Shown in pieces: positions 1-61,640 of a stretch of DNA of 61,640 bases; within the stretch, counting starts at the first letter, position 1; each line of letters opens with the position of its first letter. The stretch is from assembly GCA_029006345.1 (NCBI GenBank), contig JAQXGK010000075.1, positions 1 through 61,640 of the forward strand. The letters are read 5' to 3'. The notes under the pieces are model-generated. The model ran no database searches, was not told the origin of the DNA, and was given only the letters and a program-made list of their open reading frames with translations. A program made the position numbers and the translations under genes. This DNA comes from Bacillota bacterium (GTDB lineage: Bacteria; Bacillota; Clostridia; Oscillospirales; SIG627).

Positions 1-11
1 AAACAAATAAC

Positions 12-47
12 AACAAAAAGGCTGTAAGCAAATGCTTACAGCCTTTT
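12..47 (-). terminator. Rho-independent terminator after the GGGtGRT gene
   Basis: Inverted repeat AAAAGGCTGTAAGCA / TGCTTACAGCCTTTT. On the minus strand it is followed by TTTTTGTTG, just past the stop at 64. Confidence 0.7.
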
Positions 48-63
48 AACATACTAAACAGAA

Positions 64-1062
64 TTACTTGCTTGCTTCTTCTACCGCAACGGCGATAGCA
101 ACTGTCATGCCGACCATGGGGTTATTGCCGGCGCCGATAAGACCCATCATCTCAACATGAGCGGGAACAGAGGACGAACCTGCAAACTGAGCGTCGCCGT
201 GCATTCTGCCCATGGAGTCTGTCAGACCGTAGGAAGCGGGGCCTGCTGCCATATTATCGGGGTGAAGTGTACGGCCTGTGCCGCCGCCCGATGCAACCGA
301 GAAGTATTTCTTGCCGTTGTCATAAGACCACTTCTTGTAGGTGCCTGCAACAAGGTGCTGGAAACGGGTGGGGTTAGTCGAGTTGCCGGTGATGGAAACG
401 TCGACATCCTCATGCTTCATAATTGCAACGCCTTCGAGAACGTCATTTGCACCGTAGCAGCGAACCTTGGACTTATCGCCGTTCGAGAAAGCGATAGTCT
501 TTACGACATTGAGCTTATTCTCAAAGAAATCGTAGTCGGTCTGAACGTAGGTAAAGCCGTTTATACGCGAAATGATATATGCGGCGTCCTTGCCGAGACC
601 GTTAAGAATAACCTGAAGCGGCTCTTTTCTTACCTTATTTGCAGTGCGTGCGATACCGATAGCACCCTCTGCAGCCGCGAAGGACTCGTGACCCGCGAGG
701 AAGCAGAAGCACTTTGTCTCCTCCTTGAGAAGCATTGCGGCGAGGTTGCCGTGTCCGAGACCGACGCTTCTGTGCTCTGCAACAGAACCGGGAACGCAGA
801 ATGCCTGAAGTCCGATACCGATAGCTTCAGCAGCTTCGGAAGCGGTCTTGCAGCCCTTCTTGAGTGCGATACCGCATCCGAGAGTATATGCCCATACGGC
901 GTTTTCAAAAGCGATATTCTGAATGCCCTTGACAATGCCGTTTACATCTATGCCCTTGGAATCGCAGAGAGCCTTGACCTCTTCGAGATCCTTGAAGCCG
1001 TATTCCTTGAGGGTAGCATTGATTTTATCTATTCTTCTTTCGTATCCTTCAAAAGTTACCAT
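64..1062 (-). CDS. GGGtGRT family protein (conserved, function unknown)
   Basis: 332-aa ORF containing the literal family signature ASGGGTGRTLHPDN. An AGGAGG SD lies upstream, 15 nt after the preceding gene. Confidence 0.85.
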   Translation of the reverse strand: MVTFEGYERRIDKINATLKEYGFKDLEEVKALCDSKGIDVNGIVKGIQNIAFENAVWAYTLGCGIALKKGCKTASEAAEAIGIGLQAFCVPGSVAEHRSVGLGHGNLAAMLLKEETKCFCFLAGHESFAAAEGAIGIARTANKVRKEPLQVILNGLGKDAAYIISRINGFTYVQTDYDFFENKLNVVKTIAFSNGDKSKVRCYGANDVLEGVAIMKHEDVDVSITGNSTNPTRFQHLVAGTYKKWSYDNGKKYFSVASGGGTGRTLHPDNMAAGPASYGLTDSMGRMHGDAQFAGSSSVPAHVEMMGLIGAGNNPMVGMTVAIAVAVEEASK

Positions 1063-1077
1063 TATTATGCCGCCTCC

Positions 1078-1773
1078 TTATTCTTCTCTGGGGTCGATCT
1101 TCTTGACCGCCTCGTCATATCTGCCGTAGGTCTTTACATTCGACTCATAAGCTTCCTTGGGATCCATGCCGTGACGGATTGCTTCCATCATCTTTCCGAG
1201 GTGAACGAACTTATAGCCGATAACTTCATTGTTCTCATCAAGACCGGTAGAAAGGATATAACCCTCTGCCATTTCGAGGTAACGGACACCCTTCTCCTTG
1301 GTGGCGAAGATGGTGCCGACCTGAGAACGCAGACCCTTGCCCAGGTCGTCGAGAGAAGCGCCTATCGGAAGTCCGCCTTCGCTGAAAGCGGTCTGTGTGC
1401 GGCCGTAAACCAGCTGCTTGAAGATTTCGCGCATTGCGACATTGATAGCGTCGCAGACAAGGTCGGTGTTGAGAGCCTCAAGGATTGTCTTGCCCTGGAG
1501 GATTTCAGCCGCCATTGCCGCAGAATGTGTCATACCGGAGCAGCCGGAGGTCTCTACGAGAGATTCCTCGATAACGCCGTCCTTGACATTAAGGGTGAGC
1601 TTGCACATGCCCTGCTGGGGAGCGCACCAGCCTATACCGTGCGAAAGACCGGAAATATCCTTGATCTCATACGCCTTGACCCACTTGCCCTCTTCGGGGA
1701 TGGGAGCCGGGCCGTGCTTGGGACCCTTGGCTACTACGCACATATTTTCAACTTTGCTTGAAACAGTACTCAT
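1078..1773 (-). CDS. NifU/IscU-like iron-sulfur cluster scaffold homolog with C-terminal extension
   Basis: 231-aa ORF. Cys residues sit in IscU-like contexts (GIGWCAPQQGMC ... ETSGCSGMTHSAAMAAE). It is tightly linked to the GGGtGRT gene, a pairing I recall as typical. Confidence 0.65.
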   Translation of the reverse strand: MSTVSSKVENMCVVAKGPKHGPAPIPEEGKWVKAYEIKDISGLSHGIGWCAPQQGMCKLTLNVKDGVIEESLVETSGCSGMTHSAAMAAEILQGKTILEALNTDLVCDAINVAMREIFKQLVYGRTQTAFSEGGLPIGASLDDLGKGLRSQVGTIFATKEKGVRYLEMAEGYILSTGLDENNEVIGYKFVHLGKMMEAIRHGMDPKEAYESNVKTYGRYDEAVKKIDPREE

Positions 1774-1794
1774 AATATATATTCCTTTCTTATG

Positions 1795-2367
1795 TTAATC
1801 TGTAATTATCTCGCCGTAAACAGTGCCGGCTGCCATAGCGGCATTAGACTCGTCGGTGTCGATGTGCATAGCTGCGGCAAAATCGCTTCTGACGCGAACT
1901 ACCACCTGATCGAAGATGAGGGCTCTGTCGCCGTCTATCTTAACCTTGACTATCTGCTTATCGCTGACGCCGAAGGCTGCTGCTTCTTCGGGCGTTACGT
2001 GAATGTGACGCTGAGCGACAATGACGCCCTCAGAGATTTCCACCTCGCCTGCAGGTCCTACCAGCTTGCAAGCGGGAGAACCGGCTATATCACCAGACTC
2101 TCTTACCGGAGGCTTCAAGCCGAGGGCTCTCGCATCGCTGAACGATACCTCTACCTGAGCTGCCTTGCGTGCCGGTCCGAGAATCGACATTTTGAGCGAG
2201 CCCTTGGGGCCTACGACCTCTACCTTTTCCTCGCAGGCAAACTGTCCGGGCTGGCTGAGATCCTTCTTGTTTGTGAGCGTATATCCCTTACCGAACAGTG
2301 TCTCAATCTGCTCTGCGGTAACATGGACGTGGCGCGCACTTGTCTCTACAAGTATTTTCTTTTCCAT
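1795..2367 (-). CDS. pduL: phosphate propanoyl/acetyl-transferase PduL
   Basis: 190 aa with two PduL half-repeats (SARHVHVT.. and AQRHIHVTPEEA) and the motifs QPGQFACEE and HIDTDESNAA. Confidence 0.85.
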   Translation of the reverse strand: MEKKILVETSARHVHVTAEQIETLFGKGYTLTNKKDLSQPGQFACEEKVEVVGPKGSLKMSILGPARKAAQVEVSFSDARALGLKPPVRESGDIAGSPACKLVGPAGEVEISEGVIVAQRHIHVTPEEAAAFGVSDKQIVKVKIDGDRALIFDQVVVRVRSDFAAAMHIDTDESNAAMAAGTVYGEIITD

Positions 2368-2443
2368 GACTTTTCCTTCCTTATCACGTCGGCGCCGTTC
2401 ACCGACTGAAATATGTGATTATGAATATACTACATACCCTGTT

Positions 2444-2473
2444 ATTATACACCAGGCGTCGGGCATTTGTAAA
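2444..2473 (-). promoter_or_regulatory. candidate sigma-A promoter for the pduL operon
   Basis: Minus strand reads TTTACA, an 18-nt spacer, then TATAAT, about 75 nt upstream of the pduL start. Confidence 0.4.
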
Positions 2474-2484
2474 CAAAAAATATC

Positions 2485-2520
2485 GAAAAAAGAATGCCCG
2501 CGGACAAGAAATCCGCAGGC
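2485..2520 (-). terminator. Rho-independent terminator after the oxidoreductase gene
   Basis: Minus strand has GCCTGCGGA-loop-TCCGCGGGC followed by ATTCTTTTTT. Confidence 0.65.
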
Positions 2521-2531
2521 AAAAGTTGATA

Positions 2532-3518
2532 TTACTTCGCAGCCGCCTGAATAGTAAGCGTGTCGCGCGCCACGCGAAGAGAAGACGCGGTATCGATAGA
2601 GGTCTTTTCTCCGGCAAGCTCACGAATGAACACCTTGAGGCAATCGTCGGTATTCTTCTCGGTGACCGCCACTGTGCGAAGACCCTCCTCGCCGTCGAGC
2701 GCAAGTCTGATCTCGTCAGGCGCGTTATAATTGACCTCGGCAGTACCCTTTGTTCCCCAGAAATTGAAGCGCCAATAGTAAGGAAGCGTATATCCGGAGG
2801 AATTGGGCGCGGCATATGACACGTCCGCCATAAGACCCGCTCCGTTTTCGAGCTCCGCCATAAACTGGGCGCTGTCCATGAAGTAATCCACCTCGGTCGC
2901 GTATGCGTTCCACTGGCGTGCGGCGACGACCTTTTTAAGTCCGAGCCCGGTAACATACTCGGTGATATCTATACCGTGAACGGCGATATCATTGATAGTT
3001 CCGCCGTGCTTGCCGCGTTCGAAATACCAGCCGGCTCTCGAGCCGTACATGAGCGGATGCTGACCGCCGAACGAAACCTGATGGATCTCGCCGAGCGTGC
3101 CCTCGGAAATAAGCTTTTTAAGCGGCTCAACCCAACCGATATATCGGACATCCAGCATAATGCCGACGCGAAGGTTTTTCTCTGCGGAAAGACGCTCTAT
3201 CTCGTCAAGCTCGGCAAGGCTCGTGCAAAGAGGCTTGTCGGAATAGATATGATGTCCTGCCCTGAGCGCCTCTATGGCGCGCTGACCTCGTATGCCGTAA
3301 TAGTCGCCGATAACAACCACGTCGATATCCTTTTCCTTTAGCATATCGGCATAGTCGGCGTGTGTGAATTTCACGCCGAGAGCTTCTTCTGCGGCGGCTC
3401 TCGCCTCGTCGTTTTCTTCAAAAGCATAGGCTATTTCCACATCCGGATTTGCCTCGCACATCTTGTAAAAAGCATTGATATGCGGATGACGGAAGCCTGC
3501 AAAAGCGAATTTAAGCAT
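2532..3518 (-). CDS. Gfo/Idh/MocA family NAD(P)-dependent oxidoreductase
   Basis: 328 aa. N-terminal Rossmann segment (MLKFAFAGFRHPH..) and overall Gfo/Idh/MocA-like layout (EKPL-type DKPLCTS motif). Confidence 0.75.
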   Translation of the reverse strand: MLKFAFAGFRHPHINAFYKMCEANPDVEIAYAFEENDEARAAAEEALGVKFTHADYADMLKEKDIDVVVIGDYYGIRGQRAIEALRAGHHIYSDKPLCTSLAELDEIERLSAEKNLRVGIMLDVRYIGWVEPLKKLISEGTLGEIHQVSFGGQHPLMYGSRAGWYFERGKHGGTINDIAVHGIDITEYVTGLGLKKVVAARQWNAYATEVDYFMDSAQFMAELENGAGLMADVSYAAPNSSGYTLPYYWRFNFWGTKGTAEVNYNAPDEIRLALDGEEGLRTVAVTEKNTDDCLKVFIRELAGEKTSIDTASSLRVARDTLTIQAAAK

Positions 3519-3586
3519 TTGATTATTCCTTTCAGATCACAAAATTCCTTATGATTATACAATAGTAAAAATGTTTTTTCAAGGCT

Positions 3587-5557
3587 TTACAGATACTTTG
3601 AGAGAGTTTTATCCAGCCATTCCGAGCGTGTTTCGAGAAAATCCATGAGATACAACACCTGTTTTTTGAAAGTATTATACTCGGTCACGTCGTTGCGCTC
3701 AAATTTCACGCGTTCGTCAAGTATATCCCACACGGTGAAATTATACACCTGCGAACGGTTTATCTGCTCGGCAGTGGTTTCTATAACCTCGTACGCACGG
3801 TCAAGGAGCTTATCCTTAACCTGCATCCAGCGCAGAGCGAACAGGTGCATAAATTCTTCGTCCTCAAAGAGGTATGTACTCCAGGTAGTTCCGACATAAT
3901 CGTCATCGGTGGAGGTCGCCCAGGTCGAATAATCCTCACAGTCGCGTATGAAATTGCCGAAGGCGAGGTCGTGATCCCACACGGGCCCCATTTTCAGCTT
4001 GCCGCCCGCTTTCTTGGTAAAATAGCAGCTGCGGCGAAAGGCGGAATCGGTATTATTGGTCAGCTCGGTCATGATGAGCCAATCGATAAGCGACCCCACA
4101 TCTATATAATCTGAATAGTTCTGTCCGCTGACTATCGCCTCGTTAGTCTTGAGAAACCAATCGCGTATAAAGCAAAACTGGCTGTCGGTCATATACTGTG
4201 CGATCGGGGCCTTTATGAGCGCAAACTCTATAAGACCAGCGTGAAAATAGTCGTAGCCCTTTGTATTTACGCCGCTCTCCACGCCTCCGACCTCAATAAA
4301 GTATTCTGTATCGTCCACTCCGAGCTCGGGCTTGATATCCACTCTGCCCTCGCCGGTTTCCAGATGCTCCCCGAAGGTGTAAACGCCTATATAATCGCCG
4401 TTCAGAAACACATCTGCCGGGTACTGCGTAGGTGTATAGTCAAAGCTCAATTCCTTTGCCATTTCGAGCGCAACGCGGTTGCGCATCAGACTTTTGTCGG
4501 TATAATTCGCAAAAAGCGCGTAATCGGTTGCCTCGGCAAGTCCGAACACCGAGATTTTCTCGGAAAAACGGAGCTTATACGGCTTCTTATCAAATTCCCA
4601 CGAGGAATTACCCCTGCCCTCGATGCGGATTTGCGCGAATTCAACCGATTCAAAATCTTCATACCCGTTTGAGTCTATGGTAAGCGTTGCATTGACATAC
4701 TCGTCCTTGGAGGTGATTTGGCAGTTATTATCGGTATCGATATATATCACCGGTATATCCAAGCCGTCGCGCCGGGCAAGCAATCGGTAATTATACGTTT
4801 CTTCGCCGTCTGACACCGATATAACAGCCTTTCCGGTCATATTAACGCTGCCGTCGCTGTTTAAGCAGCCGATATACGAATATTCTCCGTCAGCCTGCAC
4901 GCTCAGCCTGACATTCTGAATATCAAATCCGCTGACAAGGTATGGAAGCGTTGCCGTAATTTCCTTTCCGCTGATGTCGCACTCAATATCCCGGCCAAGC
5001 CAGGGATTGTCCTCTTTTTTCAGGGTGACAGCAGTTATTCGCGCCTTACCCTTTCCGCCCAGTCCCCCGTCGCTGACCTTAACGCCGTTGAGACTTTCGA
5101 AGTTCATGTATTTGCCGGCAAGGAACATTTCGGGAACGCTGTCCGCCTTCCAGGTCAAATCGCAGTCCGGGCAGTCAAAAATAACCTCCCCGACGCTCAG
5201 CCTGACGCCCTGCGCCGCCGTAAGCGAAATGTCGAGGTCGGCGTCTCCCGTCACCGTAACGGAATATCCGTTAAAATCCGGTTTCTTTTGAAAATCCAGT
5301 GAAACGGCGCTGTCAAAAACCACCGAATCCTCCAGTTTGAAATCGCCGGTGAAAATCACGGTATCTCCGTCCGGCACGCCCTCCTCTGCCAGCGCGGCAA
5401 GGGAACGGAAATCGCTTACACGGTGACTGCTCGGCGCAGGCATTACCATGCGTCGGGAAAAGAAAAGCAATGCAAAGCAAACGGCGACGGCAAACAGGAC
5501 TGCCGCCGCGATGAATAGCGGATATTTTCTTTTTTTGACCGTGATGGGTTCAAACAT
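3587..5557 (-). CDS. CotH kinase family protein, N-terminally membrane-anchored
   Basis: 656 aa. N-terminal TM helix (PLFIAAAVLFAVAVCFALLFF). CotH-like core (GNSSWEFDKKPYKLRF, GPVWDHDLAFGN). Confidence 0.75.
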   Translation of the reverse strand: MFEPITVKKRKYPLFIAAAVLFAVAVCFALLFFSRRMVMPAPSSHRVSDFRSLAALAEEGVPDGDTVIFTGDFKLEDSVVFDSAVSLDFQKKPDFNGYSVTVTGDADLDISLTAAQGVRLSVGEVIFDCPDCDLTWKADSVPEMFLAGKYMNFESLNGVKVSDGGLGGKGKARITAVTLKKEDNPWLGRDIECDISGKEITATLPYLVSGFDIQNVRLSVQADGEYSYIGCLNSDGSVNMTGKAVISVSDGEETYNYRLLARRDGLDIPVIYIDTDNNCQITSKDEYVNATLTIDSNGYEDFESVEFAQIRIEGRGNSSWEFDKKPYKLRFSEKISVFGLAEATDYALFANYTDKSLMRNRVALEMAKELSFDYTPTQYPADVFLNGDYIGVYTFGEHLETGEGRVDIKPELGVDDTEYFIEVGGVESGVNTKGYDYFHAGLIEFALIKAPIAQYMTDSQFCFIRDWFLKTNEAIVSGQNYSDYIDVGSLIDWLIMTELTNNTDSAFRRSCYFTKKAGGKLKMGPVWDHDLAFGNFIRDCEDYSTWATSTDDDYVGTTWSTYLFEDEEFMHLFALRWMQVKDKLLDRAYEVIETTAEQINRSQVYNFTVWDILDERVKFERNDVTEYNTFKKQVLYLMDFLETRSEWLDKTLSKYL

Positions 5558-5583
5558 TATAATATCAAACCTCTGTATAAACT

Positions 5584-5611
5584 AAAGGGTGCATCCTGTA
5601 CGGACGCACCC
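5584..5611 (-). terminator. Rho-independent terminator after the solute-binding protein gene
   Basis: Minus strand has GGGTGCGTCC-loop-GGATGCACCC followed by TTTAGTTTAT. Confidence 0.6.
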
Positions 5612-5629
5612 TTAACCGCAAATAACCTG

Positions 5630-7078
5630 TTATGAAAGATTGTTCTTATATGCGTCCACGGTAGCCTGAATTGCAGACAGTGTTGCTCCGCTGTTAGCAT
5701 TGTATGTGGAAGCAAAGTTAATGCCGATATTGTCGTACATACCCGGGTAGAAGAAGCTGTACCAATCGCCCCAGTTGTAAATGGTGGCGATATCGTAGCA
5801 GCGGCTGTCGAGGATTATGTCGAGCATTCTTACGGAATCCTCATCTCTCATAGAGCGGCGCTCAAGAGCGAGTTCGTAGTATGCGGGACGCAGGGTCGTC
5901 TTTGAATCGTGGCAAAGCGCGCTGAGCGCGTAGCCTGTCTTCTCGGGATCCGCAGCAGAAGTGGGTATGCAGTAGAACGAGCTGCAGGTAGAAGCATTAA
6001 CGATATCATAGTATCTGTCCTGATTCTCGTCATACTTAGGCATGGGAAGAATACCGTAGTCAGACTCCATTTCCTTATATGTCAGTCTGACGGTAAGAAT
6101 TGTAGTCGCACCGAAAAGCGCTCTGTTATCCGAGAACACCTTGTAGCAATCTGTAGACCAGTTGATGAAGTAGTTGTCGCGGTCGTCCGAAACCTTTTGA
6201 ATAAGCTCAAAAGAGCTTACCGAGTGATCCGTGAATACCGAGAGAACCGGATAGCCGTCCTCGTCCTTAGATGAAATGGAGTTTCCGAACGCCGAGAACA
6301 GAGCGTAGTTATTGAACGGCTCGTAGATATAACCGTAACGGTCATTTTCAGTCATAGCGCCGTCGCCGTCGATGTCGGCGGTAACATCCTTTGCAAGTGA
6401 AAGGAGCTTTTCAAAGGTCCACTCGTTGTTATCAACAAGAGTGTACGGGCTCTCGATCGAGAATTCCTGAAGAACCGACTTGTTAAAGGTGGTGACCCAT
6501 GTAGCGTCAGCCGCCGAAATGGAAAGGTCGCCGGTGGTAAAGTAGAGCTTGTCGCCTATCGACAGGTCGCTGTTTGCGTTCTGATCCCACCAATCCTGTG
6601 AAAGATCGAGATCCTTAATGGAATTCAAGTCGATAAGATAACCGTTCTGGGCAAGCTGAGCGCAAATCTGTCCGTCTGCAATGATAAGGTCAAACGCTCC
6701 GTCCTGAGAAATAATGGAAGCCTGAGCCTGTTCGTACTGGTCGGCGGGAGAGACAACGCTCTTTATGGTGAAATTGTACTTCTGCTCTATAGCGGCATTA
6801 CGGTTATAAACAGCGTCATTGATTATCTCGCTGTTAAGCTCCTCGGCAGTAAGGTCAACGGTCTGCCAGGGGCCGAATCCGCTTTCCTCGCCTCTTGTGT
6901 AAACCTTGAGCTCGTAGCCGCCGAGATCCTTTATCTCGAAATTGTCTTCGGCTGTCTGAACGACGTCCCCGGTCTTTGTTTCGGAACCTTCGTCAGAGCA
7001 GGAAACCGCCATGACAAGCGTCAGCATCATTGCAACAGCAAGAAATGCAGATACAAGTCTCTTTTTCATATTGTTCAT
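5630..7078 (-). CDS. extracellular solute-binding lipoprotein (ABC-type, family-1-like)
   Basis: 482 aa. Signal peptide plus lipobox-like ..VMAVSCSD. Its size and composition are typical of large sugar-binding SBPs of Firmicutes. No permease or ATPase gene is adjacent. Confidence 0.65.
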   Translation of the reverse strand: MNNMKKRLVSAFLAVAMMLTLVMAVSCSDEGSETKTGDVVQTAEDNFEIKDLGGYELKVYTRGEESGFGPWQTVDLTAEELNSEIINDAVYNRNAAIEQKYNFTIKSVVSPADQYEQAQASIISQDGAFDLIIADGQICAQLAQNGYLIDLNSIKDLDLSQDWWDQNANSDLSIGDKLYFTTGDLSISAADATWVTTFNKSVLQEFSIESPYTLVDNNEWTFEKLLSLAKDVTADIDGDGAMTENDRYGYIYEPFNNYALFSAFGNSISSKDEDGYPVLSVFTDHSVSSFELIQKVSDDRDNYFINWSTDCYKVFSDNRALFGATTILTVRLTYKEMESDYGILPMPKYDENQDRYYDIVNASTCSSFYCIPTSAADPEKTGYALSALCHDSKTTLRPAYYELALERRSMRDEDSVRMLDIILDSRCYDIATIYNWGDWYSFFYPGMYDNIGINFASTYNANSGATLSAIQATVDAYKNNLS

Positions 7079-7174
7079 TTGCTCCTTCCAAATAATATTA
7101 TTTCAACGGGCGAAAGCACGCCCATCAAGCTATTAAAGAAATGGTATCACAAACGACACAAATTATCAACATAT

Positions 7175-7203
7175 TTTTTTTGAAATTTGGTTTTTTTGAA
7201 ATT
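7175..7203. repeat. tandem direct repeat TTTTTTTGAAATT x2 (16-nt period) in a divergent intergenic region
   Basis: Exact 13-nt copies at 7175-7187 and 7191-7203, about 30 nt upstream of the -35 of the ACP promoter. Confidence 0.6.
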
Positions 7204-7232
7204 CAGTTCCTCGGCAAGACAAGTTTTTTCAG

Positions 7233-7261
7233 TTGACAAAACGCCTTTCTGCTCCTATAAT
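7233..7261 (+). promoter_or_regulatory. consensus sigma-A promoter (TTGACA-17-TATAAT)
   Basis: Perfect -35 at 7233-7238 and perfect -10 at 7256-7261 with a 17-nt spacer, about 70 nt upstream of the ACP-like ORF. Confidence 0.7.
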
Positions 7262-7328
7262 GATTTTGCTGACAGTCAATTGATAATCAATCGGCTTATT
7301 TTTAGCTTATACTTTTAAGGAGACTATT

Positions 7329-7559
7329 ATGTTTGACGAAATCAAATCCATTCTTATTGACGAGCTTGATGTTGACGAGGCGCTGATAACACCCGACGCA
7401 AACTTCGTGGAGGACCTGAAGCTCAACTCTCTCGAGCTTGCCGACCTCGTTGTTCTCTGTGAGGAAAAGTACAATATCGAGATAGAGGAGGATGAACTCC
7501 ACAGCCTCATCACCATCGGAGACCTTACCGACTACATCGAAGAGAAAAAAGCCGAGTAA
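7329..7559 (+). CDS. acyl carrier protein-like carrier (second, orphan ACP)
   Basis: 76 aa and acidic. The ACP helix-II pattern DLKLNSLELADLVVLCEEKY aligns with the canonical DLGADSLDTVELV.. (Ser in NSL). SD is AAGGAG. Confidence 0.7.
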   Translation: MFDEIKSILIDELDVDEALITPDANFVEDLKLNSLELADLVVLCEEKYNIEIEEDELHSLITIGDLTDYIEEKKAE

Positions 7560-7562
7560 AAC

Positions 7563-8447
7563 ATGCTCTGTAATTTATGTCCCCGCAGGTGTGGCATCGA
7601 CCGCGAAACAGCCGTAGGTGTCTGCCGTTGCGGGGCTAATGCCTCGGTGTCGAGCTATATGCTGCACCACTGGGAGGAGCCGTGCATCAGCGGTACGCGC
7701 GGCGCGGGAGCGGTTTTCTTCTCCGGCTGTCCGCTTCAATGCGTCTACTGTCAGAACATCGGTTTCAGCCGCGGCGGCTCCGGGAAAGTCTACTCGGCAA
7801 ATGAGCTTGCCGGGCTTTTTTTATATCTTCAGGAAAAAGGAGCGCACAACCTCGATCTTGTCACTCCGACGCATTTCTTCCCCGCCGTCCGCGACGCGCT
7901 CGAGCTGATAGGACATCAGCTGAAAATACCCGTGGTTTACAACACCTCGGGCTATGAAAACCCCGAAATGATACCCGAAATCGGCAAATACGCCGACGTT
8001 TTTCTGACTGACTTCAAGTATGCTCTGCCGGAGCGCGCACAGCGATACAGCCGAGCGCGGGATTACTGCGAAATCGCTGAAAAGTCGCTGCATCTGATGC
8101 TCGAGCAAACGGGCAAGCCGAAGTTTGACGATAACGGTTTGCTTGTTTCCGGCGTAATTATACGTCATCTCGTACTGCCCGGCGGGATAAAAGACACAAA
8201 AGCAGTATTGGATAGGATAGCCGCGATTCTCTCGGAATTCGGGGAGGGCTACGCGCTTGTCAGCCTGATGAGCCAATACACGCCAAACGGCAAAACAGCC
8301 GCTTTTACCGAGCTTAACCGCCGCATTACCTCGCTGGAATATCAGCGTGCGGTCGAGCATATGCAGTCTCTCGGGCTTACGGGCTACATTCAGGACATAA
8401 GCTCCGCGGCAGAGGGATATGTACCGAGCACAGATACAACCAAGTAA
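7563..8447 (+). CDS. radical SAM protein, PflX-like (pyruvate formate-lyase activase homolog family)
   Basis: 294 aa with the CxxxCxxC motif CPLQCVYCQN and an N-terminal Cys cluster CNLCPRRCGIDR...CRCG. It starts 4 nt after the ACP stop. Confidence 0.75.
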   Translation: MLCNLCPRRCGIDRETAVGVCRCGANASVSSYMLHHWEEPCISGTRGAGAVFFSGCPLQCVYCQNIGFSRGGSGKVYSANELAGLFLYLQEKGAHNLDLVTPTHFFPAVRDALELIGHQLKIPVVYNTSGYENPEMIPEIGKYADVFLTDFKYALPERAQRYSRARDYCEIAEKSLHLMLEQTGKPKFDDNGLLVSGVIIRHLVLPGGIKDTKAVLDRIAAILSEFGEGYALVSLMSQYTPNGKTAAFTELNRRITSLEYQRAVEHMQSLGLTGYIQDISSAAEGYVPSTDTTK

Positions 8448-8468
8448 TTCTAAAGGTAACTATAATCA

Positions 8469-8966
8469 ATGGAACACGCACTCAACATTGTACTGGTAGA
8501 ACCCGAAATACCGCAAAACACGGGTAATATTTCGCGGACCTGCGCCGCGACCGGGTGCGCTCTGCACCTCATCGAACCGCTCGGATTTGAGATAACCGAC
8601 AGAAATCTCAAGCGCGCCGGGCTCGACTACTGGGACAAGCTGGAGCTCTACCGCTACCGCAATCTCGAGCATTTCTTTTCCGAAAATCAAGGTGATTTTT
8701 ACTACTTCTCGACCAAGGCGCCGAATCTTTATACCGATGTCGAATACAAGGGCAAGACCTACCTTTTTTTCGGCAAGGAGACAAAGGGGCTGCCTGAGGA
8801 GCTGATACTGAAAAACCTCGACCGCTCCCTGCGGCTGCCCATGCTTCAGGACATACGCAGTCTCAATCTCTCGAATTCGGTAGCCATAGCAGTATACGAG
8901 GTTCTCAGACAATGGAATTTTGATGGGTTCAGGATTCACGGCAAGTTTTCGGACGATTACAGGTAA
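8469..8966 (+). CDS. trmL: tRNA (cytidine/uridine-2'-O-)-methyltransferase TrmL (SpoU family)
   Basis: 165 aa. NIVLVEPEIPQNTGNISRTCAATG and LKRAGLDYW are typical of TrmL. Confidence 0.85.
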   Translation: MEHALNIVLVEPEIPQNTGNISRTCAATGCALHLIEPLGFEITDRNLKRAGLDYWDKLELYRYRNLEHFFSENQGDFYYFSTKAPNLYTDVEYKGKTYLFFGKETKGLPEELILKNLDRSLRLPMLQDIRSLNLSNSVAIAVYEVLRQWNFDGFRIHGKFSDDYR

Positions 8967-8990
8967 CAAACGCCGCACGGAGGTTACAGT

Positions 8991-9464
8991 ATGAACAAAA
9001 GGCGCGTCGCCGGCACTGTTTTCGCCATTCTCGCGCTCTTTTCGCTGCTATTCATTTTCGCAAATTCATTGCAGAACGGGAGCCGGTCAAACTCTCTCAG
9101 CGACCCCATAATAGAAAAAGCCGCCGACGCTGTTGAAGCGGGCGGGAGCTCGGACGCCGAGCTGGTCGGATATTTCAAGAACTTTATTCGCAAAACGGCG
9201 CACATGTTCGAATTCTGCATATTCGGGACCATGTGCTATCTTGCCGCGTACTGTCTGTCCGGGCGGCATGACATTTTGGTTCTCAGCACTTCCTTTGCCG
9301 GACTGACAGCCGCCGTAATCGACGAATACATACAGTATCACACCCCGGGAAGGACCGGCATGGTACCCGATATCCTCGTGGATTTTGCCGGGGTGACATT
9401 AGGCATACTTATTTCAAGGCTGGCGGTGTATATTTATCAACGCCGCAAAAAAGACAGGGGATAA
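8991..9464 (+). CDS. VanZ family membrane protein
   Basis: 157 aa with about 4 TM segments. The KTAHMFEFCIFG and DEYIQ motifs are VanZ-like. Confidence 0.6.
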   Translation: MNKRRVAGTVFAILALFSLLFIFANSLQNGSRSNSLSDPIIEKAADAVEAGGSSDAELVGYFKNFIRKTAHMFEFCIFGTMCYLAAYCLSGRHDILVLSTSFAGLTAAVIDEYIQYHTPGRTGMVPDILVDFAGVTLGILISRLAVYIYQRRKKDRG

Positions 9465-9466
9465 AC

Positions 9467-9949
9467 TCAGTTCGCTATCTCGCCTACCTGAGCCCCGCAC
9501 AGCTTGATAATATCCGCGGGCGCAACTATTATCTGAAGCCCGCGCCGTCCGCCGCTCAAATAAATTCTGTCCCAGTCAAGAGCGGAGGAATGGAAAAAGG
9601 TCGGAAATTTCTTCTTCATACCGACGGGACTGCAGCCGCCACGGACATATCCCGTAAGCGGCAGAAGCTCCTTGACATGAATCATCTCCACGCTCTTATT
9701 GCCGCTTATTACGGCGACCGACTTCAGATTCACCGTCATGGCGACCGGAACACAGCAGACCAGAAAGCCGGTTTTATCACCGTGCATTACAAGCGTCTTA
9801 AACACTCTGCCGACCTCCTGGCCGAGAGTGTTTGCGATATGCTCGCCTGACAGGTCGCTCTCGTCCACCTCATAGGTTTCGGTTTCAAACGGTATTTTTG
9901 CATTTTCCAAAATGCGTACGGCATTTGTCTTTGCCTGTTTTGCCGACAC
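9467..9949 (-). CDS. ybaK: Cys-tRNA(Pro)/Cys-tRNA(Cys) deacylase YbaK
   Basis: 160 aa with a YbaK-like N-terminus (TNAVRILENAKIPFETETYEV) and ..GGCSPVG. It uses a GTG start. Confidence 0.8.
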   Translation of the reverse strand: MSAKQAKTNAVRILENAKIPFETETYEVDESDLSGEHIANTLGQEVGRVFKTLVMHGDKTGFLVCCVPVAMTVNLKSVAVISGNKSVEMIHVKELLPLTGYVRGGCSPVGMKKKFPTFFHSSALDWDRIYLSGGRRGLQIIVAPADIIKLCGAQVGEIAN

Positions 9950-9971
9950 GGAAATACACCCCTTTACACAT

Positions 9972-10012
9972 GAAAAGCGCCCGCGAAATAAGCGATTCGC
10001 GGGCGCTTCTTT
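9972..10012 (-). terminator. hairpin terminator after the capA-like gene (bidirectional shape)
   Basis: AGCGCCCGCGAA-loop-TTCGCGGGCGCT (12-bp stem) flanked by an A-run and a T-run. Confidence 0.6.
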
Positions 10013-11608
10013 TTACTTTGTTTTTGAAATCGATATAACGCTCAGGTCGTCCGCCGTCACCCTGTACTTTTTATTGATTACCTTGGAATTATTCACTATT
10101 TCGTCTCTGACGGCTGTTGCCGACGAGTCAAATACAAGCGACGGAGCGAGCTCAGAGGTTTTTATCGGATATATTTCGGGGGTTGCCGCCGTGACACTGT
10201 CGCCGTCAAGCGTGAAGGTCTGGCTGAAAATGAAGCCTCTGTCTCCGGCAAGTCCGGCATCCTTCTGGCCGGCGTATGAAATATCGCCGGGGCTGTACAC
10301 TATCGTACCGCTGCGCGACTGGCCGGTGTACTTCTCCATGCCCATTATTACATGAGGCCCCGAACCGAGAACAAGGTCTGCTCCGTTGTCTATCGCTGCT
10401 CTCGCGGTCTTAGGCAGAATATTGTCTACCTCTGTGTTGTACAGTCCGTCTGCCGAGCCGCTTGCCGCCCAGTTGAACGCGGCAACAACAATTTTCGCAC
10501 CGTTGTCTCGCGCAGTCTGGATATCTGCCTTCGGCTGGTCTACAAGCGCGCTCTTTGCGCCGATCATATTATACGAAACGACCGCTATCTTTGCCTTGTC
10601 GCTTTCAAAGTATGCGATATTTGAGTTTTCCTTTGCCGTACAGGAGAAAATTTCAAGCTCCGAGAGCACTTTTACCGTATCGGCAATGCCCTCGTCGCCG
10701 TAGTCGTTCATATGACTTCCGGTGAGCTCTGCAAGCTCGACGCCGCCATCCTTGAGCATCTGCGCGTAGGTGGGATCGCCCTTGATGGCGCTTATGCCGT
10801 TTGTCATGGAATTTGAGGAGGTAAGAGGGCTCTGAAGATTGACTATTGAAAGGGTATCTGCCGAGAATACCGGTGTAAGTCCGTAAAGCGGGAAGCCGGT
10901 ACTGCCGTACTCGGCATACTGAGAAGCAAAGGTGCTGTCGGAGGTATTGCTGATATAGTCGCCCAGCACAAGATTTCCGCCGAAAGATACGGTGACCGCA
11001 TTCTTGTCCTCAAGCTTCTGCCGGTTGTAAATCGCAAGCATGGCACGCACAAAGCTGCCGTTTTCCGAGGTGTCGAACTTGGGATAGTGCATTTTAATCT
11101 CGTTTTCGGTGTCTGCCTCAGCGGCGGCGGCAGCGGCGGTCGGATAGATACCGTCGAGCTCGCTCAGCATGAGCGACACTCTGCTGGAAAAGCTGGAGGC
11201 GTCGGCAAAAGGTGTGTCTATTATACCCTTGAACAGCGCCGCAAGCCCCGTAAAGTACGCTGCCCCATCGGCGTCCTGCTGCTCGCTTGACAGGTACTCG
11301 CCCGCCTTGCCCAGATTCTCTATAAGCTTGGGAAGCGACTCCTTATACTCCTTGTCGTTTTCAACGGCAAGCCGTGTGATGAACTGCTCGGCTTCATTTG
11401 CAATCTTAATGACCGTGTCGCGCGTAAACACGCTGTCGGCACCGCTCTCAACAGGGGCGGTCTCGTCTGTTGCCGGTTCGTCTGTCGCGGTCATATTCCC
11501 GTTGGCGTTGGCGCCTGCGTTTCTCAAATCTACGAGGTTGAACATCATCGATATCGACACGCAGAACACCACCACGCAGAGGATCAGGCAAATAAGCTTG
11601 GCTTTCAT
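10013..11608 (-). CDS. CapA family (metallophosphatase-like) exported protein
   Basis: 531 aa. N-terminal TM anchor, a long linker, then a CapA-like region (VSFGGNLVLGDY.., VVAAFNW, LVLGSGPHV). Confidence 0.6.
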   Translation of the reverse strand: MKAKLICLILCVVVFCVSISMMFNLVDLRNAGANANGNMTATDEPATDETAPVESGADSVFTRDTVIKIANEAEQFITRLAVENDKEYKESLPKLIENLGKAGEYLSSEQQDADGAAYFTGLAALFKGIIDTPFADASSFSSRVSLMLSELDGIYPTAAAAAAEADTENEIKMHYPKFDTSENGSFVRAMLAIYNRQKLEDKNAVTVSFGGNLVLGDYISNTSDSTFASQYAEYGSTGFPLYGLTPVFSADTLSIVNLQSPLTSSNSMTNGISAIKGDPTYAQMLKDGGVELAELTGSHMNDYGDEGIADTVKVLSELEIFSCTAKENSNIAYFESDKAKIAVVSYNMIGAKSALVDQPKADIQTARDNGAKIVVAAFNWAASGSADGLYNTEVDNILPKTARAAIDNGADLVLGSGPHVIMGMEKYTGQSRSGTIVYSPGDISYAGQKDAGLAGDRGFIFSQTFTLDGDSVTAATPEIYPIKTSELAPSLVFDSSATAVRDEIVNNSKVINKKYRVTADDLSVISISKTK

Positions 11609-11755
11609 GAATAATTCACATCCTTATTATAGATATCTATACACAAAGGCTAAATTACCGATACTGTTATAATGATTTATTTCATATTTTAACATATATT
11701 ATCCGAGTTGAAAAGAGATTTTTGAAACTTTGGCAATATTGCCGTATTTCTCTGT

Positions 11756-12370
11756 TCAGAACACGGCATAACGCTCGGGGATCTCGCCCGCAATAATCGT
11801 CTCGGCAATACATACGGTATCCTCCACCGCAACCTCGCCGCTTCCACCGGGAAAAGCGAGGGTAAAGGTCAGCCCGACCGACAGCAATATCCTGTGGCGC
11901 GTCTGGTTTATTCCGACAGCCGCAAAATCATTGTCAAGCGTGCTGACTACGCTGCCGACCGACACTATTCTGACCGGGATATCCGGTCCACGGCCCGAGG
12001 TAATAAAAGAGCCGAGAGCATTACCGAGAGGGACCGAAATGCTCTCGGCATCAATACTATCAAGTCTGTCCGCTATCAGCTCCGTCAGCTCGCTCTTAAA
12101 GCGATTGACCTTATCCATATCGCACTGAAGAGAAACAATGCGCCCGTCCGCCGAACGCTTTTCGACCACCAGCGCCGAGTAATCCAGGCCGTCGCGCTCC
12201 ACAAGCTGCAGGACGCTTTCGTTAATAATCCTTGCTGCCTCGCGCTCGGCTTGCGCCCTTGCCATCGCCTCTACCGTCGGAGACAGTCTGACAGCGGCCG
12301 CTATCAGCAGAGCGTTAAGCAGAGTCAACACGACGGCAATTACAATAAATACCTTCCTTTTTTTGCTCAC
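11756..12370 (-). CDS. yunB: sporulation protein YunB
   Basis: 204 aa. N-terminal TM helix, then the YunB-like core (VPLGNALGS..., GINQTRHRILLSV, IAETIIAGEIPERY). Confidence 0.65.
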   Translation of the reverse strand: MSKKRKVFIVIAVVLTLLNALLIAAAVRLSPTVEAMARAQAEREAARIINESVLQLVERDGLDYSALVVEKRSADGRIVSLQCDMDKVNRFKSELTELIADRLDSIDAESISVPLGNALGSFITSGRGPDIPVRIVSVGSVVSTLDNDFAAVGINQTRHRILLSVGLTFTLAFPGGSGEVAVEDTVCIAETIIAGEIPERYAVF

Positions 12371-12500
12371 GGGAGCTCCTTTCGCACAATTATTTACTAA
12401 TTTATATTATTCGCCGCGACATTTATTGCCACAAACTGTCCCGGGGCACGCAAAAACGCCGCCCTATATTCGTTAATATGGCATATATTTGAAAAATCTC

Positions 12501-12529
12501 TTGATAAAATCACTCTCAGAAGATATAAT
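12501..12529 (+). promoter_or_regulatory. sigma-A promoter upstream of secA (TTGATA-17-TATAAT)
   Basis: -35 at 12501-12506 and -10 at 12524-12529 with a 17-nt spacer. Confidence 0.6.
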
Positions 12530-12587
12530 GTAAGTTGGATTTTTATAGTGCGGTCATTTTCGGCCGCCGTCCGGAAAGGAAATCTGT

Positions 12588-15353
12588 ATGGGAATAGTAT
12601 CCAAGATATTCGGAACGCATTCGAGCCACGAAATCAAAAGGCTCATGCCGACAGTTAATAAAATAGAAGCTCTGGAAGACAAATACAAGGCCATGTCGGA
12701 CGAGCAGCTCAAAGCCGAAACTCCCCGTCTGAAGGAATGCCTTAAAAACGGCGCATCGCTCGACGATCTGCTGCCGGAGGCCTTCGCCACCGTAAGAGAG
12801 GCGGCGGCGCGGGTTATCGGTCTGCGCCACTACAGGGTACAGCTTATCGGCGGTATCGTACTGCATCAGGGCAGAATAGCCGAAATGAAAACCGGCGAAG
12901 GTAAGACGCTGGTCGCCACCCTGCCCGCATACCTGAATGCCTTGACAGGTGAAAACGTTCACATAGTCACAGTCAACGACTATCTTGCCCGCCGAGACAG
13001 CGAATGGATGGGCAAGGTGTATAATTTTCTCGGAATGACCACCGGGCTTGTCGTTCCCGGACAAACCGCCGAGGAAAAGCACGCCGCCTACAACGCCGAT
13101 ATAACCTACGGAACCAACAATGAATTCGGCTTCGACTACCTGCGTGACAACATGGTAGTGTATAAAAAGGACATCGTTCAGCGCGGCCATTCATTCGCCA
13201 TAGTCGACGAGGTCGACAGCATTCTGATAGACGAAGCGCGCACGCCGCTTATCATTTCAGGCATGGGCGAAAACTCCACAGCGCTGTACGGCGCCGCGGA
13301 CGCATTCGCAAAAAAACTCAAGCCGTACATCATAAAGGAAACCGACACAAAGCAGCTTGACGACGATATCGACGGCGACTATATAGTTGATGAAAAGGCG
13401 CGCACGGCAACGCTCACCGCAAAGGGCATAGCCAAGGCGGAAAAGCACTGGAATCTGGAAAATCTCGGCGACGCCGAAAACGCCACGCTCAACCATCACA
13501 TCATGCAGGCGATAAAGGCTGTCGGAGTCATGAAAAAGGACGTCGATTACATAGTAAAGGACGGCGCCGTTATAATAGTAGACACCTTCACCGGCCGCTT
13601 GATGCCGGGCAGACGCTATTCGGACGGCCTGCATCAGGCAATCGAGGCTAAGGAAGGCGTCAAGGTGGAGCGCGAAAGCAAAACGCTCGCCACGATTACC
13701 TTCCAGAACTACTTCCGTCTCTTCAAAAAGCTGTCCGGCATGACCGGTACCGCTCTGACCGAGGAACAGGAATTCAGAGAGACATACTCTCTCGACGTTG
13801 TAGAGATACCCACTAACAAGCCGATGGTACGCATAGACCAGAATGACAGGGTCTACAAGTCGGTCGCGGGTAAATATCACGCAATTATAGAGGAAATCAA
13901 AGCGGCACACGCCAAGGGCCAGCCCGTACTGGTCGGCACCGTATCGATAGACAAGAGCGAATTACTCGCCAAAATGCTTTCCAAGGAGGGCATTCCGCAC
14001 AACATCCTGAATGCAAAGCACCATCAGAAGGAGGCTGAGATAGTCGCTCAGGCCGGCAGTCTCGGCGCGGTTACCATCTCCACCAATATGGCGGGCCGAG
14101 GAACCGACATCAAGCTCGGCGGCAACCCCGAATACATGGCGATGACTCAGCTTCGCCGCGAGGGCATGACTGAGGAAATGATAGCCAATGCCGACAGCTT
14201 CTTTGCAACCGACGACGAGGAAATACTGACCGCAAGACAGCATTATTCCGAGCTTGTGGACAAGTACAAAAAGGAGCTTGAGCCGGAAATAGCCAAGGTC
14301 AAGGCCGCCGGCGGACTGTACATCATAGGCACCGAGCGTCACGAATCGCGCCGTATCGATAACCAGCTTCGCGGCCGTTCCGGACGTCAGGGAGACGAAG
14401 GAACCTCGATATTCTTCCTTTCGTTTGAGGACGATCTTATGCGTCTTTTCGGCGGCGACAGAATTATTAACGTCGTAAACGCGCTCAAAATCGAGGAAGA
14501 TCAGCCCATTGACGCGAAAATAATAGCAAATCAAATAGAAAACGCTCAGAAGCGCCTTGAGGGTCAAAACTTCGAACGCCGCAAAAACGTCATTATGTAC
14601 GACGACGTCATGAACGAACAGCGCAAGGTGATTTACAACCAGCGCCGCGCGGTGCTGGACGGCGAAAGCGTCAAGCCGAGCATCATGACCATGCTCGACA
14701 ACCTTATCGAAGAATCGGTCATGAGCTACTGCTCGTCGGATGTGCCGGACGAATGGAACTTTGCGTCGCTCAAGGCTCAGTTTATGGGAATTCTGACAAA
14801 CGAGGACGACTTCAAATACAGCCAGACGGACTTGATAGGTCTTACCCGCGAAAGCATTACGGAAATGCTGACCGAAAGGGCCCACAAGCGCTACGAGGAA
14901 AAGGAAGCGCTGTTCGGCGAGGAGCAGTTCCGTGAGGTAGAGCGGAGAATCCTTCTGCGCAATGTCGATCTGAAATGGATGGATCACATTGACGCAATGA
15001 GCGACCTTATGGGAAGCATCGGACTTCAGTCATACGGTCAGAGAAAGCCGATAGTCGAATACAAGATAGTCGGCGCGCAGATGTTTGACGAAATGATAGC
15101 CGCCATCCGTCACGATACGGTAATGATGCTTCTTTCGGCAATTCCGCGGCCGGTGGAAAGCGCGCGCGAGCAGGTGGCAAAGATTACCGGCGCGTCTCAC
15201 GGCTCGGCATCAGACGGCTCCGTCAGCCGTCAGCCAAAGCGCAATACTGCGGCCGAAAAGGTCGGCAGAAACGATCCCTGCCCCTGCGGCAGCGGCAAAA
15301 AGTACAAAAAGTGCTGCGGCGCTCAGGGCGGCAACTCTCAGGAAAACGGATGA
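12588..15353 (+). CDS. secA: preprotein translocase ATPase SecA
   Basis: 921 aa with Walker [28 protein letters not shown], and the C-terminal zinc motif [14 protein letters not shown]. Confidence 0.97.
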
Positions 15354-15416
15354 CCGGCCGCCTGAATCCTCAGTATTAAACAACCGACAAAACACGATAA
15401 AGGAACGGTAACGCAA

Positions 15417-16004
15417 ATGGGCTTCGGGTTGTTATTTTTCGGCTACATTTTCCTCTGCAACTTCGGAATAATGAGTATCGGCACCAACATGGCATTCGAT
15501 TTCTTTCCGGATGTTATCGGCTGGGTGATTATGCTTGTCGGACTGATAAAGTTATCCCCATACGCGCGCATACTCAAGGGCGCGGCGGCAACGGCGGCTG
15601 TTATGATTCCGGTCAGCCTGTATTCCCTAATGTATAATTTTCTTGTGCTCGGTTTTTTGGGAACGGCGTCCGATAAGATATATACGGCGGTTGTATATAT
15701 ATCAATCGCGGCGCTTCCGGTATTTTATTTCTTCATGTCCAAGGGAGTCCGCGAAATACTGCTCTCCTGCAACAATCTCGAAAAGCCGGCAAGGATTCTG
15801 AATATAAGCTTTGTCATCACGGCAGTTTACTCTGCGCTGGCGATAGCCAACGAGATAAATACAGTCCTGCATTTCGTAGAGAGTCAAAAGACTCTCGCGA
15901 TAGTAAACTCGGTAATACAAATACTGAATGCCGCATGGCTTCTCATGGGTGCCTATGCGCTTCTCAAGGCATTTTTCAGCGTTACGCTGACGGACAACAA
16001 ATAA
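15417..16004 (+). CDS. polytopic membrane protein, unknown function (paralog of the next gene)
   Basis: 195 aa with about 6 hydrophobic helices. Its N-terminus, MGFGLLFFGY...DFFPDVIGWVIMLVGLIKL, matches the start of the next ORF. Confidence 0.5.
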   Translation: MGFGLLFFGYIFLCNFGIMSIGTNMAFDFFPDVIGWVIMLVGLIKLSPYARILKGAAATAAVMIPVSLYSLMYNFLVLGFLGTASDKIYTAVVYISIAALPVFYFFMSKGVREILLSCNNLEKPARILNISFVITAVYSALAIANEINTVLHFVESQKTLAIVNSVIQILNAAWLLMGAYALLKAFFSVTLTDNK

Positions 16005-16023
16005 CAAAAGGGTCAAAAAGTAT

Positions 16024-17364
16024 ATGGGCTTTAACCTAATTTTTATCGGTTTTCTTTTCACGGCGATACCCGGAATAGGCATAGTCGATCCGGTTCCGGA
16101 CTTTATCGGCTGGATGCTAATCTCCCGCGGGCTGTCAAGGCTTTGCTACACCGACGCAAGGTTCAGCCTTGCGAAGCGGTATTCCAACTACCTGATTGCA
16201 GCCAATCTTATCAAGTTTTTACTGATTTTTACGGTGGGAATGGTTGACGACACAATGCTTCTCGTCTACTGCTTCTCCTTCGCCGTCCTTGAAATCTATG
16301 TCGGAACAATGTGGGCGAACAGCTTTTTCTCGGGCTGTGACTATACGCTTTCTCAATGCCAATCGCCTGTTTCAAATCTTGTTTCCGAAGCAAAATTCCT
16401 GTTTTTGCTGGCTGTTATCGCCCGCGCGGTGCTGACGGCACTTCCGGAGTTTTTCTCGATAGCCGATCCCTCGGTCACCGGCGAATATTCGCCGGGTGCG
16501 GTGATAAGCGCAAGCGTCTTCCCCCTCGTGCGCAACGGAGCGAGAATAGCGGGATTTGTCGGATCATTCGGAATCGGGATTTACAGCTCTGTCAAGCTGC
16601 ATTTCTTTACAAAGCTCTGCCGCCTTGATAAAAGCCATCAGGCTTATCTTGAGCAAAAATATCGGGAAAACTATCTCAACAACCCGTCGTTTTTGATATC
16701 TCACACGGTGAAGGGCGCCGCAAATCTTGTGTCGGTCGGCGTATTCTTCCTCATCGGTCTGTATATCGACAAGGTCAACGTGATACCGAGTACGGTATTC
16801 TTTGTAATAGCCTATATTGCCCTGCGGCAGATAAAGAAGGTCGCAAAGGTCAAAAACTCGGCGATTCTGCTTTCACTTGCCGGGATACTCGTCTCTCTCG
16901 CCGCGCACGCGCTGCAAATTTACTATGCTGTTAAATATGCGGGCAGCTACAACGAGCTGTTTTCCTCTCTGATTGCCCCGAAGATAATCGGTACGGCAAC
17001 GGCGGTTATTACGGCGGCGCTTTTGATATACATCATTTTGCTTGTCAACCGAATAGCGCTGAACTATATCAAGGTTCTTCCCTCTCAGGGCGGTATGGCA
17101 GTAAGCGCTGTCAATACGCTCGCCAAGCGAAGCGTATTTCACTCAAGCGGCATCGGCAAGCTGTGCCTTTTATGCATACCGCTTGCGGCGGCGCTGGCGT
17201 GTCTGAACGCTGTCGTTTATTTTCTTCCGACAACCGGCTCGCTCTTTATGACGCTTACAGCTTTGTACGGGCTTATTTTCGGCGTGTTGTTCACGGCACT
17301 GGCCGGCAGGATAAATTCATACGAGGTATGGAGTATAAAAGACACGGAATATAAAGTAGACTAA
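16024..17364 (+). CDS. polytopic membrane protein, unknown function (paralog of the previous gene, longer)
   Basis: 446 aa and multi-TM. Its N-terminus is MGFNLIFIGF...DPVPDFIGWMLISRGLSRL. Confidence 0.5.
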   Translation: MGFNLIFIGFLFTAIPGIGIVDPVPDFIGWMLISRGLSRLCYTDARFSLAKRYSNYLIAANLIKFLLIFTVGMVDDTMLLVYCFSFAVLEIYVGTMWANSFFSGCDYTLSQCQSPVSNLVSEAKFLFLLAVIARAVLTALPEFFSIADPSVTGEYSPGAVISASVFPLVRNGARIAGFVGSFGIGIYSSVKLHFFTKLCRLDKSHQAYLEQKYRENYLNNPSFLISHTVKGAANLVSVGVFFLIGLYIDKVNVIPSTVFFVIAYIALRQIKKVAKVKNSAILLSLAGILVSLAAHALQIYYAVKYAGSYNELFSSLIAPKIIGTATAVITAALLIYIILLVNRIALNYIKVLPSQGGMAVSAVNTLAKRSVFHSSGIGKLCLLCIPLAAALACLNAVVYFLPTTGSLFMTLTALYGLIFGVLFTALAGRINSYEVWSIKDTEYKVD

Positions 17365-17415
17365 CCGAGGCAAAAAACAAGATAAAAAAATAACAGGAAT
17401 CAGGAGACTAAGACT

Positions 17416-19314
17416 TTGTGCGGATTTGCAGGAATTTACAGAAAAGAACCGGTAAAGGACTGGGAAAAAGAAAATATAAATGAGATGTCGAAATCCATTC
17501 ACTACCGCGGACCCGACGACAGCAAGCTGGTGCTGGACGACCGCATAGCTCTGGCTTTCAGACGTCTCTCGATTATCGACCTCGAAAAAGGAAGTCAGCC
17601 CTTTACACTTTTCGACGGCAAGATAATCGGCATTTTCAACGGCGAGATTTACAACTACCGCATTCTTCGCGACGAGCTTATCGCCAAGGGAGAAAGCTTC
17701 ACCACCAACAGCGAGATAGAGGTCATGCTCAAGCTGTTTTATCTTGAGGGGCCGTCGTTTATCAACCGTCTGCGCGGAATGTTTGCCTTTGCCTTTTACA
17801 ACAAGGAGAAGGAAATGCTTATGCTGGGCCGCGACCCGTTCGGCATAAAGCCGCTGTATCTGCACGAAAGCGAAAACGGACTGGTATTCGCCAGCGAAAC
17901 AAAGCCGTTTTTCTTCGACAACGATTTTGCGGGCTTTTGCGTGGATAAGACACTGCTGCAGCACTATTTCACATATCAGTATGTACCCGAGCCGAAAACG
18001 CTCGGGGGCATTGACCTGCTTCCGGCGGGACATTACGCGATTTATGACGTCAAGGCGCAAAAGCCGCTGACCGTCGAGCGCTACTATGACCCGATGTTCA
18101 ATCCCAACAGGGAAATGAGCTTTGAGGACAAGGCTGCGCTTGTCAGGAAAACACTCGAGGAATCGGTAAAGGCGCACATGATAAGCGACGTCGACGTCGG
18201 AACATTCCTGTCAAGCGGTATAGATTCCACCATAATCACCGCTCTTGCGAGCAAGCTCAATCCCGGAATAAAGGCGTTTACGGTTGCCTTCGGTGTTAAG
18301 GAGTATTCCGAAATAGACGACGCAACGGCAATATCCAAGCATCTCGATGTCGAGCATATCAAGCTTATCGGCACCTGCGACGACTTCAAGAATGCATTTG
18401 AAAAGGTTGTGTGGCACTTAGACAGCCCGGTTGCCGACCCTTCGACAGTTGCTATTTACCTTATCTGCCGGGAAGCGGCGCGTCACCTCAAGGTCGTGCT
18501 GTCCGGAGAGGGCGCGGACGAACTGTTCGGCGGCTACAAGGTGTACGGCGAGCAACTGTATTCCGGCAAGATTTATTCCCTGCCCGGCTTTATCAAGAGC
18601 TTTCTTGCATGGCTTGCGCGCATACTCCCGGAGAATGTCCGCGGCAAGCATCTTCTGGAACGCGGCACCACGCCGCTCGAAAAGAGATATGTCGGCAACG
18701 CCTTCATATTCAACGAACAGGAAAAGAAGCCGTTTCTCAAAACCTTTGACCCTGACGTACACTTCAGCTCGCTGACGGCTCCGGTATATCAGGCGGCAAA
18801 GCAAGCCGGGCTCTCACCCATGCTTCAGATGCAGTACGTTGATATGCACACCTGGATACGCGGCGACATTCTGACAAAGGGCGACAGGCTGTCAATGGCT
18901 CATTCGCTGGAGGTGCGCGTGCCGTTCCTCGACCGCGAGGTTTTCCGCGTGGCAAGCATGCTGACAGACGACGACAAGCTGTCGCACAAAACCACAAAAT
19001 ATATCCTCAGATACGCCTTCCGCGACCTTGTGGACGAAGCGACCTTTATGCGTCCTAAGCTCGGCTATCCCGTGCCCGTAAGAGCTTGGCTCAAAAACGA
19101 GCTTTACGATTGGGCAAAGGACATTATCGAGAACTCAACCGCAACCGACTACATAGTAACAAGCGAGGCGCTCAAGATGCTGGACGAGCATCGCGACGGC
19201 ACCCGCGACAACTACCGCAAGCTCTGGACAATACTTGTATTTATTACCTGGTACAGGCTTTTCGTCACAGACGCCGAGGGGTCAAAGAAGAAAATACTGG
19301 ACGGTACATTTTAA
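17416..19314 (+). CDS. asnB: asparagine synthase (glutamine-hydrolysing)
   Basis: 632 aa. TTG start followed by Cys2 (MCGFAGIY, the Ntn amidotransferase nucleophile). PP-loop LSSGIDST, and SGEGADELFGGY. Confidence 0.9.
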   Translation: MCGFAGIYRKEPVKDWEKENINEMSKSIHYRGPDDSKLVLDDRIALAFRRLSIIDLEKGSQPFTLFDGKIIGIFNGEIYNYRILRDELIAKGESFTTNSEIEVMLKLFYLEGPSFINRLRGMFAFAFYNKEKEMLMLGRDPFGIKPLYLHESENGLVFASETKPFFFDNDFAGFCVDKTLLQHYFTYQYVPEPKTLGGIDLLPAGHYAIYDVKAQKPLTVERYYDPMFNPNREMSFEDKAALVRKTLEESVKAHMISDVDVGTFLSSGIDSTIITALASKLNPGIKAFTVAFGVKEYSEIDDATAISKHLDVEHIKLIGTCDDFKNAFEKVVWHLDSPVADPSTVAIYLICREAARHLKVVLSGEGADELFGGYKVYGEQLYSGKIYSLPGFIKSFLAWLARILPENVRGKHLLERGTTPLEKRYVGNAFIFNEQEKKPFLKTFDPDVHFSSLTAPVYQAAKQAGLSPMLQMQYVDMHTWIRGDILTKGDRLSMAHSLEVRVPFLDREVFRVASMLTDDDKLSHKTTKYILRYAFRDLVDEATFMRPKLGYPVPVRAWLKNELYDWAKDIIENSTATDYIVTSEALKMLDEHRDGTRDNYRKLWTILVFITWYRLFVTDAEGSKKKILDGTF

Positions 19315-20063
19315 TGAACAATACTGCTAAACCGGCCGCAATAATCACCGGCGGCTCCCGCGGAATCGGCGCCGCAACTGCAATAGCCTTCGCCGAAAAC
19401 GGATACAATGTCCTGATAAACTATCAGAAAAATGAGGCGGCGGCACGGGAGGTTTTGGAAAAATGCCGCTTGCTCGGCTCCGACGCTCATATGTTCTCCG
19501 CCGACGTTTCGGTCTTTGACGAGGCTCGGGCGCTGACAGACGAGGCGGTTTCGCTTTTCGGCGCGGAGAACATTTCGGCTCTTGTAAACAATGCCGGCAT
19601 AACCCGCGACACGCTGATGCTGCGCATGTCGCGCGAGAGCTTTGACGAGGTGGTCAATACTAACCTCGGAAGCACCTTCAATATGTGCCGCACAGTTTCG
19701 CCTATCATGTTCAAAAACAGGGGCGGAAGCATTATAAATATGTCGAGCGCGGCGGCTCTCCACGGCAACGCCGGTCAGGCGAACTACTCGGCATCCAAAG
19801 CGGCTGTTATCGGACTGACAAAATCGCTGGCAAAGGAACTGAGCGGACGGGGCGTTACCGTAAACGCAGTTGCGCCGGGCTTTGTCGAGACCGATATGAC
19901 AGCTAAGCTCAGCGACGCAGTTAAAGAAAAAGCCGTCGAAATGATCTCGCTCGGAAGATTTGCAAGACCCGAAGAAATCGCCTCGGTCGTTGTATTCCTC
20001 GCAAGCCGTGACGCAAGATACATCACCGGGCAGGTAATATCCGTAGACGGCGGACTTATATAG
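19314..20063 (+). CDS. fabG: 3-oxoacyl-ACP reductase FabG
   Basis: I chose the ATG at 19314 (MNNTAKPAAIITGGSRGIGAA), which overlaps the asnB stop as TAATG. The SDR catalytic motif YSASKAAV is present. The track ORF starting at 19086 is an overlap artefact. Confidence 0.9.
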   Translation: MNNTAKPAAIITGGSRGIGAATAIAFAENGYNVLINYQKNEAAAREVLEKCRLLGSDAHMFSADVSVFDEARALTDEAVSLFGAENISALVNNAGITRDTLMLRMSRESFDEVVNTNLGSTFNMCRTVSPIMFKNRGGSIINMSSAAALHGNAGQANYSASKAAVIGLTKSLAKELSGRGVTVNAVAPGFVETDMTAKLSDAVKEKAVEMISLGRFARPEEIASVVVFLASRDARYITGQVISVDGGLI

Positions 20064-20085
20064 TGAATTACATCGAAAGGACTGA

Positions 20086-21330
20086 ATTATCATAGATACC
20101 AGAAGAGTAGTAATAACCGGTATGGGAAGCGTAAGCCCTGCGGGTGAAACAAACAGCGAACTGTGGAACGCAGTAACAGACGCAAAGCCCCTGTTCACGC
20201 CGGTAGAAGGTGTCGAAGAGGACTTTAAGGTCAAGCTTGCAGGTCAGCTCAAAAGCTTTGACCCGGACAAATACATGGATCCCAAGCTGTCGCGCCGAAT
20301 GGGCAAATTCACGCAATTTGCAGTAGCGGCGGCGCGCCTCGCCCTCGATGACTCCGGACTTGAAAAAACCGACTTCGACCGCGACCGCACGGCTGTAATA
20401 GTCGGAACAGGTATCGGCGGTGCGGAGCAGATTTCGAATGATACGGCATATGTACTGGAGCACGGCTACAACCGAGTATCCCCGACGCTTATACCCTCGG
20501 TTATTCCCAATATGGCAACCGGATATATCACACAGCTTTTTGACCTGAGAGGCGAATGCTACGCCGTCGCAAGCGCGTGCGCTACCGGAGCACACGCCAT
20601 CGGAGAGGCATACCGCTCTATCAAGCACGGCTACAGCGATTACGCACTGGCAGGCGGCACGGAGGCGGGAATATTCCCGCTCGGACTGGCCGGCTTTGCC
20701 AACATGAAGGCTCTGTCGCTTACCGACGATCCTAATCTCGCCAGTCTGCCGTTTGACAAGCGCAGAAGCGGCTTTGTCATGAGCGAGGGCGCGGCAATAG
20801 TCGTCATGGAATCGCTTGAAAGCGCTCTGGCGCGCGGCGCACACATTTATGCCGAAATATCAGGCTACGGCGCTACTGCCGACGCATACCACTTCACAAG
20901 CCCCCGCCCCGACGGACAGGGTGCCTCCAAGGCCATGAAAGCGGCTATGGCCGATGCGGGTCTTACTGCCGCCGATATCGACTACATCAACGCTCACGGC
21001 ACAGGCACACCTATTAACGACAAGTATGAGACAGTCGCCATAAAGGACGCTCTCGGCGAATATGCGTCAAAGGTCGCCGTTTCGTCCTCCAAGGGCGTTA
21101 TCGGGCACATGCTGGGTGCGGCGGGCGCTATAGAATGCATAATTACCGCTCTTTCTCTCCATAACGGAGTAATTCCGCCTACAGCGGGACTTTACGAGCA
21201 GGACGAGGAATGCGATCTCGACTGCGTTCCGCTCAGGGCAAGAAAAGCCGATATCCGTGCGGCGCTGTCAAATTCTCTCGCTTTCGGCGGCGCCAACGCT
21301 TCGCTTGTTCTCAAAAAATACGAAAAATAA
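20086..21330 (+). CDS. fabF: 3-oxoacyl-ACP synthase II FabF (start codon uncertain, apparently non-AUG)
   Basis: Active-site CATGAHAIGEA, HGTGT and GHMLGAAG. The conserved N-terminal strand RRVVITGMG is encoded upstream of the first ATG (20122) and downstream of an in-frame TGA at 20083. The start must therefore be ATT, ATC or ATA at 20086-20094. Confidence 0.85.
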   Translation: MIIDTRRVVITGMGSVSPAGETNSELWNAVTDAKPLFTPVEGVEEDFKVKLAGQLKSFDPDKYMDPKLSRRMGKFTQFAVAAARLALDDSGLEKTDFDRDRTAVIVGTGIGGAEQISNDTAYVLEHGYNRVSPTLIPSVIPNMATGYITQLFDLRGECYAVASACATGAHAIGEAYRSIKHGYSDYALAGGTEAGIFPLGLAGFANMKALSLTDDPNLASLPFDKRRSGFVMSEGAAIVVMESLESALARGAHIYAEISGYGATADAYHFTSPRPDGQGASKAMKAAMADAGLTAADIDYINAHGTGTPINDKYETVAIKDALGEYASKVAVSSSKGVIGHMLGAAGAIECIITALSLHNGVIPPTAGLYEQDEECDLDCVPLRARKADIRAALSNSLAFGGANASLVLKKYEK

Positions 21331-21342
21331 AGGACACAATAT

Positions 21343-22269
21343 ATGTTCAGGGATATTCTGAAAAAATTCAGGTTTCGTCCGGATAAGGGGTCGAGCGAGC
21401 TCGGAACAGCGGCAAAGCTCAGCTTCAGCGACCACAAGTGTCCGAAATGCGGTCACGACATCACCGCTGACGAGGAGCTCGAGTATCTGGATGTTTGCCC
21501 GTACTGCGGCTATCACGAGCGCTTGTCCGCACGCCGCAGAATTGCATTCACGGTAGACCCGGGGAGCTTTCGCGAGCTTTTCGGACAGATAACCACCGCA
21601 AATCCGCTGGATATACCGGAATACGACGAAAAGCTTGAACGCCAGCGCAAAAAGACCGGCATTGATGAAGCTGTTATAACCGGCGTGGCCGAAATCAAGG
21701 GTCAAAAATGTCTTATCGGCGTAATGGACAGCTTTTTCTTCATGGGGTCTATGGGGTCCGCAGTCGGCGAAAAGTTGGCGCGGCTGTTTGAATACGGCAT
21801 CCGAGAGGAACTGCCGGTAATCATATTCACCGCCTCGGGCGGCGCCAGAATGCAGGAGGGCGTGCTGTCGCTTATGCAAATGGCAAAGGTTTCCGCGGCG
21901 GCAAAACTGCACTCGGAAATGGACCTGCTGTATATCACGGTGCTTACCGACCCGACGACCGGCGGGGTTACGGCAAGCTTCGGAATGTTGGGCGACTACA
22001 TTCTTGCCGAACCGGGAGCGCTTATCGGCTTTGCGGGGCGGCGAGTTATCGAGGGCACTATCCAGGGCAGTCTTCCGGAGGACTTCCAGAGCGCCGAATT
22101 TCAGGCGGAACACGGCTTTGTGGACAGAATAGTGCCGCGCGGAGAAATGCGCGAGCTGCTGTCACGGCTTATAAAATACAACCGTCCTGTAATAACCAAG
22201 CGATGGATGCTCAAAAACTTCATTTCGTTCTGGGACAAAGACAAGGACAAGGAGCGTTCATATGAGTAA
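21343..22269 (+). CDS. accD: acetyl-CoA carboxylase carboxyltransferase beta subunit
   Basis: 308 aa with the N-terminal zinc ribbon CPKCGH...CPYCGYH and a carboxyltransferase core. Confidence 0.9.
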   Translation: MFRDILKKFRFRPDKGSSELGTAAKLSFSDHKCPKCGHDITADEELEYLDVCPYCGYHERLSARRRIAFTVDPGSFRELFGQITTANPLDIPEYDEKLERQRKKTGIDEAVITGVAEIKGQKCLIGVMDSFFFMGSMGSAVGEKLARLFEYGIREELPVIIFTASGGARMQEGVLSLMQMAKVSAAAKLHSEMDLLYITVLTDPTTGGVTASFGMLGDYILAEPGALIGFAGRRVIEGTIQGSLPEDFQSAEFQAEHGFVDRIVPRGEMRELLSRLIKYNRPVITKRWMLKNFISFWDKDKDKERSYE

Positions 22270-23128
22270 CCAAAACGAAAAATCCTCGGCGGCGCTCAGA
22301 AAATTCCGGCTTTCTCATCACCCGCACCGTCCGACGGTACAGTACTATATAGAAAACATTTTCGACGACTTTATCGAAATGCACGGAGACCGCACCTTCG
22401 GAGACGATAAGGCGATAGTTACAGGCATCGCACTGCTGGACAACACTCCGGTTACGGTCATCGGCAATATACGCGGCAACGGAATCGAGGAAAATGTAGA
22501 ATGCAACTTTGCCATGGCGCATCCCGAGGGCTACCGCAAGGCTCTCCGGCAAATGCGGCTGGCGGAAAAATTTTCCCGACCGATAATTACCTTTGTGGAT
22601 ACTCCCGGAGCATACTGCGGAGTGGCCGCCGAGGAACGCGGACAGGGTCAGGCCATCGCCGACAACCTATACAATATGATGGCGCTCAGCGTGCCGATTA
22701 TTTCCGTCATCACAGGTGAGGGCGGCTCGGGCGGAGCGCTCGGTATAGCCTGCGCCAACCGTCTTTTCATGCTTGAAAATTCCACTTTTTCCGTAATATC
22801 GCCGCGCGGCTGTGCAAGCATTTTGTGGAAGGATCCCGAGCGCGAGGCGGACGCCGCCGAAATGCTGAAGATAACGGCCGACGAGCTTCTCAAGCTGAAT
22901 ATCATATCAGGCATAATACCGGAGCCTGACGGAGGCGCTCAAAACGATCCCCTCTTGACAGCAAAAAGCATTAAGAGTACAATAGTGGAGAATTTGATGC
23001 AGCTCATGCAGCTCTCCCGCGACCAGCTGCGGCTTCAAAGATACGCTGCAATCAGGCGCATAGGTATCTATAACGATGCCAAGCGCACAGATAACCAGGA
23101 AAAGAAAGGATTATTACACAATGATTGA
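22262..23128 (+). CDS. accA: acetyl-CoA carboxylase carboxyltransferase alpha subunit
   Basis: 288 aa with AccA-like segments HPHRPT, FVDTPGAY and GEGGSGGAL. It overlaps the accD stop by 8 nt. Confidence 0.9.
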   Translation: MSNQNEKSSAALRKFRLSHHPHRPTVQYYIENIFDDFIEMHGDRTFGDDKAIVTGIALLDNTPVTVIGNIRGNGIEENVECNFAMAHPEGYRKALRQMRLAEKFSRPIITFVDTPGAYCGVAAEERGQGQAIADNLYNMMALSVPIISVITGEGGSGGALGIACANRLFMLENSTFSVISPRGCASILWKDPEREADAAEMLKITADELLKLNIISGIIPEPDGGAQNDPLLTAKSIKSTIVENLMQLMQLSRDQLRLQRYAAIRRIGIYNDAKRTDNQEKKGLLHND

Positions 23129-23345
23129 ACAGATCAAGGAAATGCTTGCAAAGCAGCTTCGCGTCGATGCTTCGACAATAACGGAAAGTACTAACATTCT
23201 TGAGGATCTCAAGGCTGACAGCCTTGATATAGTTGAAATGCTTATGACCATCGAGGACAAGTACGGAATAAACGTTCCCGACGAGGATGTATCCTCGCTC
23301 AAGACCGTAGGCGATGTTGCAAAATACATAGAAAGCCACAAGTAA
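23121..23345 (+). CDS. acpP: acyl carrier protein
   Basis: 74 aa from the ATG at 23121, with SD AAAGAAAGGA. It has the canonical DLKADSLDIVEMLMTIEDKYG motif. Confidence 0.9.
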   Translation: MIEQIKEMLAKQLRVDASTITESTNILEDLKADSLDIVEMLMTIEDKYGINVPDEDVSSLKTVGDVAKYIESHK

Positions 23346-23363
23346 TCAGAATAATATCGCGTC

Positions 23364-23398
23364 TTATGCCTTTGCGACCGAAACGATTGCAAAGGCAT
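23364..23398 (+). other. 11-bp stem hairpin between acpP and fabD (possible partial terminator or mRNA stabiliser)
   Basis: TATGCCTTTGC-13 nt loop-GCAAAGGCATA followed by TCATTTGTG, which is a weak U tract. Confidence 0.35.
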
Positions 23399-23433
23399 AT
23401 CATTTGTGAAAGCATATGAAAGGAAACAAATAA

Positions 23434-24351
23434 ATGACAGCATATCTTTTTCCGGGTCAGGGTTCGCAGACTGTAGGTATGTGCCGTGACCTGTACGACG
23501 AATTTCCCGAGGTCAGAGCGCTGCTTGACTCTGCGCGCGGGTTTGTCAAGGACGGCAAGCTGCCCTTTGAGCTGACGGAAGACGAGCTGAAACAAACCGC
23601 ATATACACAAACGGCGCTCTTTCTTCACTCCGCGGCAGTGCTTGAGATACTTCCGAAAAACGAAGATTGCGCGGCGGGCTTCTCGCTCGGAGAATGCACG
23701 GCGCTGTATGCCGCGAAGGTTCTGTCGTTTGAAGACGCGCTCAGGCTGATTTCCATACGCGCACAGCTAATGGATGCGGCGGCGCAAGCGCATCCCGGCT
23801 GTATGTTTGCCATTCTCGGAGGGGACGAAAATGCCCCCGAGCTTATAGCTGAGCTTTGTAAATCGGTTTCCGACAAGGGCTACGCCGCTCCGGTCAACTT
23901 CAACTGCCCCGGGCAGACGGTTATTTCGGGCGACACGGAAGCAGTCACGGCGGTGGCGGCTCTCTGCAGGGAAAACTCAATGAAGGCGCTCCCGCTCAAA
24001 ACGAGCGGCGCTTTCCACAGCCGCTTTATGGATGACGCGGCAATAAAATTCAAATCCGAAATATCCCGCTTTTGCTTCGGCAGACCGACTATTCCGATAT
24101 ATTCAAACCTTACCGGAAAGCCCTATGACGACGAAATAATAAACAATATGCCCGAGTATCTTTCGCGCCATATTGTCAATCCCGTCAGATTCTCCGACGC
24201 AGTCAAGAATATGCTCGCTTCGGGAGCAGACCGCTTCGTAGAGGTCGGCTGCGGCAAGACTCTCACAGGCTTTGTCAAGCGCACGGACAGCAACGCACAG
24301 CTCTTCACTACCTCTACTTCAGCCGAGCTGAAAGAATTTCTCAATTCATAA
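23434..24351 (+). CDS. fabD: malonyl-CoA:ACP transacylase FabD
   Basis: 305 aa with FPGQGSQ and the active-site GFSLGECTALYAA. Confidence 0.9.
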   Translation: MTAYLFPGQGSQTVGMCRDLYDEFPEVRALLDSARGFVKDGKLPFELTEDELKQTAYTQTALFLHSAAVLEILPKNEDCAAGFSLGECTALYAAKVLSFEDALRLISIRAQLMDAAAQAHPGCMFAILGGDENAPELIAELCKSVSDKGYAAPVNFNCPGQTVISGDTEAVTAVAALCRENSMKALPLKTSGAFHSRFMDDAAIKFKSEISRFCFGRPTIPIYSNLTGKPYDDEIINNMPEYLSRHIVNPVRFSDAVKNMLASGADRFVEVGCGKTLTGFVKRTDSNAQLFTTSTSAELKEFLNS

Positions 24352-24407
24352 AAGCATCTGACGATTGCAGAAAACAGCCCGGCAACAATTTCGGTCAATC
24401 ACGATAA

Positions 24408-24444
24408 GGCGGCTCCGCAGCAGCACTGCGGAGCCGCCTTTGTT
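24408..24444 (+). terminator. Rho-independent terminator closing the secA-to-fabD gene run
   Basis: GGCGGCTCCGCAG-CAGCA-CTGCGGAGCCGCC (13-bp stem) followed by TTTGTT. Confidence 0.8.
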
Positions 24445-24529
24445 CAAATAGCTGTTTTTTTCGGTCAAAAACTCTTTGATTTTTTATATTTTCCGGTTGT
24501 TTTTTCGCCGTTATTTTGCGGCATGTCGG

Positions 24530-24558
24530 TTGACACGCGGCGATTTGTGTGGTATAGT
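24530..24558 (+). promoter_or_regulatory. sigma-A promoter of the pyr operon with extended -10 (TTGACA-17-TGgTATAGT)
   Basis: -35 TTGACA at 24530-24535 and -10 TATAGT at 24553-24558, preceded by TGG. Confidence 0.65.
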
Positions 24559-24630
24559 ATAGAAAATCCGATTTGCGGTATCACCGCTGCGGCAGGAAAT
24601 GAATATCAGCTTCTCTTCAGTATCTTCAAT

Positions 24631-24656
24631 CTTGTCGCCGACAAGGCTTTTTTTTT
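24631..24656 (+). promoter_or_regulatory. candidate leader attenuator: short hairpin plus a 9-T tract in the pyr 5' leader
   Basis: CTTGT-CGCCG-ACAAG followed by GCTTTTTTTTT, about 35 nt upstream of the pyrC start. The stem is weak. Confidence 0.35.
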
Positions 24657-24688
24657 GCCCAAACGACATAAGAAAGGAACGGTCAAAT

Positions 24689-25963
24689 ATGAACTACATT
24701 CTCAAAAACGGTTATGTATTTCGCAAAAACAGATTCGTTTCGGGTGATGTTTTCGTTTCCGACGGTATTATTGCCGATATCAGTCCCCGAGGCTTTTCCG
24801 GCGATACCGCCGTTATTCCGTTTGACGGTTGCTTTATTATTCCCGGTCTTGCAGATGTTCACGTTCATCTTCGAGAGCCGGGTTTTTTTTATAAGGAGAG
24901 TATAAAGACCGGCACGCTTGCGGCGGCGAGGGGCGGCTACACCGCCGTCTGCGCCATGCCCAATCTCAGTCCCGTTCCGGACTGCATGGAAAACCTGAAA
25001 GAGGAGCTTAGCATAATCGAGCGCGACGCGGCGGTTCGGGTGCTGCCGTACGGTGCGATAACCCGCGCCCAGGCAGGCGCAGAGCTGTCTGATATGGAGA
25101 AGATGGCGCCCTATGTCGCAGCCTTTTCGGACGACGGCAGGGGCGTGCAAAGCGACGACATTATGCTTGCCGCATTGAATAAAGCCAAAAGTCTCGGCAA
25201 AATAATTGCCGCTCACTGTGAGGACAATTCGCTTCTCAAGGGCGGATATATTCACGACGGAGAGTACGCAAGGAAAAACGGTCACCGCGGTATCTGTTCC
25301 GAAAGCGAATGGAAGCAGGTGGGGCGCGACATTGAGCTTGCACGGCAGACCGGCTGTCCCTACCATGTATGCCACGTTTCCGCCAAGGAAAGCGTAGAGC
25401 TGATCAGAAAAGCAAAAGCCGACGGTGTTGACATAACCTGTGAAACGGCGCCGCATTACCTTGTACTGACAGAAAACGACCTGAAAGACGACGGGCGCTT
25501 CAAAATGAATCCGCCGCTGAGAAGTGAAAGCGACCGCCACGCGCTTATCGAGGGCATTAAGGACGGTACAATCGATATGATTGCCACAGACCATGCGCCG
25601 CACTCCGCCGAGGAAAAATCCCGCGGGCTGAAGCTTAGCTCAATGGGCGTGGTCGGACTGGAGTGCGCGTTTCCGGTTCTGTATACCGAGCTTGTCAAAA
25701 ATAACATCATTACGCTTGAAAAGCTGATTGAACTCATGTCGCTGAGCCCCAAACGGCGCTTCAATATTCCGGGCGGACTGGAAATCGGAGACAGAGCCGA
25801 CCTTGCGGTTTTTGACCTGCGGCAGCAATATAAAATAAACCCGGACGAGTTTCTGTCAAAGGGCAGAAGCACGCCGTTTGAAGGAAAAGAAGTATTCGGC
25901 AAATGCATAATGACGATGGTAAACGGGAGGATAGTATGGCAAGAGAATTCGACAGAAAAATAG
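24689..25963 (+). CDS. pyrC: dihydroorotase
   Basis: 424 aa from the ATG at 24689, with SD AGAAAGGAA. Metal ligands DVHVHLREPG, and ATDHAPH. Confidence 0.9.
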   Translation: MNYILKNGYVFRKNRFVSGDVFVSDGIIADISPRGFSGDTAVIPFDGCFIIPGLADVHVHLREPGFFYKESIKTGTLAAARGGYTAVCAMPNLSPVPDCMENLKEELSIIERDAAVRVLPYGAITRAQAGAELSDMEKMAPYVAAFSDDGRGVQSDDIMLAALNKAKSLGKIIAAHCEDNSLLKGGYIHDGEYARKNGHRGICSESEWKQVGRDIELARQTGCPYHVCHVSAKESVELIRKAKADGVDITCETAPHYLVLTENDLKDDGRFKMNPPLRSESDRHALIEGIKDGTIDMIATDHAPHSAEEKSRGLKLSSMGVVGLECAFPVLYTELVKNNIITLEKLIELMSLSPKRRFNIPGGLEIGDRADLAVFDLRQQYKINPDEFLSKGRSTPFEGKEVFGKCIMTMVNGRIVWQENSTEK

Positions 25964-27042
25964 TACTTGAGGACGGCAGCGTCTACTTGGGATACGGCTT
26001 CGGCGACAGCTGCGACAGGGTGTGCGAAATAGTATTCAACACCTCCATGGTAGGATATCAGGAAATAGTATCCGACCCGTCCTACACATATCAGATGGTC
26101 GTAATGACCTATCCTATCATCGGCAACTACGGCATCGCCGACGACGACTTTGAATGTAAGACTCCTACAATCGGCGGCCTTATAGTACGCTCGTACAACG
26201 ACTTTCCCAGTAATTTCCGATACACAAAAACGCTGTCGGAAATTCTCGTCGAGAACCACATACCGGCTATCTCGGGCATTGACACGAGAAAGCTCACCAG
26301 AAGCATCCGCGACCTCGGAAGCCGCAAGGTGCTGATAACCGACATAGATACCCCCGCGGAGGACGCGCTGAAAATGCTCTCTGCAACCGAAATTCCGCAC
26401 GACGCCGTCTCAAAGGTCAGCTGTAAAAAGCGTTGGTACAGCCGCACCTCCAACCCGAAATACAATATCGTCGCCGTGGACTGCGGCATTAAGCTCAATA
26501 TAATCCGTTCACTGAATGCGCGCGGGTGCAACGTAACGGTAGTGCCGTGGAACACAACCGCCGCCGAAATCGAGAGCTTTCGCCCCGACGGAGTTTTTCT
26601 CTCAAACGGTCCCGGTGACCCAGAGGATGTCACTCCGGTAATAGAGCTTATCCGTAAAATCAGGGGCAAATATCCCATCTGCGGAATATGTCTCGGCCAC
26701 CAGATGATAAGCCTTGCCTACGGCGCCAAGACATACAAGCTGAAATTCGGCCACAGAGGCGGAAACCACCCGGTAAAAAATCTCAAAACGGGCAAAATAG
26801 AAATAACCAGCCAGAATCACAGCTATGCGGTCGACGCTTCCTCGGTGGAGGGGACGGGTCTTGAAATAACGCACATAAATCTGCTGGACAATACCGTCGA
26901 GGGCGTTGAGTGCGCTCAAGACCGTATATTCTCCGTACAGTACCATCCCGAGAGCGCGCCCGGCCCGCAGGACAGCGCGTATCTCTTTGATAAATTCATT
27001 TCAGCAGTAAAGGAGGCAAAGGACAGTGCCAAAAAGAACTGA
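25936..27042 (+). CDS. carA: carbamoyl-phosphate synthase small (glutaminase) subunit
   Basis: 368 aa from the ATG at 25936, with SD GGGAGG. GATase triad context CGICLGHQ, and YHPE. Confidence 0.9.
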
Positions 27043-30000
27043 TCTCAAAAAAATACTCGTTATCGGCTCCGGCCCCATCGTTATAGGACAGGCGGCGGAA
27101 TTCGACTACGCAGGCACTCAGGCATGCCTTTCCCTCAAGGAAGAAGGCTACGAGGTAATTCTGCTCAACTCCAACCCCGCAACCATAATGACAGATACCG
27201 CTATTGCCGACAAGGTATATATGGAGCCGCTCACCCTGGAATACGCGGCGAAAATTCTCCGTTATGAACGCCCCGATGCGATAGTGCCCGGAATAGGCGG
27301 TCAGACCGGACTGAATCTCGTAATGCAGCTCGAAAAGAAGGGCGTCCTGCGGGAATGTCAGGTCGAGGTTCTCGGTACTGACTGCGCGTCTATCGACCGC
27401 GCCGAAGACAGAGAGCTTTTCAAGGAGCTTTGCGAAGAGCTGGGAGAGCCGGTGCTGAAAAGCGAAATAACCCACTCGACCGAGGAGGCTATCGAGGCGG
27501 CAGAGCGCATAGGCTATCCCGTAGTTCTCAGACCCGCGTTCACGCTGGGCGGCACGGGCGGCGGCTTCGCCGACAACGAGGAGGAGCTGCGTGAAATCAT
27601 GAAAAACGCGCTCAAGCTGTCTCCTGTCAAGCAGGTGCTTGTTGAAAAGAGCATCAAGGGCTACAAAGAAATAGAATACGAGGTTATGCGCGACGCTAAC
27701 GATACCGCCATTACCATCTGCAACATGGAAAATATCGACCCGGTCGGCATACACACCGGAGACTCAATAGTCGTGGCTCCCAGTCAGACGCTGACCAATA
27801 AGGAATACCATCTTCTGCGCGACAGCGCGCTCAAAATAATCCGCGCTCTCAAGATAGAGGGCGGCTGCAACGTTCAGTTCGCGCTCGACCCGCAAAGCTT
27901 CAACTACTATGTCATAGAGGTCAACCCGCGAGTTTCCCGCTCCTCCGCTCTCGCAAGCAAGGCAAGCGGCTATCCGATAGCGCGCGTCTCGGCAAAAATC
28001 GCCGTCGGTCTCACGCTGGATGAAATAATGATAGCAAACACTCCGGCAAGCTTTGAGCCGACGCTCGACTATGTGGTAACAAAAATGCCGCGTTTCCCCT
28101 TCGACAAGTTTGCAACGGCTTCAAACAAGCTCAGCACTCAGATGAAGGCGACCGGCGAAGTAATGAGCATAGGACGCACCATGGAGGAAAGCCTGCTGAA
28201 ATCGGTCCGCTCGCTGGAAATCGGCGTCTGCCACCTCCACATGGAAAAGTTCGATTTCATGCAGCGCGACGAACTGCTCGAATATATCAAAATCGGCACT
28301 GACGACCGGATTTTCGCGATAGCACAGCTTATCCGTCTGGGCGTGGACATCGGCATTATCGCCGACGAAACGCGAATAGATATGCTGTTTATCGAAATGA
28401 TACGCAACATAATCGATTACGAAAAAGAGATAAAAGAGCATAAGGACGACACAAAAGTCCTTGCCTATGCCAAGAAAATGGGCTTTTCGGACGAATACAT
28501 AGCAAAGCTGTGGGGAGAGACCGACGACGAAGTATATGAGCTTCGCCGCAAAAATAAAATCTTCCCGGTATATAAGATGATAGACACCTGCGCGTCCGAA
28601 TTTGAAAGCTACATCCCGTATTTTTACTCGACCTATGAGCAGGAAAACGAGTCGATAGTCAGCGACAAAAAGAAAATCGTCGTACTGGGCAGCGGCCCGA
28701 TACGAATCGGACAGGGCGTGGAGTTCGACTACTCCACGGTTCACGCCGTCTGGACCATAAAAAACAACGGCTACGAAGCCATTATAATAAACAACAACCC
28801 CGAAACCGTCTCGACCGATTACACCACAAGTGACAAGCTCTACTTCGAACCGCTGACAAGCGAGGATGTAATGAACATCATCGAGCTTGAAAAGCCGATA
28901 GGAGTAATCGCCTCTCTCGGCGGTCAGACCGCAATAAACCTCGCCGATTCTCTGACGCGCCGCGGCGTAAAGATTATCGGCACTGATTGCGCGGCAATAG
29001 AGCGCGCCGAAAACAGGGATTCGTTCGAAAAGGTCATGGAGGATCTCGCCATTCCTCAGCCCAAGGGCAGAGCGGTAACCAGGATAGAGGACGGCGTAAC
29101 GGCCGCCGCCGAAATAGGCTACCCGGTGCTCGTCAGACCGAGCTATGTGCTGGGCGGAAGAGCGATGCAGATAGTATCAAACGAGCAGTCGCTCAGGCAG
29201 TATCTCAAGACGGCTGTTGCGATAAACACCGAGCAGCCGGTTCTTGTCGACAAGTATATTGTCGGCAAGGAGCTGGAGGTCGACGCCATCTGCGACGGCA
29301 CGGACGTGTTCGTGCCTGGAATAATGGAGCACGTTGAGCGCACGGGAATCCATTCCGGCGACTCTATAAGCGTTTATCCGACCTTCAGCATTTCGGAAAA
29401 AGCCAAGAAAACCATTCTCGACTATACCAAGGCGCTGGGCCTCGGAATAGGAATAGTCGGTCTTTTCAATATTCAGTTTATAGTTGACTGCGAGGAAAAC
29501 GTATATGTCATCGAGGTTAATCCGCGCTCTTCGAGAACGGTCCCCTTCCTGTCAAAGGCAACCGGCTACTCTCTCGCCGACATAGCAACGCTTGTCATTC
29601 TCGGCAAATCGCTCAGGGAGCAGGGACTTTCGAGCATATATCCGCCCGAGAAGAAGCGCTGGTATGTAAAGGCGCCGGCCTTCTCCTTCTCCAAGCTGCG
29701 CGGCCTGGACGCATATCTTTCACCGGAAATGAAGTCCACCGGCGAAGCAATAGGATACGACGACAAGCTCAACCGCGCACTATACAAGGCTCTGCAGTCC
29801 TCGGGAATGAACGTTATGAATTACGGCACCATTCTCGTCACTATCGCGGATAAGGACAAGGAGGAAGCACTGCCGCTCATACGGCGCTTCTACAACCTCG
29901 GCTTTAATATAGAAGCGACCCACGGCACGGCTATGTTCCTGAAGAAACACGGAATACGCACCCGTGTAAAGCAAAAAATCAGCGAAGGCAGCGAGGAGAT

Positions 30001-30205
30001 ACTCGACTCTATCCGTCAGGGATATGTCAATTACGTCATCAATACCCGCGATATGAGCTCGATACATCAGGAATCCGACGGCTATGCAATACGCCGCTGC
30101 GCAGTTGAAAACAACGTCACCATGTTTACCGCACTGGACACCGTGCGAGTGCTTCTTGACGTACTTGAGGAAATAACGCTCAGCATTTCCACGATAGATT
30201 CATGA
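27026..30205 (+). CDS. carB: carbamoyl-phosphate synthase large subunit
   Basis: 1059 aa. The ATP-grasp halves are duplicated ([20 protein letters not shown] and [20 protein letters not shown]). GTG start. Confidence 0.95.
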
Positions 30206-30220
30206 TATAAGGAGCAAAAT

Positions 30221-30967
30221 GTGAAACAGACCATTCTGACAGTTACAAATCAGACCCGTATCGCCGACGGCGTATATAAAATGACTCTCTCGGGCGACTG
30301 CACCGAGATAAAGCGGCCCGGACAGTTTGTCAACTTTGCGCTTGACGGCCTGTTTCTGCGCCGCCCGATATCCGTCTGCGACTCTTCCGGCGACTCGGTC
30401 ACTGTAATATATAAGACGGTGGGCGCCGGAACAGAAAAAATGGCGCAAATGACCGCCGGCGACCGTCTTGACACGCTTGTCGGACTGGGAAACGGCTTTG
30501 ACACGTCCAAAAGCGGCGACCGTCCGCTGCTTGTCGGCGGAGGCTGCGGACTGCCCCCGCTCTACAAGCTCTGCAAGGACTTGCTGCGAGAGGGCAAGCG
30601 GCCTGTAGTTATCGGCGGCTTCAACTCAAAAAAGGACGCATTCCTTGAGGACGAATTCAACTCGCTTGGCGTGGAATACCGCATTTCCACGGTTGACGGC
30701 AGTCTCGGCAAGCGCGGCTTTGTCACCGACGTTTTGCCGGAAACGGGCAGCTACACCTTCTTTTACTCCTGCGGACCCATAGTTATGATGAAAAATTTAA
30801 GCGCCCTCTGCCCTACCTCAGGAGAGGTCAGTCTCGAGGCGCGCATGGGCTGCGGCTTCGGAGCCTGCATGGGCTGTACCTGTGAAACCGTCTCGGGCGG
30901 CAAGCGCATATGCAAGGACGGTCCGGTCTTTCAAAAGGAGGAGGTATTATGGCAGAACTTTCAGTAA
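30221..30967 (+). CDS. pyrK: dihydroorotate dehydrogenase electron-transfer subunit
   Basis: 248 aa. FAD/NAD-binding fold and the C-terminal 2Fe-2S Cys cluster CGFGACMGCTC...C. Confidence 0.85.
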   Translation: MKQTILTVTNQTRIADGVYKMTLSGDCTEIKRPGQFVNFALDGLFLRRPISVCDSSGDSVTVIYKTVGAGTEKMAQMTAGDRLDTLVGLGNGFDTSKSGDRPLLVGGGCGLPPLYKLCKDLLREGKRPVVIGGFNSKKDAFLEDEFNSLGVEYRISTVDGSLGKRGFVTDVLPETGSYTFFYSCGPIVMMKNLSALCPTSGEVSLEARMGCGFGACMGCTCETVSGGKRICKDGPVFQKEEVLWQNFQ

Positions 30968-31860
30968 AGCTCGCTAATCTTACGCTTGACAATCCTATAA
31001 TACCGGCAAGCGGCACCTTCGGCTTCGGCTATGAATTTGCCGAACTGTACGACATAAATATTCTCGGCTCGATTTCCGTAAAGGGCACTACCAAGGAGCC
31101 GCGTCTCGGGAATCCCCTTCCGCGAATAGCCGAGTGCACCGACGGACTGATAAATTCCGTCGGGCTTCAGAATCCCGGCGTGGATAAGGTTCTGTCCGAA
31201 GAGCTGCCAAAGCTCAGACAGGTGTATTCCAAGCCGATTATTGCAAACGTCAGCGGCTTTTCGCCCGAGGAATACGCCTACACCGCAGAGCGGCTGGATT
31301 CCGACAGCTCGGTGGGAATAATCGAGGTGAATATAAGCTGTCCGAATGTTCGCTGCGGCGGAATAGCCTTCGGCACCGATAAACAAAACGCCGCACTTGT
31401 CACCAAGGCGGTAAAAGCGGCCACAAAAAAGCCGGTTTTCATCAAGCTGACTCCGAATGTCACCGATATAACCGAAATAGCGCGCGCCTGCGAAGCGGAG
31501 GGGGCGGACGGACTTTCGCTGATAAATACTCTGCTCGGCATGCGCATCGACCTTAAAACAAAAAAGCCGGTAATCGCCAATAAAATGGGCGGCTTTTCCG
31601 GCAGGGCGATACTTCCCGTGGCGCTCAGATGCGTCTGGCAGGTCTACGAGGCAGTCAATATACCGATAATCGGTATGGGCGGTATTTCTACTCCCGAAAA
31701 TGTTATCGAAATGATGCTCGCCGGTGCGACGGCGGTTCAGATAGGTGCGGAAAACCTGATAAATCCCACCGTTTGCCGCGACATAATCCAGGCACTGCCG
31801 GCGACAATGGAAAAGTACGGCATAACCGATCTTAGCAGTATAATAGGAGGAGCACACTGA
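30949..31860 (+). CDS. pyrD: dihydroorotate dehydrogenase (class 1B) catalytic subunit
   Basis: 303 aa from the ATG at 30949, with SD AAAGGAGGAGG. Motifs NPIIPASGTFGFG, NISCPN and GGIS. Confidence 0.9.
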   Translation: MAELSVKLANLTLDNPIIPASGTFGFGYEFAELYDINILGSISVKGTTKEPRLGNPLPRIAECTDGLINSVGLQNPGVDKVLSEELPKLRQVYSKPIIANVSGFSPEEYAYTAERLDSDSSVGIIEVNISCPNVRCGGIAFGTDKQNAALVTKAVKAATKKPVFIKLTPNVTDITEIARACEAEGADGLSLINTLLGMRIDLKTKKPVIANKMGGFSGRAILPVALRCVWQVYEAVNIPIIGMGGISTPENVIEMMLAGATAVQIGAENLINPTVCRDIIQALPATMEKYGITDLSSIIGGAH

Positions 31861-32558
31861 TGGGTAAGGATGTTATTATCGCCTGCGATTTTGCCGGCAA
31901 AGCTCAGGCGCTGGATTTTCTTTCGCGCTTTACGGATACCAAACCGTATGTTAAAATAGGAATGGAATTATTCTATGCCGAAGGGCCCGAAATCGTCCGT
32001 GAAATAAAAAAACGCGGCCACAAGGTGTTTCTCGACCTCAAGCTTCACGACATTCCCAACACCGTAAAGAAGTCGATGTCGGTGCTTTCCGCCCTTGATG
32101 TCGATATGGTCAACCTCCACGCAAGCGGCACGGTCGCCATGATGCAGGCCGCGCTCGAGGGTCTGACAAGAGCCGACGGCACCAGACCGCTTCTTATTGC
32201 CGTCACACAGCTCACCTCCACCTCGGAGGAGCGCATGAAATCCGACCTGCTTATTAACCAGCCGCTCGAAAAGGTGGTTTCGCACTACGCGCTGTGCGCC
32301 AAGAGCGCAGGTCTCGACGGCGTTGTATGCTCTCCCCTCGAATCCGAAGGAGTCCATTCGGTCTGCGGCAAGAGCTTTCTTACCGTAACTCCCGGAGTCC
32401 GCTTTGCCGACGGAAATATAGGCGACCAGGTCAGAGTAACCACCCCGCAAAAGGCAAAAGAACTGGGCAGTGATTATATAGTCGTAGGCAGACCGATAAC
32501 AGCGGCCGACGATCCCGTGGCGGCATATCTCCGCTGCGTAAGCGAATTTACAGACTGA
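31860..32558 (+). CDS. pyrF: orotidine-5'-phosphate decarboxylase
   Basis: 232 aa with the FLDLKLHDIPNTV motif and IVVGRPI. Confidence 0.9.
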   Translation: MGKDVIIACDFAGKAQALDFLSRFTDTKPYVKIGMELFYAEGPEIVREIKKRGHKVFLDLKLHDIPNTVKKSMSVLSALDVDMVNLHASGTVAMMQAALEGLTRADGTRPLLIAVTQLTSTSEERMKSDLLINQPLEKVVSHYALCAKSAGLDGVVCSPLESEGVHSVCGKSFLTVTPGVRFADGNIGDQVRVTTPQKAKELGSDYIVVGRPITAADDPVAAYLRCVSEFTD

Positions 32559-32589
32559 ACTGTCAAACAGAGAAAAGGAAGTACTGAAC

Positions 32590-33228
32590 ATGAAAGAACT
32601 TATAGCCAGAGATTTACTGTCGATAAAGGCGGTTTTCTTCAGACCCGACGAGCCGTTTACATGGGCGAGCGGCATAAAGAGCCCGGTATATTGCGATAAC
32701 AGACTTACCCTCACCGCTCCCAAGGTCAGAAATGATGTGGAAAACGCGCTTGCCGCCGTTATACGCGAAAAATTCCCCGAAGTTCAGGTGCTTATGGGAA
32801 CCTCTACAGCCGGTATAGCGCACGCCGCCATAACCGCGCATATCTTAGGGCTGCCGATGGGTTATGTCCGCTCGGGCTCCAAGGATCACGGCAGACAGAA
32901 TCAGATAGAGGGCAAGCTGGAAAAAGGCGAAAAGGTTGTCGTTGTAGAAGATCTCATCTCGACCGGCGGCAGCGTCATAGAAGTGGTAAACGTACTGCGC
33001 GAAGCCGGCGCGGAGGTGCTCGGCATTGTCAGCATTTTCACCTACGGCATGAAAAAAGGACTCGAGCGTCTCGCCCAAGCTGATGTAGTCAACTACTCGC
33101 TCACTGATTTTGACACTATCGCACGCGTCGCCGCAAGCGAGGGATATATACCCGAACGCGACATAGAAAGACTCATTAAATTCCGCAACAATCCGTCCGA
33201 CGAAAGCTGGATAGGCTCAAACAACTGA
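32590..33228 (+). CDS. pyrE: orotate phosphoribosyltransferase
   Basis: 212 aa with the PRPP-binding loop [13 protein letters not shown]. Confidence 0.9.
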
Positions 33229-33244
33229 AAAAGGACAGTTCAGA

Positions 33245-34336
33245 ATGAGAAACCTTATAGATATTTTTGACCTGTCGGTAGATGAAATAGACGCGCTTAT
33301 GGCGCTCGCCGACGATATAATTAAAAATCCGCGGGACTACTGTGACCGTCTGCGCGGAAAAAAGCTCGCCACACTGTTTTTCGAGCCTTCGACACGCACA
33401 AGGCTCAGCTTTGAAGCGGCTATGTACGAGCTCGGCGGGAATGTTCTCGGCTTCTCGGAGGCGGGAAATTCAAGCTCGGCGGTAAAGGGAGAAAGCATCT
33501 CCGACACCGTCAAGGTTATAAGCGCCTATGCCGATATTATTGCAATGCGCCATCCCCGTGAAGGCGCGCCGCTTGTAGCCGCCATGAAATCCGATGTGCC
33601 GATAATCAACGCCGGCGACGGCGGCCACCACCATCCGACGCAGACTCTGACCGACCTCTTTACCATCAAGCGAAAGAAGGGGCGCCTGGACAGTCTGACC
33701 ATAGGGCTGTGCGGAGACCTTAAATTCGGCAGAACGGTTCATTCTCTCATTTCCGCCCTTTCGAGATACAGAAATATCACACTTATTCTCATTTCGCCCG
33801 ACGAGCTCAGACTGCCGGGTTATATCAAAAAAGGCGTCATAGTGGAAAACGCCATGAAATACTCCGAGACTACCGACTTGGACCTTGTAATGCCGGTGCT
33901 CGACATACTCTATATGACCCGTATTCAGCAGGAGCGCTTCGCCAACCGCAGCGACTATGTGCGCCTGAAGGACAGCTATATTCTTACCGAAGAGCGGTTG
34001 AAATCCGCCAAGCCCGACCTTACCGTCATGCATCCTCTGCCGAGAGTAAACGAAATCTCCGTCGCGGTAGACCGGGATCCGAGAGCCTGCTATTTCGAGC
34101 AGGCGCGAAACGGCAAATACATCCGCATGGCTCTGATACTTTCACTGTTGAGCGAACAGTGGCTGAGCTGCCCCGATAAAAAGCAACCTTTCATTTCGCC
34201 GGTCGGAATGAAATGCGAAAACCCCTCCTGCATATCCCAGACCGAACAGGAACTGCCGCAGGAATTCCGCCTTGTGGACCGTGAAAAAGGAATATATCGC
34301 TGCCGGTACTGCGATACTGACATATTGGACAAATAA
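33245..34336 (+). CDS. pyrB: aspartate carbamoyltransferase catalytic chain fused to a PyrI-type zinc domain
   Basis: 363 aa with [13 protein letters not shown] and HPLPR. An extra C-terminal stretch of about 55 aa has CENPSC-x23-CRYC, which reproduces the PyrI C-x4-C...C-x2-C spacing. Confidence 0.9.
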
Positions 34337-34394
34337 AGACGGCGTTTCCGAGTTCAATTTTCTGTTTTAACAATTTGAAACTACGGTCTTTTGC

Positions 34395-34423
34395 TTGACT
34401 ATTTGGCCGAAGTAGTATATAAT
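34395..34423 (+). promoter_or_regulatory. sigma-A promoter of the pur operon (TTGACT-17-TATAAT)
   Basis: -35 at 34395-34400 and -10 at 34418-34423 with a 17-nt spacer. Confidence 0.6.
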
Positions 34424-34469
34424 GATGGCAGAATAATTGTCGAAACAACATTGTTTATACAGAGGGTTT

Positions 34470-34573
34470 TTTGCTACTGACGGAAGTGGGTTACCACAAG
34501 GGAGCTTAAAGCTAATAACAATGCCGACCGTCTGGGCAGTCCTATTACCGCATAGGACTGCCTTACTTATTTT
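34470..34573 (+). promoter_or_regulatory. ZTP (pfl-motif) riboswitch with terminator expression platform
   Basis: 5' subdomain is CUACUGACGGAAGUGGGUUACCACAAGGGAGC (consensus ..ACUGGCG..GUGGG..CCAC..GGGGAGC). 3' element is CCGUCUGGGCA (consensus CCGCCUGGGCA). The pseudoknot pair covaries: GACGG at 34479-83 with CCGUC at 34528-32. The 3' element overlaps an 11-bp terminator stem (GGCAGTCCTAT / ATAGGACTGCC) followed by TTACTTATTTT. Confidence 0.7.
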
Positions 34574-34603
34574 CAGGTACAACCAGAAAGGATAGGTCAC
34601 AAA

Positions 34604-35104
34604 ATGAAAAAAGTAGCAGTGATAATGGGAAGCGACAGCGATCTTCCGGTCGTTGAAAAGGCCATAAATACCCTGAAGGACTTTGATATTCCCTGCGAGG
34701 TTCACGTATTCTCGGCGCACCGCACTCCGGCAGAGGCACGCGAATTCATAGTAAACGCGCGTGCAAACGGCTTCGGAGCGATAATAGCCGCCGCCGGAAA
34801 AGCCGCACATCTTGCCGGTGCGCTCGCCGCAGGCACGACGCTGCCGGTCATAGGAATTCCCGTCAAAAGCTCGACTCTCGACGGACTCGACGCCCTTCTC
34901 TCGACTGTTCAGATGCCCTCCGGCATACCGGTTGCCACAGTAGCCATTGACGGCGCTCAGAATGCCGCTTTGCTCGCCGCGCAGATTCTCTCGGTCGAGG
35001 ACAGCGCTTTGGCCGCAAAGCTCGACGAGGCGCGCAGCAAAGCCGCTAAGGCGGTACTGCAGAAAAACTCTGAAATATCGAAAAAATACAGCACGGCCGA
35101 TTAA
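34604..35104 (+). CDS. purE: 5-(carboxyamino)imidazole ribonucleotide mutase PurE (class not determined)
   Basis: 166 aa with VAVIMGSDSDLP, SAHRTP and AAHLAG. Confidence 0.9.
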   Translation: MKKVAVIMGSDSDLPVVEKAINTLKDFDIPCEVHVFSAHRTPAEAREFIVNARANGFGAIIAAAGKAAHLAGALAAGTTLPVIGIPVKSSTLDGLDALLSTVQMPSGIPVATVAIDGAQNAALLAAQILSVEDSALAAKLDEARSKAAKAVLQKNSEISKKYSTAD

Positions 35105-35146
35105 ATACAGAAAAAAATAAATCCATATAAATGAAAGGTGATTAAA

Positions 35147-35857
35147 ATGGAAAAAACAAATCAGCTTTACGAAGGCAAGGCAAAAAAGGTTTTCGCAACC
35201 ACCGATCCGGAGCTCTGCATAGTATCCTACAAGGATGACGCTACAGCGTTCAACGGTCTCAAGAAGGGTACCATCCTCGGAAAGGGTGCCATCAATAACC
35301 GAGTCACCAATCATCTCATGAAGCTGCTTGAGAAGAACGGCATTCCGACTCACTTCGTCGAGGAGCTCAATGACCGCGAGACAGTAGTAAAGAAAGTTAA
35401 GATTGTCCCGCTTGAAGTAATTGTCCGTAACATCGCCGCCGGCTCCCTTGCAAAGCGCCTCGGTCTCGAAGAAGGAACCCGCATGGCAAAGACAGTCATC
35501 GAGTATTCCTACAAGAACGATGAGCTCGGCGATCCCATGGTAAATGAATACCATATATTTGCAATGAATTTCGCAACTCCCGAGGAGCTGAAGCTTATCG
35601 CCGATTATTCGCTAAAAACAAATAAGATTCTCAGCGAATATCTGAGCGAATCAAACATCGAACTCGTTGACTTCAAGCTTGAGTTCGGAAAGACAAGTGA
35701 CGGTACGATAGTGCTTGCAGACGAGATTTCGCCCGACACCTGCCGTTTCTGGGATACCAACACCCACGAAAAGCTCGACAAGGATCGCTTCAGACGCGAT
35801 TTGGGCGGCGTAGAGGACGCGTATCAGGAAATTCTCAAGCGCCTGATCGGCGAGTAA
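35147..35857 (+). CDS. purC: SAICAR synthase
   Basis: 236 aa from the ATG at 35147, with [20 protein letters not shown] and a typical PurC core. Confidence 0.9.
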
Positions 35858-35889
35858 TTCTTTGTATATAAGAAAGGTATGGTTGGATT

Positions 35890-37317
35890 TTGAGTAACAT
35901 ACATGAGGAATGCGGCGTATTCGGCGTATTCTCCCCCACCTCGGAAAATCTCGCCTCGACGGTGTACTACGGGCTGTTTGCTCTTCAGCACAGAGGTCAG
36001 GAAAGCTGCGGCATAGTAGTTAACGACGACGGGCTCTTTAATTCCTACAAGGATGTAGGTCTTGTAAACGATGTATTTACGCCCGCCGCTCTTGAAAGTC
36101 TCGGCAATGGCAATATCGCGGTCGGTCACGTCAGATACGGCACCACCGGAACCACCGACCGTCTCAATTCTCAGCCTATTGTGGTAAATCACATCAAAGG
36201 CAGAATGGCGCTTGCCCACAACGGCAACCTTGTCAATTCGGCAGAGCTTCGCGAGGAGCTGGAGCTGTGCGGCTCGATTTTTCACACTACCAGCGACACC
36301 GAGGTCATTTCCTATATAATCACAAAGGAGCGGATTTCCGCTCCGTCAATAGAGGAAGCAATCAACCGCGCCATGAACAGGATTCGCGGCGCTTACTCGC
36401 TCGTTATAATGTCACCCTCCAAGCTTATCGCCGTTCGCGACGAAAACGGCTTCCGCCCGCTTTGCTACGGCAAAAAGGAGGATGGCAGCTTTGTTGTTGC
36501 GAGTGAAAGCTGTGCGCTCGACGCGGTCGGCGCCACCTTTGTCCGCGACCTGCTTCCCGGCGAGATAGTCATTTTTGAACGCAGCGGCGTACGCTCGATT
36601 ACCGATCACTGCAACAAGGTCAAGCCGTCGCTGTGCGTATTTGAATACATCTACTTCGCCCGTCCGGACTCGGTCATCGACGGCTGTTCGGTCCATTCGG
36701 CGCGTCTGCGTGCGGGCTCGTTCCTTGCCCTCGAGCATCCTGTTCAGGCAGACATAGTTATCGGCGTGCCGGACTCCGGCCTCGACGCCGCGATAGGCTA
36801 TTCCAGACAGTCGGGAATACCGTACGGAATAGGCTTTATCAAGAATAAATACATCGGACGAACCTTTATTTCGCCCGGGCAAAGCTCGCGTGAGGACAAG
36901 GTAAAAATCAAGCTTAACGTCATTGAAGAAGTGGTTCGCGGCAAGCGCGTGGTGCTTATAGACGACTCAATTGTACGCGGCACCACAAGCGCACGGATAG
37001 TGAAGCTTTTGCGCGAAGCCGGCACCTCCGAGGTGCATATGCGGGTCTCGGCTCCGTCCTTCCTGAATCCCTGCTACTACGGCACGGACATCGACTCGCG
37101 CGATTCGCTCATCGCCGTAAAGCACACCGTACCGGAAATAGCTAAAATCATCGGCGTTGATTCCCTCGGCTATCTCAGCGTCGAGCACGCAAAAATGATT
37201 GCCGCCGGCGCAAATCACGACGGCTTCTGCACAGCCTGCTTCGACGGAGTGTACCCCACCGAAATACCCAAGGAAACGGAAAAGAACCGTTTTGAAAAGA
37301 GAATCAGTGAAAAATAA
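35890..37317 (+). CDS. purF: amidophosphoribosyltransferase
   Basis: 475 aa. A short propeptide precedes the nucleophile Cys (..HEECGVFGV). PRPP loop [14 protein letters not shown]-terminal Fe-S Cys residues. TTG start. Confidence 0.9.
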
Positions 37318-37346
37318 CATCCTCTGACCGAAGAAAGGATAAATCT

Positions 37347-38384
37347 ATGAAAAGTTTCAGCGAAAGCTATAAGGCGGCGGGAGTTGACATCACCGCAGGA
37401 TACAAGGCTGTCGAGCTTATGAAAAAGCACATTGCCCGCACTATGACCGCAAGTGCCGTGTCGGATATCGGCGGCTTCGGCGGACTGTTCTCACTCGACC
37501 TTGAGGGGATAAAAAAGCCTGTGCTTGTCAGCGGAACGGACGGAGTCGGCACCAAGCTCAAGCTCGCTTTCCTGATGGATAAGCACGACACCGTTGGTAT
37601 CGACTGCGTTGCCATGTGCGTAAATGACATTATCTGCTGCGGCGCAAAGCCTCTGTTTTTCCTCGACTACATCGCCTGCGGAAAGAATGTTCCCGAGCGC
37701 ATAGCAGACATCGTATCAGGTGTTGCCGAGGGCTGTGTTCAGTCGGGTGCGGCTCTTATCGGCGGCGAAACCGCCGAAATGCCCGGCTTCTATCCCCAGG
37801 ATGAATACGACCTTGCCGGCTTCTCGGTAGGCGTTGTCGACAAGGACAAGGTACTCGACAAGACTGCCGTGACAGAGGGCGATGTAATAATAGCGCTCCC
37901 CTCCAGCGGAGTACATTCAAACGGCTTCTCTCTCGTCAGAAAGATTTTTGATGTCGAAAAATCGGATATCAAGTCTCCCGTTGCAGAACTCGGCGGAAAA
38001 TCGGTCGGCGAAACATTGCTGACCCCTACACGCATTTATGTCAAGCCCATGCTGGCTCTTTTTGATAAAATCACCGTAAAAGCGGTTTCTCACATCACGG
38101 GCGGCGGCTTCTACGAAAACATCCCGCGCAGCCTTCCCGCAGGCTTCAGCGCGAAAATAGAGGAAAAGGCTGTCCGCGTGCTTCCGATATTCGACCTTCT
38201 CGCAAGCACCGGAAATATTCCCAAGCGGGATATGTACAACACCTACAACATGGGCGTCGGAATGAGCGTCGTCGTTTCGGCTGACGATGCCGACCGGGCA
38301 CTCTCGATTCTCAGAGAAAACGGCGAGGACGCCTACATAATCGGAGAGACCGTCCGTTCGGACGAAGGCGTAATAATATGCTGA
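37347..38384 (+). CDS. purM: AIR synthase
   Basis: 345 aa with [14 protein letters not shown] and a PurM-like core. Confidence 0.9.
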
Positions 38385-38995
38385 AAACAAAAATAGCCGT
38401 CCTGGTTTCAGGCGGCGGAACTAATCTTCAGGCGCTCATAGACGCCCAGGCTTCCGGAATAATCAAATCCGGGGAAATTACGCTGGTAATATCAAACAAT
38501 CCCGAAGCTTATGCGCTCGAGCGTGCAAAGGCGGCAGGAATCGCTGCCTGCGTAATATCCCGTAAGCTTGTCGGAAGTATGGATGCGTTCGAACAGAAGC
38601 TCTGCCAAACTCTCGACGAGAATTCTATCGACCTTATCGTGCTTGCCGGATTTATGAGTATTCTCTCGGAAAGCTTCACCTCGCGCTATCGCGGCCGGAT
38701 AATCAATATTCATCCCTCGCTCATTCCGTCTTTTTGCGGCAAGGGCTTCTACGGACTGAGGGTGCACGAGGCTGCACTTGAACGCGGAGTTAAGGTGACC
38801 GGCGCTACGGTGCATTTTGTAAACGAAATTCCCGACGGCGGAGAAATAATCATGCAAAAAGCGGTCGCCATACGCAAAAACGACACTCCGGAGACGCTTC
38901 AGAAGCGAGTAATGCAGCAGGCTGAGTGGAAAATCCTCCCCATGGCGGCCGAAAAGATATCAAAACTTATCGCTAAGTCAAAAGAAAGGCAGTAA
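38378..38995 (+). CDS. purN: GAR formyltransferase
   Basis: 205 aa with [25 protein letters not shown] and VHFV. Confidence 0.9.
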
Positions 38996-39000
38996 CTACA

Positions 39001-39720
39001 ATGAATGTATATGAAACCGGCACCGTCGATACACTTATCCGCGGCAACAGCTATGTAGGCAGAGGCATAATCGTCGGTCTTACTCCCGATAAAAAGAATG
39101 CAGTCGCCGCATATTTCATCATGGGCAGAAGCGAAAACAGCCGCAACCGCGTGTTTGTGGAAAGCGGCGACGATGTCACGATTTATCCGTTCGACGAAAG
39201 CAAGGTGGAAGACCCGTCGCTGATCATATATTCTCCCGTCCGCAGGCTGGGCGATAAGCTGATAGTCACAAACGGCGACCAGACCGACACCGTGTACAGC
39301 TTCCTGTCCGAGGGCAAGTCATTTGAAGCGGCTCTTGATACACGCGAATTTGAACCGGACCGTCCGAATTTTACACCCAGGATAAGCGCCCTGTTGGATT
39401 TGGACAAAGTTTTTACATACAAGATGAATATTCTGAAAAGCGGAGACCCCGAAGGAACCGTATGCTCGCGCTTTAACTTCTCATACACGGCTCTTCCCGG
39501 ACTCGGCCACTTCATTCATACATACGTCTGCGACGGCAACCCCATCCCGACCTTTACGGGCGAGCCGGAGCGCATTGAAACCGAAAACGACATTGACGCA
39601 TTTACCGATAAGCTCTGGAATGCGCTCGATGAAAATAATAAGATATCACTGTATGTCCGCTACATCAATCTTGCGGACGGAACGGCAGAAAACCGTATGA
39701 TAAACAAAAACCACAAGTAA
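39001..39720 (+). CDS. purO: IMP cyclohydrolase, PurO-like (archaeal-type)
   Basis: 239 aa. N-terminal YVGRGIIVG...AYFIMGRSENSRNR is typical of the stand-alone IMP cyclohydrolase family. Confidence 0.75.
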   Translation: MNVYETGTVDTLIRGNSYVGRGIIVGLTPDKKNAVAAYFIMGRSENSRNRVFVESGDDVTIYPFDESKVEDPSLIIYSPVRRLGDKLIVTNGDQTDTVYSFLSEGKSFEAALDTREFEPDRPNFTPRISALLDLDKVFTYKMNILKSGDPEGTVCSRFNFSYTALPGLGHFIHTYVCDGNPIPTFTGEPERIETENDIDAFTDKLWNALDENNKISLYVRYINLADGTAENRMINKNHK

Positions 39721-39741
39721 TTACAGAAAGGCGGTACAAAA

Positions 39742-41178
39742 ATGGCAGACAGTAAGGACAGCTACATTTCCCCACTTTCGACAAGATATGCGAGTGCCGA
39801 AATGCAGCATATTTTCTCTCAGAATTTCAAATTCCGCACATGGCGCAGACTGTGGATATCCCTCGCAAAGGCGGAGCGCGAGCTCGGACTGAATATTACA
39901 AGCGAGCAGATTGCCGAGCTTGAAGCGCATAAGGACGACATCAACTACGATGTAGCCGAAGCGCGCGAAAAGGAAGTGCGGCATGATGTAATGAGCCATG
40001 TCTACGCCTACGGCAAGCAGTGTCCCAAGGCCGAGGGAATCATCCATCTCGGTGCGACAAGCTGCTATGTCGGCGACAATACGGATGTCATAATCCTGCG
40101 CGAGGCTTCAAAGCTCGTGCTCAAAAAAGCGGCGCAGGTAATAAAGAACCTCTCTGAGTTCTCCGAAAAATACAAAGCCCTGCCCTGCCTCGCCTATACG
40201 CATCTTCAGCCGGCGCAGCTGACTACGGTCGGCAAGCGTGCAACGCTTTGGATATATGAGCTTATACAGGATGTCAACGCCCTCGAGTACCAGCTTTCAC
40301 AGCTCAAGCTCCTCGGTTCGAAGGGCACTACCGGCACTCAGGCAAGCTTTATGGAGCTTTTTGACGGCGACCAAGCAAAGGTCAAGCGTCTCGAAGAGCT
40401 CATTGCCGCCGATATGGGCTTCTCCGGCTGTGTTCCGGTTTCCGGTCAGACATATTCGCGCAAGGTGGATTCTTATTTTCTCGCCTGCCTTTCGGGCTTT
40501 GCACAGAGCGCATATAAGTTTTCAAATGATCTTCGCCTGCTTCAGTCCTTTGAGGAGGTCGAAGAGCCGTTTGAGGAATCGCAGATAGGCTCGTCCGCCA
40601 TGCCCTACAAGCGCAATCCCATGCGAAGCGAAAGAATTTCCTCCCTCGCCCGTTATGTCATCGCGGACTCTCTCAATCCGGCGTTTACGGCAGGAACACA
40701 GTGGTTTGAACGCACGCTCGACGACAGTGCCAACAAGCGCATATCGGTCGCCGAAGCATTCCTGGCAGTTGACGCGATACTCAATATTTACATAAATATC
40801 TCCTCCGGACTGGTAGTTTACGACCGCGTCATATACCGCCGCGTAATGGAGAAGCTGCCGTTTATGGCAACCGAAAACATACTTATGAAATCGGTCAAAA
40901 AGGGCGCAAGCCGTCAGGAGCTTCACGAAAGGCTCCGCACTCATTCTCAGGCCGCGGCCACAAAGGTCAAGCTTGAGGGCGGTGCGAACGATTTGATTGA
41001 ACGCATAGAGAAAGACGAAGCTTTCCCGCTTTCCCGCGAGGAAATAGAAAACGAGCTCGACCCTGCTCGCTATATCGGCAGATGCCCCGCTCAGGTAGAG
41101 GAATTTAATTCCGAAATAGTCGCACCGGTACTTGCCCGTCTCTATGAAGGCGAAGTCGAATCGGTACTCAACGTATAA
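39742..41178 (+). CDS. purB: adenylosuccinate lyase
   Basis: 478 aa with the fumarate-lyase signature GSSAMPYKRNP. Confidence 0.9.
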   Translation: MADSKDSYISPLSTRYASAEMQHIFSQNFKFRTWRRLWISLAKAERELGLNITSEQIAELEAHKDDINYDVAEAREKEVRHDVMSHVYAYGKQCPKAEGIIHLGATSCYVGDNTDVIILREASKLVLKKAAQVIKNLSEFSEKYKALPCLAYTHLQPAQLTTVGKRATLWIYELIQDVNALEYQLSQLKLLGSKGTTGTQASFMELFDGDQAKVKRLEELIAADMGFSGCVPVSGQTYSRKVDSYFLACLSGFAQSAYKFSNDLRLLQSFEEVEEPFEESQIGSSAMPYKRNPMRSERISSLARYVIADSLNPAFTAGTQWFERTLDDSANKRISVAEAFLAVDAILNIYINISSGLVVYDRVIYRRVMEKLPFMATENILMKSVKKGASRQELHERLRTHSQAAATKVKLEGGANDLIERIEKDEAFPLSREEIENELDPARYIGRCPAQVEEFNSEIVAPVLARLYEGEVESVLNV

Positions 41179-41196
41179 GAAAGAAGGCAAACACAA

Positions 41197-42381
41197 ATGA
41201 AGGAATTTGAACTGAAATACGGCTGCAACCCCAATCAGAAGCCGGCTAAAATATTCATGCACGACGGAAGCGACCTCCCTGTAGAAATACTCAGCGGCAG
41301 ACCCGGATATATCAATTTTCTCGACGCTTTCAATTCGTGGCAGCTGGTCCGCGAGCTGAAGGACGCGCTCGGACTGCCGTGCGCGACCTCCTTTAAGCAC
41401 GTCAGCCCCACCTCCGCCGCGCTGGGCTTAAAGCTCCCCGACAATCTTAAAAAGGCCTGCTTTGTAGACGATATCGAGGATCTCGATTCGTCCCCCCTCG
41501 CCTGCGCTTATGCAAGAGCGCGCGGCACGGATAGAATGTCCTCCTACGGCGACTGGATTGCGCTGAGCGACAAATGCGACCTCACTACCGCAAAGCTCAT
41601 CAGCCGCGAGGTTTCCGACGGTGTCATCGCCCCCGACTACGACCCGGACGCGCTCGCCCTTCTTAAAGAAAAGCGCAAGGGCGCATACAACATAATTAAA
41701 ATCGACGAAGGCTACCGCCCTGACCCCATCGAGCACAAGCAGGTGTTCGGAGTCACCTTCGAGCAGGGCAGGAACGAGTTCAAAATCAACCGTGAGCTTC
41801 TCGACAATCTTGTTACCGAAAACAAGGAGATGCCCGACAGCGCCAAGCGCGACCTTATTGTGGCGCTCATCACGCTCAAGTACACTCAGTCGAATTCCGT
41901 CTGCTACGCGGTAGACGGTCAGGCCATCGGCGTCGGCGCAGGCCAGCAGTCGAGAATTCACTGTACCCGTCTTGCCGGCAACAAAGCGGATATCTGGCAT
42001 CTCCGTCAGCATCCCAAGGTTCTTTCACTTCCCTTCCTCGACTCCTTTGCCCGCGCAAACCGCGACAATGCCATAGACGTATATATTTCAGATGATGACG
42101 AGGACGTTCTTGCAGAAGGCGTTTGGCAGCAGTTCTTCAAGTACAAGCCGGAACCGCTCACCCGCGACGAAAAGAAGGAATACCTTTCGAAAATCAAGGG
42201 GATCGCCCTCGGAAGCGACGCGTTCTTCCCGTTTGACGACAATATCATACGCGCTTGGCGCAGCGGTGTTTCGTATATCGCCGAGCCCGGCGGTTCAATT
42301 CGCGACCAGATAGTAATCGATACATGCAACAGACTCGGAATCTCCATGGCGTTCACCGGAATGCGTTTGTTCCATCATTGA
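41197..42381 (+). CDS. purH: AICAR formyltransferase (PurH transformylase domain only)
   Basis: 394 aa starting ELKYGCNPNQ. The N-terminal MGS-like cyclohydrolase domain of bifunctional PurH is absent. Confidence 0.8.
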   Translation: MKEFELKYGCNPNQKPAKIFMHDGSDLPVEILSGRPGYINFLDAFNSWQLVRELKDALGLPCATSFKHVSPTSAALGLKLPDNLKKACFVDDIEDLDSSPLACAYARARGTDRMSSYGDWIALSDKCDLTTAKLISREVSDGVIAPDYDPDALALLKEKRKGAYNIIKIDEGYRPDPIEHKQVFGVTFEQGRNEFKINRELLDNLVTENKEMPDSAKRDLIVALITLKYTQSNSVCYAVDGQAIGVGAGQQSRIHCTRLAGNKADIWHLRQHPKVLSLPFLDSFARANRDNAIDVYISDDDEDVLAEGVWQQFFKYKPEPLTRDEKKEYLSKIKGIALGSDAFFPFDDNIIRAWRSGVSYIAEPGGSIRDQIVIDTCNRLGISMAFTGMRLFHH

Positions 42382-42406
42382 TTTTACCCGAAAGGACATA
42401 TTCAAA

Positions 42407-43669
42407 ATGAAAATAATGGTTGTCGGAGGCGGCGGCAGAGAGCACGCCATAATCAAAAGCCTCAAAAAGAACCCCGAAGTGACAGAGATATTTGCTCTTC
42501 CCGGAAACGGAGGCATCGCCGCAGACGCCGCCTGTGTTCCCATCGGAGCGAAGGATATCGACGGCATCTGCGCCTTTGCAAAAGAAAACAAAATAGATTT
42601 TGCCGTAGTCGCACCGGACGACCCGCTTGTTTTGGGCGCCGTAGACGCGCTCGAAGCGCTCGGAATCCCCTGCTTCGGCCCGCGTTCAAATGCCGCAATA
42701 ATCGAGGGAAGCAAAGTTTTTTCAAAAAATCTTATGAAAAAATACGGCATTCCGACCGCCGCCTATGAGGTCTTTTCGGACATGGATTCGGCACTCAGAT
42801 ATATCGAAACCGCGCCGATACCCACAGTTATCAAGGCTGACGGCCTTGCTCTCGGAAAGGGCGTCGTAATAGCCGAAACAAGAGAAGCCGCCGCAAACGC
42901 CGTTCGTTCCATGATGCAAGATAAAATATTCGGCGAAAGCGGAAGCAATATCGTAATAGAAGAGTTTCTCACCGGCCCAGAGGTCTCGGTGCTTTCGTTC
43001 ACCGACGGCAAAACACTGATCCCCATGGTCTCGTCAATGGACCATAAGCGGGCGCTGGACGGCGACAAGGGCCTCAATACCGGCGGAATGGGTACCGTTG
43101 CACCCAACCCGTATTACACGGATGAGATAGCCCGGGAATGTATGGAGAAAATCTTTATTCCCACCATGAATGCAATGAACGCCGAGGGCAGAACCTTCAA
43201 GGGCTGTCTCTACTTCGGGCTCATGCTTACCCCCGACGGACCGCGCGTCATTGAATACAACTGCCGTTTCGGCGACCCCGAAACACAGGTAGTTCTTCCG
43301 CTTCTCGAAAGCGACCTGTTTACGATAATGAAGGCAGTCGCAGAGGAAAACCTCTCGCAAACCGAGGTCAGGTTCAGAGACGGCAGCGCCTGCTGCGTTG
43401 TCGTTGCCTCCGAAGGATATCCGCAGAAATACGAAACGGGATTTGAAATAGAAATGCCCGCAGACTCAAACATATTCGTAGCCGGAGCCAAGCTCAGCGA
43501 CAGCGGCGCTCTGGTAACAAGCGGCGGACGGGTTCTCGGAGTAACCGAGACCGCCCCCACTCTCGAGGAAGCGATAAGGAAAGCATATGCCCAAACAGAA
43601 AAGGTGCATTTCAAGGGCGCATACCACCGCAGCGATATAGGAAAGCGGGCGCTCGCCGCATTGAAATAA
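42407..43669 (+). CDS. purD: GAR synthetase
   Basis: 420 aa with MVVGGGGREHA and an ATP-grasp core. Confidence 0.9.
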   Translation: MKIMVVGGGGREHAIIKSLKKNPEVTEIFALPGNGGIAADAACVPIGAKDIDGICAFAKENKIDFAVVAPDDPLVLGAVDALEALGIPCFGPRSNAAIIEGSKVFSKNLMKKYGIPTAAYEVFSDMDSALRYIETAPIPTVIKADGLALGKGVVIAETREAAANAVRSMMQDKIFGESGSNIVIEEFLTGPEVSVLSFTDGKTLIPMVSSMDHKRALDGDKGLNTGGMGTVAPNPYYTDEIARECMEKIFIPTMNAMNAEGRTFKGCLYFGLMLTPDGPRVIEYNCRFGDPETQVVLPLLESDLFTIMKAVAEENLSQTEVRFRDGSACCVVVASEGYPQKYETGFEIEMPADSNIFVAGAKLSDSGALVTSGGRVLGVTETAPTLEEAIRKAYAQTEKVHFKGAYHRSDIGKRALAALK

Positions 43670-43703
43670 GCTTCAACCCATATAACGAAAGGATTTGTCA
43701 CAT

Positions 43704-46700
43704 ATGGTTTACAGAGTATTTGTCGAAAAGAAAAGCTCTCTTGCCAATGAAGCGGACTCTCTTCTGAATGAAATTCGCTCATTTCTCGGCATAACGGCTC
43801 TCACCGGTCTTCGTATAGTCAACCGTTACGATGTCGAAAATATAGATGAAGAACTTTTCCGTTCCTGCATAGCCACCGTCTTCTCAGAACCGCAGCTCGA
43901 CCGTGTCTCATACGAGCTTGAGACCGGCGACAGTAAGGTTTTCGCTGTTGAATATCTTCCCGGACAGTTTGATATACGCGCCGATTCCGCGGCACAGTGC
44001 ATACAGATCATCTCACAGAAGGAAAGACCGCTTGTCAGAGCGGCTAAAGTATATATACTCAGTGGTCAGCTGACGGACGCGGATGTGGAGAAAATCAAGA
44101 AATATGTCATCAATCCCGTTCACAGCCGCGAAGCATCGCTGGAAAAATGCGACACACTCCGCGCAAACTACGAAATGCCCACCGAGGTCCGCGTGCTTGA
44201 CGGCTTTATTTCGCTCGACAGCGACGGCCTTAACGCTTTTCTTGCGGAAAACGGTCTTGCTATGGATATAGATGATCTGAAATTCTGTCAGGACTACTTC
44301 AAGAGCGAGAACCGCGAGCCTACTATCACCGAAATCAAGATGATAGATACCTATTGGTCGGATCACTGCCGCCATACAACATTTTTGACTACGATAGACA
44401 GCGTCACCTTTGAAGACAAGGAAATTGAGGACGCTTACAATGAATATCTCGCAACAAGAAAAGAAATCGGCAGAACAAAGCCGATAAATCTTATGGATAT
44501 TGCAACCATCGCAGTCAGATATCTGAAGAAAGAAGGCAAGCTCGACCGTCTCGACGATTCCGAGGAAATAAACGCCTGCACCGTAAAGATAAAGGTTAAA
44601 GTCGACGGAAAAGACGAGGACTGGCTGCTTCTCTTCAAAAACGAGACACACAACCATCCCACCGAAATAGAGCCGTTCGGAGGAGCCGCAACCTGTATCG
44701 GCGGCGCTATACGCGACCCGCTCTCCGGCCGTTCGTATGTATATGCGGCAATGCGCGTCACCGGCGCGGCAGATCCTCTTGTTCCGGTCAGCGCCACCCT
44801 TGAGGGAAAGCTGTCCCAAAGACAAATCGTTACCACAGCCGCTAACGGCTACAGCTCATACGGCAACCAGATAGGACTTGCAACAGGCCAGGTGGACGAA
44901 TTGTATCACCCCGGTTACGCCGCTAAGCGAATGGAAATCGGCGCCGTAATAGCCGCCGCTCCTCAGAAAAATGTGCGCCGCGAGCGACCCGAACCCGGAG
45001 ATATAGTTATCCTTTTGGGCGGAAGAACCGGCAGAGACGGCTGCGGCGGAGCAACAGGCTCGTCAAAGGCACATAAGCTGTCCAGCCTCGAAAGCTGCGG
45101 AGCAGAGGTTCAAAAGGGCAATGCACCGGAGGAAAGAAAACTTCAGCGTCTCTTCCGTTCCGGGGAAGCGTCAAGACTCATCAAGCGCTGCAACGACTTC
45201 GGCGCGGGCGGTGTATCTGTGGCAATAGGAGAACTGGCAGACGGTCTCGATATCGACCTGAACGCGGTTCCCAAGAAATATGACGGTCTCGACGGCACAG
45301 AGCTTGCGATAAGCGAGTCACAGGAGCGAATGGCAGTCGTCGTTGCACCCGAGGACGCAGAGCGCTTCAAAGCTCTCGCATACAGCGAAAACCTCGAAGC
45401 TACGGTAGTAGCCGTTGTAAAAGCCGAGCCCAGACTGACTATGACCTGGAACGGCAAGCAGATAGTTGATATTTCGCGCGAGTTTTTGAATTCAAACGGA
45501 GCCGAAAAGCATATTGCTGTCTCTGCGTCAGCGGCAAAGCCGTTTGACAAGCAGATCCCCTCCGAATTTTCGTCCGGCATGAAAGCCCTCGCGGGCGACC
45601 TGAACGTTTGTTCCAAGCGCGGTCTCAGCGAGCGCTTCGACTCGACCATCGGAGCCGGCACGGTTCTCATGCCGTTCGGCGGCAAGTATCAGCGTACGCC
45701 GATACAAGCTATGGTAAATAAGGTTTCGGTTGAAAAAAGCTCTACCGACACCTGCTCTCTCATGGCCTGGGGCTATAACCCCTTCATCTCCGAAAAGAGC
45801 CCGTTCCACGGCGCATATCTTGCCGTAATAGAATCGGTTTCTAAGCTGATTGCGGCAGGCGCATCCTTTGACGAGGTGTATCTCACCTTCCAGGAATATT
45901 TTGAAAAGCCCATGCGCGACCCCAAGCGTTGGGGCAAACCGCTTTCTGCTCTGCTCGGTGCATTCCGGGCACAAAAGGAGCTCTCCATCGCCGCAATCGG
46001 CGGCAAGGACTCCATGAGCGGAAGCTTTGAGAATATTGACGTTCCTCCCACGCTTGTATCTTTTGCGGTAACAACAGCGGATTCCGGCGATATAATCTCC
46101 CCCGAATTCAAGGCAGGCGGTCACAAAACGGTGTTGCTGACTCCCGAATATGACAAAAACGGCATACCGAAAACTCAGTCTCTTATTTCTCTGTATAATC
46201 TTGTAAACAAGATGATTACATCAAATGCGGCTGTCAGCGCTTATACTCCCACCTACGGCGGTGTCGCCGAAGCGGTAATGAAAATGTGCTTCGGAAACAG
46301 ACTCGGCTTCGACTTTTCGGACTCCCTGTCACTTGACGATATATTCGGATATAAATACGGCGCTTTTGTCCTCGAGCTCGCACGCGACTGCGACCTTTCC
46401 GGCGCAAATTGCACCGTTCTCGGTTTTACGACCGATAAGTCCGCCGTAACATTAGGACAAGACACAGTATCGCTTACAGAGCTCTCCGATATATACGAGG
46501 GCAAGCTTGAACCCGTATTCCGCTGCAATATCGAGTGCAGCACGGCGCCTGTTCCAGCATTCTCGTACAAAGCGTCTTCCTATCCGTCTCCCAAAGTATC
46601 CGCGGCGCGTCCCAGAGCACTCATACCCGTATTCCCCGGCACTAACTGCGAATACGACACGGCCAAGGCTCTCACACTTGCCGGCGCAGACGCCGAAATA

Positions 46701-47405
46701 TTTGTAATCAACAACCTTACTCCCAAAGGCATCTCGGATTCCGTCAGTGCATTCGCCGAAAAGCTGAAAAGCGCTCAGATAGTATTTATTCCCGGCGGGT
46801 TTTCCGGCGGAGATGAGCCTGACGGAAGCGGAAAATTTATCACGGCATTCTTCCGTAACGGCGCGATTTCAAATGAAGTTAATAATCTTCTCAAAAACCG
46901 TGACGGTCTCATGTGCGGCATCTGCAACGGCTTCCAGGCTCTCATAAAGCTCGGCCTCGTCCCGTACGGAGAAATCGTAGAAGTCCGTGAAGACTCGCCC
47001 ACGCTGACCTTCAATACCATCGGCAGACATCAGTCAATGCTGGTCCGCACACGCGTTGCCTCCAACAAGTCCCCGTGGCTTATGAACACCTCTGTCGGCG
47101 ATATATATACCGTTCCGATTTCCCACGGCGAAGGGCGTTTCCTGGCAGGCGAAGACCTTGTCCGTGAGCTTGCTCTCAATGGACAGATAGCTACCCAGTA
47201 CGTCGATTTAGACGGCAACCCCACCTCGGACATCGCCTTCAACCCCAATAATTCGGTTATGGCGGTCGAGGGTATAACCTCCGCCGACGGCAGAGTCCTC
47301 GGAAAAATGGGGCACTCCGAGCGCATCGGTCATGACCTCTATAAAAATGTCGAGGGAAATTACGACATGGGGCTGTTTGCCTCCGCCGTCAAGTATTTCA
47401 AATAA
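43704..47405 (+). CDS. purL: FGAM synthase, single-chain large type
   Basis: About 1233 aa from the ATG at 43704 (SD GAAAGGA 10 nt upstream; the track start TTG at 43695 is too close to the SD). ETHNHPT, and a C-terminal GATase with GICNGFQ. Confidence 0.9.
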   Translation: MVYRVFVEKKSSLANEADSLLNEIRSFLGITALTGLRIVNRYDVENIDEELFRSCIATVFSEPQLDRVSYELETGDSKVFAVEYLPGQFDIRADSAAQCIQIISQKERPLVRAAKVYILSGQLTDADVEKIKKYVINPVHSREASLEKCDTLRANYEMPTEVRVLDGFISLDSDGLNAFLAENGLAMDIDDLKFCQDYFKSENREPTITEIKMIDTYWSDHCRHTTFLTTIDSVTFEDKEIEDAYNEYLATRKEIGRTKPINLMDIATIAVRYLKKEGKLDRLDDSEEINACTVKIKVKVDGKDEDWLLLFKNETHNHPTEIEPFGGAATCIGGAIRDPLSGRSYVYAAMRVTGAADPLVPVSATLEGKLSQRQIVTTAANGYSSYGNQIGLATGQVDELYHPGYAAKRMEIGAVIAAAPQKNVRRERPEPGDIVILLGGRTGRDGCGGATGSSKAHKLSSLESCGAEVQKGNAPEERKLQRLFRSGEASRLIKRCNDFGAGGVSVAIGELADGLDIDLNAVPKKYDGLDGTELAISESQERMAVVVAPEDAERFKALAYSENLEATVVAVVKAEPRLTMTWNGKQIVDISREFLNSNGAEKHIAVSASAAKPFDKQIPSEFSSGMKALAGDLNVCSKRGLSERFDSTIGAGTVLMPFGGKYQRTPIQAMVNKVSVEKSSTDTCSLMAWGYNPFISEKSPFHGAYLAVIESVSKLIAAGASFDEVYLTFQEYFEKPMRDPKRWGKPLSALLGAFRAQKELSIAAIGGKDSMSGSFENIDVPPTLVSFAVTTADSGDIISPEFKAGGHKTVLLTPEYDKNGIPKTQSLISLYNLVNKMITSNAAVSAYTPTYGGVAEAVMKMCFGNRLGFDFSDSLSLDDIFGYKYGAFVLELARDCDLSGANCTVLGFTTDKSAVTLGQDTVSLTELSDIYEGKLEPVFRCNIECSTAPVPAFSYKASSYPSPKVSAARPRALIPVFPGTNCEYDTAKALTLAGADAEIFVINNLTPKGISDSVSAFAEKLKSAQIVFIPGGFSGGDEPDGSGKFITAFFRNGAISNEVNNLLKNRDGLMCGICNGFQALIKLGLVPYGEIVEVREDSPTLTFNTIGRHQSMLVRTRVASNKSPWLMNTSVGDIYTVPISHGEGRFLAGEDLVRELALNGQIATQYVDLDGNPTSDIAFNPNNSVMAVEGITSADGRVLGKMGHSERIGHDLYKNVEGNYDMGLFASAVKYFK

Positions 47406-47435
47406 TACTCAGTGAAGGAAAGGAAATATCACACA

Positions 47436-49103
47436 ATGAAAAGCGATATCGAAATAGCTCAGTCGGTGGAAATGAAGCCCATTTCCGAAATAGCCGGGCT
47501 TGCCGGAATAGATGAGAAGTATCTCGAGCATTACGGCAGATACAAAGCAAAAATCGATCTTTCACTTTTGCGTGAGAACAACCGTCAAAACGGCAAGCTC
47601 GTCCTTGTCACGGCGATAAATCCGACTCCCGCCGGTGAAGGTAAGACCACCACTACTATAGGTCTTGCCGACGGTCTGCGCTCCATCGGCAAAAACGCCG
47701 TTGTTGCTCTGCGCGAGCCGTCCCTCGGACCGGTTTTCGGGATTAAAGGCGGCGCGGCAGGCGGCGGCTGGTCGCAGGTTGTGCCGATGGAGGATATCAA
47801 TCTCCATTTCACGGGCGATTTTCATGCCATCGGCGCGGCAAACAATCTGCTTGCTGCTATGCTCGACAATCACATATATCAGGGAAACGCTCTGGGCATT
47901 GACCCCCGCCGCATAACTTGGCACCGCTGTGTAGATATGAACGATCGTCAGCTCAGAAATGTTGTAGACGGCCTCGGCGGCAAGACAAACGGTATCCCTC
48001 GCGAAGACAGCTACGATATTACGGTTGCCTCCGAAATCATGGCGGTTCTTTGCCTTGCCGATTCAATAACCGACTTGAAAAATCGCCTTTCCGAAATAAT
48101 CGTCGGATATACCTACTCGGGAGAGCCGGTCAGAGCACGCGACCTCAAGGCCGAGGGCGCAATGGCGGCGCTGCTCAAGGACGCACTCAAGCCCAATCTC
48201 GTTCAGACTCTCGGAGGGACACCGGCGTTGGTACACGGCGGACCGTTTGCGAATATAGCACACGGCTGCAACTCGGTAACGGCAACCAAAATGGCTATGA
48301 AGCTTGGCGACTATGCCATCACCGAAGCCGGCTTCGGCGCCGACCTCGGCGCGGAAAAGTTTCTGGATATCAAGTGCCGTCTTGCGGGGCTCAAGCCCTC
48401 TGCGGTAGTAATTGTTGCGACAGTCCGCGCACTAAAGCACCACGGCGGCGCGGCTCTTGATAAGCTCTCCGAAGAAAACCTTTCGGCGCTTGAAAACGGC
48501 ATCCCCAATCTCCTGCGCCACGCAACTAACATAAAGAATGTTTACCGCCTGCCGTCAGTCGTTGCGATAAATCGCTTCCCCACCGATACCGACCGCGAAA
48601 TCTCCCTCATTCAGGAGAAATGCCGCTCTCTCGGCATAAATGCTGTACTGTCCAACGTTTGGGCAGAAGGCGGCAAGGGCGGTGAAGAACTTGCCCGCGA
48701 AGTCGTCAGCCTTTGCGAACAGCCCTCGGACTTCTCGTTTTGCTACAGCTTAGATGACACCGTTGAGAATAAAATCACCGCTATCGCTCAGCGCATTTAC
48801 GGTGCTGACGGTGTCAGCTTCACAGACCAGGCGAAAGCGCAGATTGAGTCGCTCACCTCGCTCGGCTACGGCAGTCTTCCGATTTGCATAGCCAAAACTC
48901 AGTATAGCTTTTCGGATAATATGTCACTTCTCGGCGCACCGCAAGGCTTTAATATTACCGTGCGAAATGTTAAGGTGTCGGCCGGTGCCGGCTTCATAGT
49001 TGCCCTGACCGGCAATATAATGACAATGCCCGGTCTCCCGAAAGTCCCTGCGGCTGAAAAGATAGATGTTGACGAAAACGGCAGGATAAGCGGACTGTTC
49101 TGA
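47436..49103 (+). CDS. fhs: formate-tetrahydrofolate ligase
   Basis: 555 aa from the ATG at 47436. SDIEIAQ, and P-loop [14 protein letters not shown]. Confidence 0.9.
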
Positions 49104-49115
49104 TGTAAAATACAC

Positions 49116-49147
49116 GAAGCAAGCCTTGATGGCTTGCTTCTTTTTGT
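49116..49147 (+). terminator. Rho-independent terminator closing the pur-fhs operon
   Basis: GAAGCAAGCC-TTGAT-GGCTTGCTTC followed by TTTTTGTTT. Confidence 0.85.
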
Positions 49148-49295
49148 TTACCGTCTGTGTGTTTTTCCTCAGAGAAAAGCTCCTTTGCCCAGACTCGCCG
49201 AAACCTCTGTTCCGTTCCGGTTTAGCAATCCGCCTTCGGCTTTTTCGCAGCCGACGGTTTAATTACGACCGTCTGACATTACTTTATAGATATAT

Positions 49296-49970
49296 TTACT
49301 TACTGTACGCCTTGTTTCGTTCAAGTTCGAGGTACGCCCGGGCTATCTCGTTTTCAAAGCTGTTCTCGTCTTCGGTAAGCGCTATTGTGCGCAGCTTGAT
49401 TTCATAGTCTCTCAGCGCCTTCTCGCTGTCCAGCGCCAGCTTTTCCTTTTCAAGCGCCAGCTTCTTCTTTGCAGTCTCGTAGTCCCGCTCGTCGTTTTGT
49501 TCCGAGTCGCGCAGCTTCTGCAGGTCGATTCCGTGCTCGCGGTCTCTTTCAATGCCCTTGATCATTGTCTGTAAATAATCCTCGTCGCGCTTTGCCGTCT
49601 CCTCCTCCGCCTGTGCCGCGAGCGAATTTCGAGCCGCGATTTTCTCTGCCTGTAATCTGCTTTTATCGCTGATATACCATTTAGCCAGTTCTGACTGCTC
49701 GGTTGCAAGGAGTGCATTGCCGATAAGAGCGTTTTGAGCAGATTCGCCCGACCTTGACAGTCCGTCCGCCGCATATTTTTCGTTGGCGTTTTTGATTGCA
49801 AGCCTGGTGCCGGATGCCGCGGCCGTTTTCGCGTCATAATAAGGCTTGTCAAGCGCAGTTATCTGTCTGTCATAATCCGCGTCCGATTTTTCGATAAGCG
49901 CGGCATACTTTTTCAAAATCCCGTCGCTTTTCGGAGCTTTAGACGCAATAAAGCTCACTAATGTCCCCAT
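49296..49970 (-). CDS. coiled-coil protein of the phage-like operon (unknown; possibly an internal virion or tail-associated protein)
   Basis: 224 aa, rich in K/E/A heptad-like sequence. An AGGAGG SD is present. It is the last gene of the operon. Confidence 0.45.
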   Translation of the reverse strand: MGTLVSFIASKAPKSDGILKKYAALIEKSDADYDRQITALDKPYYDAKTAAASGTRLAIKNANEKYAADGLSRSGESAQNALIGNALLATEQSELAKWYISDKSRLQAEKIAARNSLAAQAEEETAKRDEDYLQTMIKGIERDREHGIDLQKLRDSEQNDERDYETAKKKLALEKEKLALDSEKALRDYEIKLRTIALTEDENSFENEIARAYLELERNKAYSK

Positions 49971-49988
49971 AAATCCGTTCCTCCTTTT

Positions 49989-51068
49989 TTACAGTCCCAC
50001 ATATTCGATTATCACAATACCGTCGCCGCCCTTTTGCGGTAAGGCTTCAACTGTTTTGGATGCCAATTTGTTGTTCAGTGTTCCGCCTGAGCCGCCGCAG
50101 CCCGCGCCGGGTGACACCTCGTTGACATTACTGCCGCCACAGCCAAACAGACTGTCTGCACCGTCCGGGCTCCCGCCCGTTTCGGATACGGCGTTGTCAT
50201 ATTTTCCGCTTTCGCCTCGTCTTTCAAGTACGGTGTCGGATACTATGTGTCCCGCACGCGACAAATCGCTTCCAGTGCCCTCTGTCACACTGACAAATCG
50301 CTTTTCGGTATTGCTGGCCCCCGGGCAGTGGATAAAGAATCCGATTTCATCCGATCCGAATACTGTCTCTTTCCCCTCGGATTCGGTATAAAGCCGCAGA
50401 TTCTGACCGTAGTATACCTTGTCGATCTCCTCACCGACAGTCAGGCTTTCGGATAAGCCCTTGCCGCCGGCACCTACGCTGATACCGGAAACCGATCCTC
50501 GTTTAAGATAAACAAAGCACTCGACGCAGCCTGCGCTCGCCCCGCCCGGACATGCGATCGACCCGGAATTGTTGTCCCCCACACTCATGGTTCCGCTGCC
50601 GCCGCCACCCGCCATTCTCACCCTGTAAATACCGTCCTTGGGCGCGGTAAATGTATATTCTCCGGCATTTTTGAATATTACAACACCGTAGTTGCTCCCA
50701 AGGGTAAGTGAATTCATAAGCTCGTTTGACAGTTGCTCCGCCGAAATTGAACCGTTGGGCAAAATACCCACCGCAGCGTCTGAAAGTGATAAATCAATGT
50801 AAGACTTGAGTGCCTTCAACTGCGCGCCGACAGTTCTCCCCTCAATGCCGTCTATCGCCGTGTGTCCGATTCTGTCAGCACCGCTCGCGTCCTCGGACGC
50901 GCTCTCAAGCTCCGGAATCAGTACAGTGTTGATATATGTCTGAATATCTACTCCCGCCTTGTCAAACAGCTCCTTGATTCTCGCCGCTGTAAATCCGTTT
51001 TCCGGCGTCGGCCTGTCCGGCATAGCCGAAATAATGCTCATGTCCTGAGTAAACTCGGTAAATTTCAT
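49989..51068 (-). CDS. tail-fibre / receptor-binding-like protein with a glycine-rich C-terminal domain
   Basis: 359 aa. The N-terminus (..PDRPTPENGFTAARIKELFDKAGVDIQTYINTVLIPELE..ADRIGH) resembles phage fibre N-termini I recall. The C-terminus has GGGGSG, GGASAG, GAGGKG and GAGCGGSGG runs. Confidence 0.5.
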   Translation of the reverse strand: MKFTEFTQDMSIISAMPDRPTPENGFTAARIKELFDKAGVDIQTYINTVLIPELESASEDASGADRIGHTAIDGIEGRTVGAQLKALKSYIDLSLSDAAVGILPNGSISAEQLSNELMNSLTLGSNYGVVIFKNAGEYTFTAPKDGIYRVRMAGGGGSGTMSVGDNNSGSIACPGGASAGCVECFVYLKRGSVSGISVGAGGKGLSESLTVGEEIDKVYYGQNLRLYTESEGKETVFGSDEIGFFIHCPGASNTEKRFVSVTEGTGSDLSRAGHIVSDTVLERRGESGKYDNAVSETGGSPDGADSLFGCGGSNVNEVSPGAGCGGSGGTLNNKLASKTVEALPQKGGDGIVIIEYVGL

Positions 51069-51085
51069 TTAAATCTTCCTTTCCG

Positions 51086-52864
51086 TTAAACCCTTTTCGA
51101 AGTAACCTCTCCCGTGAGACAGAGGCTCAGTATGCTCATACTGCTGTCCATGCCGTCGTTTTTCAGCACCAGTTTTATCTGACCGAACCGCCGCGCGTTC
51201 AGCCTTACCGTAGACATATACGCACCGCATACACTGTAAAAACTCAGTCTGTCAAATCCGATGTTAGTAAAATCGAGCGTCGAAGCAATCCCTCTCGCCT
51301 GTGCTGAACGCTTGCCGTACTGCTCCGACGAGGCGCGGTCGCTGACCCAACCGATTTCCGCCTGCGCGTCAGCGTCCGGCAAAAGCCCTATGGTCAGCGA
51401 ATATGCGTTTTTCAAATGTGCGGTGTCGCCCAATGCCGTCATATCGGATTCCCACACAGCGTTTATAGCCCTGCCGTCGTCGTTCATACCGCCGACGCGG
51501 CATATTCTGCCGTCGTCCGTTCCGAAGTACAGCTCACCTTTTTCGTCCTCGCACCAGCAGACAGCCGGAATGTCCTCATAGTAGTAGAATAAATCCAGTC
51601 GATAGTTATACACATAGCACCTTGAGCCCACCGTTACAAAAAGCTCCCCTCTTGAAGCCCTGTCAAAGACAATTGCTTGCTTTAGCTCCTCTGCCGCCAG
51701 ATATTTGTAAATCCTGTCGCTGAAGCACACGGCATTCCGCTCGTCTCGTATATTCGTTGAGGTCCATCTTATAAGTCCCTCCTCGGAAAGCGTGCACGGC
51801 GCATTATCTATCAAAACAGCCTGACCGGGCGCTATATTGCCCTTGCCCGATGACAGCGAATAGACGGGAAAGCTTGCAAAGGTTCTGCCAAGCCCGTCCT
51901 GCTTATATTCAATATATGAATAATACGCGCTGTGAGGCGTAAAGATCAGCTGTCTGTCGTAGTGACGGATAATATCGCATATTTTCTCGCCCGAGCCTAT
52001 GCCGGTCATACCGCTTTCGGTAAAATAGCAGGCGCTCGGCTGACCTTCGGCAAGCGCGGAGCAAAATCTGACCGACGGATATTCCTCATTGCCCCACAGA
52101 AATACCCTCGTATCGTTGTCGCCGCCGAAGCACATGGCATACCTGCATCCGAGAACCTTTGAAGGGTCGGCCTTCTCTCTTAACCTGTATGTAAACTCGA
52201 CGGTATCTGTTCCTGCTCCCGGCGCCTCCTTCAAAGAGAATTTGCCGCCGTTGATGAAGGAATACTGTCCGTCCGAAAGCACAGTCTCGTTGACCTTAGC
52301 GCCCAACAACTCAATGCAGTTTTTGAACATCGGAGTAAACTCAACAGTGTCACTCTCGGTATTAAAGCTCTGCCTGACAATATTTGTCAGAATGTTCATA
52401 TCCTCATACAGCGTCCCCGAACCGGTTTGGGGATCGCTCGATACGGCAATAAGCGGATAGTATGGCTCTATCGGCGCCACGGTGTCGCCGTCATATACAT
52501 ATATTGCTTCCCCCGTCAGAATATACAGCCGGCGACCGAACGGCAAAAAGCTTACCTTCGTGCCGTGTGAAATATCTCCCACACGAACCGTATCATCTCC
52601 ACTGAGTTTGAAAAGCCCGCTGTCGGACACAAAAACCGTTTCCGCCTCACCGGCAATATCTCCGGACCACATACCCGCCACCGGAGTGTCTGTGCGCATG
52701 ACAGCGGTATATCCGGCGCGCTTCTTCAGCTTGTATCCGTCAGTGATTTTCAGATTTACCATTCTCGGACTCTCGCCCGGTTTAAGCTCATCGGGTGCGC
52801 CGCTGGAATTGTGCAGACCGGTAAATTTCCCGATATATGCGCGAAAACGCGAGTTTTTATCCAT
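51086..52864 (-). CDS. large phage-like structural protein (putative tail or adsorption-apparatus protein)
   Basis: About 592 aa from the ATG at 52864, which sits 7 nt after GGGAGG. The track start at 52879 overlaps the upstream stop as TGATG. Its beta-rich repetitive character and its position between the head genes and the fibre gene suggest a tail role. Confidence 0.45.
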   Translation of the reverse strand: MDKNSRFRAYIGKFTGLHNSSGAPDELKPGESPRMVNLKITDGYKLKKRAGYTAVMRTDTPVAGMWSGDIAGEAETVFVSDSGLFKLSGDDTVRVGDISHGTKVSFLPFGRRLYILTGEAIYVYDGDTVAPIEPYYPLIAVSSDPQTGSGTLYEDMNILTNIVRQSFNTESDTVEFTPMFKNCIELLGAKVNETVLSDGQYSFINGGKFSLKEAPGAGTDTVEFTYRLREKADPSKVLGCRYAMCFGGDNDTRVFLWGNEEYPSVRFCSALAEGQPSACYFTESGMTGIGSGEKICDIIRHYDRQLIFTPHSAYYSYIEYKQDGLGRTFASFPVYSLSSGKGNIAPGQAVLIDNAPCTLSEEGLIRWTSTNIRDERNAVCFSDRIYKYLAAEELKQAIVFDRASRGELFVTVGSRCYVYNYRLDLFYYYEDIPAVCWCEDEKGELYFGTDDGRICRVGGMNDDGRAINAVWESDMTALGDTAHLKNAYSLTIGLLPDADAQAEIGWVSDRASSEQYGKRSAQARGIASTLDFTNIGFDRLSFYSVCGAYMSTVRLNARRFGQIKLVLKNDGMDSSMSILSLCLTGEVTSKRV

Positions 52865-52878
52865 CCCGATGCCTCCCA

Positions 52879-53280
52879 TCAGTAAACCTCCGTCACCTTG
52901 TGCCGCACGACGGGTCTGAATCTGTACCTCAGCGAATTCATTTCTCTTATAAACATATCGTAAAATACCTGGGCTCTCTCCGGGCTCTCCTCAAGCAATA
53001 AAAGATAGCATAATGCATACGGAATAACACCCATGCAGATGTACGGGTGCTGTCCCAGCTCGTCGTCAAGCGACTTTATCTGATGCGGCAAATGCTCGTT
53101 TATACCGAAAGCTAAGCCTTTGACCGTACAGTCCAGCTCGTCGGTCATAACCGCAGCAAGATTGATAAGCGCAGGTGCGTTTCGCTCAAATGCCGCCGTG
53201 TCGTACTGCCACTCGTCACCGACAGCCGCCTTCTCCCCTATCAGCACGAGCGCTCTGTCGTATATTTCTCTTCCCGTCAT
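52879..53280 (-). CDS. small phage-like protein (possible head-tail adaptor)
   Basis: 133 aa, directly downstream of the capsid gene. Function is inferred from position only. Confidence 0.35.
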   Translation of the reverse strand: MTGREIYDRALVLIGEKAAVGDEWQYDTAAFERNAPALINLAAVMTDELDCTVKGLAFGINEHLPHQIKSLDDELGQHPYICMGVIPYALCYLLLLEESPERAQVFYDMFIREMNSLRYRFRPVVRHKVTEVY

Positions 53281-53337
53281 ATCGTTTCCTTTCTTAAAAA
53301 ACGGGGGAATGCTTACATTCCCCCGTAAAACATATTC

Positions 53338-54174
53338 TTATATTGCCGTCTCGGCAACGGGAGTGATGTTGAGTACTACCATCTCCTTGGGGTAAAGAAT
53401 TTTCGCACCGTAGAGATGAAGTCCCTTGACCGCGTCACCGTGACGAAGCTCGGGCTCGTAAGCCTTTACCGAGTTGACCTGTTCGGCAAACGCGATAGCG
53501 CGCGAGGTTCTTGCTATACATCTGTACGAACCGTTCTCGGCTGCCGTAATATTGTTTGTTACATATATATCAAAGCCCATGAAACTGCCGATATAGCCTC
53601 TTCCGAGCTCTTCGGCGTTGTCGGTGGAACGAAGTACCTTAGCCAGCACCAGCTTCTGCTCGACCGCAGGCGAAACCTCAAGGGAGATTTTTGCGGAATT
53701 AGGTACGTTGTTCTCCATCAGCTTTCTGCGAGCGTCGGAAATGGTATTGATTATGCTGACGCTGTCGGCGGCTTCATTTGTCAGCTCCTCGACATCGGGG
53801 TCGGTCAAGCTGTAAATATAGCGGTCCGCAACATCAGCAAGCGCGTCCGAAGCCTCCTTCATTGCCGCCGTCATAATGTTCTTCTTGGACTGTGCCGCAT
53901 CTACATCGTCAAGGCAGAAGTTAAATCCCTTAGCCTGATCGATGATGAGCGTTCTCTCAACATCGCTCAGCACCTCAGCCGCCGGCATATCGGTGTTCTT
54001 TGTGTAGTCAAATATGGTCACCGGGCCGATGCCGCATATCTTGACTCTGTCGCCCTCGCCCTTGATAACGCCCTCAAATTCACGGTTGGAGAGCTTGACG
54101 GCAACATAGTTCTTTTCCAGCTCCTTGTAAAGAGTTTCACTCCAGAGAGTGGGGATAAAATTAGTAATAGCCAT
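53338..54174 (-). CDS. major capsid protein, small P22-coat-like / HK97-fold type
   Basis: 278 aa. N-terminal NFIPTLWSETLYKEL... followed by GDRVKI resembles the FIPEIWS start of P22-coat-family capsid proteins. It lies after a scaffold-like gene. Confidence 0.7.
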   Translation of the reverse strand: MAITNFIPTLWSETLYKELEKNYVAVKLSNREFEGVIKGEGDRVKICGIGPVTIFDYTKNTDMPAAEVLSDVERTLIIDQAKGFNFCLDDVDAAQSKKNIMTAAMKEASDALADVADRYIYSLTDPDVEELTNEAADSVSIINTISDARRKLMENNVPNSAKISLEVSPAVEQKLVLAKVLRSTDNAEELGRGYIGSFMGFDIYVTNNITAAENGSYRCIARTSRAIAFAEQVNSVKAYEPELRHGDAVKGLHLYGAKILYPKEMVVLNITPVAETAI

Positions 54175-54242
54175 TTTGTTTTTCCTTTCTTGTCCTTTTT
54201 GTCGTTTTCTTTATCTGAATAAAGCCGTATTTTCACGCCTTA

Positions 54243-54749
54243 TCATCGGTTCCAGCTTGCCATGGATGCGATTATCGCGTCATAGTTTTTTCTCACCTCG
54301 GCCGCGCTCATGTTCCTTACGGCTTCGGGAGAAAAGTATGCCTTGGCGGAATTGCCGCCCTTGAGCTTAGGCGGTGCCTTTTTGGCAGTCTCACCGCTTG
54401 CCTTCTTGCTCTTTCCGTCGTCCCTGACACATTTGATAAAGTAGAGCGCATAGCTTGCGGCAAGAGATTCGCCGTTTCCGACTCTTTCCCAAACCTCATC
54501 GGGAATCTCCGACTCGGAAACGCGCGGGAACAGCTCTCGGAATTGCTTAATATCCTCCTTTATTTTTTCGTCCTCCGCGCCGTCGTCCAGAGCTTCGGCG
54601 CTTTCCGCCTCCTCGTAAGCATTCCCGGAGATTTTCTCCTCCTGTTCGCTTTCCTCGTCTGATTGCACTTCTTGCTCGGGACTCTCCCGCTCATCCGCGA
54701 CAAGCAGATATTTTTCGCGTTCGTCCAAAACCTTGTTTCCTTTCTTCAT
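54243..54749 (-). CDS. scaffolding-like protein (acidic, helical)
   Basis: 168 aa with a very acidic N-terminal half (EESEQEEK.., EEAESAEALDDGAEDEK) and a basic helical C-terminus. It lies between the portal and capsid genes. Confidence 0.5.
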   Translation of the reverse strand: MKKGNKVLDEREKYLLVADERESPEQEVQSDEESEQEEKISGNAYEEAESAEALDDGAEDEKIKEDIKQFRELFPRVSESEIPDEVWERVGNGESLAASYALYFIKCVRDDGKSKKASGETAKKAPPKLKGGNSAKAYFSPEAVRNMSAAEVRKNYDAIIASMASWNR

Positions 54750-54779
54750 AACTGCTTTCCTTTCTTTTTAGCGTTCTGT

Positions 54780-56327
54780 TCAGCCGTTTTCGGCCGCTTT
54801 CTTGATTTCGGAAATCAACTCCGCTTTTTTGGGTATATATCCGTCAGGGAGCCGTTCCAAATACTGAGTCAGCGTAATGGCTCCTTTGGCCAGCAGATTA
54901 TCAAGCGTCGATACACAAGCGATCTCGCTCCAGTATGCGCTTTCACCCACCTCTACATTGCACTGAAACAGCGTGTTGCAAATACCCGTAAGCCCGAGAA
55001 GCTCCGCCCTCGGCTGGTCATTCTCTCTGAAAAACAACAGCCTCGAGCTGTCGTAATAGCATAGCATGAAATCAAGCCATATAAGCCCGAGCTTTTCAAA
55101 GAATCGCCTGATACCGCGCTTTTGGTTTTCAAGCGGCAGGTTGGATGCCTGCTGTAATGCAACTATCGCTGAGGTGTTGTCGGGGCGCACATTTCCCAGC
55201 GCCGCGTCAGTTGCACCCATAAGCTCCTTTGTAAAGGCTATGGTAAGATTGATAACATCTAGATATCCGCTCTGCAGGCTTCCCGGCCCTATTACCTTTG
55301 CGGCATTTTCTACAGGTCCGGCCACGGCGATTGCCTCCCCCACAGCATTGGTCCAGTCGTCGATAATGTTGGAATTGTACATCACCTTTGAGAATGACAT
55401 GTCTATCATATGCTTCATGACCATTCCGAAAGCTCTGTTTATGTAGTTCTGATTTGGGGTCAGTCCGGTTGCCACAGCCTGTCCGTGATAGCTGTTCTTC
55501 ACTCTGTCCCAATTCATAAACGCCACGGGATAGTACCGAAGCCCGGTATCGGTTTCGGGACAAATCACAGCGCCCCTAACGCTCTTTCTGAAGTGAACGG
55601 TACCGTTTTTGCGGAACAGCTTGATTACATATTCGCTCTTTGTACTGTCAAGCTCCTTACTGCCGTAATCGCCCGAGCAGTAATTGTTGTCGTCGTCCGG
55701 TATTATTTTTTCAAGCTCGTCCTTTGTCGCGCCGTTCTCGGCGGCTTCCGTCCTCAGTCTTTCGGTAAGCTCCCTTCCCGACAGAAGGATATACGGCTGA
55801 TCCTCGACCTCCGGCGTATTTACGTCGCCGAAGAATATGTCGGTGGAATCAATTAGCATAGTAGCAAAATCGCCCTTGTATCCCTGCGCCGTCGTTTTGT
55901 TCTCGTCCCAGTAGACATACATCGCCATATCGCCGGATATAGCCGCCCCCAGCAAGCCGTCGCTCAAAAGTCCGCGAATATTATCTCTGTCCATACGGTA
56001 GTTCAGGTAGCTGGATACCGTGCGGCAGGCGTCGTCGATTCGCTTTCTCTCCTCGCTGTCAAATAGGTATTTCACACCCTCGGCGCTTATATTGAGACTG
56101 AGCCTCTGCGACTGAATAGACGAAAGATAGAAGTTGATTATTCTTTTGAATAAATTGAATACCGGCTTCGGCAAATCGTTTGCCGTCCCGGAATCCCATT
56201 GGTCGCCGCGGTAATAACGCTCATTTTTATTGACCGTCTCATAGTGTCCTATCAGCCTGTTGTACTCGCGTCCCCTTTCAAGCAGCTCAAAATCCTCGCT
56301 TGCGCAATCACTGTATTTTTTATGCAC
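54780..56327 (-). CDS. phage portal protein
   Basis: 515 aa. N-terminal NERYYRGDQWD motif. C-terminal ...IVALQQASNLPLENQK.. tunnel-like segment. GTG start 10 nt after AGGAGG. Confidence 0.75.
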   Translation of the reverse strand: MHKKYSDCASEDFELLERGREYNRLIGHYETVNKNERYYRGDQWDSGTANDLPKPVFNLFKRIINFYLSSIQSQRLSLNISAEGVKYLFDSEERKRIDDACRTVSSYLNYRMDRDNIRGLLSDGLLGAAISGDMAMYVYWDENKTTAQGYKGDFATMLIDSTDIFFGDVNTPEVEDQPYILLSGRELTERLRTEAAENGATKDELEKIIPDDDNNYCSGDYGSKELDSTKSEYVIKLFRKNGTVHFRKSVRGAVICPETDTGLRYYPVAFMNWDRVKNSYHGQAVATGLTPNQNYINRAFGMVMKHMIDMSFSKVMYNSNIIDDWTNAVGEAIAVAGPVENAAKVIGPGSLQSGYLDVINLTIAFTKELMGATDAALGNVRPDNTSAIVALQQASNLPLENQKRGIRRFFEKLGLIWLDFMLCYYDSSRLLFFRENDQPRAELLGLTGICNTLFQCNVEVGESAYWSEIACVSTLDNLLAKGAITLTQYLERLPDGYIPKKAELISEIKKAAENG

Positions 56328-56358
56328 TCGCTTTTGACCTCCTTTTTTGTTTGAGCAA

Positions 56359-56388
56359 ATTATATTTCACAAGTGAGGTGACATACAA
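56359..56388 (-). promoter_or_regulatory. candidate sigma-A promoter directly upstream of the portal gene (TTGTAT-18-TATAAT)
   Basis: On the minus strand, -35 is at 56388-56383 and -10 at 56364-56359. It is followed by an AAAAAGGAGG SD and the GTG start. Confidence 0.4.
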
Positions 56389-56416
56389 TGACATTTGCCG
56401 AGTTTCCGATTGGTCG

Positions 56417-56445
56417 TTGCAATAATCGCGCAGTTGTGCTATAAT
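56417..56445 (+). promoter_or_regulatory. sigma-A promoter with extended -10 (TTGCAA-17-TGcTATAAT) for the dehydrogenase gene
   Basis: -35 at 56417-56422 and -10 at 56440-56445, preceded by TGC. Confidence 0.6.
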
Positions 56446-56485
56446 CCGAATATATAATCGCAGATATTAATAAGGAGAAAAACCA

Positions 56486-57757
56486 ATGAAGACAACGGCA
56501 CTTCGTTTGTACGGAAAAAACGACCTTCGTCTTGAGAGCTTTGAGCTTCCCGAGATAAAGGATGATGAAATACTCGCGCACATTATATCCGACAGTATCT
56601 GTATGTCGAGTTATAAAGCTGCTTTGCAGGGTGCGGAGCATAAAAGAGTACCGAATGATATTTCCGAAAACCCCATTATCATCGGTCATGAATTTTGCGG
56701 CGAGATAGTTAAGGTCGGCGCCAAGTGGCAGGACCAGTTCAAGCCCGGCGACCGCTTCTCGATTCAGCCCGCGCTTAATTATAAGGGCAGCCTTGCGGCC
56801 CCCGGATATTCGTACAAATACATCGGCGGAGCGGCAACCTATATTGTCATCCCGCACGAGGTAATGGACACCGGCTCACTGCTCCCCTATAAGGGTGACG
56901 CATTCTTCTACGGCTCGGTCAGCGAGCCCATGAGCTGCATCGTCGGCGGATATCATGCAAATTATCATACGCAAAACGGAAGCTACGTTCATCAGATGGG
57001 CATTAAGGAGGGCGGCAACCTTGCGCTTCTTGCCAGCGCAGGTCCCATGGGACTCGGCGCCATCGACTACGCTCTTCACGGCGGCATCAAGCCCGCGAGA
57101 GTCGTCGTCACCGATATCGACGATGCACGCCTTTCGAGAGCGGCTGAGATTCTCTCTCCCGAAGATGCAAAAAAAGACGGCGTTGAACTAATATATCTCA
57201 ATACCGGCAAGTGCGAGGATGCCGTTCAGGCCATGCTCGACCTGACAGACGGCAAGGGCTATGACGACGTATTCGTTTTTGCTCCGGTAAAGCCGGTAGT
57301 AGAAATGGGCGACAGGATTCTGGCGCAAAACGGATGTCTGAACTTCTTTGCAGGCCCCACCGACCATAGCTTCAGTGCAAATTTCAATTTCTACAACGTC
57401 CATTACAACGGCACCCATATCGTCGGCACCAGCGGCGGTAATACCGAGGATATGAAAGAGTCCATACACCTCATGCAGGAAAAGCGCATAAACCCTGCGG
57501 CCATGATAACTCATGTCGGCGGACTCGACTCTGCAAGAGATGCAACCCTCAATCTTCCCAATATCAAGGGCGGCAAAAAGCTGATATATACAAATATCAG
57601 CATGCCTCTTACTCCCATTGAGGATATGGAAAAGCTCGGTGAAACCGATCCTCTGTTCGCAGAGCTTGCAAAGATAGTAAAACGCTCCAACGGACTTTGG
57701 TGCGCCGAAGCAGAGAAGTATCTGCTTGCTAACGCAAAGTCCATAAATGTGGAGTAA
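56486..57757 (+). CDS. zinc-type medium-chain alcohol/polyol(-phosphate) dehydrogenase family protein
   Basis: 423 aa with the MDR signature GHEFCGEIVKVG and the Rossmann segment LLASAGPMGLGAID. Confidence 0.75.
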   Translation: MKTTALRLYGKNDLRLESFELPEIKDDEILAHIISDSICMSSYKAALQGAEHKRVPNDISENPIIIGHEFCGEIVKVGAKWQDQFKPGDRFSIQPALNYKGSLAAPGYSYKYIGGAATYIVIPHEVMDTGSLLPYKGDAFFYGSVSEPMSCIVGGYHANYHTQNGSYVHQMGIKEGGNLALLASAGPMGLGAIDYALHGGIKPARVVVTDIDDARLSRAAEILSPEDAKKDGVELIYLNTGKCEDAVQAMLDLTDGKGYDDVFVFAPVKPVVEMGDRILAQNGCLNFFAGPTDHSFSANFNFYNVHYNGTHIVGTSGGNTEDMKESIHLMQEKRINPAAMITHVGGLDSARDATLNLPNIKGGKKLIYTNISMPLTPIEDMEKLGETDPLFAELAKIVKRSNGLWCAEAEKYLLANAKSINVE

Positions 57758-57781
57758 TATCACGGTAATACGGCAATAAAT

Positions 57782-57823
57782 AAAAATCACCTGCTGAATG
57801 ATTGTTTCAGCAGGTGATTTTTA
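57782..57823. terminator. bidirectional Rho-independent terminator shared by the dehydrogenase gene (+) and feoB (-)
   Basis: AAAAATCACCTGCTGAA-loop-TTCAGCAGGTGATTTTT, a 13-bp stem with an A-run on one side and a T-run on the other. Confidence 0.85.
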
Positions 57824-57841
57824 TTATGTCAGCTAAGATTT

Positions 57842-59746
57842 TCATAAATTGCAGAGCGTATATGCCACACAAGAAACCGCATACGCAACTGCCGTCTGCA
57901 TTACCGCCATGATTGCCGCGCGAGAGCGCCCGACTTCGCGCGCCGCGGCGCACATAGCCGCCGCACACGGGGTATAAAGCAGGGCAAAAATAAGCAGTGA
58001 GTATGCCGCCGCCGGGCTCAGATTCAAAGCCGCTGCGCCCGCTCCCGCTGTCAGTACCGACAGGGTACCCACGACATTTTCCTTTGCACCCAATCCCGTA
58101 AGCAGTGCCGCCGCTATCCTCCAATCGTCAAAACCGAGCGGACGGAATATCGCTGCCGCAGGTCTGCCGATACTCGCCAAAATGCTTTTGTCCGGCGCGC
58201 ACAGCTTGAGCGAAAAGTCCATGCTCACCAAAATCCATATTATTATCGAGCATATCAGAATAACGGAGAAAGCCCGTTTGATAAAATCAAGAGTCCTCGA
58301 TATCATGTTTCTCGTAATACAGAGCGCCGACGGAAATCTGTAGGGCGGCAATTCCAGTAAAAAGGGCTGTTCCCTTCCGAAACAGCTTGTCTTGGAAATC
58401 AGTTTTGTCACCGCCAATCCCACCGCAATGCCCAGGAAATATAAAGAACCGGTCACAAGCCCTGCATGTTTCGGGAAGAAAGCATTGGCTATTGCACCGT
58501 ATATTACAGTCTTTGCGGAACAGGATGCATACGGAATAAGCATGACCGTCAGCGCCCTGTCGCGGCGGCTTTTAAGTGTGCGTGTTGCCATGATAGCAGG
58601 CACGGAACAACCGAATCCCATAATAATCTGTACTACCGCACGACCCGAAAGTCCCAATCTGCGCATAGGTCTGTCAAGCACAAATGCCGCCCTCGCCATA
58701 TATCCGCTGTCCTCAAGTAAGGACATGAAGAAAAAAAGCGTCAATACCGTCGGCAGGAATCCGATTACCGAAAAAACAGCGCTAATAACGCCCTCCGTTA
58801 CAAGCCGCACCGTATATCCGTGCGCTCCGTAGGAATAAAGCAGCTCTCCGACCGCCGCCGTCAATCGTCCCCCGCAGTCGGAAATCAGTTTTCCTGCTAA
58901 ACTGCCCACCACCGAAAATGTCAGGTAAAAAATACCGAGAATGATTGCAAAGAAAACAGGTATGCCGAGCAGTCTGTGGGTCAGTAGCCTGTCCGCGCCT
59001 CCGGAGCGTTTTTTCGTACGTCTCAAAATGCAGCTTTGGCATATCTTCTCAATTCGCTCATATCTCGCCCGTGCAAGCGCCGCCGCCCGCTCCAATCCTG
59101 TCTCCCGCTCACAGTCGAGAATTATTTGTTCCGTTGCTTTGTCGCTCAAACCTATGTAATCGGAAAAGATTTTTTCGGCGTCGTATGTGCCGCAGCCCCT
59201 GAGGGCTTCGATACGCGCCGTTGCCCTGCCTACCGCACCTTCAAGCCGGCTTGTCGGACGGGGCTGACCTCTCACTGCTCTTCTCGCCGCCGTGACAAGC
59301 TCATTAATCCCGCGTCCTTTTGCCGCGCTGACTTCCACTGTCTCTGCTCCGAGCGCCTGCCGGAGTCCGTCACAGTCAAACACCGTCCCCTGCTTTTGTG
59401 CCTCATCCATCATATTTAGGGCCAATATCATCGGCTTGCCGAGCGCCGCCAGTTGTAGTGTCAGATACAGATTTCTTTCGATATTCGTCGCGTCTGCTAC
59501 GTTAATAATGCAGTCCCATTCGCCGTTTTCTATATAATTTGCAGCTATCCTTTCCTCCGCCGTATATGGGGACATTGAGTATAAACCCGGCAAATCAATA
59601 ACGCACTCGCCGCCGCCTCTTACATATCCGGCTCTCATGTCCACCGTAACGCCGGGAAAGTTTCCCACATGAGCATTGCCGCCGGTCAGCTTGTTGAATA
59701 GCGTGGTCTTGCCGCAGTTTTGATTGCCGACTAATATAAAAGTCAT
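57842..59746 (-). CDS. feoB: ferrous iron transporter FeoB
   Basis: 634 aa. N-terminal G domain GNQNCGKTTLFN, then a polytopic permease domain. Confidence 0.9.
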   Translation of the reverse strand: MTFILVGNQNCGKTTLFNKLTGGNAHVGNFPGVTVDMRAGYVRGGGECVIDLPGLYSMSPYTAEERIAANYIENGEWDCIINVADATNIERNLYLTLQLAALGKPMILALNMMDEAQKQGTVFDCDGLRQALGAETVEVSAAKGRGINELVTAARRAVRGQPRPTSRLEGAVGRATARIEALRGCGTYDAEKIFSDYIGLSDKATEQIILDCERETGLERAAALARARYERIEKICQSCILRRTKKRSGGADRLLTHRLLGIPVFFAIILGIFYLTFSVVGSLAGKLISDCGGRLTAAVGELLYSYGAHGYTVRLVTEGVISAVFSVIGFLPTVLTLFFFMSLLEDSGYMARAAFVLDRPMRRLGLSGRAVVQIIMGFGCSVPAIMATRTLKSRRDRALTVMLIPYASCSAKTVIYGAIANAFFPKHAGLVTGSLYFLGIAVGLAVTKLISKTSCFGREQPFLLELPPYRFPSALCITRNMISRTLDFIKRAFSVILICSIIIWILVSMDFSLKLCAPDKSILASIGRPAAAIFRPLGFDDWRIAAALLTGLGAKENVVGTLSVLTAGAGAAALNLSPAAAYSLLIFALLYTPCAAAMCAAAREVGRSRAAIMAVMQTAVAYAVSCVAYTLCNL

Positions 59747-59919
59747 GTTTACTGCCCTCCCTTTCCGCCAAACCGCCTGCTCTGCGGCGTTTTAGACTCA
59801 GCGAAATATCAGAATGCCGTCTGACTGTTTTTGCATGTCTTCACATTTTTCCCTTTTATCTCTTTTGCCCGTTTCCTGTATGTCTCTTATATCCTTTGTA
59901 TCTGCCGTCTCAGCCATTA

Positions 59920-60159
59920 TCATCCTTGTTGTCGGGAACCGGCAACCTCTATCCCGTGCGCGTCCTCAAGCCGCAATGTCAGCCTGTATCCCCGTACCGT
60001 TATCTCCATCGGATTTCCGAGCGGTGCGAAACCGCTGACCGTAACCGCTGTTCCCGGAATCAGCCCCATGTCGAACAGTCTGCGTCTCAGCTCTGCTTCG
60101 CCGCCGACAGATATTATCCACACTTTTTCACCGGCCTTTATATCACTTAATCTCATCAT
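59920..60159 (-). CDS. feoA: ferrous iron transport protein FeoA
   Basis: 79 aa SH3-like FeoA (RRLFDMGLIPGTAVTV). Confidence 0.8.
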   Translation of the reverse strand: MMRLSDIKAGEKVWIISVGGEAELRRRLFDMGLIPGTAVTVSGFAPLGNPMEITVRGYRLTLRLEDAHGIEVAGSRQQG

Positions 60160-60277
60160 GTTTCACCCTTTCAAATAATTATATTCCCCTACCGTTCATG
60201 TCATTCTGAAACCCGTCTCTTTTTCTCGGTTTGCATTTTCGAAACCGCGGCGTGTTCCCGTTATCCGGCGGCAAGCA

Positions 60278-60314
60278 ATAATAAAGACCCGGCAAATCAA
60301 TGACCGCCGGGTCT
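60278..60314 (-). terminator. Rho-independent terminator after the MATE gene
   Basis: Minus strand has AGACCCGGC-loop-GCCGGGTCT followed by TTATTATT. Confidence 0.6.
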
Positions 60315-60334
60315 GATTATCTATTCTGAATTAT

Positions 60335-61640
60335 TTATACGACCTTTTTCTTTTTCCATCCGCCCTGTATGAATCTGATTATGTAAGAGATGCTTCTGCC
60401 TACCCAGTCTATCTCCATCGCGATCCATATACCCATAATTCCCAGCGGAACTATTGCCGTCAGCACATATGAAAAGCCTACCCGCAGTATAAACATCGAC
60501 AGAATAGATACTATCATGGTAAAGCGCGCGTCGCCCGCCGCCCGCATTGCATAAGGAATCGAAAATGAGGGCACCCAAAATACTACGGTGGCAACAGTGT
60601 ATTGCCTTAAAACGGGTATAGATATAGCTATCGCCTCTGCGCTGATATCGAACAGTTGCGTCAGCGGAGCGGCAAGAATAAATACCGCCGCGTTAAACAC
60701 CGCCATCATAGCATATGTCATGCCGGACATCTTCTTGGTATAGTACACAGCCTCGTCATACTCGTCGGCGCCTACGCACTTGCCGACCACGGAGGTCATG
60801 GCAAAGCAAACCGCATTCCCGGGAACGTTTGTAATATTCGCAATAATATTGCAGATTGAATTTGCAGTTATAGCGGGCGTGCCCAGCGTTGATATCATAG
60901 ATTGCACTATCAGCTTTCCCCCCTGAAACATACCTCCCTCGAGGCCGTTCGGAATGCCGATAGACAGTATACGCTTTATCATCGCACCGTTGAACCGCAC
61001 TTTTAACAGGCCGTTGACCGTGACAGGCTGGTCGGGTCTTTTGATGTACAGCATCATAATAACCGCAGACAGGATTCTGGATATTAATGTAGACAGAGCC
61101 GCGCCGAGTACCCCCATGTCAAAGCCGTATATAAGCAAGGCGTTGCCGGCAATATTAAACAGATTTGAAATAATGGAAACCGCCATTGAAATACGGCTGT
61201 TTCCCGTCGCCCTGAAAATTGCGGCGCCGGAATTGTAAATTGCGAGAAACGGAAAGGATATCGCTGTCACATAGAAATATACGCGGCAGTTTGTCATAAC
61301 GCTCTGTTCTATTGAACCGAAGATAAGCGACAAAAGGGGACGGTTAGCGGCAAGCGAAATCACCGAAAAACCGGCAGATATGAGTGATGACATCCAGATA
61401 AGTTGCTTTGCGGCCTCCTCCGCGCTTTCGTTGTCGCGCTTGCCGAGATACTGCGCAACTACCACCGCCCCTCCGGTAGCAAGTGCGGAAAAAAGCTGTA
61501 TTATCAATACATTTATCGAGTCGACGAGCGAAATGCCCGAAACCGCCTCGTCTCCGGCGCTCGACACCATAAATGTATCAGCCATGCCCATAAATACCAT
61601 CAGAAGCTGTTCAATGATAATAGGCCATATTATCGCCGCG
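60335..61640 (-). CDS. MATE family efflux transporter (5' end runs off the window)
   Basis: Polytopic ORF. The reading frame stays open upstream of the track Met to the window edge (..AAIIWPIIIEQLLMVFMGMADTFMVS..), which is typical of the first TM helices of MATE proteins. Confidence 0.8.
   Translation of the reverse strand, partial: AAIIWPIIIEQLLMVFMGMADTFMVSSAGDEAVSGISLVDSINVLIIQLFSALATGGAVVVAQYLGKRDNESAEEAAKQLIWMSSLISAGFSVISLAANRPLLSLIFGSIEQSVMTNCRVYFYVTAISFPFLAIYNSGAAIFRATGNSRISMAVSIISNLFNIAGNALLIYGFDMGVLGAALSTLISRILSAVIMMLYIKRPDQPVTVNGLLKVRFNGAMIKRILSIGIPNGLEGGMFQGGKLIVQSMISTLGTPAITANSICNIIANITNVPGNAVCFAMTSVVGKCVGADEYDEAVYYTKKMSGMTYAMMAVFNAAVFILAAPLTQLFDISAEAIAISIPVLRQYTVATVVFWVPSFSIPYAMRAAGDARFTMIVSILSMFILRVGFSYVLTAIVPLGIMGIWIAMEIDWVGRSISYIIRFIQGGWKKKKVV

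Follow-up and report, generated by a model that had tools for sequence, protein, structure and literature searches.

The window that we analysed is the whole stretch of 61,640 nucleotides from a Bacillota bacterium (Clostridia; Oscillospirales; SIG627), and the source genome comprises 1.66 Mb in 118 contigs and is 94.4% complete. On the forward strand of the window lies a pyr operon in the order pyrC-carA-carB-pyrK-pyrD-pyrF-pyrE-pyrB. The part upstream of pyrB occupies 24599..33228 as a whole and consists of pyrC (24599-25963), carA (25903-27042), carB (27026-30205), pyrK (30221-30967), pyrD (30910-31860), pyrF (31860-32558) and pyrE (32590-33228). The terminal gene is pyrB, which spans 33245..34336 and encodes 363 amino acids followed by a stop codon. 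Just 3' of pyrB there are a promoter-like site (TTGACT-17-TATAAT, 34395-34423) and a terminator-like 12-bp hairpin (34534-34563), both of which are part of the downstream ZTP-riboswitch/purE unit.

The body of PyrB is formed by both carbamoyltransferase domains, the carbamoyl-phosphate-binding domain OTCace_N (PF02729, residues 2-142, 33248..33670, Pfam E 2.6e-47) and the aspartate-binding domain OTCace (PF00185, residues 151-300, 33695..34144, Pfam E 6.6e-26), and it scores 337.5 bits with the NCBIfam model TIGR00670, over the curated equivalog cut-off of 236.95. The active-site motifs S-T-R-T-R (S49-R53), H-P-T-Q (H130-Q133) and H-P-L-P-R (H263-R267) are present and invariant across 66 homologues. 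The body is followed by a variable, poorly conserved linker (residues 304-321, 34154..34207) and by the zinc domain PyrI_C of the regulatory chain (PF02748, residues 322-360, 34208..34324). The PyrI_C match has an E-value of 2e-12 and 47.2 bits against the gathering threshold of 23.4, and the 64-residue tail searched alone gave E 1e-13 (Pfam); the tail also matches the regulatory-subunit models NF002063 and TIGR00240 (NCBIfam). The predicted Cys ligands C324, C329, C353 and C356, read from the DNA at codons 34214-34216, 34229-34231, 34301-34303 and 34310-34312, show the family spacing C-x4-C-x23-C-x2-C. The original prediction had described a 363-aa PyrB with a C-terminal extension and this very arrangement of Cys residues, and the reading frame and its codons agree with it in both respects. 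Only 7 residues, with no extra module, lie between the last Cys and the C-terminus. A fifth Cys, C308 (34166-34168), is located in the linker and is unconserved among homologues.

The full-length protein was modelled as a monomer by AlphaFold2 with 66 fused homologues, and the model showed a mean pLDDT of 89.4 and a pTM of 0.90. The zinc domain reached a pLDDT of 86-89 and the linker (301-320) one of 67-70, values that in a monomer model speak for the fold of the tail and not for where it packs. When we compared the full-length model with solved structures using Foldseek, only catalytic chains were matched, over about 300 columns with a TMt of about 0.9 and a TMq of about 0.77. Since no solved chain in this search covered the tail, the tail was modelled alone from 76 fused tails and stand-alone zinc domains (pLDDT 84.6). 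The top 19 PDB matches of this model were all ATCase regulatory chains, from Sulfolobus, M. jannaschii and E. coli, with rmsd values of 0.9-2.0 Å over 38-40 columns, TMq values of 0.56-0.67 and probabilities of 0.9-1.0. The likeness to the zinc domain of E. coli PyrI, which the original prediction had proposed from sequence alone, reappeared as a structural match with 28% identity over 39-40 columns. Foldseek E-values of the 54-residue tail were weak (0.07-0.5) because the domain is tiny, but the ranking was unambiguous. In the sequence alignment to solved PyrI chains, the tail corresponds to residues 114-153 of Sulfolobus 1pg5_B and residues 105-141 of M. jannaschii 2yww. The modelling confirmed PyrI_C as the predicted fold of the window tail.

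No separate pyrI is found within the window. The nucleotide-binding domain of PyrI (PF01948) gave no match at E<=1 in the 94.4%-complete source genome, while control genomes were matched, and PF02748 exceeded its cut-off in the source genome only in the tail of the window PyrB. No regulatory chain with PF01948, as belongs to a class B holoenzyme, was thus found in the source genome. PF01948 was also absent from 26 related genomes that bear PyrI_C without a standard pyrI and from the 5 named-record carrier genomes that we checked. The original prediction of a minimal fusion, in which PyrB carries the zinc domain alone and the window has neither a separate pyrI nor an allosteric domain, is upheld by these searches. 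The end of PyrB and the zinc domain lie only about 20 codons apart, and the stop codon is followed by a promoter and a ZTP riboswitch, so that a frameshift cannot be hiding an allosteric domain of about 90 residues. A frameshift or an assembly artefact concealing a full-length pyrI was ruled out by the genome search, by the short linker, by the downstream promoter and by a 99%-identical protein known from 4 other contigs (P0001).

A database search with residues 290-363 retrieved 69 proteins of 355-381 aa with an identical three-domain layout, all annotated merely as 'aspartate carbamoyltransferase'. The fused form is present in named records of Faecousia, Oscillospiraceae, Christensenellaceae, Eubacterium and Bulleidia, in Bacteroidota records of Alistipes, Paludibacteraceae and Porphyromonadaceae, and in the cultured carriers [Clostridium] cellulosi (closed genome) and Zongyangia hominis. 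Among 61 genomes of the family and order of the window, PyrI_C was detected in 43 and the allosteric domain in 17. Both PyrI domains lie in one frame of about 140-180 aa, that is, a normal pyrI, in all 17 genomes with the allosteric domain, and in the remaining 26 genomes PyrI_C is part of a frame as long as PyrB or lies at the end of a contig. When the PyrB frames, chosen by BLAST and alignment columns, were read out in 50 related genomes with the PyrB lineage of the window, 33 were fused and 17 were split (pyrB and full pyrI), showing that the zinc-domain-only fusion is common and is the majority state in the order of the window. The fused set includes seven divergent tails that were missed by Pfam yet keep the pattern C-x-N-x-x-C...C-x-Y-C. 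No zinc-domain-less member of this PyrB lineage was found among the 50 genomes, and the zinc domain is present in every one of 80 named loci where the contig permits a view. The statement that the zinc domain is never lost covers the class-B PyrB lineage only.

The only PyrI-less ATCase that we found in the order occurs in genus g8 of the family of the window and comes from a different PyrB lineage (G007:C14:40381-41238 and G014:C8:43843-44700; TIGR00670 290-300 bits, without PyrI_C). No close relative of the window PyrB was found in these two genomes, and it seems that the class-B enzyme was displaced there by the different, PyrI-less lineage. Three genomes of the order that are 98-100% complete (G039, G040 and G056) have no ATCase over the TIGR00670 cut-off and may be pyrimidine auxotrophs. 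In L046 (G050:C10:26500-30400), a fused PyrB of about 351 aa lies inside a 606-aa stop-to-stop frame, which may be a further upstream fusion or a mere open leader. Across 301 genomes of the class Clostridia, PyrI_C exceeded the cut-off in 143 and was located in a PyrB-length frame in about a dozen. Five genomes of this class survey (G297, G405, G437, G463 and G367) contain PyrI_C in frames of 398-427 aa, compared with 355-370 aa for the fused form, and these frames may represent other architectures or full PyrB-PyrI fusions. Stand-alone pyrI is carried by 113 of 121 Bacteroidales genomes sampled, and the fused form by 2.

In the split relatives, whose synteny matches that of the window, pyrE, a pyrB of 304 aa and a pyrI of 138 aa follow one another with a 0-nt gap, and the zinc domains of these PyrIs are closely similar to the fused tails. 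Based on these observations, we conclude that the fusion arose by in-frame deletion of the pyrB stop codon together with the allosteric domain. In a maximum-likelihood tree of 130 rows, built from catalytic parts only and rooted on canonical Bacteroidales PyrBs, the window PyrB nests among PyrBs with adjacent pyrI. It forms a lineage of its own with weak placement, and its tail is up to 50% identical to stand-alone zinc domains compared with at most 45% to other fused tails. The fused state requires 7 changes on this tree (bootstrap 5-95% range 6-7), and the supported branches by themselves force at least 5. A single origin was recovered in 0 of 200 bootstrap trees, and the AU test for a single fused clade gave p 0.034; a smaller tree of 46 proteins left the number of origins unsettled (AU p 0.41 and 0.28). 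Since regain of a deleted domain is implausible, we read the changes as independent losses. Repeated origin is supported independently by the rare C-I-C-N-N-E signature, which the fused tail of L119 shares with the stand-alone PyrI of its sister L123. Taken from the tree, these results indicate that the allosteric domain has been lost independently at least five times and that the zinc domain was retained each time. Seven fused Bacteroidota PyrBs (L109, L115, L117, L095, L124, L138 and L142) form one clade (100/99) inside the Clostridia radiation, and they are 57-62% identical to the window PyrB compared with 47-49% for canonical Bacteroidales PyrBs. Both their placement and their identities point to horizontal transfer, and the fused gene has probably moved between gut phyla.

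The conservation of the tail is uneven. Across 66 fused proteins, C324, C329, C353, C356, N326 and E334 never vary, and I330, R352 and Y355 are conserved in at least 90%. For pairs with unsaturated dS, the tail gave dN/dS values of 0.04-0.34, compared with 0.05-0.19 in the catalytic part and 0.14-0.83 in the linker; it should be considered that dS is saturated in many pairs and that the tail offers only 35-39 codons. These values indicate that the tail is maintained by purifying selection. On the contrary, constraint is relaxed in fused tails at the L-P hinge, R328, L343 and Y351, positions with 100% conservation in stand-alone PyrI. In E. coli PyrI, the linker prolines pack around helix H2 of the nucleotide-binding domain (PMC11601545), which fits relaxation of the tail face that formerly met the lost domain.

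Detailed comparison of 78 Clostridia PyrBs with full PyrI and 48 fused PyrBs revealed that the biggest differences all sit in one loop of the catalytic chain. The split enzymes show the motif E-R-F-F-N-E-x-x-Y in this loop, in which F233 is present in 78 of 78 split but 0 of 48 fused proteins, N234 in 75 of 78 but 1 of 48, and E235 in 78 of 78 but 11 of 48. The window PyrB has A-N-R at positions 233-235 (33941..33949). The substitutes for F233 vary by fused lineage, being P, A, D/A, L/A, N/A/D/G, D or S; fused L119, for example, has E-R-F-P-S-E-E-E-Y in place of the E-R-F-F-S-E-(E/D)-E-Y of its split sisters. Four independent pairs on supported branches all changed in the same direction (4/4, sign test p 0.125, the strongest value possible with four), and the best tree provides seven independent pairs. 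In the alignment to the E. coli-type sequence, F232 of the window corresponds to L235, A233 to an insertion, N234 to D236 and Y238 to Y240, which places the F-N-E motif at the tip of the 240s loop. Newton and Kantrowitz reportedly found in 1990 that the 240s loop in the T state contacts the regulatory chain of the opposite half through D236. Bacteroidales PyrBs with stand-alone PyrI show T/S-D at the motif position, indicating that F-N-E is specific to the Clostridia class-B clade, and its role in PyrI contact is suggested by its position. We suggest that the convergent loss of F-N-E would point to the residues through which the catalytic loop communicates with the regulatory chain in Clostridia class-B enzymes. 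Residue 161 (33725-33727) is a second, weaker candidate for a state-linked position; it is Phe in 77 of 78 split Clostridia PyrBs and also in the window, most fused PyrBs have Tyr or Asn there, and by offset it presumably aligns with E. coli Y165.

We compared the window protein with known ATCases. The class B holoenzyme PyrB6-PyrI6 (E. coli; P. abyssi, M. jannaschii and S. acidocaldarius; PDB 1d09, 1ml4 and 1pg5) has a catalytic chain of the same lineage, and the best PDB sequence matches of the window PyrB are 1ml4 (E 9e-92) and E. coli (about 1e-84) with a TM of 0.9. Its zinc domain is homologous to the window tail and shares with it the Cys4 pattern and the fold. However, the window protein is without the nucleotide-binding/dimerisation domain and would thus form no r2 dimers and have no classical CTP/UTP/ATP sites, its zinc domain is covalently joined, and the 240s-loop motif of Clostridia with full PyrI is missing. 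The nearest described relative, going by its citation in PMC4581275, is the full-length PyrB-PyrI fusion of Thermotoga maritima (Chen et al. 1998, J Bacteriol 180:6389). In both proteins regulatory sequence continues the catalytic chain at its C-terminus; that of Thermotoga comprises PyrI in full, and the enzyme is allosteric, whereas the window protein has no allosteric domain. With the model NF009916 for the Thermotoga-type bifunctional PyrB-PyrI, the window protein scored 128.6 bits against a cut-off of 800, and the match covers just the catalytic part plus the final ~37 residues.

The closest functional analogue was made in vitro from the catalytic trimer of E. coli and the isolated zinc domain of its PyrI. 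Markby, Zhou and Schachman in 1991 (PNAS 88:10568) and Peterson et al. in 1994 (Protein Sci 3:960) reportedly observed that this domain of 70 residues attaches to the trimer, changes its kinetics and makes it more stable to heat. The composition is that of the window protein, catalytic chains and zinc domain only, but the E. coli complex is a laboratory construct of two polypeptides, whereas the window protein is a natural single chain with a linker of its own, and this layout has evolved repeatedly. The class C ATCase (bare trimer of B. subtilis, PDB 2at2/3r7d) is a trimer unregulated by nucleotides, a behaviour that the window protein probably shares. However, class C enzymes belong to another PyrB lineage (E 1e-38 compared with 1e-84 or better for class B chains) without PyrI-derived sequence, whereas the window protein carries PyrI_C and nests among PyrBs with adjacent pyrI. 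Reviews divide bacterial ATCases into class A (with dihydroorotase), class B (with PyrI, split or fully fused) and class C (bare trimer) (PMC4581275, PMC6022934). The zinc-domain-only fusion fits none of the classes A, B and C, and it is a variant of the class-B ATCase. A full-text literature search found no paper on such a fusion, and the number of origins, the transfer to Bacteroidota, the differential conservation of the tail, the coupled loss in the 240s loop and the cultured carriers are new here.

The protein is a class-B-lineage PyrB with a linker of ~20 residues and a Cys4 zinc domain of ~40 residues, which was born of an in-frame deletion within a pyrB-pyrI pair, and based on these observations we consider it fairly probable that it acts as a trimer with docked zinc clamps that is not regulated by nucleotides. 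The original prediction had further proposed that the zinc domain is kept for structural reasons and that quaternary structure or regulatory logic would differ; indirect backing for this comes from the invariant Cys4/N/E/R/Y of the tail, its dN/dS of 0.04-0.34, the origins numbering at least 5, the absence of zinc-domain-less members in this PyrB lineage and the convergent loss in the 240s loop. First, in an adjacent pyrB-pyrI pair, the pyrB stop codon and the nucleotide-binding domain of ~90 residues were deleted in frame. Second, the catalytic chains would form a trimer, and three putative zinc-binding domains would dock on it at the canonical c-r interface, each on its own or on the neighbouring chain. 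Third, the docked domains would serve as a structural clamp on which class-B catalytic chains came to depend. Finally, nucleotide feedback would have been given up, and control of the pathway would be left to transcription of the pyr operon and to carbamoyl-phosphate synthetase. The CTP/UTP/ATP sites of ATCase lie in the nucleotide-binding domain of PyrI. It is also through these domains that regulatory chains dimerise, while their zinc domains each attach to one catalytic subunit (PMC11601545). Since both the dimerisation and the nucleotide sites belong to the missing domain, neither a dodecamer of 2 c3 : 3 r2 nor classical nucleotide sensing would be expected.

The fused zinc domains might instead bridge two trimers through contacts like c1-r1/c4-r1, giving a c6 hexamer with T-like cooperativity and no nucleotide control. 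In the T state of the E. coli enzyme each zinc domain touches both trimers, contacting also a chain of the opposite one, and the strong conservation of the tail would suit such a bridge. The description of the zinc domains as 'brake pads' that set the separation of the trimers (PMC11601545) is in line with it as well. However, the F-N-E motif, invariant with full PyrI and sitting at the position of E. coli D236, is gone from every fused lineage, and this convergent decay of the 240s loop argues that the cross-trimer c-r contact was lost too, which weighs against a zinc-bridged hexamer. In addition, the isolated E. coli zinc domain reportedly formed c3-type complexes and not hexamers. We therefore regard the hexamer as unlikely. 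Re-use of the zinc domain for docking another partner, such as another regulator, dihydroorotase or carbamoyl-phosphate synthetase, for channelling or new control, seems less likely again; pyrC and carAB do share the operon with pyrB, but the window tail ends 7 residues beyond its last Cys without any further module, no candidate partner was found, and a search of the catalytic part for positions that became conserved just in fused proteins, which could mark new contacts in cis, found none. It is hardly credible that a recent deletion left the tail behind without a function, or that an artefact masks a normal pyrI, since, although the linker is poorly conserved and the residues facing the lost domain are relaxed, the Cys4 and four or five more tail residues are (nearly) invariant across lineages whose catalytic parts are only ~50% identical to the window, the dN/dS of the tail is well under 1, the old cluster B retains the tail, hundreds of independent assemblies including one closed genome carry it, and the space between PyrB and the tail is too small for a domain of 90 residues.

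Returning to the trimer with docked zinc clamps, we tentatively propose that PyrB with a zinc clamp in cis might constitute a fourth natural class of ATCase, a proposal that in our judgement falls a little short of an even chance. In such a class the catalytic chains would depend structurally on the docking domain, the allosteric domain would have been deleted repeatedly where feedback was dispensable, as in gut anaerobes with small genomes, the docking domain would never have been lost, and the 240s loop would have relaxed after each loss. If this is true, these enzymes would be a replicated natural experiment in subunit-interface entrenchment in a textbook allosteric enzyme.

ATCase is a textbook model of allostery, and in a large order of gut Clostridia the predominant form of the enzyme has kept nothing of the regulatory chain but its docking half. 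Because of the generic annotation 'aspartate carbamoyltransferase', these proteins would be entered in metabolic models, wrongly, either as enzymes with class-B feedback or as plain class-C enzymes. The losses with the zinc domain kept, at least five in number, provide a replicated natural test of why a docking module is retained, by structural dependence or by kinetic tuning, and the loss of the F-N-E motif makes the coupling between the catalytic loop and the regulatory chain open to mutagenesis.

Follow-up and report, generated by a model that had tools for sequence, protein, structure and literature searches.

The seven-gene operon on the minus strand of the 61.6-kb window (the whole stretch of DNA analysed here) is probably the structural locus, encoding head and short tail, of a domesticated, vertically inherited, podovirus-derived GTA-type system distributed over several loci; the system would package DNA and transfer genes. 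In related genomes its packaging genes have a locus of their own, controlled by the same promoter, and this is the way GTAs are built. Among the candidates put forward by the sequence-only reading, a GTA-like domesticated system with packaging encoded elsewhere is favoured: the module is fixed, under purifying selection and co-diverging with host neighbours, and in relatives orphan TerS/TerL genes at separate housekeeping loci share its promoter element. This would represent a particle system kept long-term in the chromosomes of gut Clostridia. For Oscillospiraceae/Ruminococcaceae, prominent GTA-like packaging has been reported, and Faecalibacterium has a verified podovirus-like GTA with two loci (PMC12946183).

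The operon extends from 56327 to 49296 and comprises the portal, scaffold, capsid protein (MCP), adaptor-like, nozzle, fibre and coiled-coil genes in P22-like order; all seven ORFs are uninterrupted, and the coordinates, lengths and portal motif described from sequence were all found. Recomputed intergenic spacings in operon order are 30, 68, 57, -1, 17 and 18 nt, matching the earlier range of -1 to 68 nt and including the TGATG overlap at 52879 between the 133-aa and 597-aa genes. An AGGAGG/GGGAGG-type SD had been claimed for each gene; this holds for the three of seven that are GGAGG-type, but the other four are AAGGA-type. The operon is flanked by fhs on one side and a dehydrogenase gene on the other, and no att-like direct repeats bracket it, in keeping with the earlier failure to find flanking repeats. 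The composition was said to resemble the flanks, and GC (0.513 in the operon, 0.521 in host genes) and GC3 (0.601 and 0.615) are indeed close, but the RSCU correlation between operon and host genes is r = 0.73 compared to 0.96 host-to-host; codon usage is near that of the host yet not identical, and typical host genes resemble one another more closely. A bidirectional hairpin at 49116-49140, between the operon and fhs and 156 nt beyond the stop of the 224-aa gene (about 150 nt in the first estimate), is the fhs terminator and possibly also serves as the operon terminator.

The portal is a 515 aa protein (54780-56327, minus strand) with a GTG start at 56327, an AGGAGG SD at 56343-56338 and the sequence NERYYRGDQWD; it matches PF16510 P22_portal (3e-13) and phrog_156 (9e-31), is 55-62% identical to the portals of Type A/B loci, and has a strain-level dN/dS of 0.066. 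The acidic 168 aa protein that follows (54243-54749, minus strand) had no family match in profile searches; it is considered a putative scaffolding protein based on its composition and its position between the portal and MCP, which is kept in all loci. The MCP is a 278 aa HK97-fold protein of the PF25209 family (53338-54174, minus strand; MAITNFIPTLWS) that matches PF25209 (4e-12), phrog_267 (4e-44) and the MCP of PDB 8e16 (1.5e-31), and its strain-level dN/dS is 0.023; these matches uphold the portal and capsid identities first proposed. Homologs of the MCP number 2446, the top 120 being 67-84% identical and located on Clostridia contigs of up to 154 kb. Directly after the MCP stop lies a GC-rich hairpin with an 11 bp stem and T6 (53291-53326, minus strand), with an equivalent in every Type B locus and in the holin-bearing Type A loci; it is probably a partial terminator or attenuator that would set the capsid:tail expression ratio.

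The 133 aa protein (52879-53280, minus strand) is a probable head-tail adaptor or head-completion protein by its P22 gp4-like position; every Type A/B locus has its gene beside that of the nozzle. It has no PDB or Pfam match and its single-sequence structure model (pLDDT 46) is unusable; it is distantly homologous to the post-MCP protein of Type C loci (HMM cross-matches 1.7e-6 and 2e-4; hhalign 82%). The 597 aa protein (51086-52879, minus strand) is a podovirus tail nozzle/hub with the P22 gp10/T7 gp12 fold, as supported by structure prediction: its AlphaFold model (pLDDT 89.9, pTM 0.88) matches 29 podophage nozzle/hub chains in a Foldseek search of the PDB (E 4e-20 to 4e-11), including Pa223, SU10, P22 gp10 (8eap_D), Sf6 gp8 and T7 gp12, and its BFVD matches carry the annotation 'P22 Gp10 DNA-stabilising'. 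The profile and structure searches called for earlier thereby support portal, capsid and nozzle folds. The nozzle ORF is 597 aa from its first Met and 592 aa from its second.

The 359 aa protein (49989-51068, minus strand; cluster c6) is fibre- or receptor-binding-like with a Gly-rich C-terminus, in agreement with the first description; it matches the tail-fibre families phrog_14469, phrog_863 and phrog_6202 (1e-6 to 7e-8), has the highest strain-level dN/dS of the operon (0.47) and is optional in the module family, being present in some Type A and all Type B loci. The terminal gene encodes a 224 aa coiled-coil protein (49296-49970, minus strand; cluster c4), a member of the family that ends the operon in Type A and B loci; it has no Pfam or PDB match and, from its P22 gp26-like position, is a candidate tail needle/plug or internal protein. 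The protein retains the conserved N-terminal GLSxSGES motif; it is the shortest member of its family, an intact ORF that lacks the last ~38 profile positions and with them the conserved C-terminal YRxExxLYAxALGYL motif.

A genome scan yielded 76 loci from species-representative genomes. The portal-scaffold-MCP-p133-p597 module is present in about 47 of these species-level genomes, all uncultured MAGs of Oscillospiraceae/Clostridia, at one copy per genome; the modules have two gene orders and all lie amid housekeeping genes. Flanks are conserved within sublineages and chromosomal location differs between them, which could reflect mobility rather than rearrangement, with no mobility genes seen. 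Identity of module proteins tracks that of flanking proteins in Type B (Spearman 0.7-0.94) and that of the YitT-family neighbour in Type A (Spearman 0.8-0.9); the module thus co-diverges with its host neighbours, in line with vertical inheritance.

The module is under purifying selection, as the view of a maintained rather than decaying module had supposed. A strain copy at the same site (97.9% nt identity) carries the seven genes, all intact; their dN/dS is 0 to 0.47, and that of the dehydrogenase gene next to them 0.05. There are 32 amino-acid changes among the 106 nt differences (binomial p = 4e-22, with the neutral expectation roughly put at 75%). In deeper pairs the median dN/dS is 0.16 (MCP) to 0.53. 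Where the MCPs of two genomes share about 80% identity, their tail proteins share just 30-45%, a divergence compatible with diversifying or relaxed evolution, or with exchange. These data bear on the proposal that the operon was kept by chance, either as a prophage remnant in decay or as what a recent deletion left of a small podovirus prophage. Free podophage-like contigs of about 41 kb (L168) with the same gene order and about 42% MCP identity would suit such an origin, as would the shortened last gene in the window; however, about 47 species-level genomes have the same 6-7 genes intact, dN/dS stays well under 1 at shallow and deep divergence, the promoter is conserved, housekeeping genes nearby are less conserved than the MCP (mean identity 85% where the adjacent MnmA has 59%), and a complete prophage is seen at no related site. 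Recent deletion is rejected because the conserved architecture is too widespread and too old, and chance retention as a whole is very improbable. In IMG/VR, all relatives of the MCP at >=67% identity are on fragments of 5-10 kb, while those on contigs of phage size reach no more than 42%; the module thus appears to have no close free phage.

Profile searches agree with the earlier statement that the operon contains no terminase, integrase, protease, holin or endolysin, and likewise find no replication or lysis genes in it; HMMs built from relatives detect no TerL-, TerS-, holin- or M15-like ORF in the 61.6-kb window. Some relatives have lysis genes (holin, M15 peptidase) within the operon. In four related genomes the large terminase gene is an orphan, away from the module: 5.7 kb from it, between thiT/TPK and queG (L085); about 87 kb away on the same contig (L086, module L027); and on a different contig of the MAG holding the module in the remaining two (L087, module L017; and the TerS-TerL pair L170, Type B module L041). 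Among the about 47 modules, a terminase lies within 10 kb only at L039. These terminase loci are embedded among housekeeping genes, and a TerS-like gene (PF16677 2.6e-6; phrog_606 5e-6) adjoins the orphan TerL or stands two host genes off; in the ThiT/QueG lineage two opposite-strand host genes lie between the TerS promoter and TerL. TerL is full-length with ATPase and nuclease regions and highly conserved (60-92% identity across >100 clusters), which together with the TerS partner implies that DNA packaging matters.

A missing terminase in cis, module sites that differ between sublineages, and the existence of capsid-forming satellites in other bacteria would also suit a capsid-and-tail-forming satellite or mobile element that borrows the terminase and replication functions of a helper phage. 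This is improbable: neither the window nor the about 47 related loci contain integrase, excisionase, replication or primase genes or att repeats, the single-copy modules have conserved, co-diverging flanks, and the cognate terminase is chromosomal, amid host genes, and shares the module promoter. The satellite proposal of the first reading is therefore disfavoured, given the absence of integrase and replication genes and att sites and the conserved synteny with host genes. The capsid-forming phage-inducible chromosomal islands (cf-PICIs) resemble the module as small chromosomal clusters that, apart from portal and capsid genes, have few phage-like features; however, by their published description they carry integrase, replication and terminase genes and no tails, the reverse of what is seen here.

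The module and the TerS-like gene share a conserved promoter element. The sigma-A-like promoter noted upstream of the portal (TTGTAT-18-TATAAT) is present at 56388-56359, with the -10 hexamer TATAAT at 56359-56364 (minus strand), 18 nt downstream of TTGTAT. The TTGTAT -35-like hexamer (56388-56383) falls inside a larger conserved element, CAAATGTCATTGTATGTCACCTCA (56374-56397, minus strand), whose core TGTCA-N5-TGTCA lies at 56393-56379 and which recurs at related loci; a TAnAAT-like hexamer occupies the equivalent position in most of them, giving the pattern TGTCATTGnnTGTCAG, about 15 nt, TAnAAT. About 50 loci have a single copy of the element upstream of the module, and in a PWM scan of the window the module promoter is the only site scoring >14 (score 22.0). 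In 3 Mb scanned there are 55 matches, nearly all just upstream of the module, where about 6 would be expected by our own estimate. Each of the five distinct terminase loci also has the element before its TerS-like gene; in the ThiT/QueG lineage no copy was seen before TerL.

In the GTA-type system proposed, a host-encoded regulator recognising TGTCA-N5-TGTCA, overlapping the -35, would turn on both loci together. Procapsids would assemble from portal, scaffold and MCP and be loaded by the unlinked terminase, probably with host DNA by a headful mechanism; the adaptor, nozzle, fibre and needle would finish the short tail, and particles would be released by cell lysis. In the genome of the window, the lysis genes would lie outside the operon and the terminase locus beyond the available 61.6 kb. 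Several findings weigh against this reading: the 61.6 kb hold no terminase, TerS or lysis gene, module sites differ between sublineages, tail proteins diverge strongly, the last gene misses its C-terminal motif, codon usage departs from that of the host, and in the ThiT/QueG lineage TerL is set apart from the TerS promoter.

Sister modules (Type C), from Lachnospiraceae/Eubacteriales MAGs, consist of TerS-like, TerL, portal, scaffold, MCP and adaptor-like genes; they are homologous to the module in portal (38%), MCP (45-58%), scaffold and adaptor-like protein, share its TerL family and are also embedded between conserved host genes. Unlike the module, they have the terminase in cis, tail genes absent from the operon, and a LexA box in place of the TGTCA-repeat element. 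That LexA box, as in SOS-induced defective phages, would suit a domesticated particle with the same multi-locus genes and a non-transfer role, as a PBSX-like killer/bacteriocin, a lysis/DNA-release device or a decoy. All of the domestication evidence applies equally to such a particle, and the fast-evolving fibre and nozzle suit the targeting of competitors; however, the conserved TerL and TerS partner imply that packaging matters, and VLP studies published for these bacterial families show host DNA packaged at discrete sizes. A non-transfer role is considered unlikely, though less so than the other alternatives. Killing and transfer fit the present evidence alike.

Among known systems, FpGTA, the GTA of Faecalibacterium prausnitzii (Borodovich et al., Nat Commun 2026; PMC12946183), is similar in being podovirus-like, from a gut anaerobe of a related order, located at more than one chromosomal locus and without replication or integration genes; its authors report it only from Faecalibacterium (PMC12946183). 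Its main operon likewise contains portal, capsid and short-tail proteins and a final coiled-coil protein, which is 'TolA'-annotated and abundant in particles, and its lysis and fibre genes can sit in a second locus (PMC12946183). The earlier remark that no described system with such an architecture was recognised is therefore narrowed, as FpGTA is a podovirus-like two-locus GTA, but FpGTA operon I holds TerS and TerL, whereas here the window has no terminase and relatives encode it at a housekeeping locus apart from the module. Compared by annotation and architecture only, the two apparently differ in capsid family and layout: by annotation the FpGTA capsid belongs to the N4-gp56 family and has a Prp-like protease gene as neighbour, while the MCP of the module is of the PF25209 family (P22-coat-like label) and is accompanied by a scaffold but by no protease.

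RcGTA has a siphovirus-like particle whose capsid is processed by a protease, and its terminase lies within the head-tail cluster. RcGTA-type systems of Alphaproteobacteria are, like the module's system, multi-locus, vertical, under purifying selection and free of self-propagation genes, and their dispersed loci are co-regulated by host factors, as proposed here; the module's system differs in being podovirus-like and scaffold-dependent, in its unlinked terminase, in phylum and in promoter logic. The virion module of P22 has the order gp1-gp8-gp5-gp4-gp10-gp26, which is paralleled by portal, scaffold, coat, small adaptor-size protein, hub/nozzle and coiled-coil protein in the module; the portal belongs to the P22_portal Pfam family and the nozzle fold matches P22 gp10 and Sf6 gp8, while adaptor and needle are likened by position, Pfam and PDB searches giving no match. 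Unlike P22, the module lacks a terminase before the portal as well as genes for ejection proteins, tailspike, lysis and regulation, and it is fixed in the chromosome rather than carried in a phage genome.

The head-tail operon (minus strand, 56327-49296) consists of seven uninterrupted ORFs, all as described in the sequence-only reading, and profile searches bear out the functions it proposed for three of them. The portal is of P22 type (PF16510, 3e-13; phrog_156, 9e-31); the major capsid protein (MCP) has an HK97 fold, with matches to PF25209 (4e-12), phrog_267 (4e-44) and the capsid protein of PDB entry 8e16 (1.5e-31); the 359-aa protein called fibre-like matches tail fibres. The 597-aa protein, p597, has no useful sequence annotation; its alignment-based AlphaFold model (pLDDT 89.9, pTM 0.88) matches by Foldseek 29 podovirus nozzle/hub chains in the PDB (E 4e-20 to 4e-11), including P22 gp10 and Sf6 gp8 (7e-15 to 4e-13) and T7 gp12, as well as 'P22 Gp10' entries among viral models. 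This structural match identifies p597 as a nozzle/hub, and the short tail inferred earlier is therefore sound. In its P22-type portal and gp10-like tail hub the window agrees with the virion module of a P22-like podovirus; it differs from a tailocin, which is headless, in the presence of capsid and portal.

The scaffold, adaptor, fibre and needle-like proteins are putative assignments made by gene position. Neither p133 (133 aa) nor the coiled-coil protein p224 (224 aa, cluster c4) matched a solved structure when compared to PDB sequences by phmmer and profile searches, and the single-sequence model of p133 (pLDDT 46) is too poor for use; gene position agrees with p133 as a putative gp4-like adaptor and p224 as a putative gp26-like needle. 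Of the complete members of its family, p224 (49296-49970, minus strand) is the shortest; it lacks a conserved C-terminal motif, YRxExxLYAxALGYL, that is present in members of 244-370 aa. No frameshifted remnant of this C-terminus was found downstream of the gene, and the equivalent protein in L089, a strain-level relative, is also 224 aa. Antisense to the MCP gene is a plus-strand ORF of 268 aa (53416-54222), of a kind seen at many of the related loci too; rather than being a gene, it most likely results from codon bias.

The gene spacings of 30, 68, 57, -1, 17 and 18 nt, the TGATG overlap and the TTGTAT-18-TATAAT promoter are in the sequence as reported; Shine-Dalgarno sequences are present as claimed, but are not all of AGGAGG/GGGAGG type, as three of the seven are GGAGG and four AAGGA. 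GC and GC3 of the operon equal those of host genes, and its codon usage is host-like, but less so than that of host genes among themselves (RSCU r 0.73 versus 0.96). Directly after the MCP stop codon lies a hairpin (53291-53326, minus strand) with an 11-bp stem containing seven G-C pairs, followed by T6; equivalent post-MCP hairpins occur in all Type B loci and in the holin-bearing Type A loci (types are defined below), and the hairpin and T-run probably keep capsid expression above tail expression. Profile searches agree with the earlier observation that the operon is without terminase, integrase, protease, holin and endolysin, and HMMs built from relatives detect no large terminase (TerL), small-terminase-like (TerS-like), holin or M15 peptidase ORF in the 61.6-kb window. 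No att-like repeats bracket the module, as had been noted, and neither the operon nor its flanks carry replication, integration/excision or autonomous-propagation genes of their own.

The MCP has 2446 homologs, of which the best 120 are 67-84% identical and lie on Clostridia/Oscillospiraceae contigs of at most 154 kb. Scanning a single genome for each bacterial species gave 76 loci; tabulation of the seven proteins and clustering of all neighbouring ORFs yielded three architectures. Type A, that of the window (MCP 68-83% identical), has the order portal, scaffold, MCP, holin (five loci), p133, nozzle, fibre (not in every locus) and coiled-coil protein; Type B (MCP 61-70%) has small membrane protein, portal, p133, nozzle, scaffold, MCP, fibre, M15 peptidase and coiled-coil protein; Type C (MCP 45-58%, portal 38%) has TerS-like protein, large terminase, portal, scaffold, MCP and a p133-related small protein, and is without tail genes. 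Type A or B is carried by about 47 species-level genomes, all uncultured MAGs, in every case among ordinary host genes; no integrase was found near any of these modules, no replication or integration/excision genes recur across the loci, and a terminase lies within 10 kb of the module in L039 only. Lysis genes are found in cis in some relatives: a Phage_holin_4_1 holin (PF05105, 2e-19) between MCP and p133 in Type A loci L024, L026, L029, L034 and L035, and the M15 peptidase (cluster c11; PF08291, 3e-11) in all Type B loci. In the Type A locus L030 (9356-15266) the promoter element described below stands directly before the scaffold gene, and neither the operon nor the DNA within 10 kb has a portal gene, which has been either lost or relocated.

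Packaging genes are found elsewhere in the genomes of relatives. A Type C terminase HMM gave one match in a Type A locus, and the extended contig of that locus (L085) carries a full-length TerL 5.7 kb from the operon, between opposite-strand thiT/TPK and queG; a homolog search with this TerL returned more than 100 clusters at 60-92% identity. The TerL of L086 shares a 298,762-nt contig with the Type A module L027, at a distance of about 87 kb. For L087 and L170, TerL and module are on different contigs of one MAG, the modules being L017 and the Type B module L041, respectively; the context of L088 is that of L170. In the ThiT/QueG lineage (L085 16341-19570; L086 4125-7371; L087 4133-7368) the TerS-like gene and TerL are parted by two opposite-strand genes, encoding thiamine pyrophosphokinase and a ThiT/YuaJ transporter; these have their own TPP riboswitch (RF00059; L085 18047-18150; L086 5855-5950) and are genuine host genes. 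The TerS-like protein of this lineage is 129-131 aa and matches PF16677 of the P22-gp3 family (2.6e-6) and phrog_606 (5e-6). Only about 50 nt separate the riboswitch from the TerL start, and no promoter element was seen in this interval. In a second lineage (L088, L170) the TerS-like and TerL genes are adjacent. Orphan TerS and TerL at separate loci in relatives indicate that packaging genes exist, intact and conserved, unlinked from the head-tail operon. Directly downstream of the orphan pair in the Type B lineage (L088 7549-9399; L170/L171 8617-10472) are a large serine recombinase of 443-445 aa (Resolvase/Recombinase/Zn_ribbon_recom) and, at the same three loci, a highly conserved 136-aa P-loop protein.

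Alignment of the DNA upstream of portal genes shows a conserved element, TGTCATTGnnTG(T/G)CAG (the TGTCATTGnnTGTCAG element), with a -10-like TAnAAT about 13-17 nt after it; the '-35' of the promoter recognized earlier is indeed present, as the TTGnnT inside this element, 18 nt from the -10. The pattern has 55 matches in the roughly 3 Mb scanned, compared to about 6 expected by an estimate from base frequencies; nearly all copies belong to Types A and B, one per locus, where they precede the first module gene at short distance on the operon strand, and the window has one real copy only, at 56397-56374. By weight matrix, the TerS-like genes of L085, L086, L087 and L088 have the element immediately upstream of them; so does that of L170, at one mismatch and with the TTGTAT-18-TATAAT geometry unchanged. 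Copies on the TerS side depart from the consensus. The presence of the element before both the TerS-like gene and the operon links the two loci as a regulon. In relatives, the gene set thus appears both dispersed (5.7 kb, about 87 kb, other contigs) and co-regulated through a shared promoter element, as in a gene transfer agent (GTA). A sporulation-sigma or ECF-type promoter was rejected on the consensus sequences of those sigma factors, since the -10 resembles that of sigma-A and TTGnnT, 18 nt from it, suits a -35; the divergent GntR gene beside Type B modules was set aside as a regulator because Type A loci do not have it. In L045 (13790-14495) a second copy of the element (score 30.3), just downstream of the Type B module, drives a protein whose N-terminus is a winged helix of DnaD-like/replisome-organiser type (phrog_2514, 1.4e-27) and which may be a further regulon member or a regulator.

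Flanking genes are kept within sublineages: Type B modules lie between a GntR/ABC operon and a GH94 gene, and one Type A group has three trigger-factor-like genes, LysR and YitT upstream and RNase H and mnmA downstream. Pairwise identities of module and flanking proteins are correlated (Spearman 0.7-0.94 in Type B; 0.8-0.9 with the YitT neighbour in Type A); weaker values for other neighbours arise partly because the MCP hardly varies, with a mean identity of 85% between genomes whose adjacent MnmA is at 59%. The GH94 and GntR/ABC flanks of L043 and L044 enclose the complete Type B module in the orientation opposite to that in L002, L038 and L046. An empty fhs/dehydrogenase site was sought; no record matches the flanking dehydrogenase protein exactly, and L089, the sole strain-level relative found, has the module at the site, with all seven genes at identical lengths and 97.9% nucleotide identity. 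For this one pair dN/dS is 0 for p133, 0.023 for MCP, 0.066 for portal, 0.13 for nozzle, 0.26 for scaffold, 0.28 for p224 and 0.47 for fibre, with 0.05 for the neighbouring dehydrogenase; 32 of the 106 nucleotide differences change an amino acid (binomial p = 4e-22 versus a rough neutral 75%). Deeper pairs, which are near saturation, have median dN/dS from 0.16 (MCP) to 0.53, and divergence is much faster in the tail proteins than in the head proteins. Synteny, co-divergence and dN/dS well below 1 together argue for vertical inheritance under purifying selection. A decaying prophage remnant, for which pseudogenes, variable content and relaxed selection would be expected, is contradicted by conservation at every level. 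A phage satellite is also disfavoured: the integrase, att sites, replication/primase and regulatory genes typical of PICI and cf-PICI are absent from the window and related loci, the modules are syntenic with host genes, and the cognate terminase is chromosomal.

The module descends from a podovirus lineage of P22 architecture, as seen from L168, a phage-sized contig with its own terminase, exonuclease and glycosyltransferases that carries portal, scaffold, MCP, p133-like, nozzle, fibre-like and c4-like genes in the order of the window. The viral contig collection shows no free phage close to it; MCPs of at least 67% identity are found there only on 5-10 kb fragments, and phage-sized contigs (36-42 kb) carry only MCPs of at most 42% identity. 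An unannotated 9588-nt record from human faeces ('Bacteriophage sp.', GenBank MT836592.1; L008) encodes a TerL of the orphan-terminase family (HMM E 1e-215), a portal, an MCP 40% identical to that of the window and a weak nozzle match; considered as a mini-genome, it was rejected as an ordinary fragment of a related phage. The elements of a 'small viruses/encapsulin' preprint were likewise set aside, being without portal and tail.

To our knowledge GTAs come from very few lineages, with none in gut commensals until 2024-2026. The GTA of Faecalibacterium, FpGTA, forms particles of about 40 nm with about 8.5 kb of host DNA; its 10.5-kb operon I encodes TerS and TerL upstream of the portal, then scaffold, capsid and short-tail proteins, and a second operon of 5.5 kb encodes fibre and lysis genes (PMC12946183). 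VLP sequencing suggests that Ruminococcaceae, Oscillospiraceae and Christensenellaceae commonly package DNA in a GTA-like manner, yet FpGTA, the only locus identified, is found only in Faecalibacterium (PMC12946183). FpGTA has both terminase genes in operon I, whereas the operon and window studied here have none; its capsid is annotated as N4-gp56 family with a Prp-like protease beside it, between portal and MCP (PMC12946183, Supplementary Data 2), whereas the window MCP belongs to PF25209 and a scaffold gene occupies that position, with no protease, a comparison of annotations and not of alignments. No named Faecalibacterium protein came up among the best 120 of the 2446 MCP homologs, in a search of representative sequences or in the one cluster inspected, and a literature search found no paper describing the present family. 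Because of the capsid-family label and the protease/scaffold difference, the present system, known here from its genes, is treated as FpGTA-like in its presumed working but outside the FpGTA family, from which annotation and architecture would set it apart.

The module is chromosomal and holds the structural genes of a complete particle, with portal, MCP and nozzle confirmed and the other parts assigned by position. The domesticated GTA-like system with packaging functions elsewhere, first proposed from the sequence, is supported by fixation, co-divergence, purifying selection, unlinked TerS/TerL and the shared promoter; on its gene content the system is filed as a member of the GTA kind distinct from FpGTA, with DNA packaging and transfer as its presumed activities. 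A host regulator acting at the TGTCA repeat would turn on both loci; portal, scaffold and MCP would form procapsids, which the terminase would fill by a headful mechanism, most likely with host DNA; p133 (adaptor position), nozzle, fibre and the coiled-coil protein (needle position) would close and arm the particle, and lysis genes would act from elsewhere in the genome of the window. We tentatively propose that uncultured Oscillospirales and Clostridia related to them carry an old GTA family, inherited vertically and unrelated to FpGTA at the capsid level, whose split gene set (head-tail operon; TerS; TerL; lysis genes) is held as a regulon by a dedicated regulator binding TGTCA-N5-TGTCA, and which could be the genetic basis of some GTA-like packaging in Oscillospiraceae, Ruminococcaceae or Christensenellaceae lacking FpGTA. 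Sequence does not separate a GTA from a PBSX-like killer particle or some other role of this machinery besides transfer, and such a role is considered rather unlikely. As a GTA-like system, the finding offers a concrete and widespread candidate gene set for such packaging, with a diagnostic architecture (a terminase-less head-tail operon and orphan TerS/TerL) and a promoter signature as a tool for locating the remaining regulon and its regulator; no single locus looks complete, so such elements escape prophage and GTA finders.

The natural series from free podophage through Type D and Type C to Types A and B would represent a phage late operon taken apart during domestication. A fourth arrangement occurs on short IMG/VR contigs (L098 3136-10101; L094-L096, L099, L100) with MCPs 42-53% identical and the order TerS-like, TerL, nozzle, portal, scaffold, MCP and adaptor-like, the nozzle being upstream of the portal. 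In Type C a Firmicutes LexA/Cheo box (CGAACAAATGTTCG or close variants) lies just upstream of the first gene (TerS-like, c15) in L048, L049, L052, L054, L056, L057, L063, L064, L067, L070 and L073; the TGTCA-repeat element of Types A and B is absent from these modules, which look SOS-inducible from this box.
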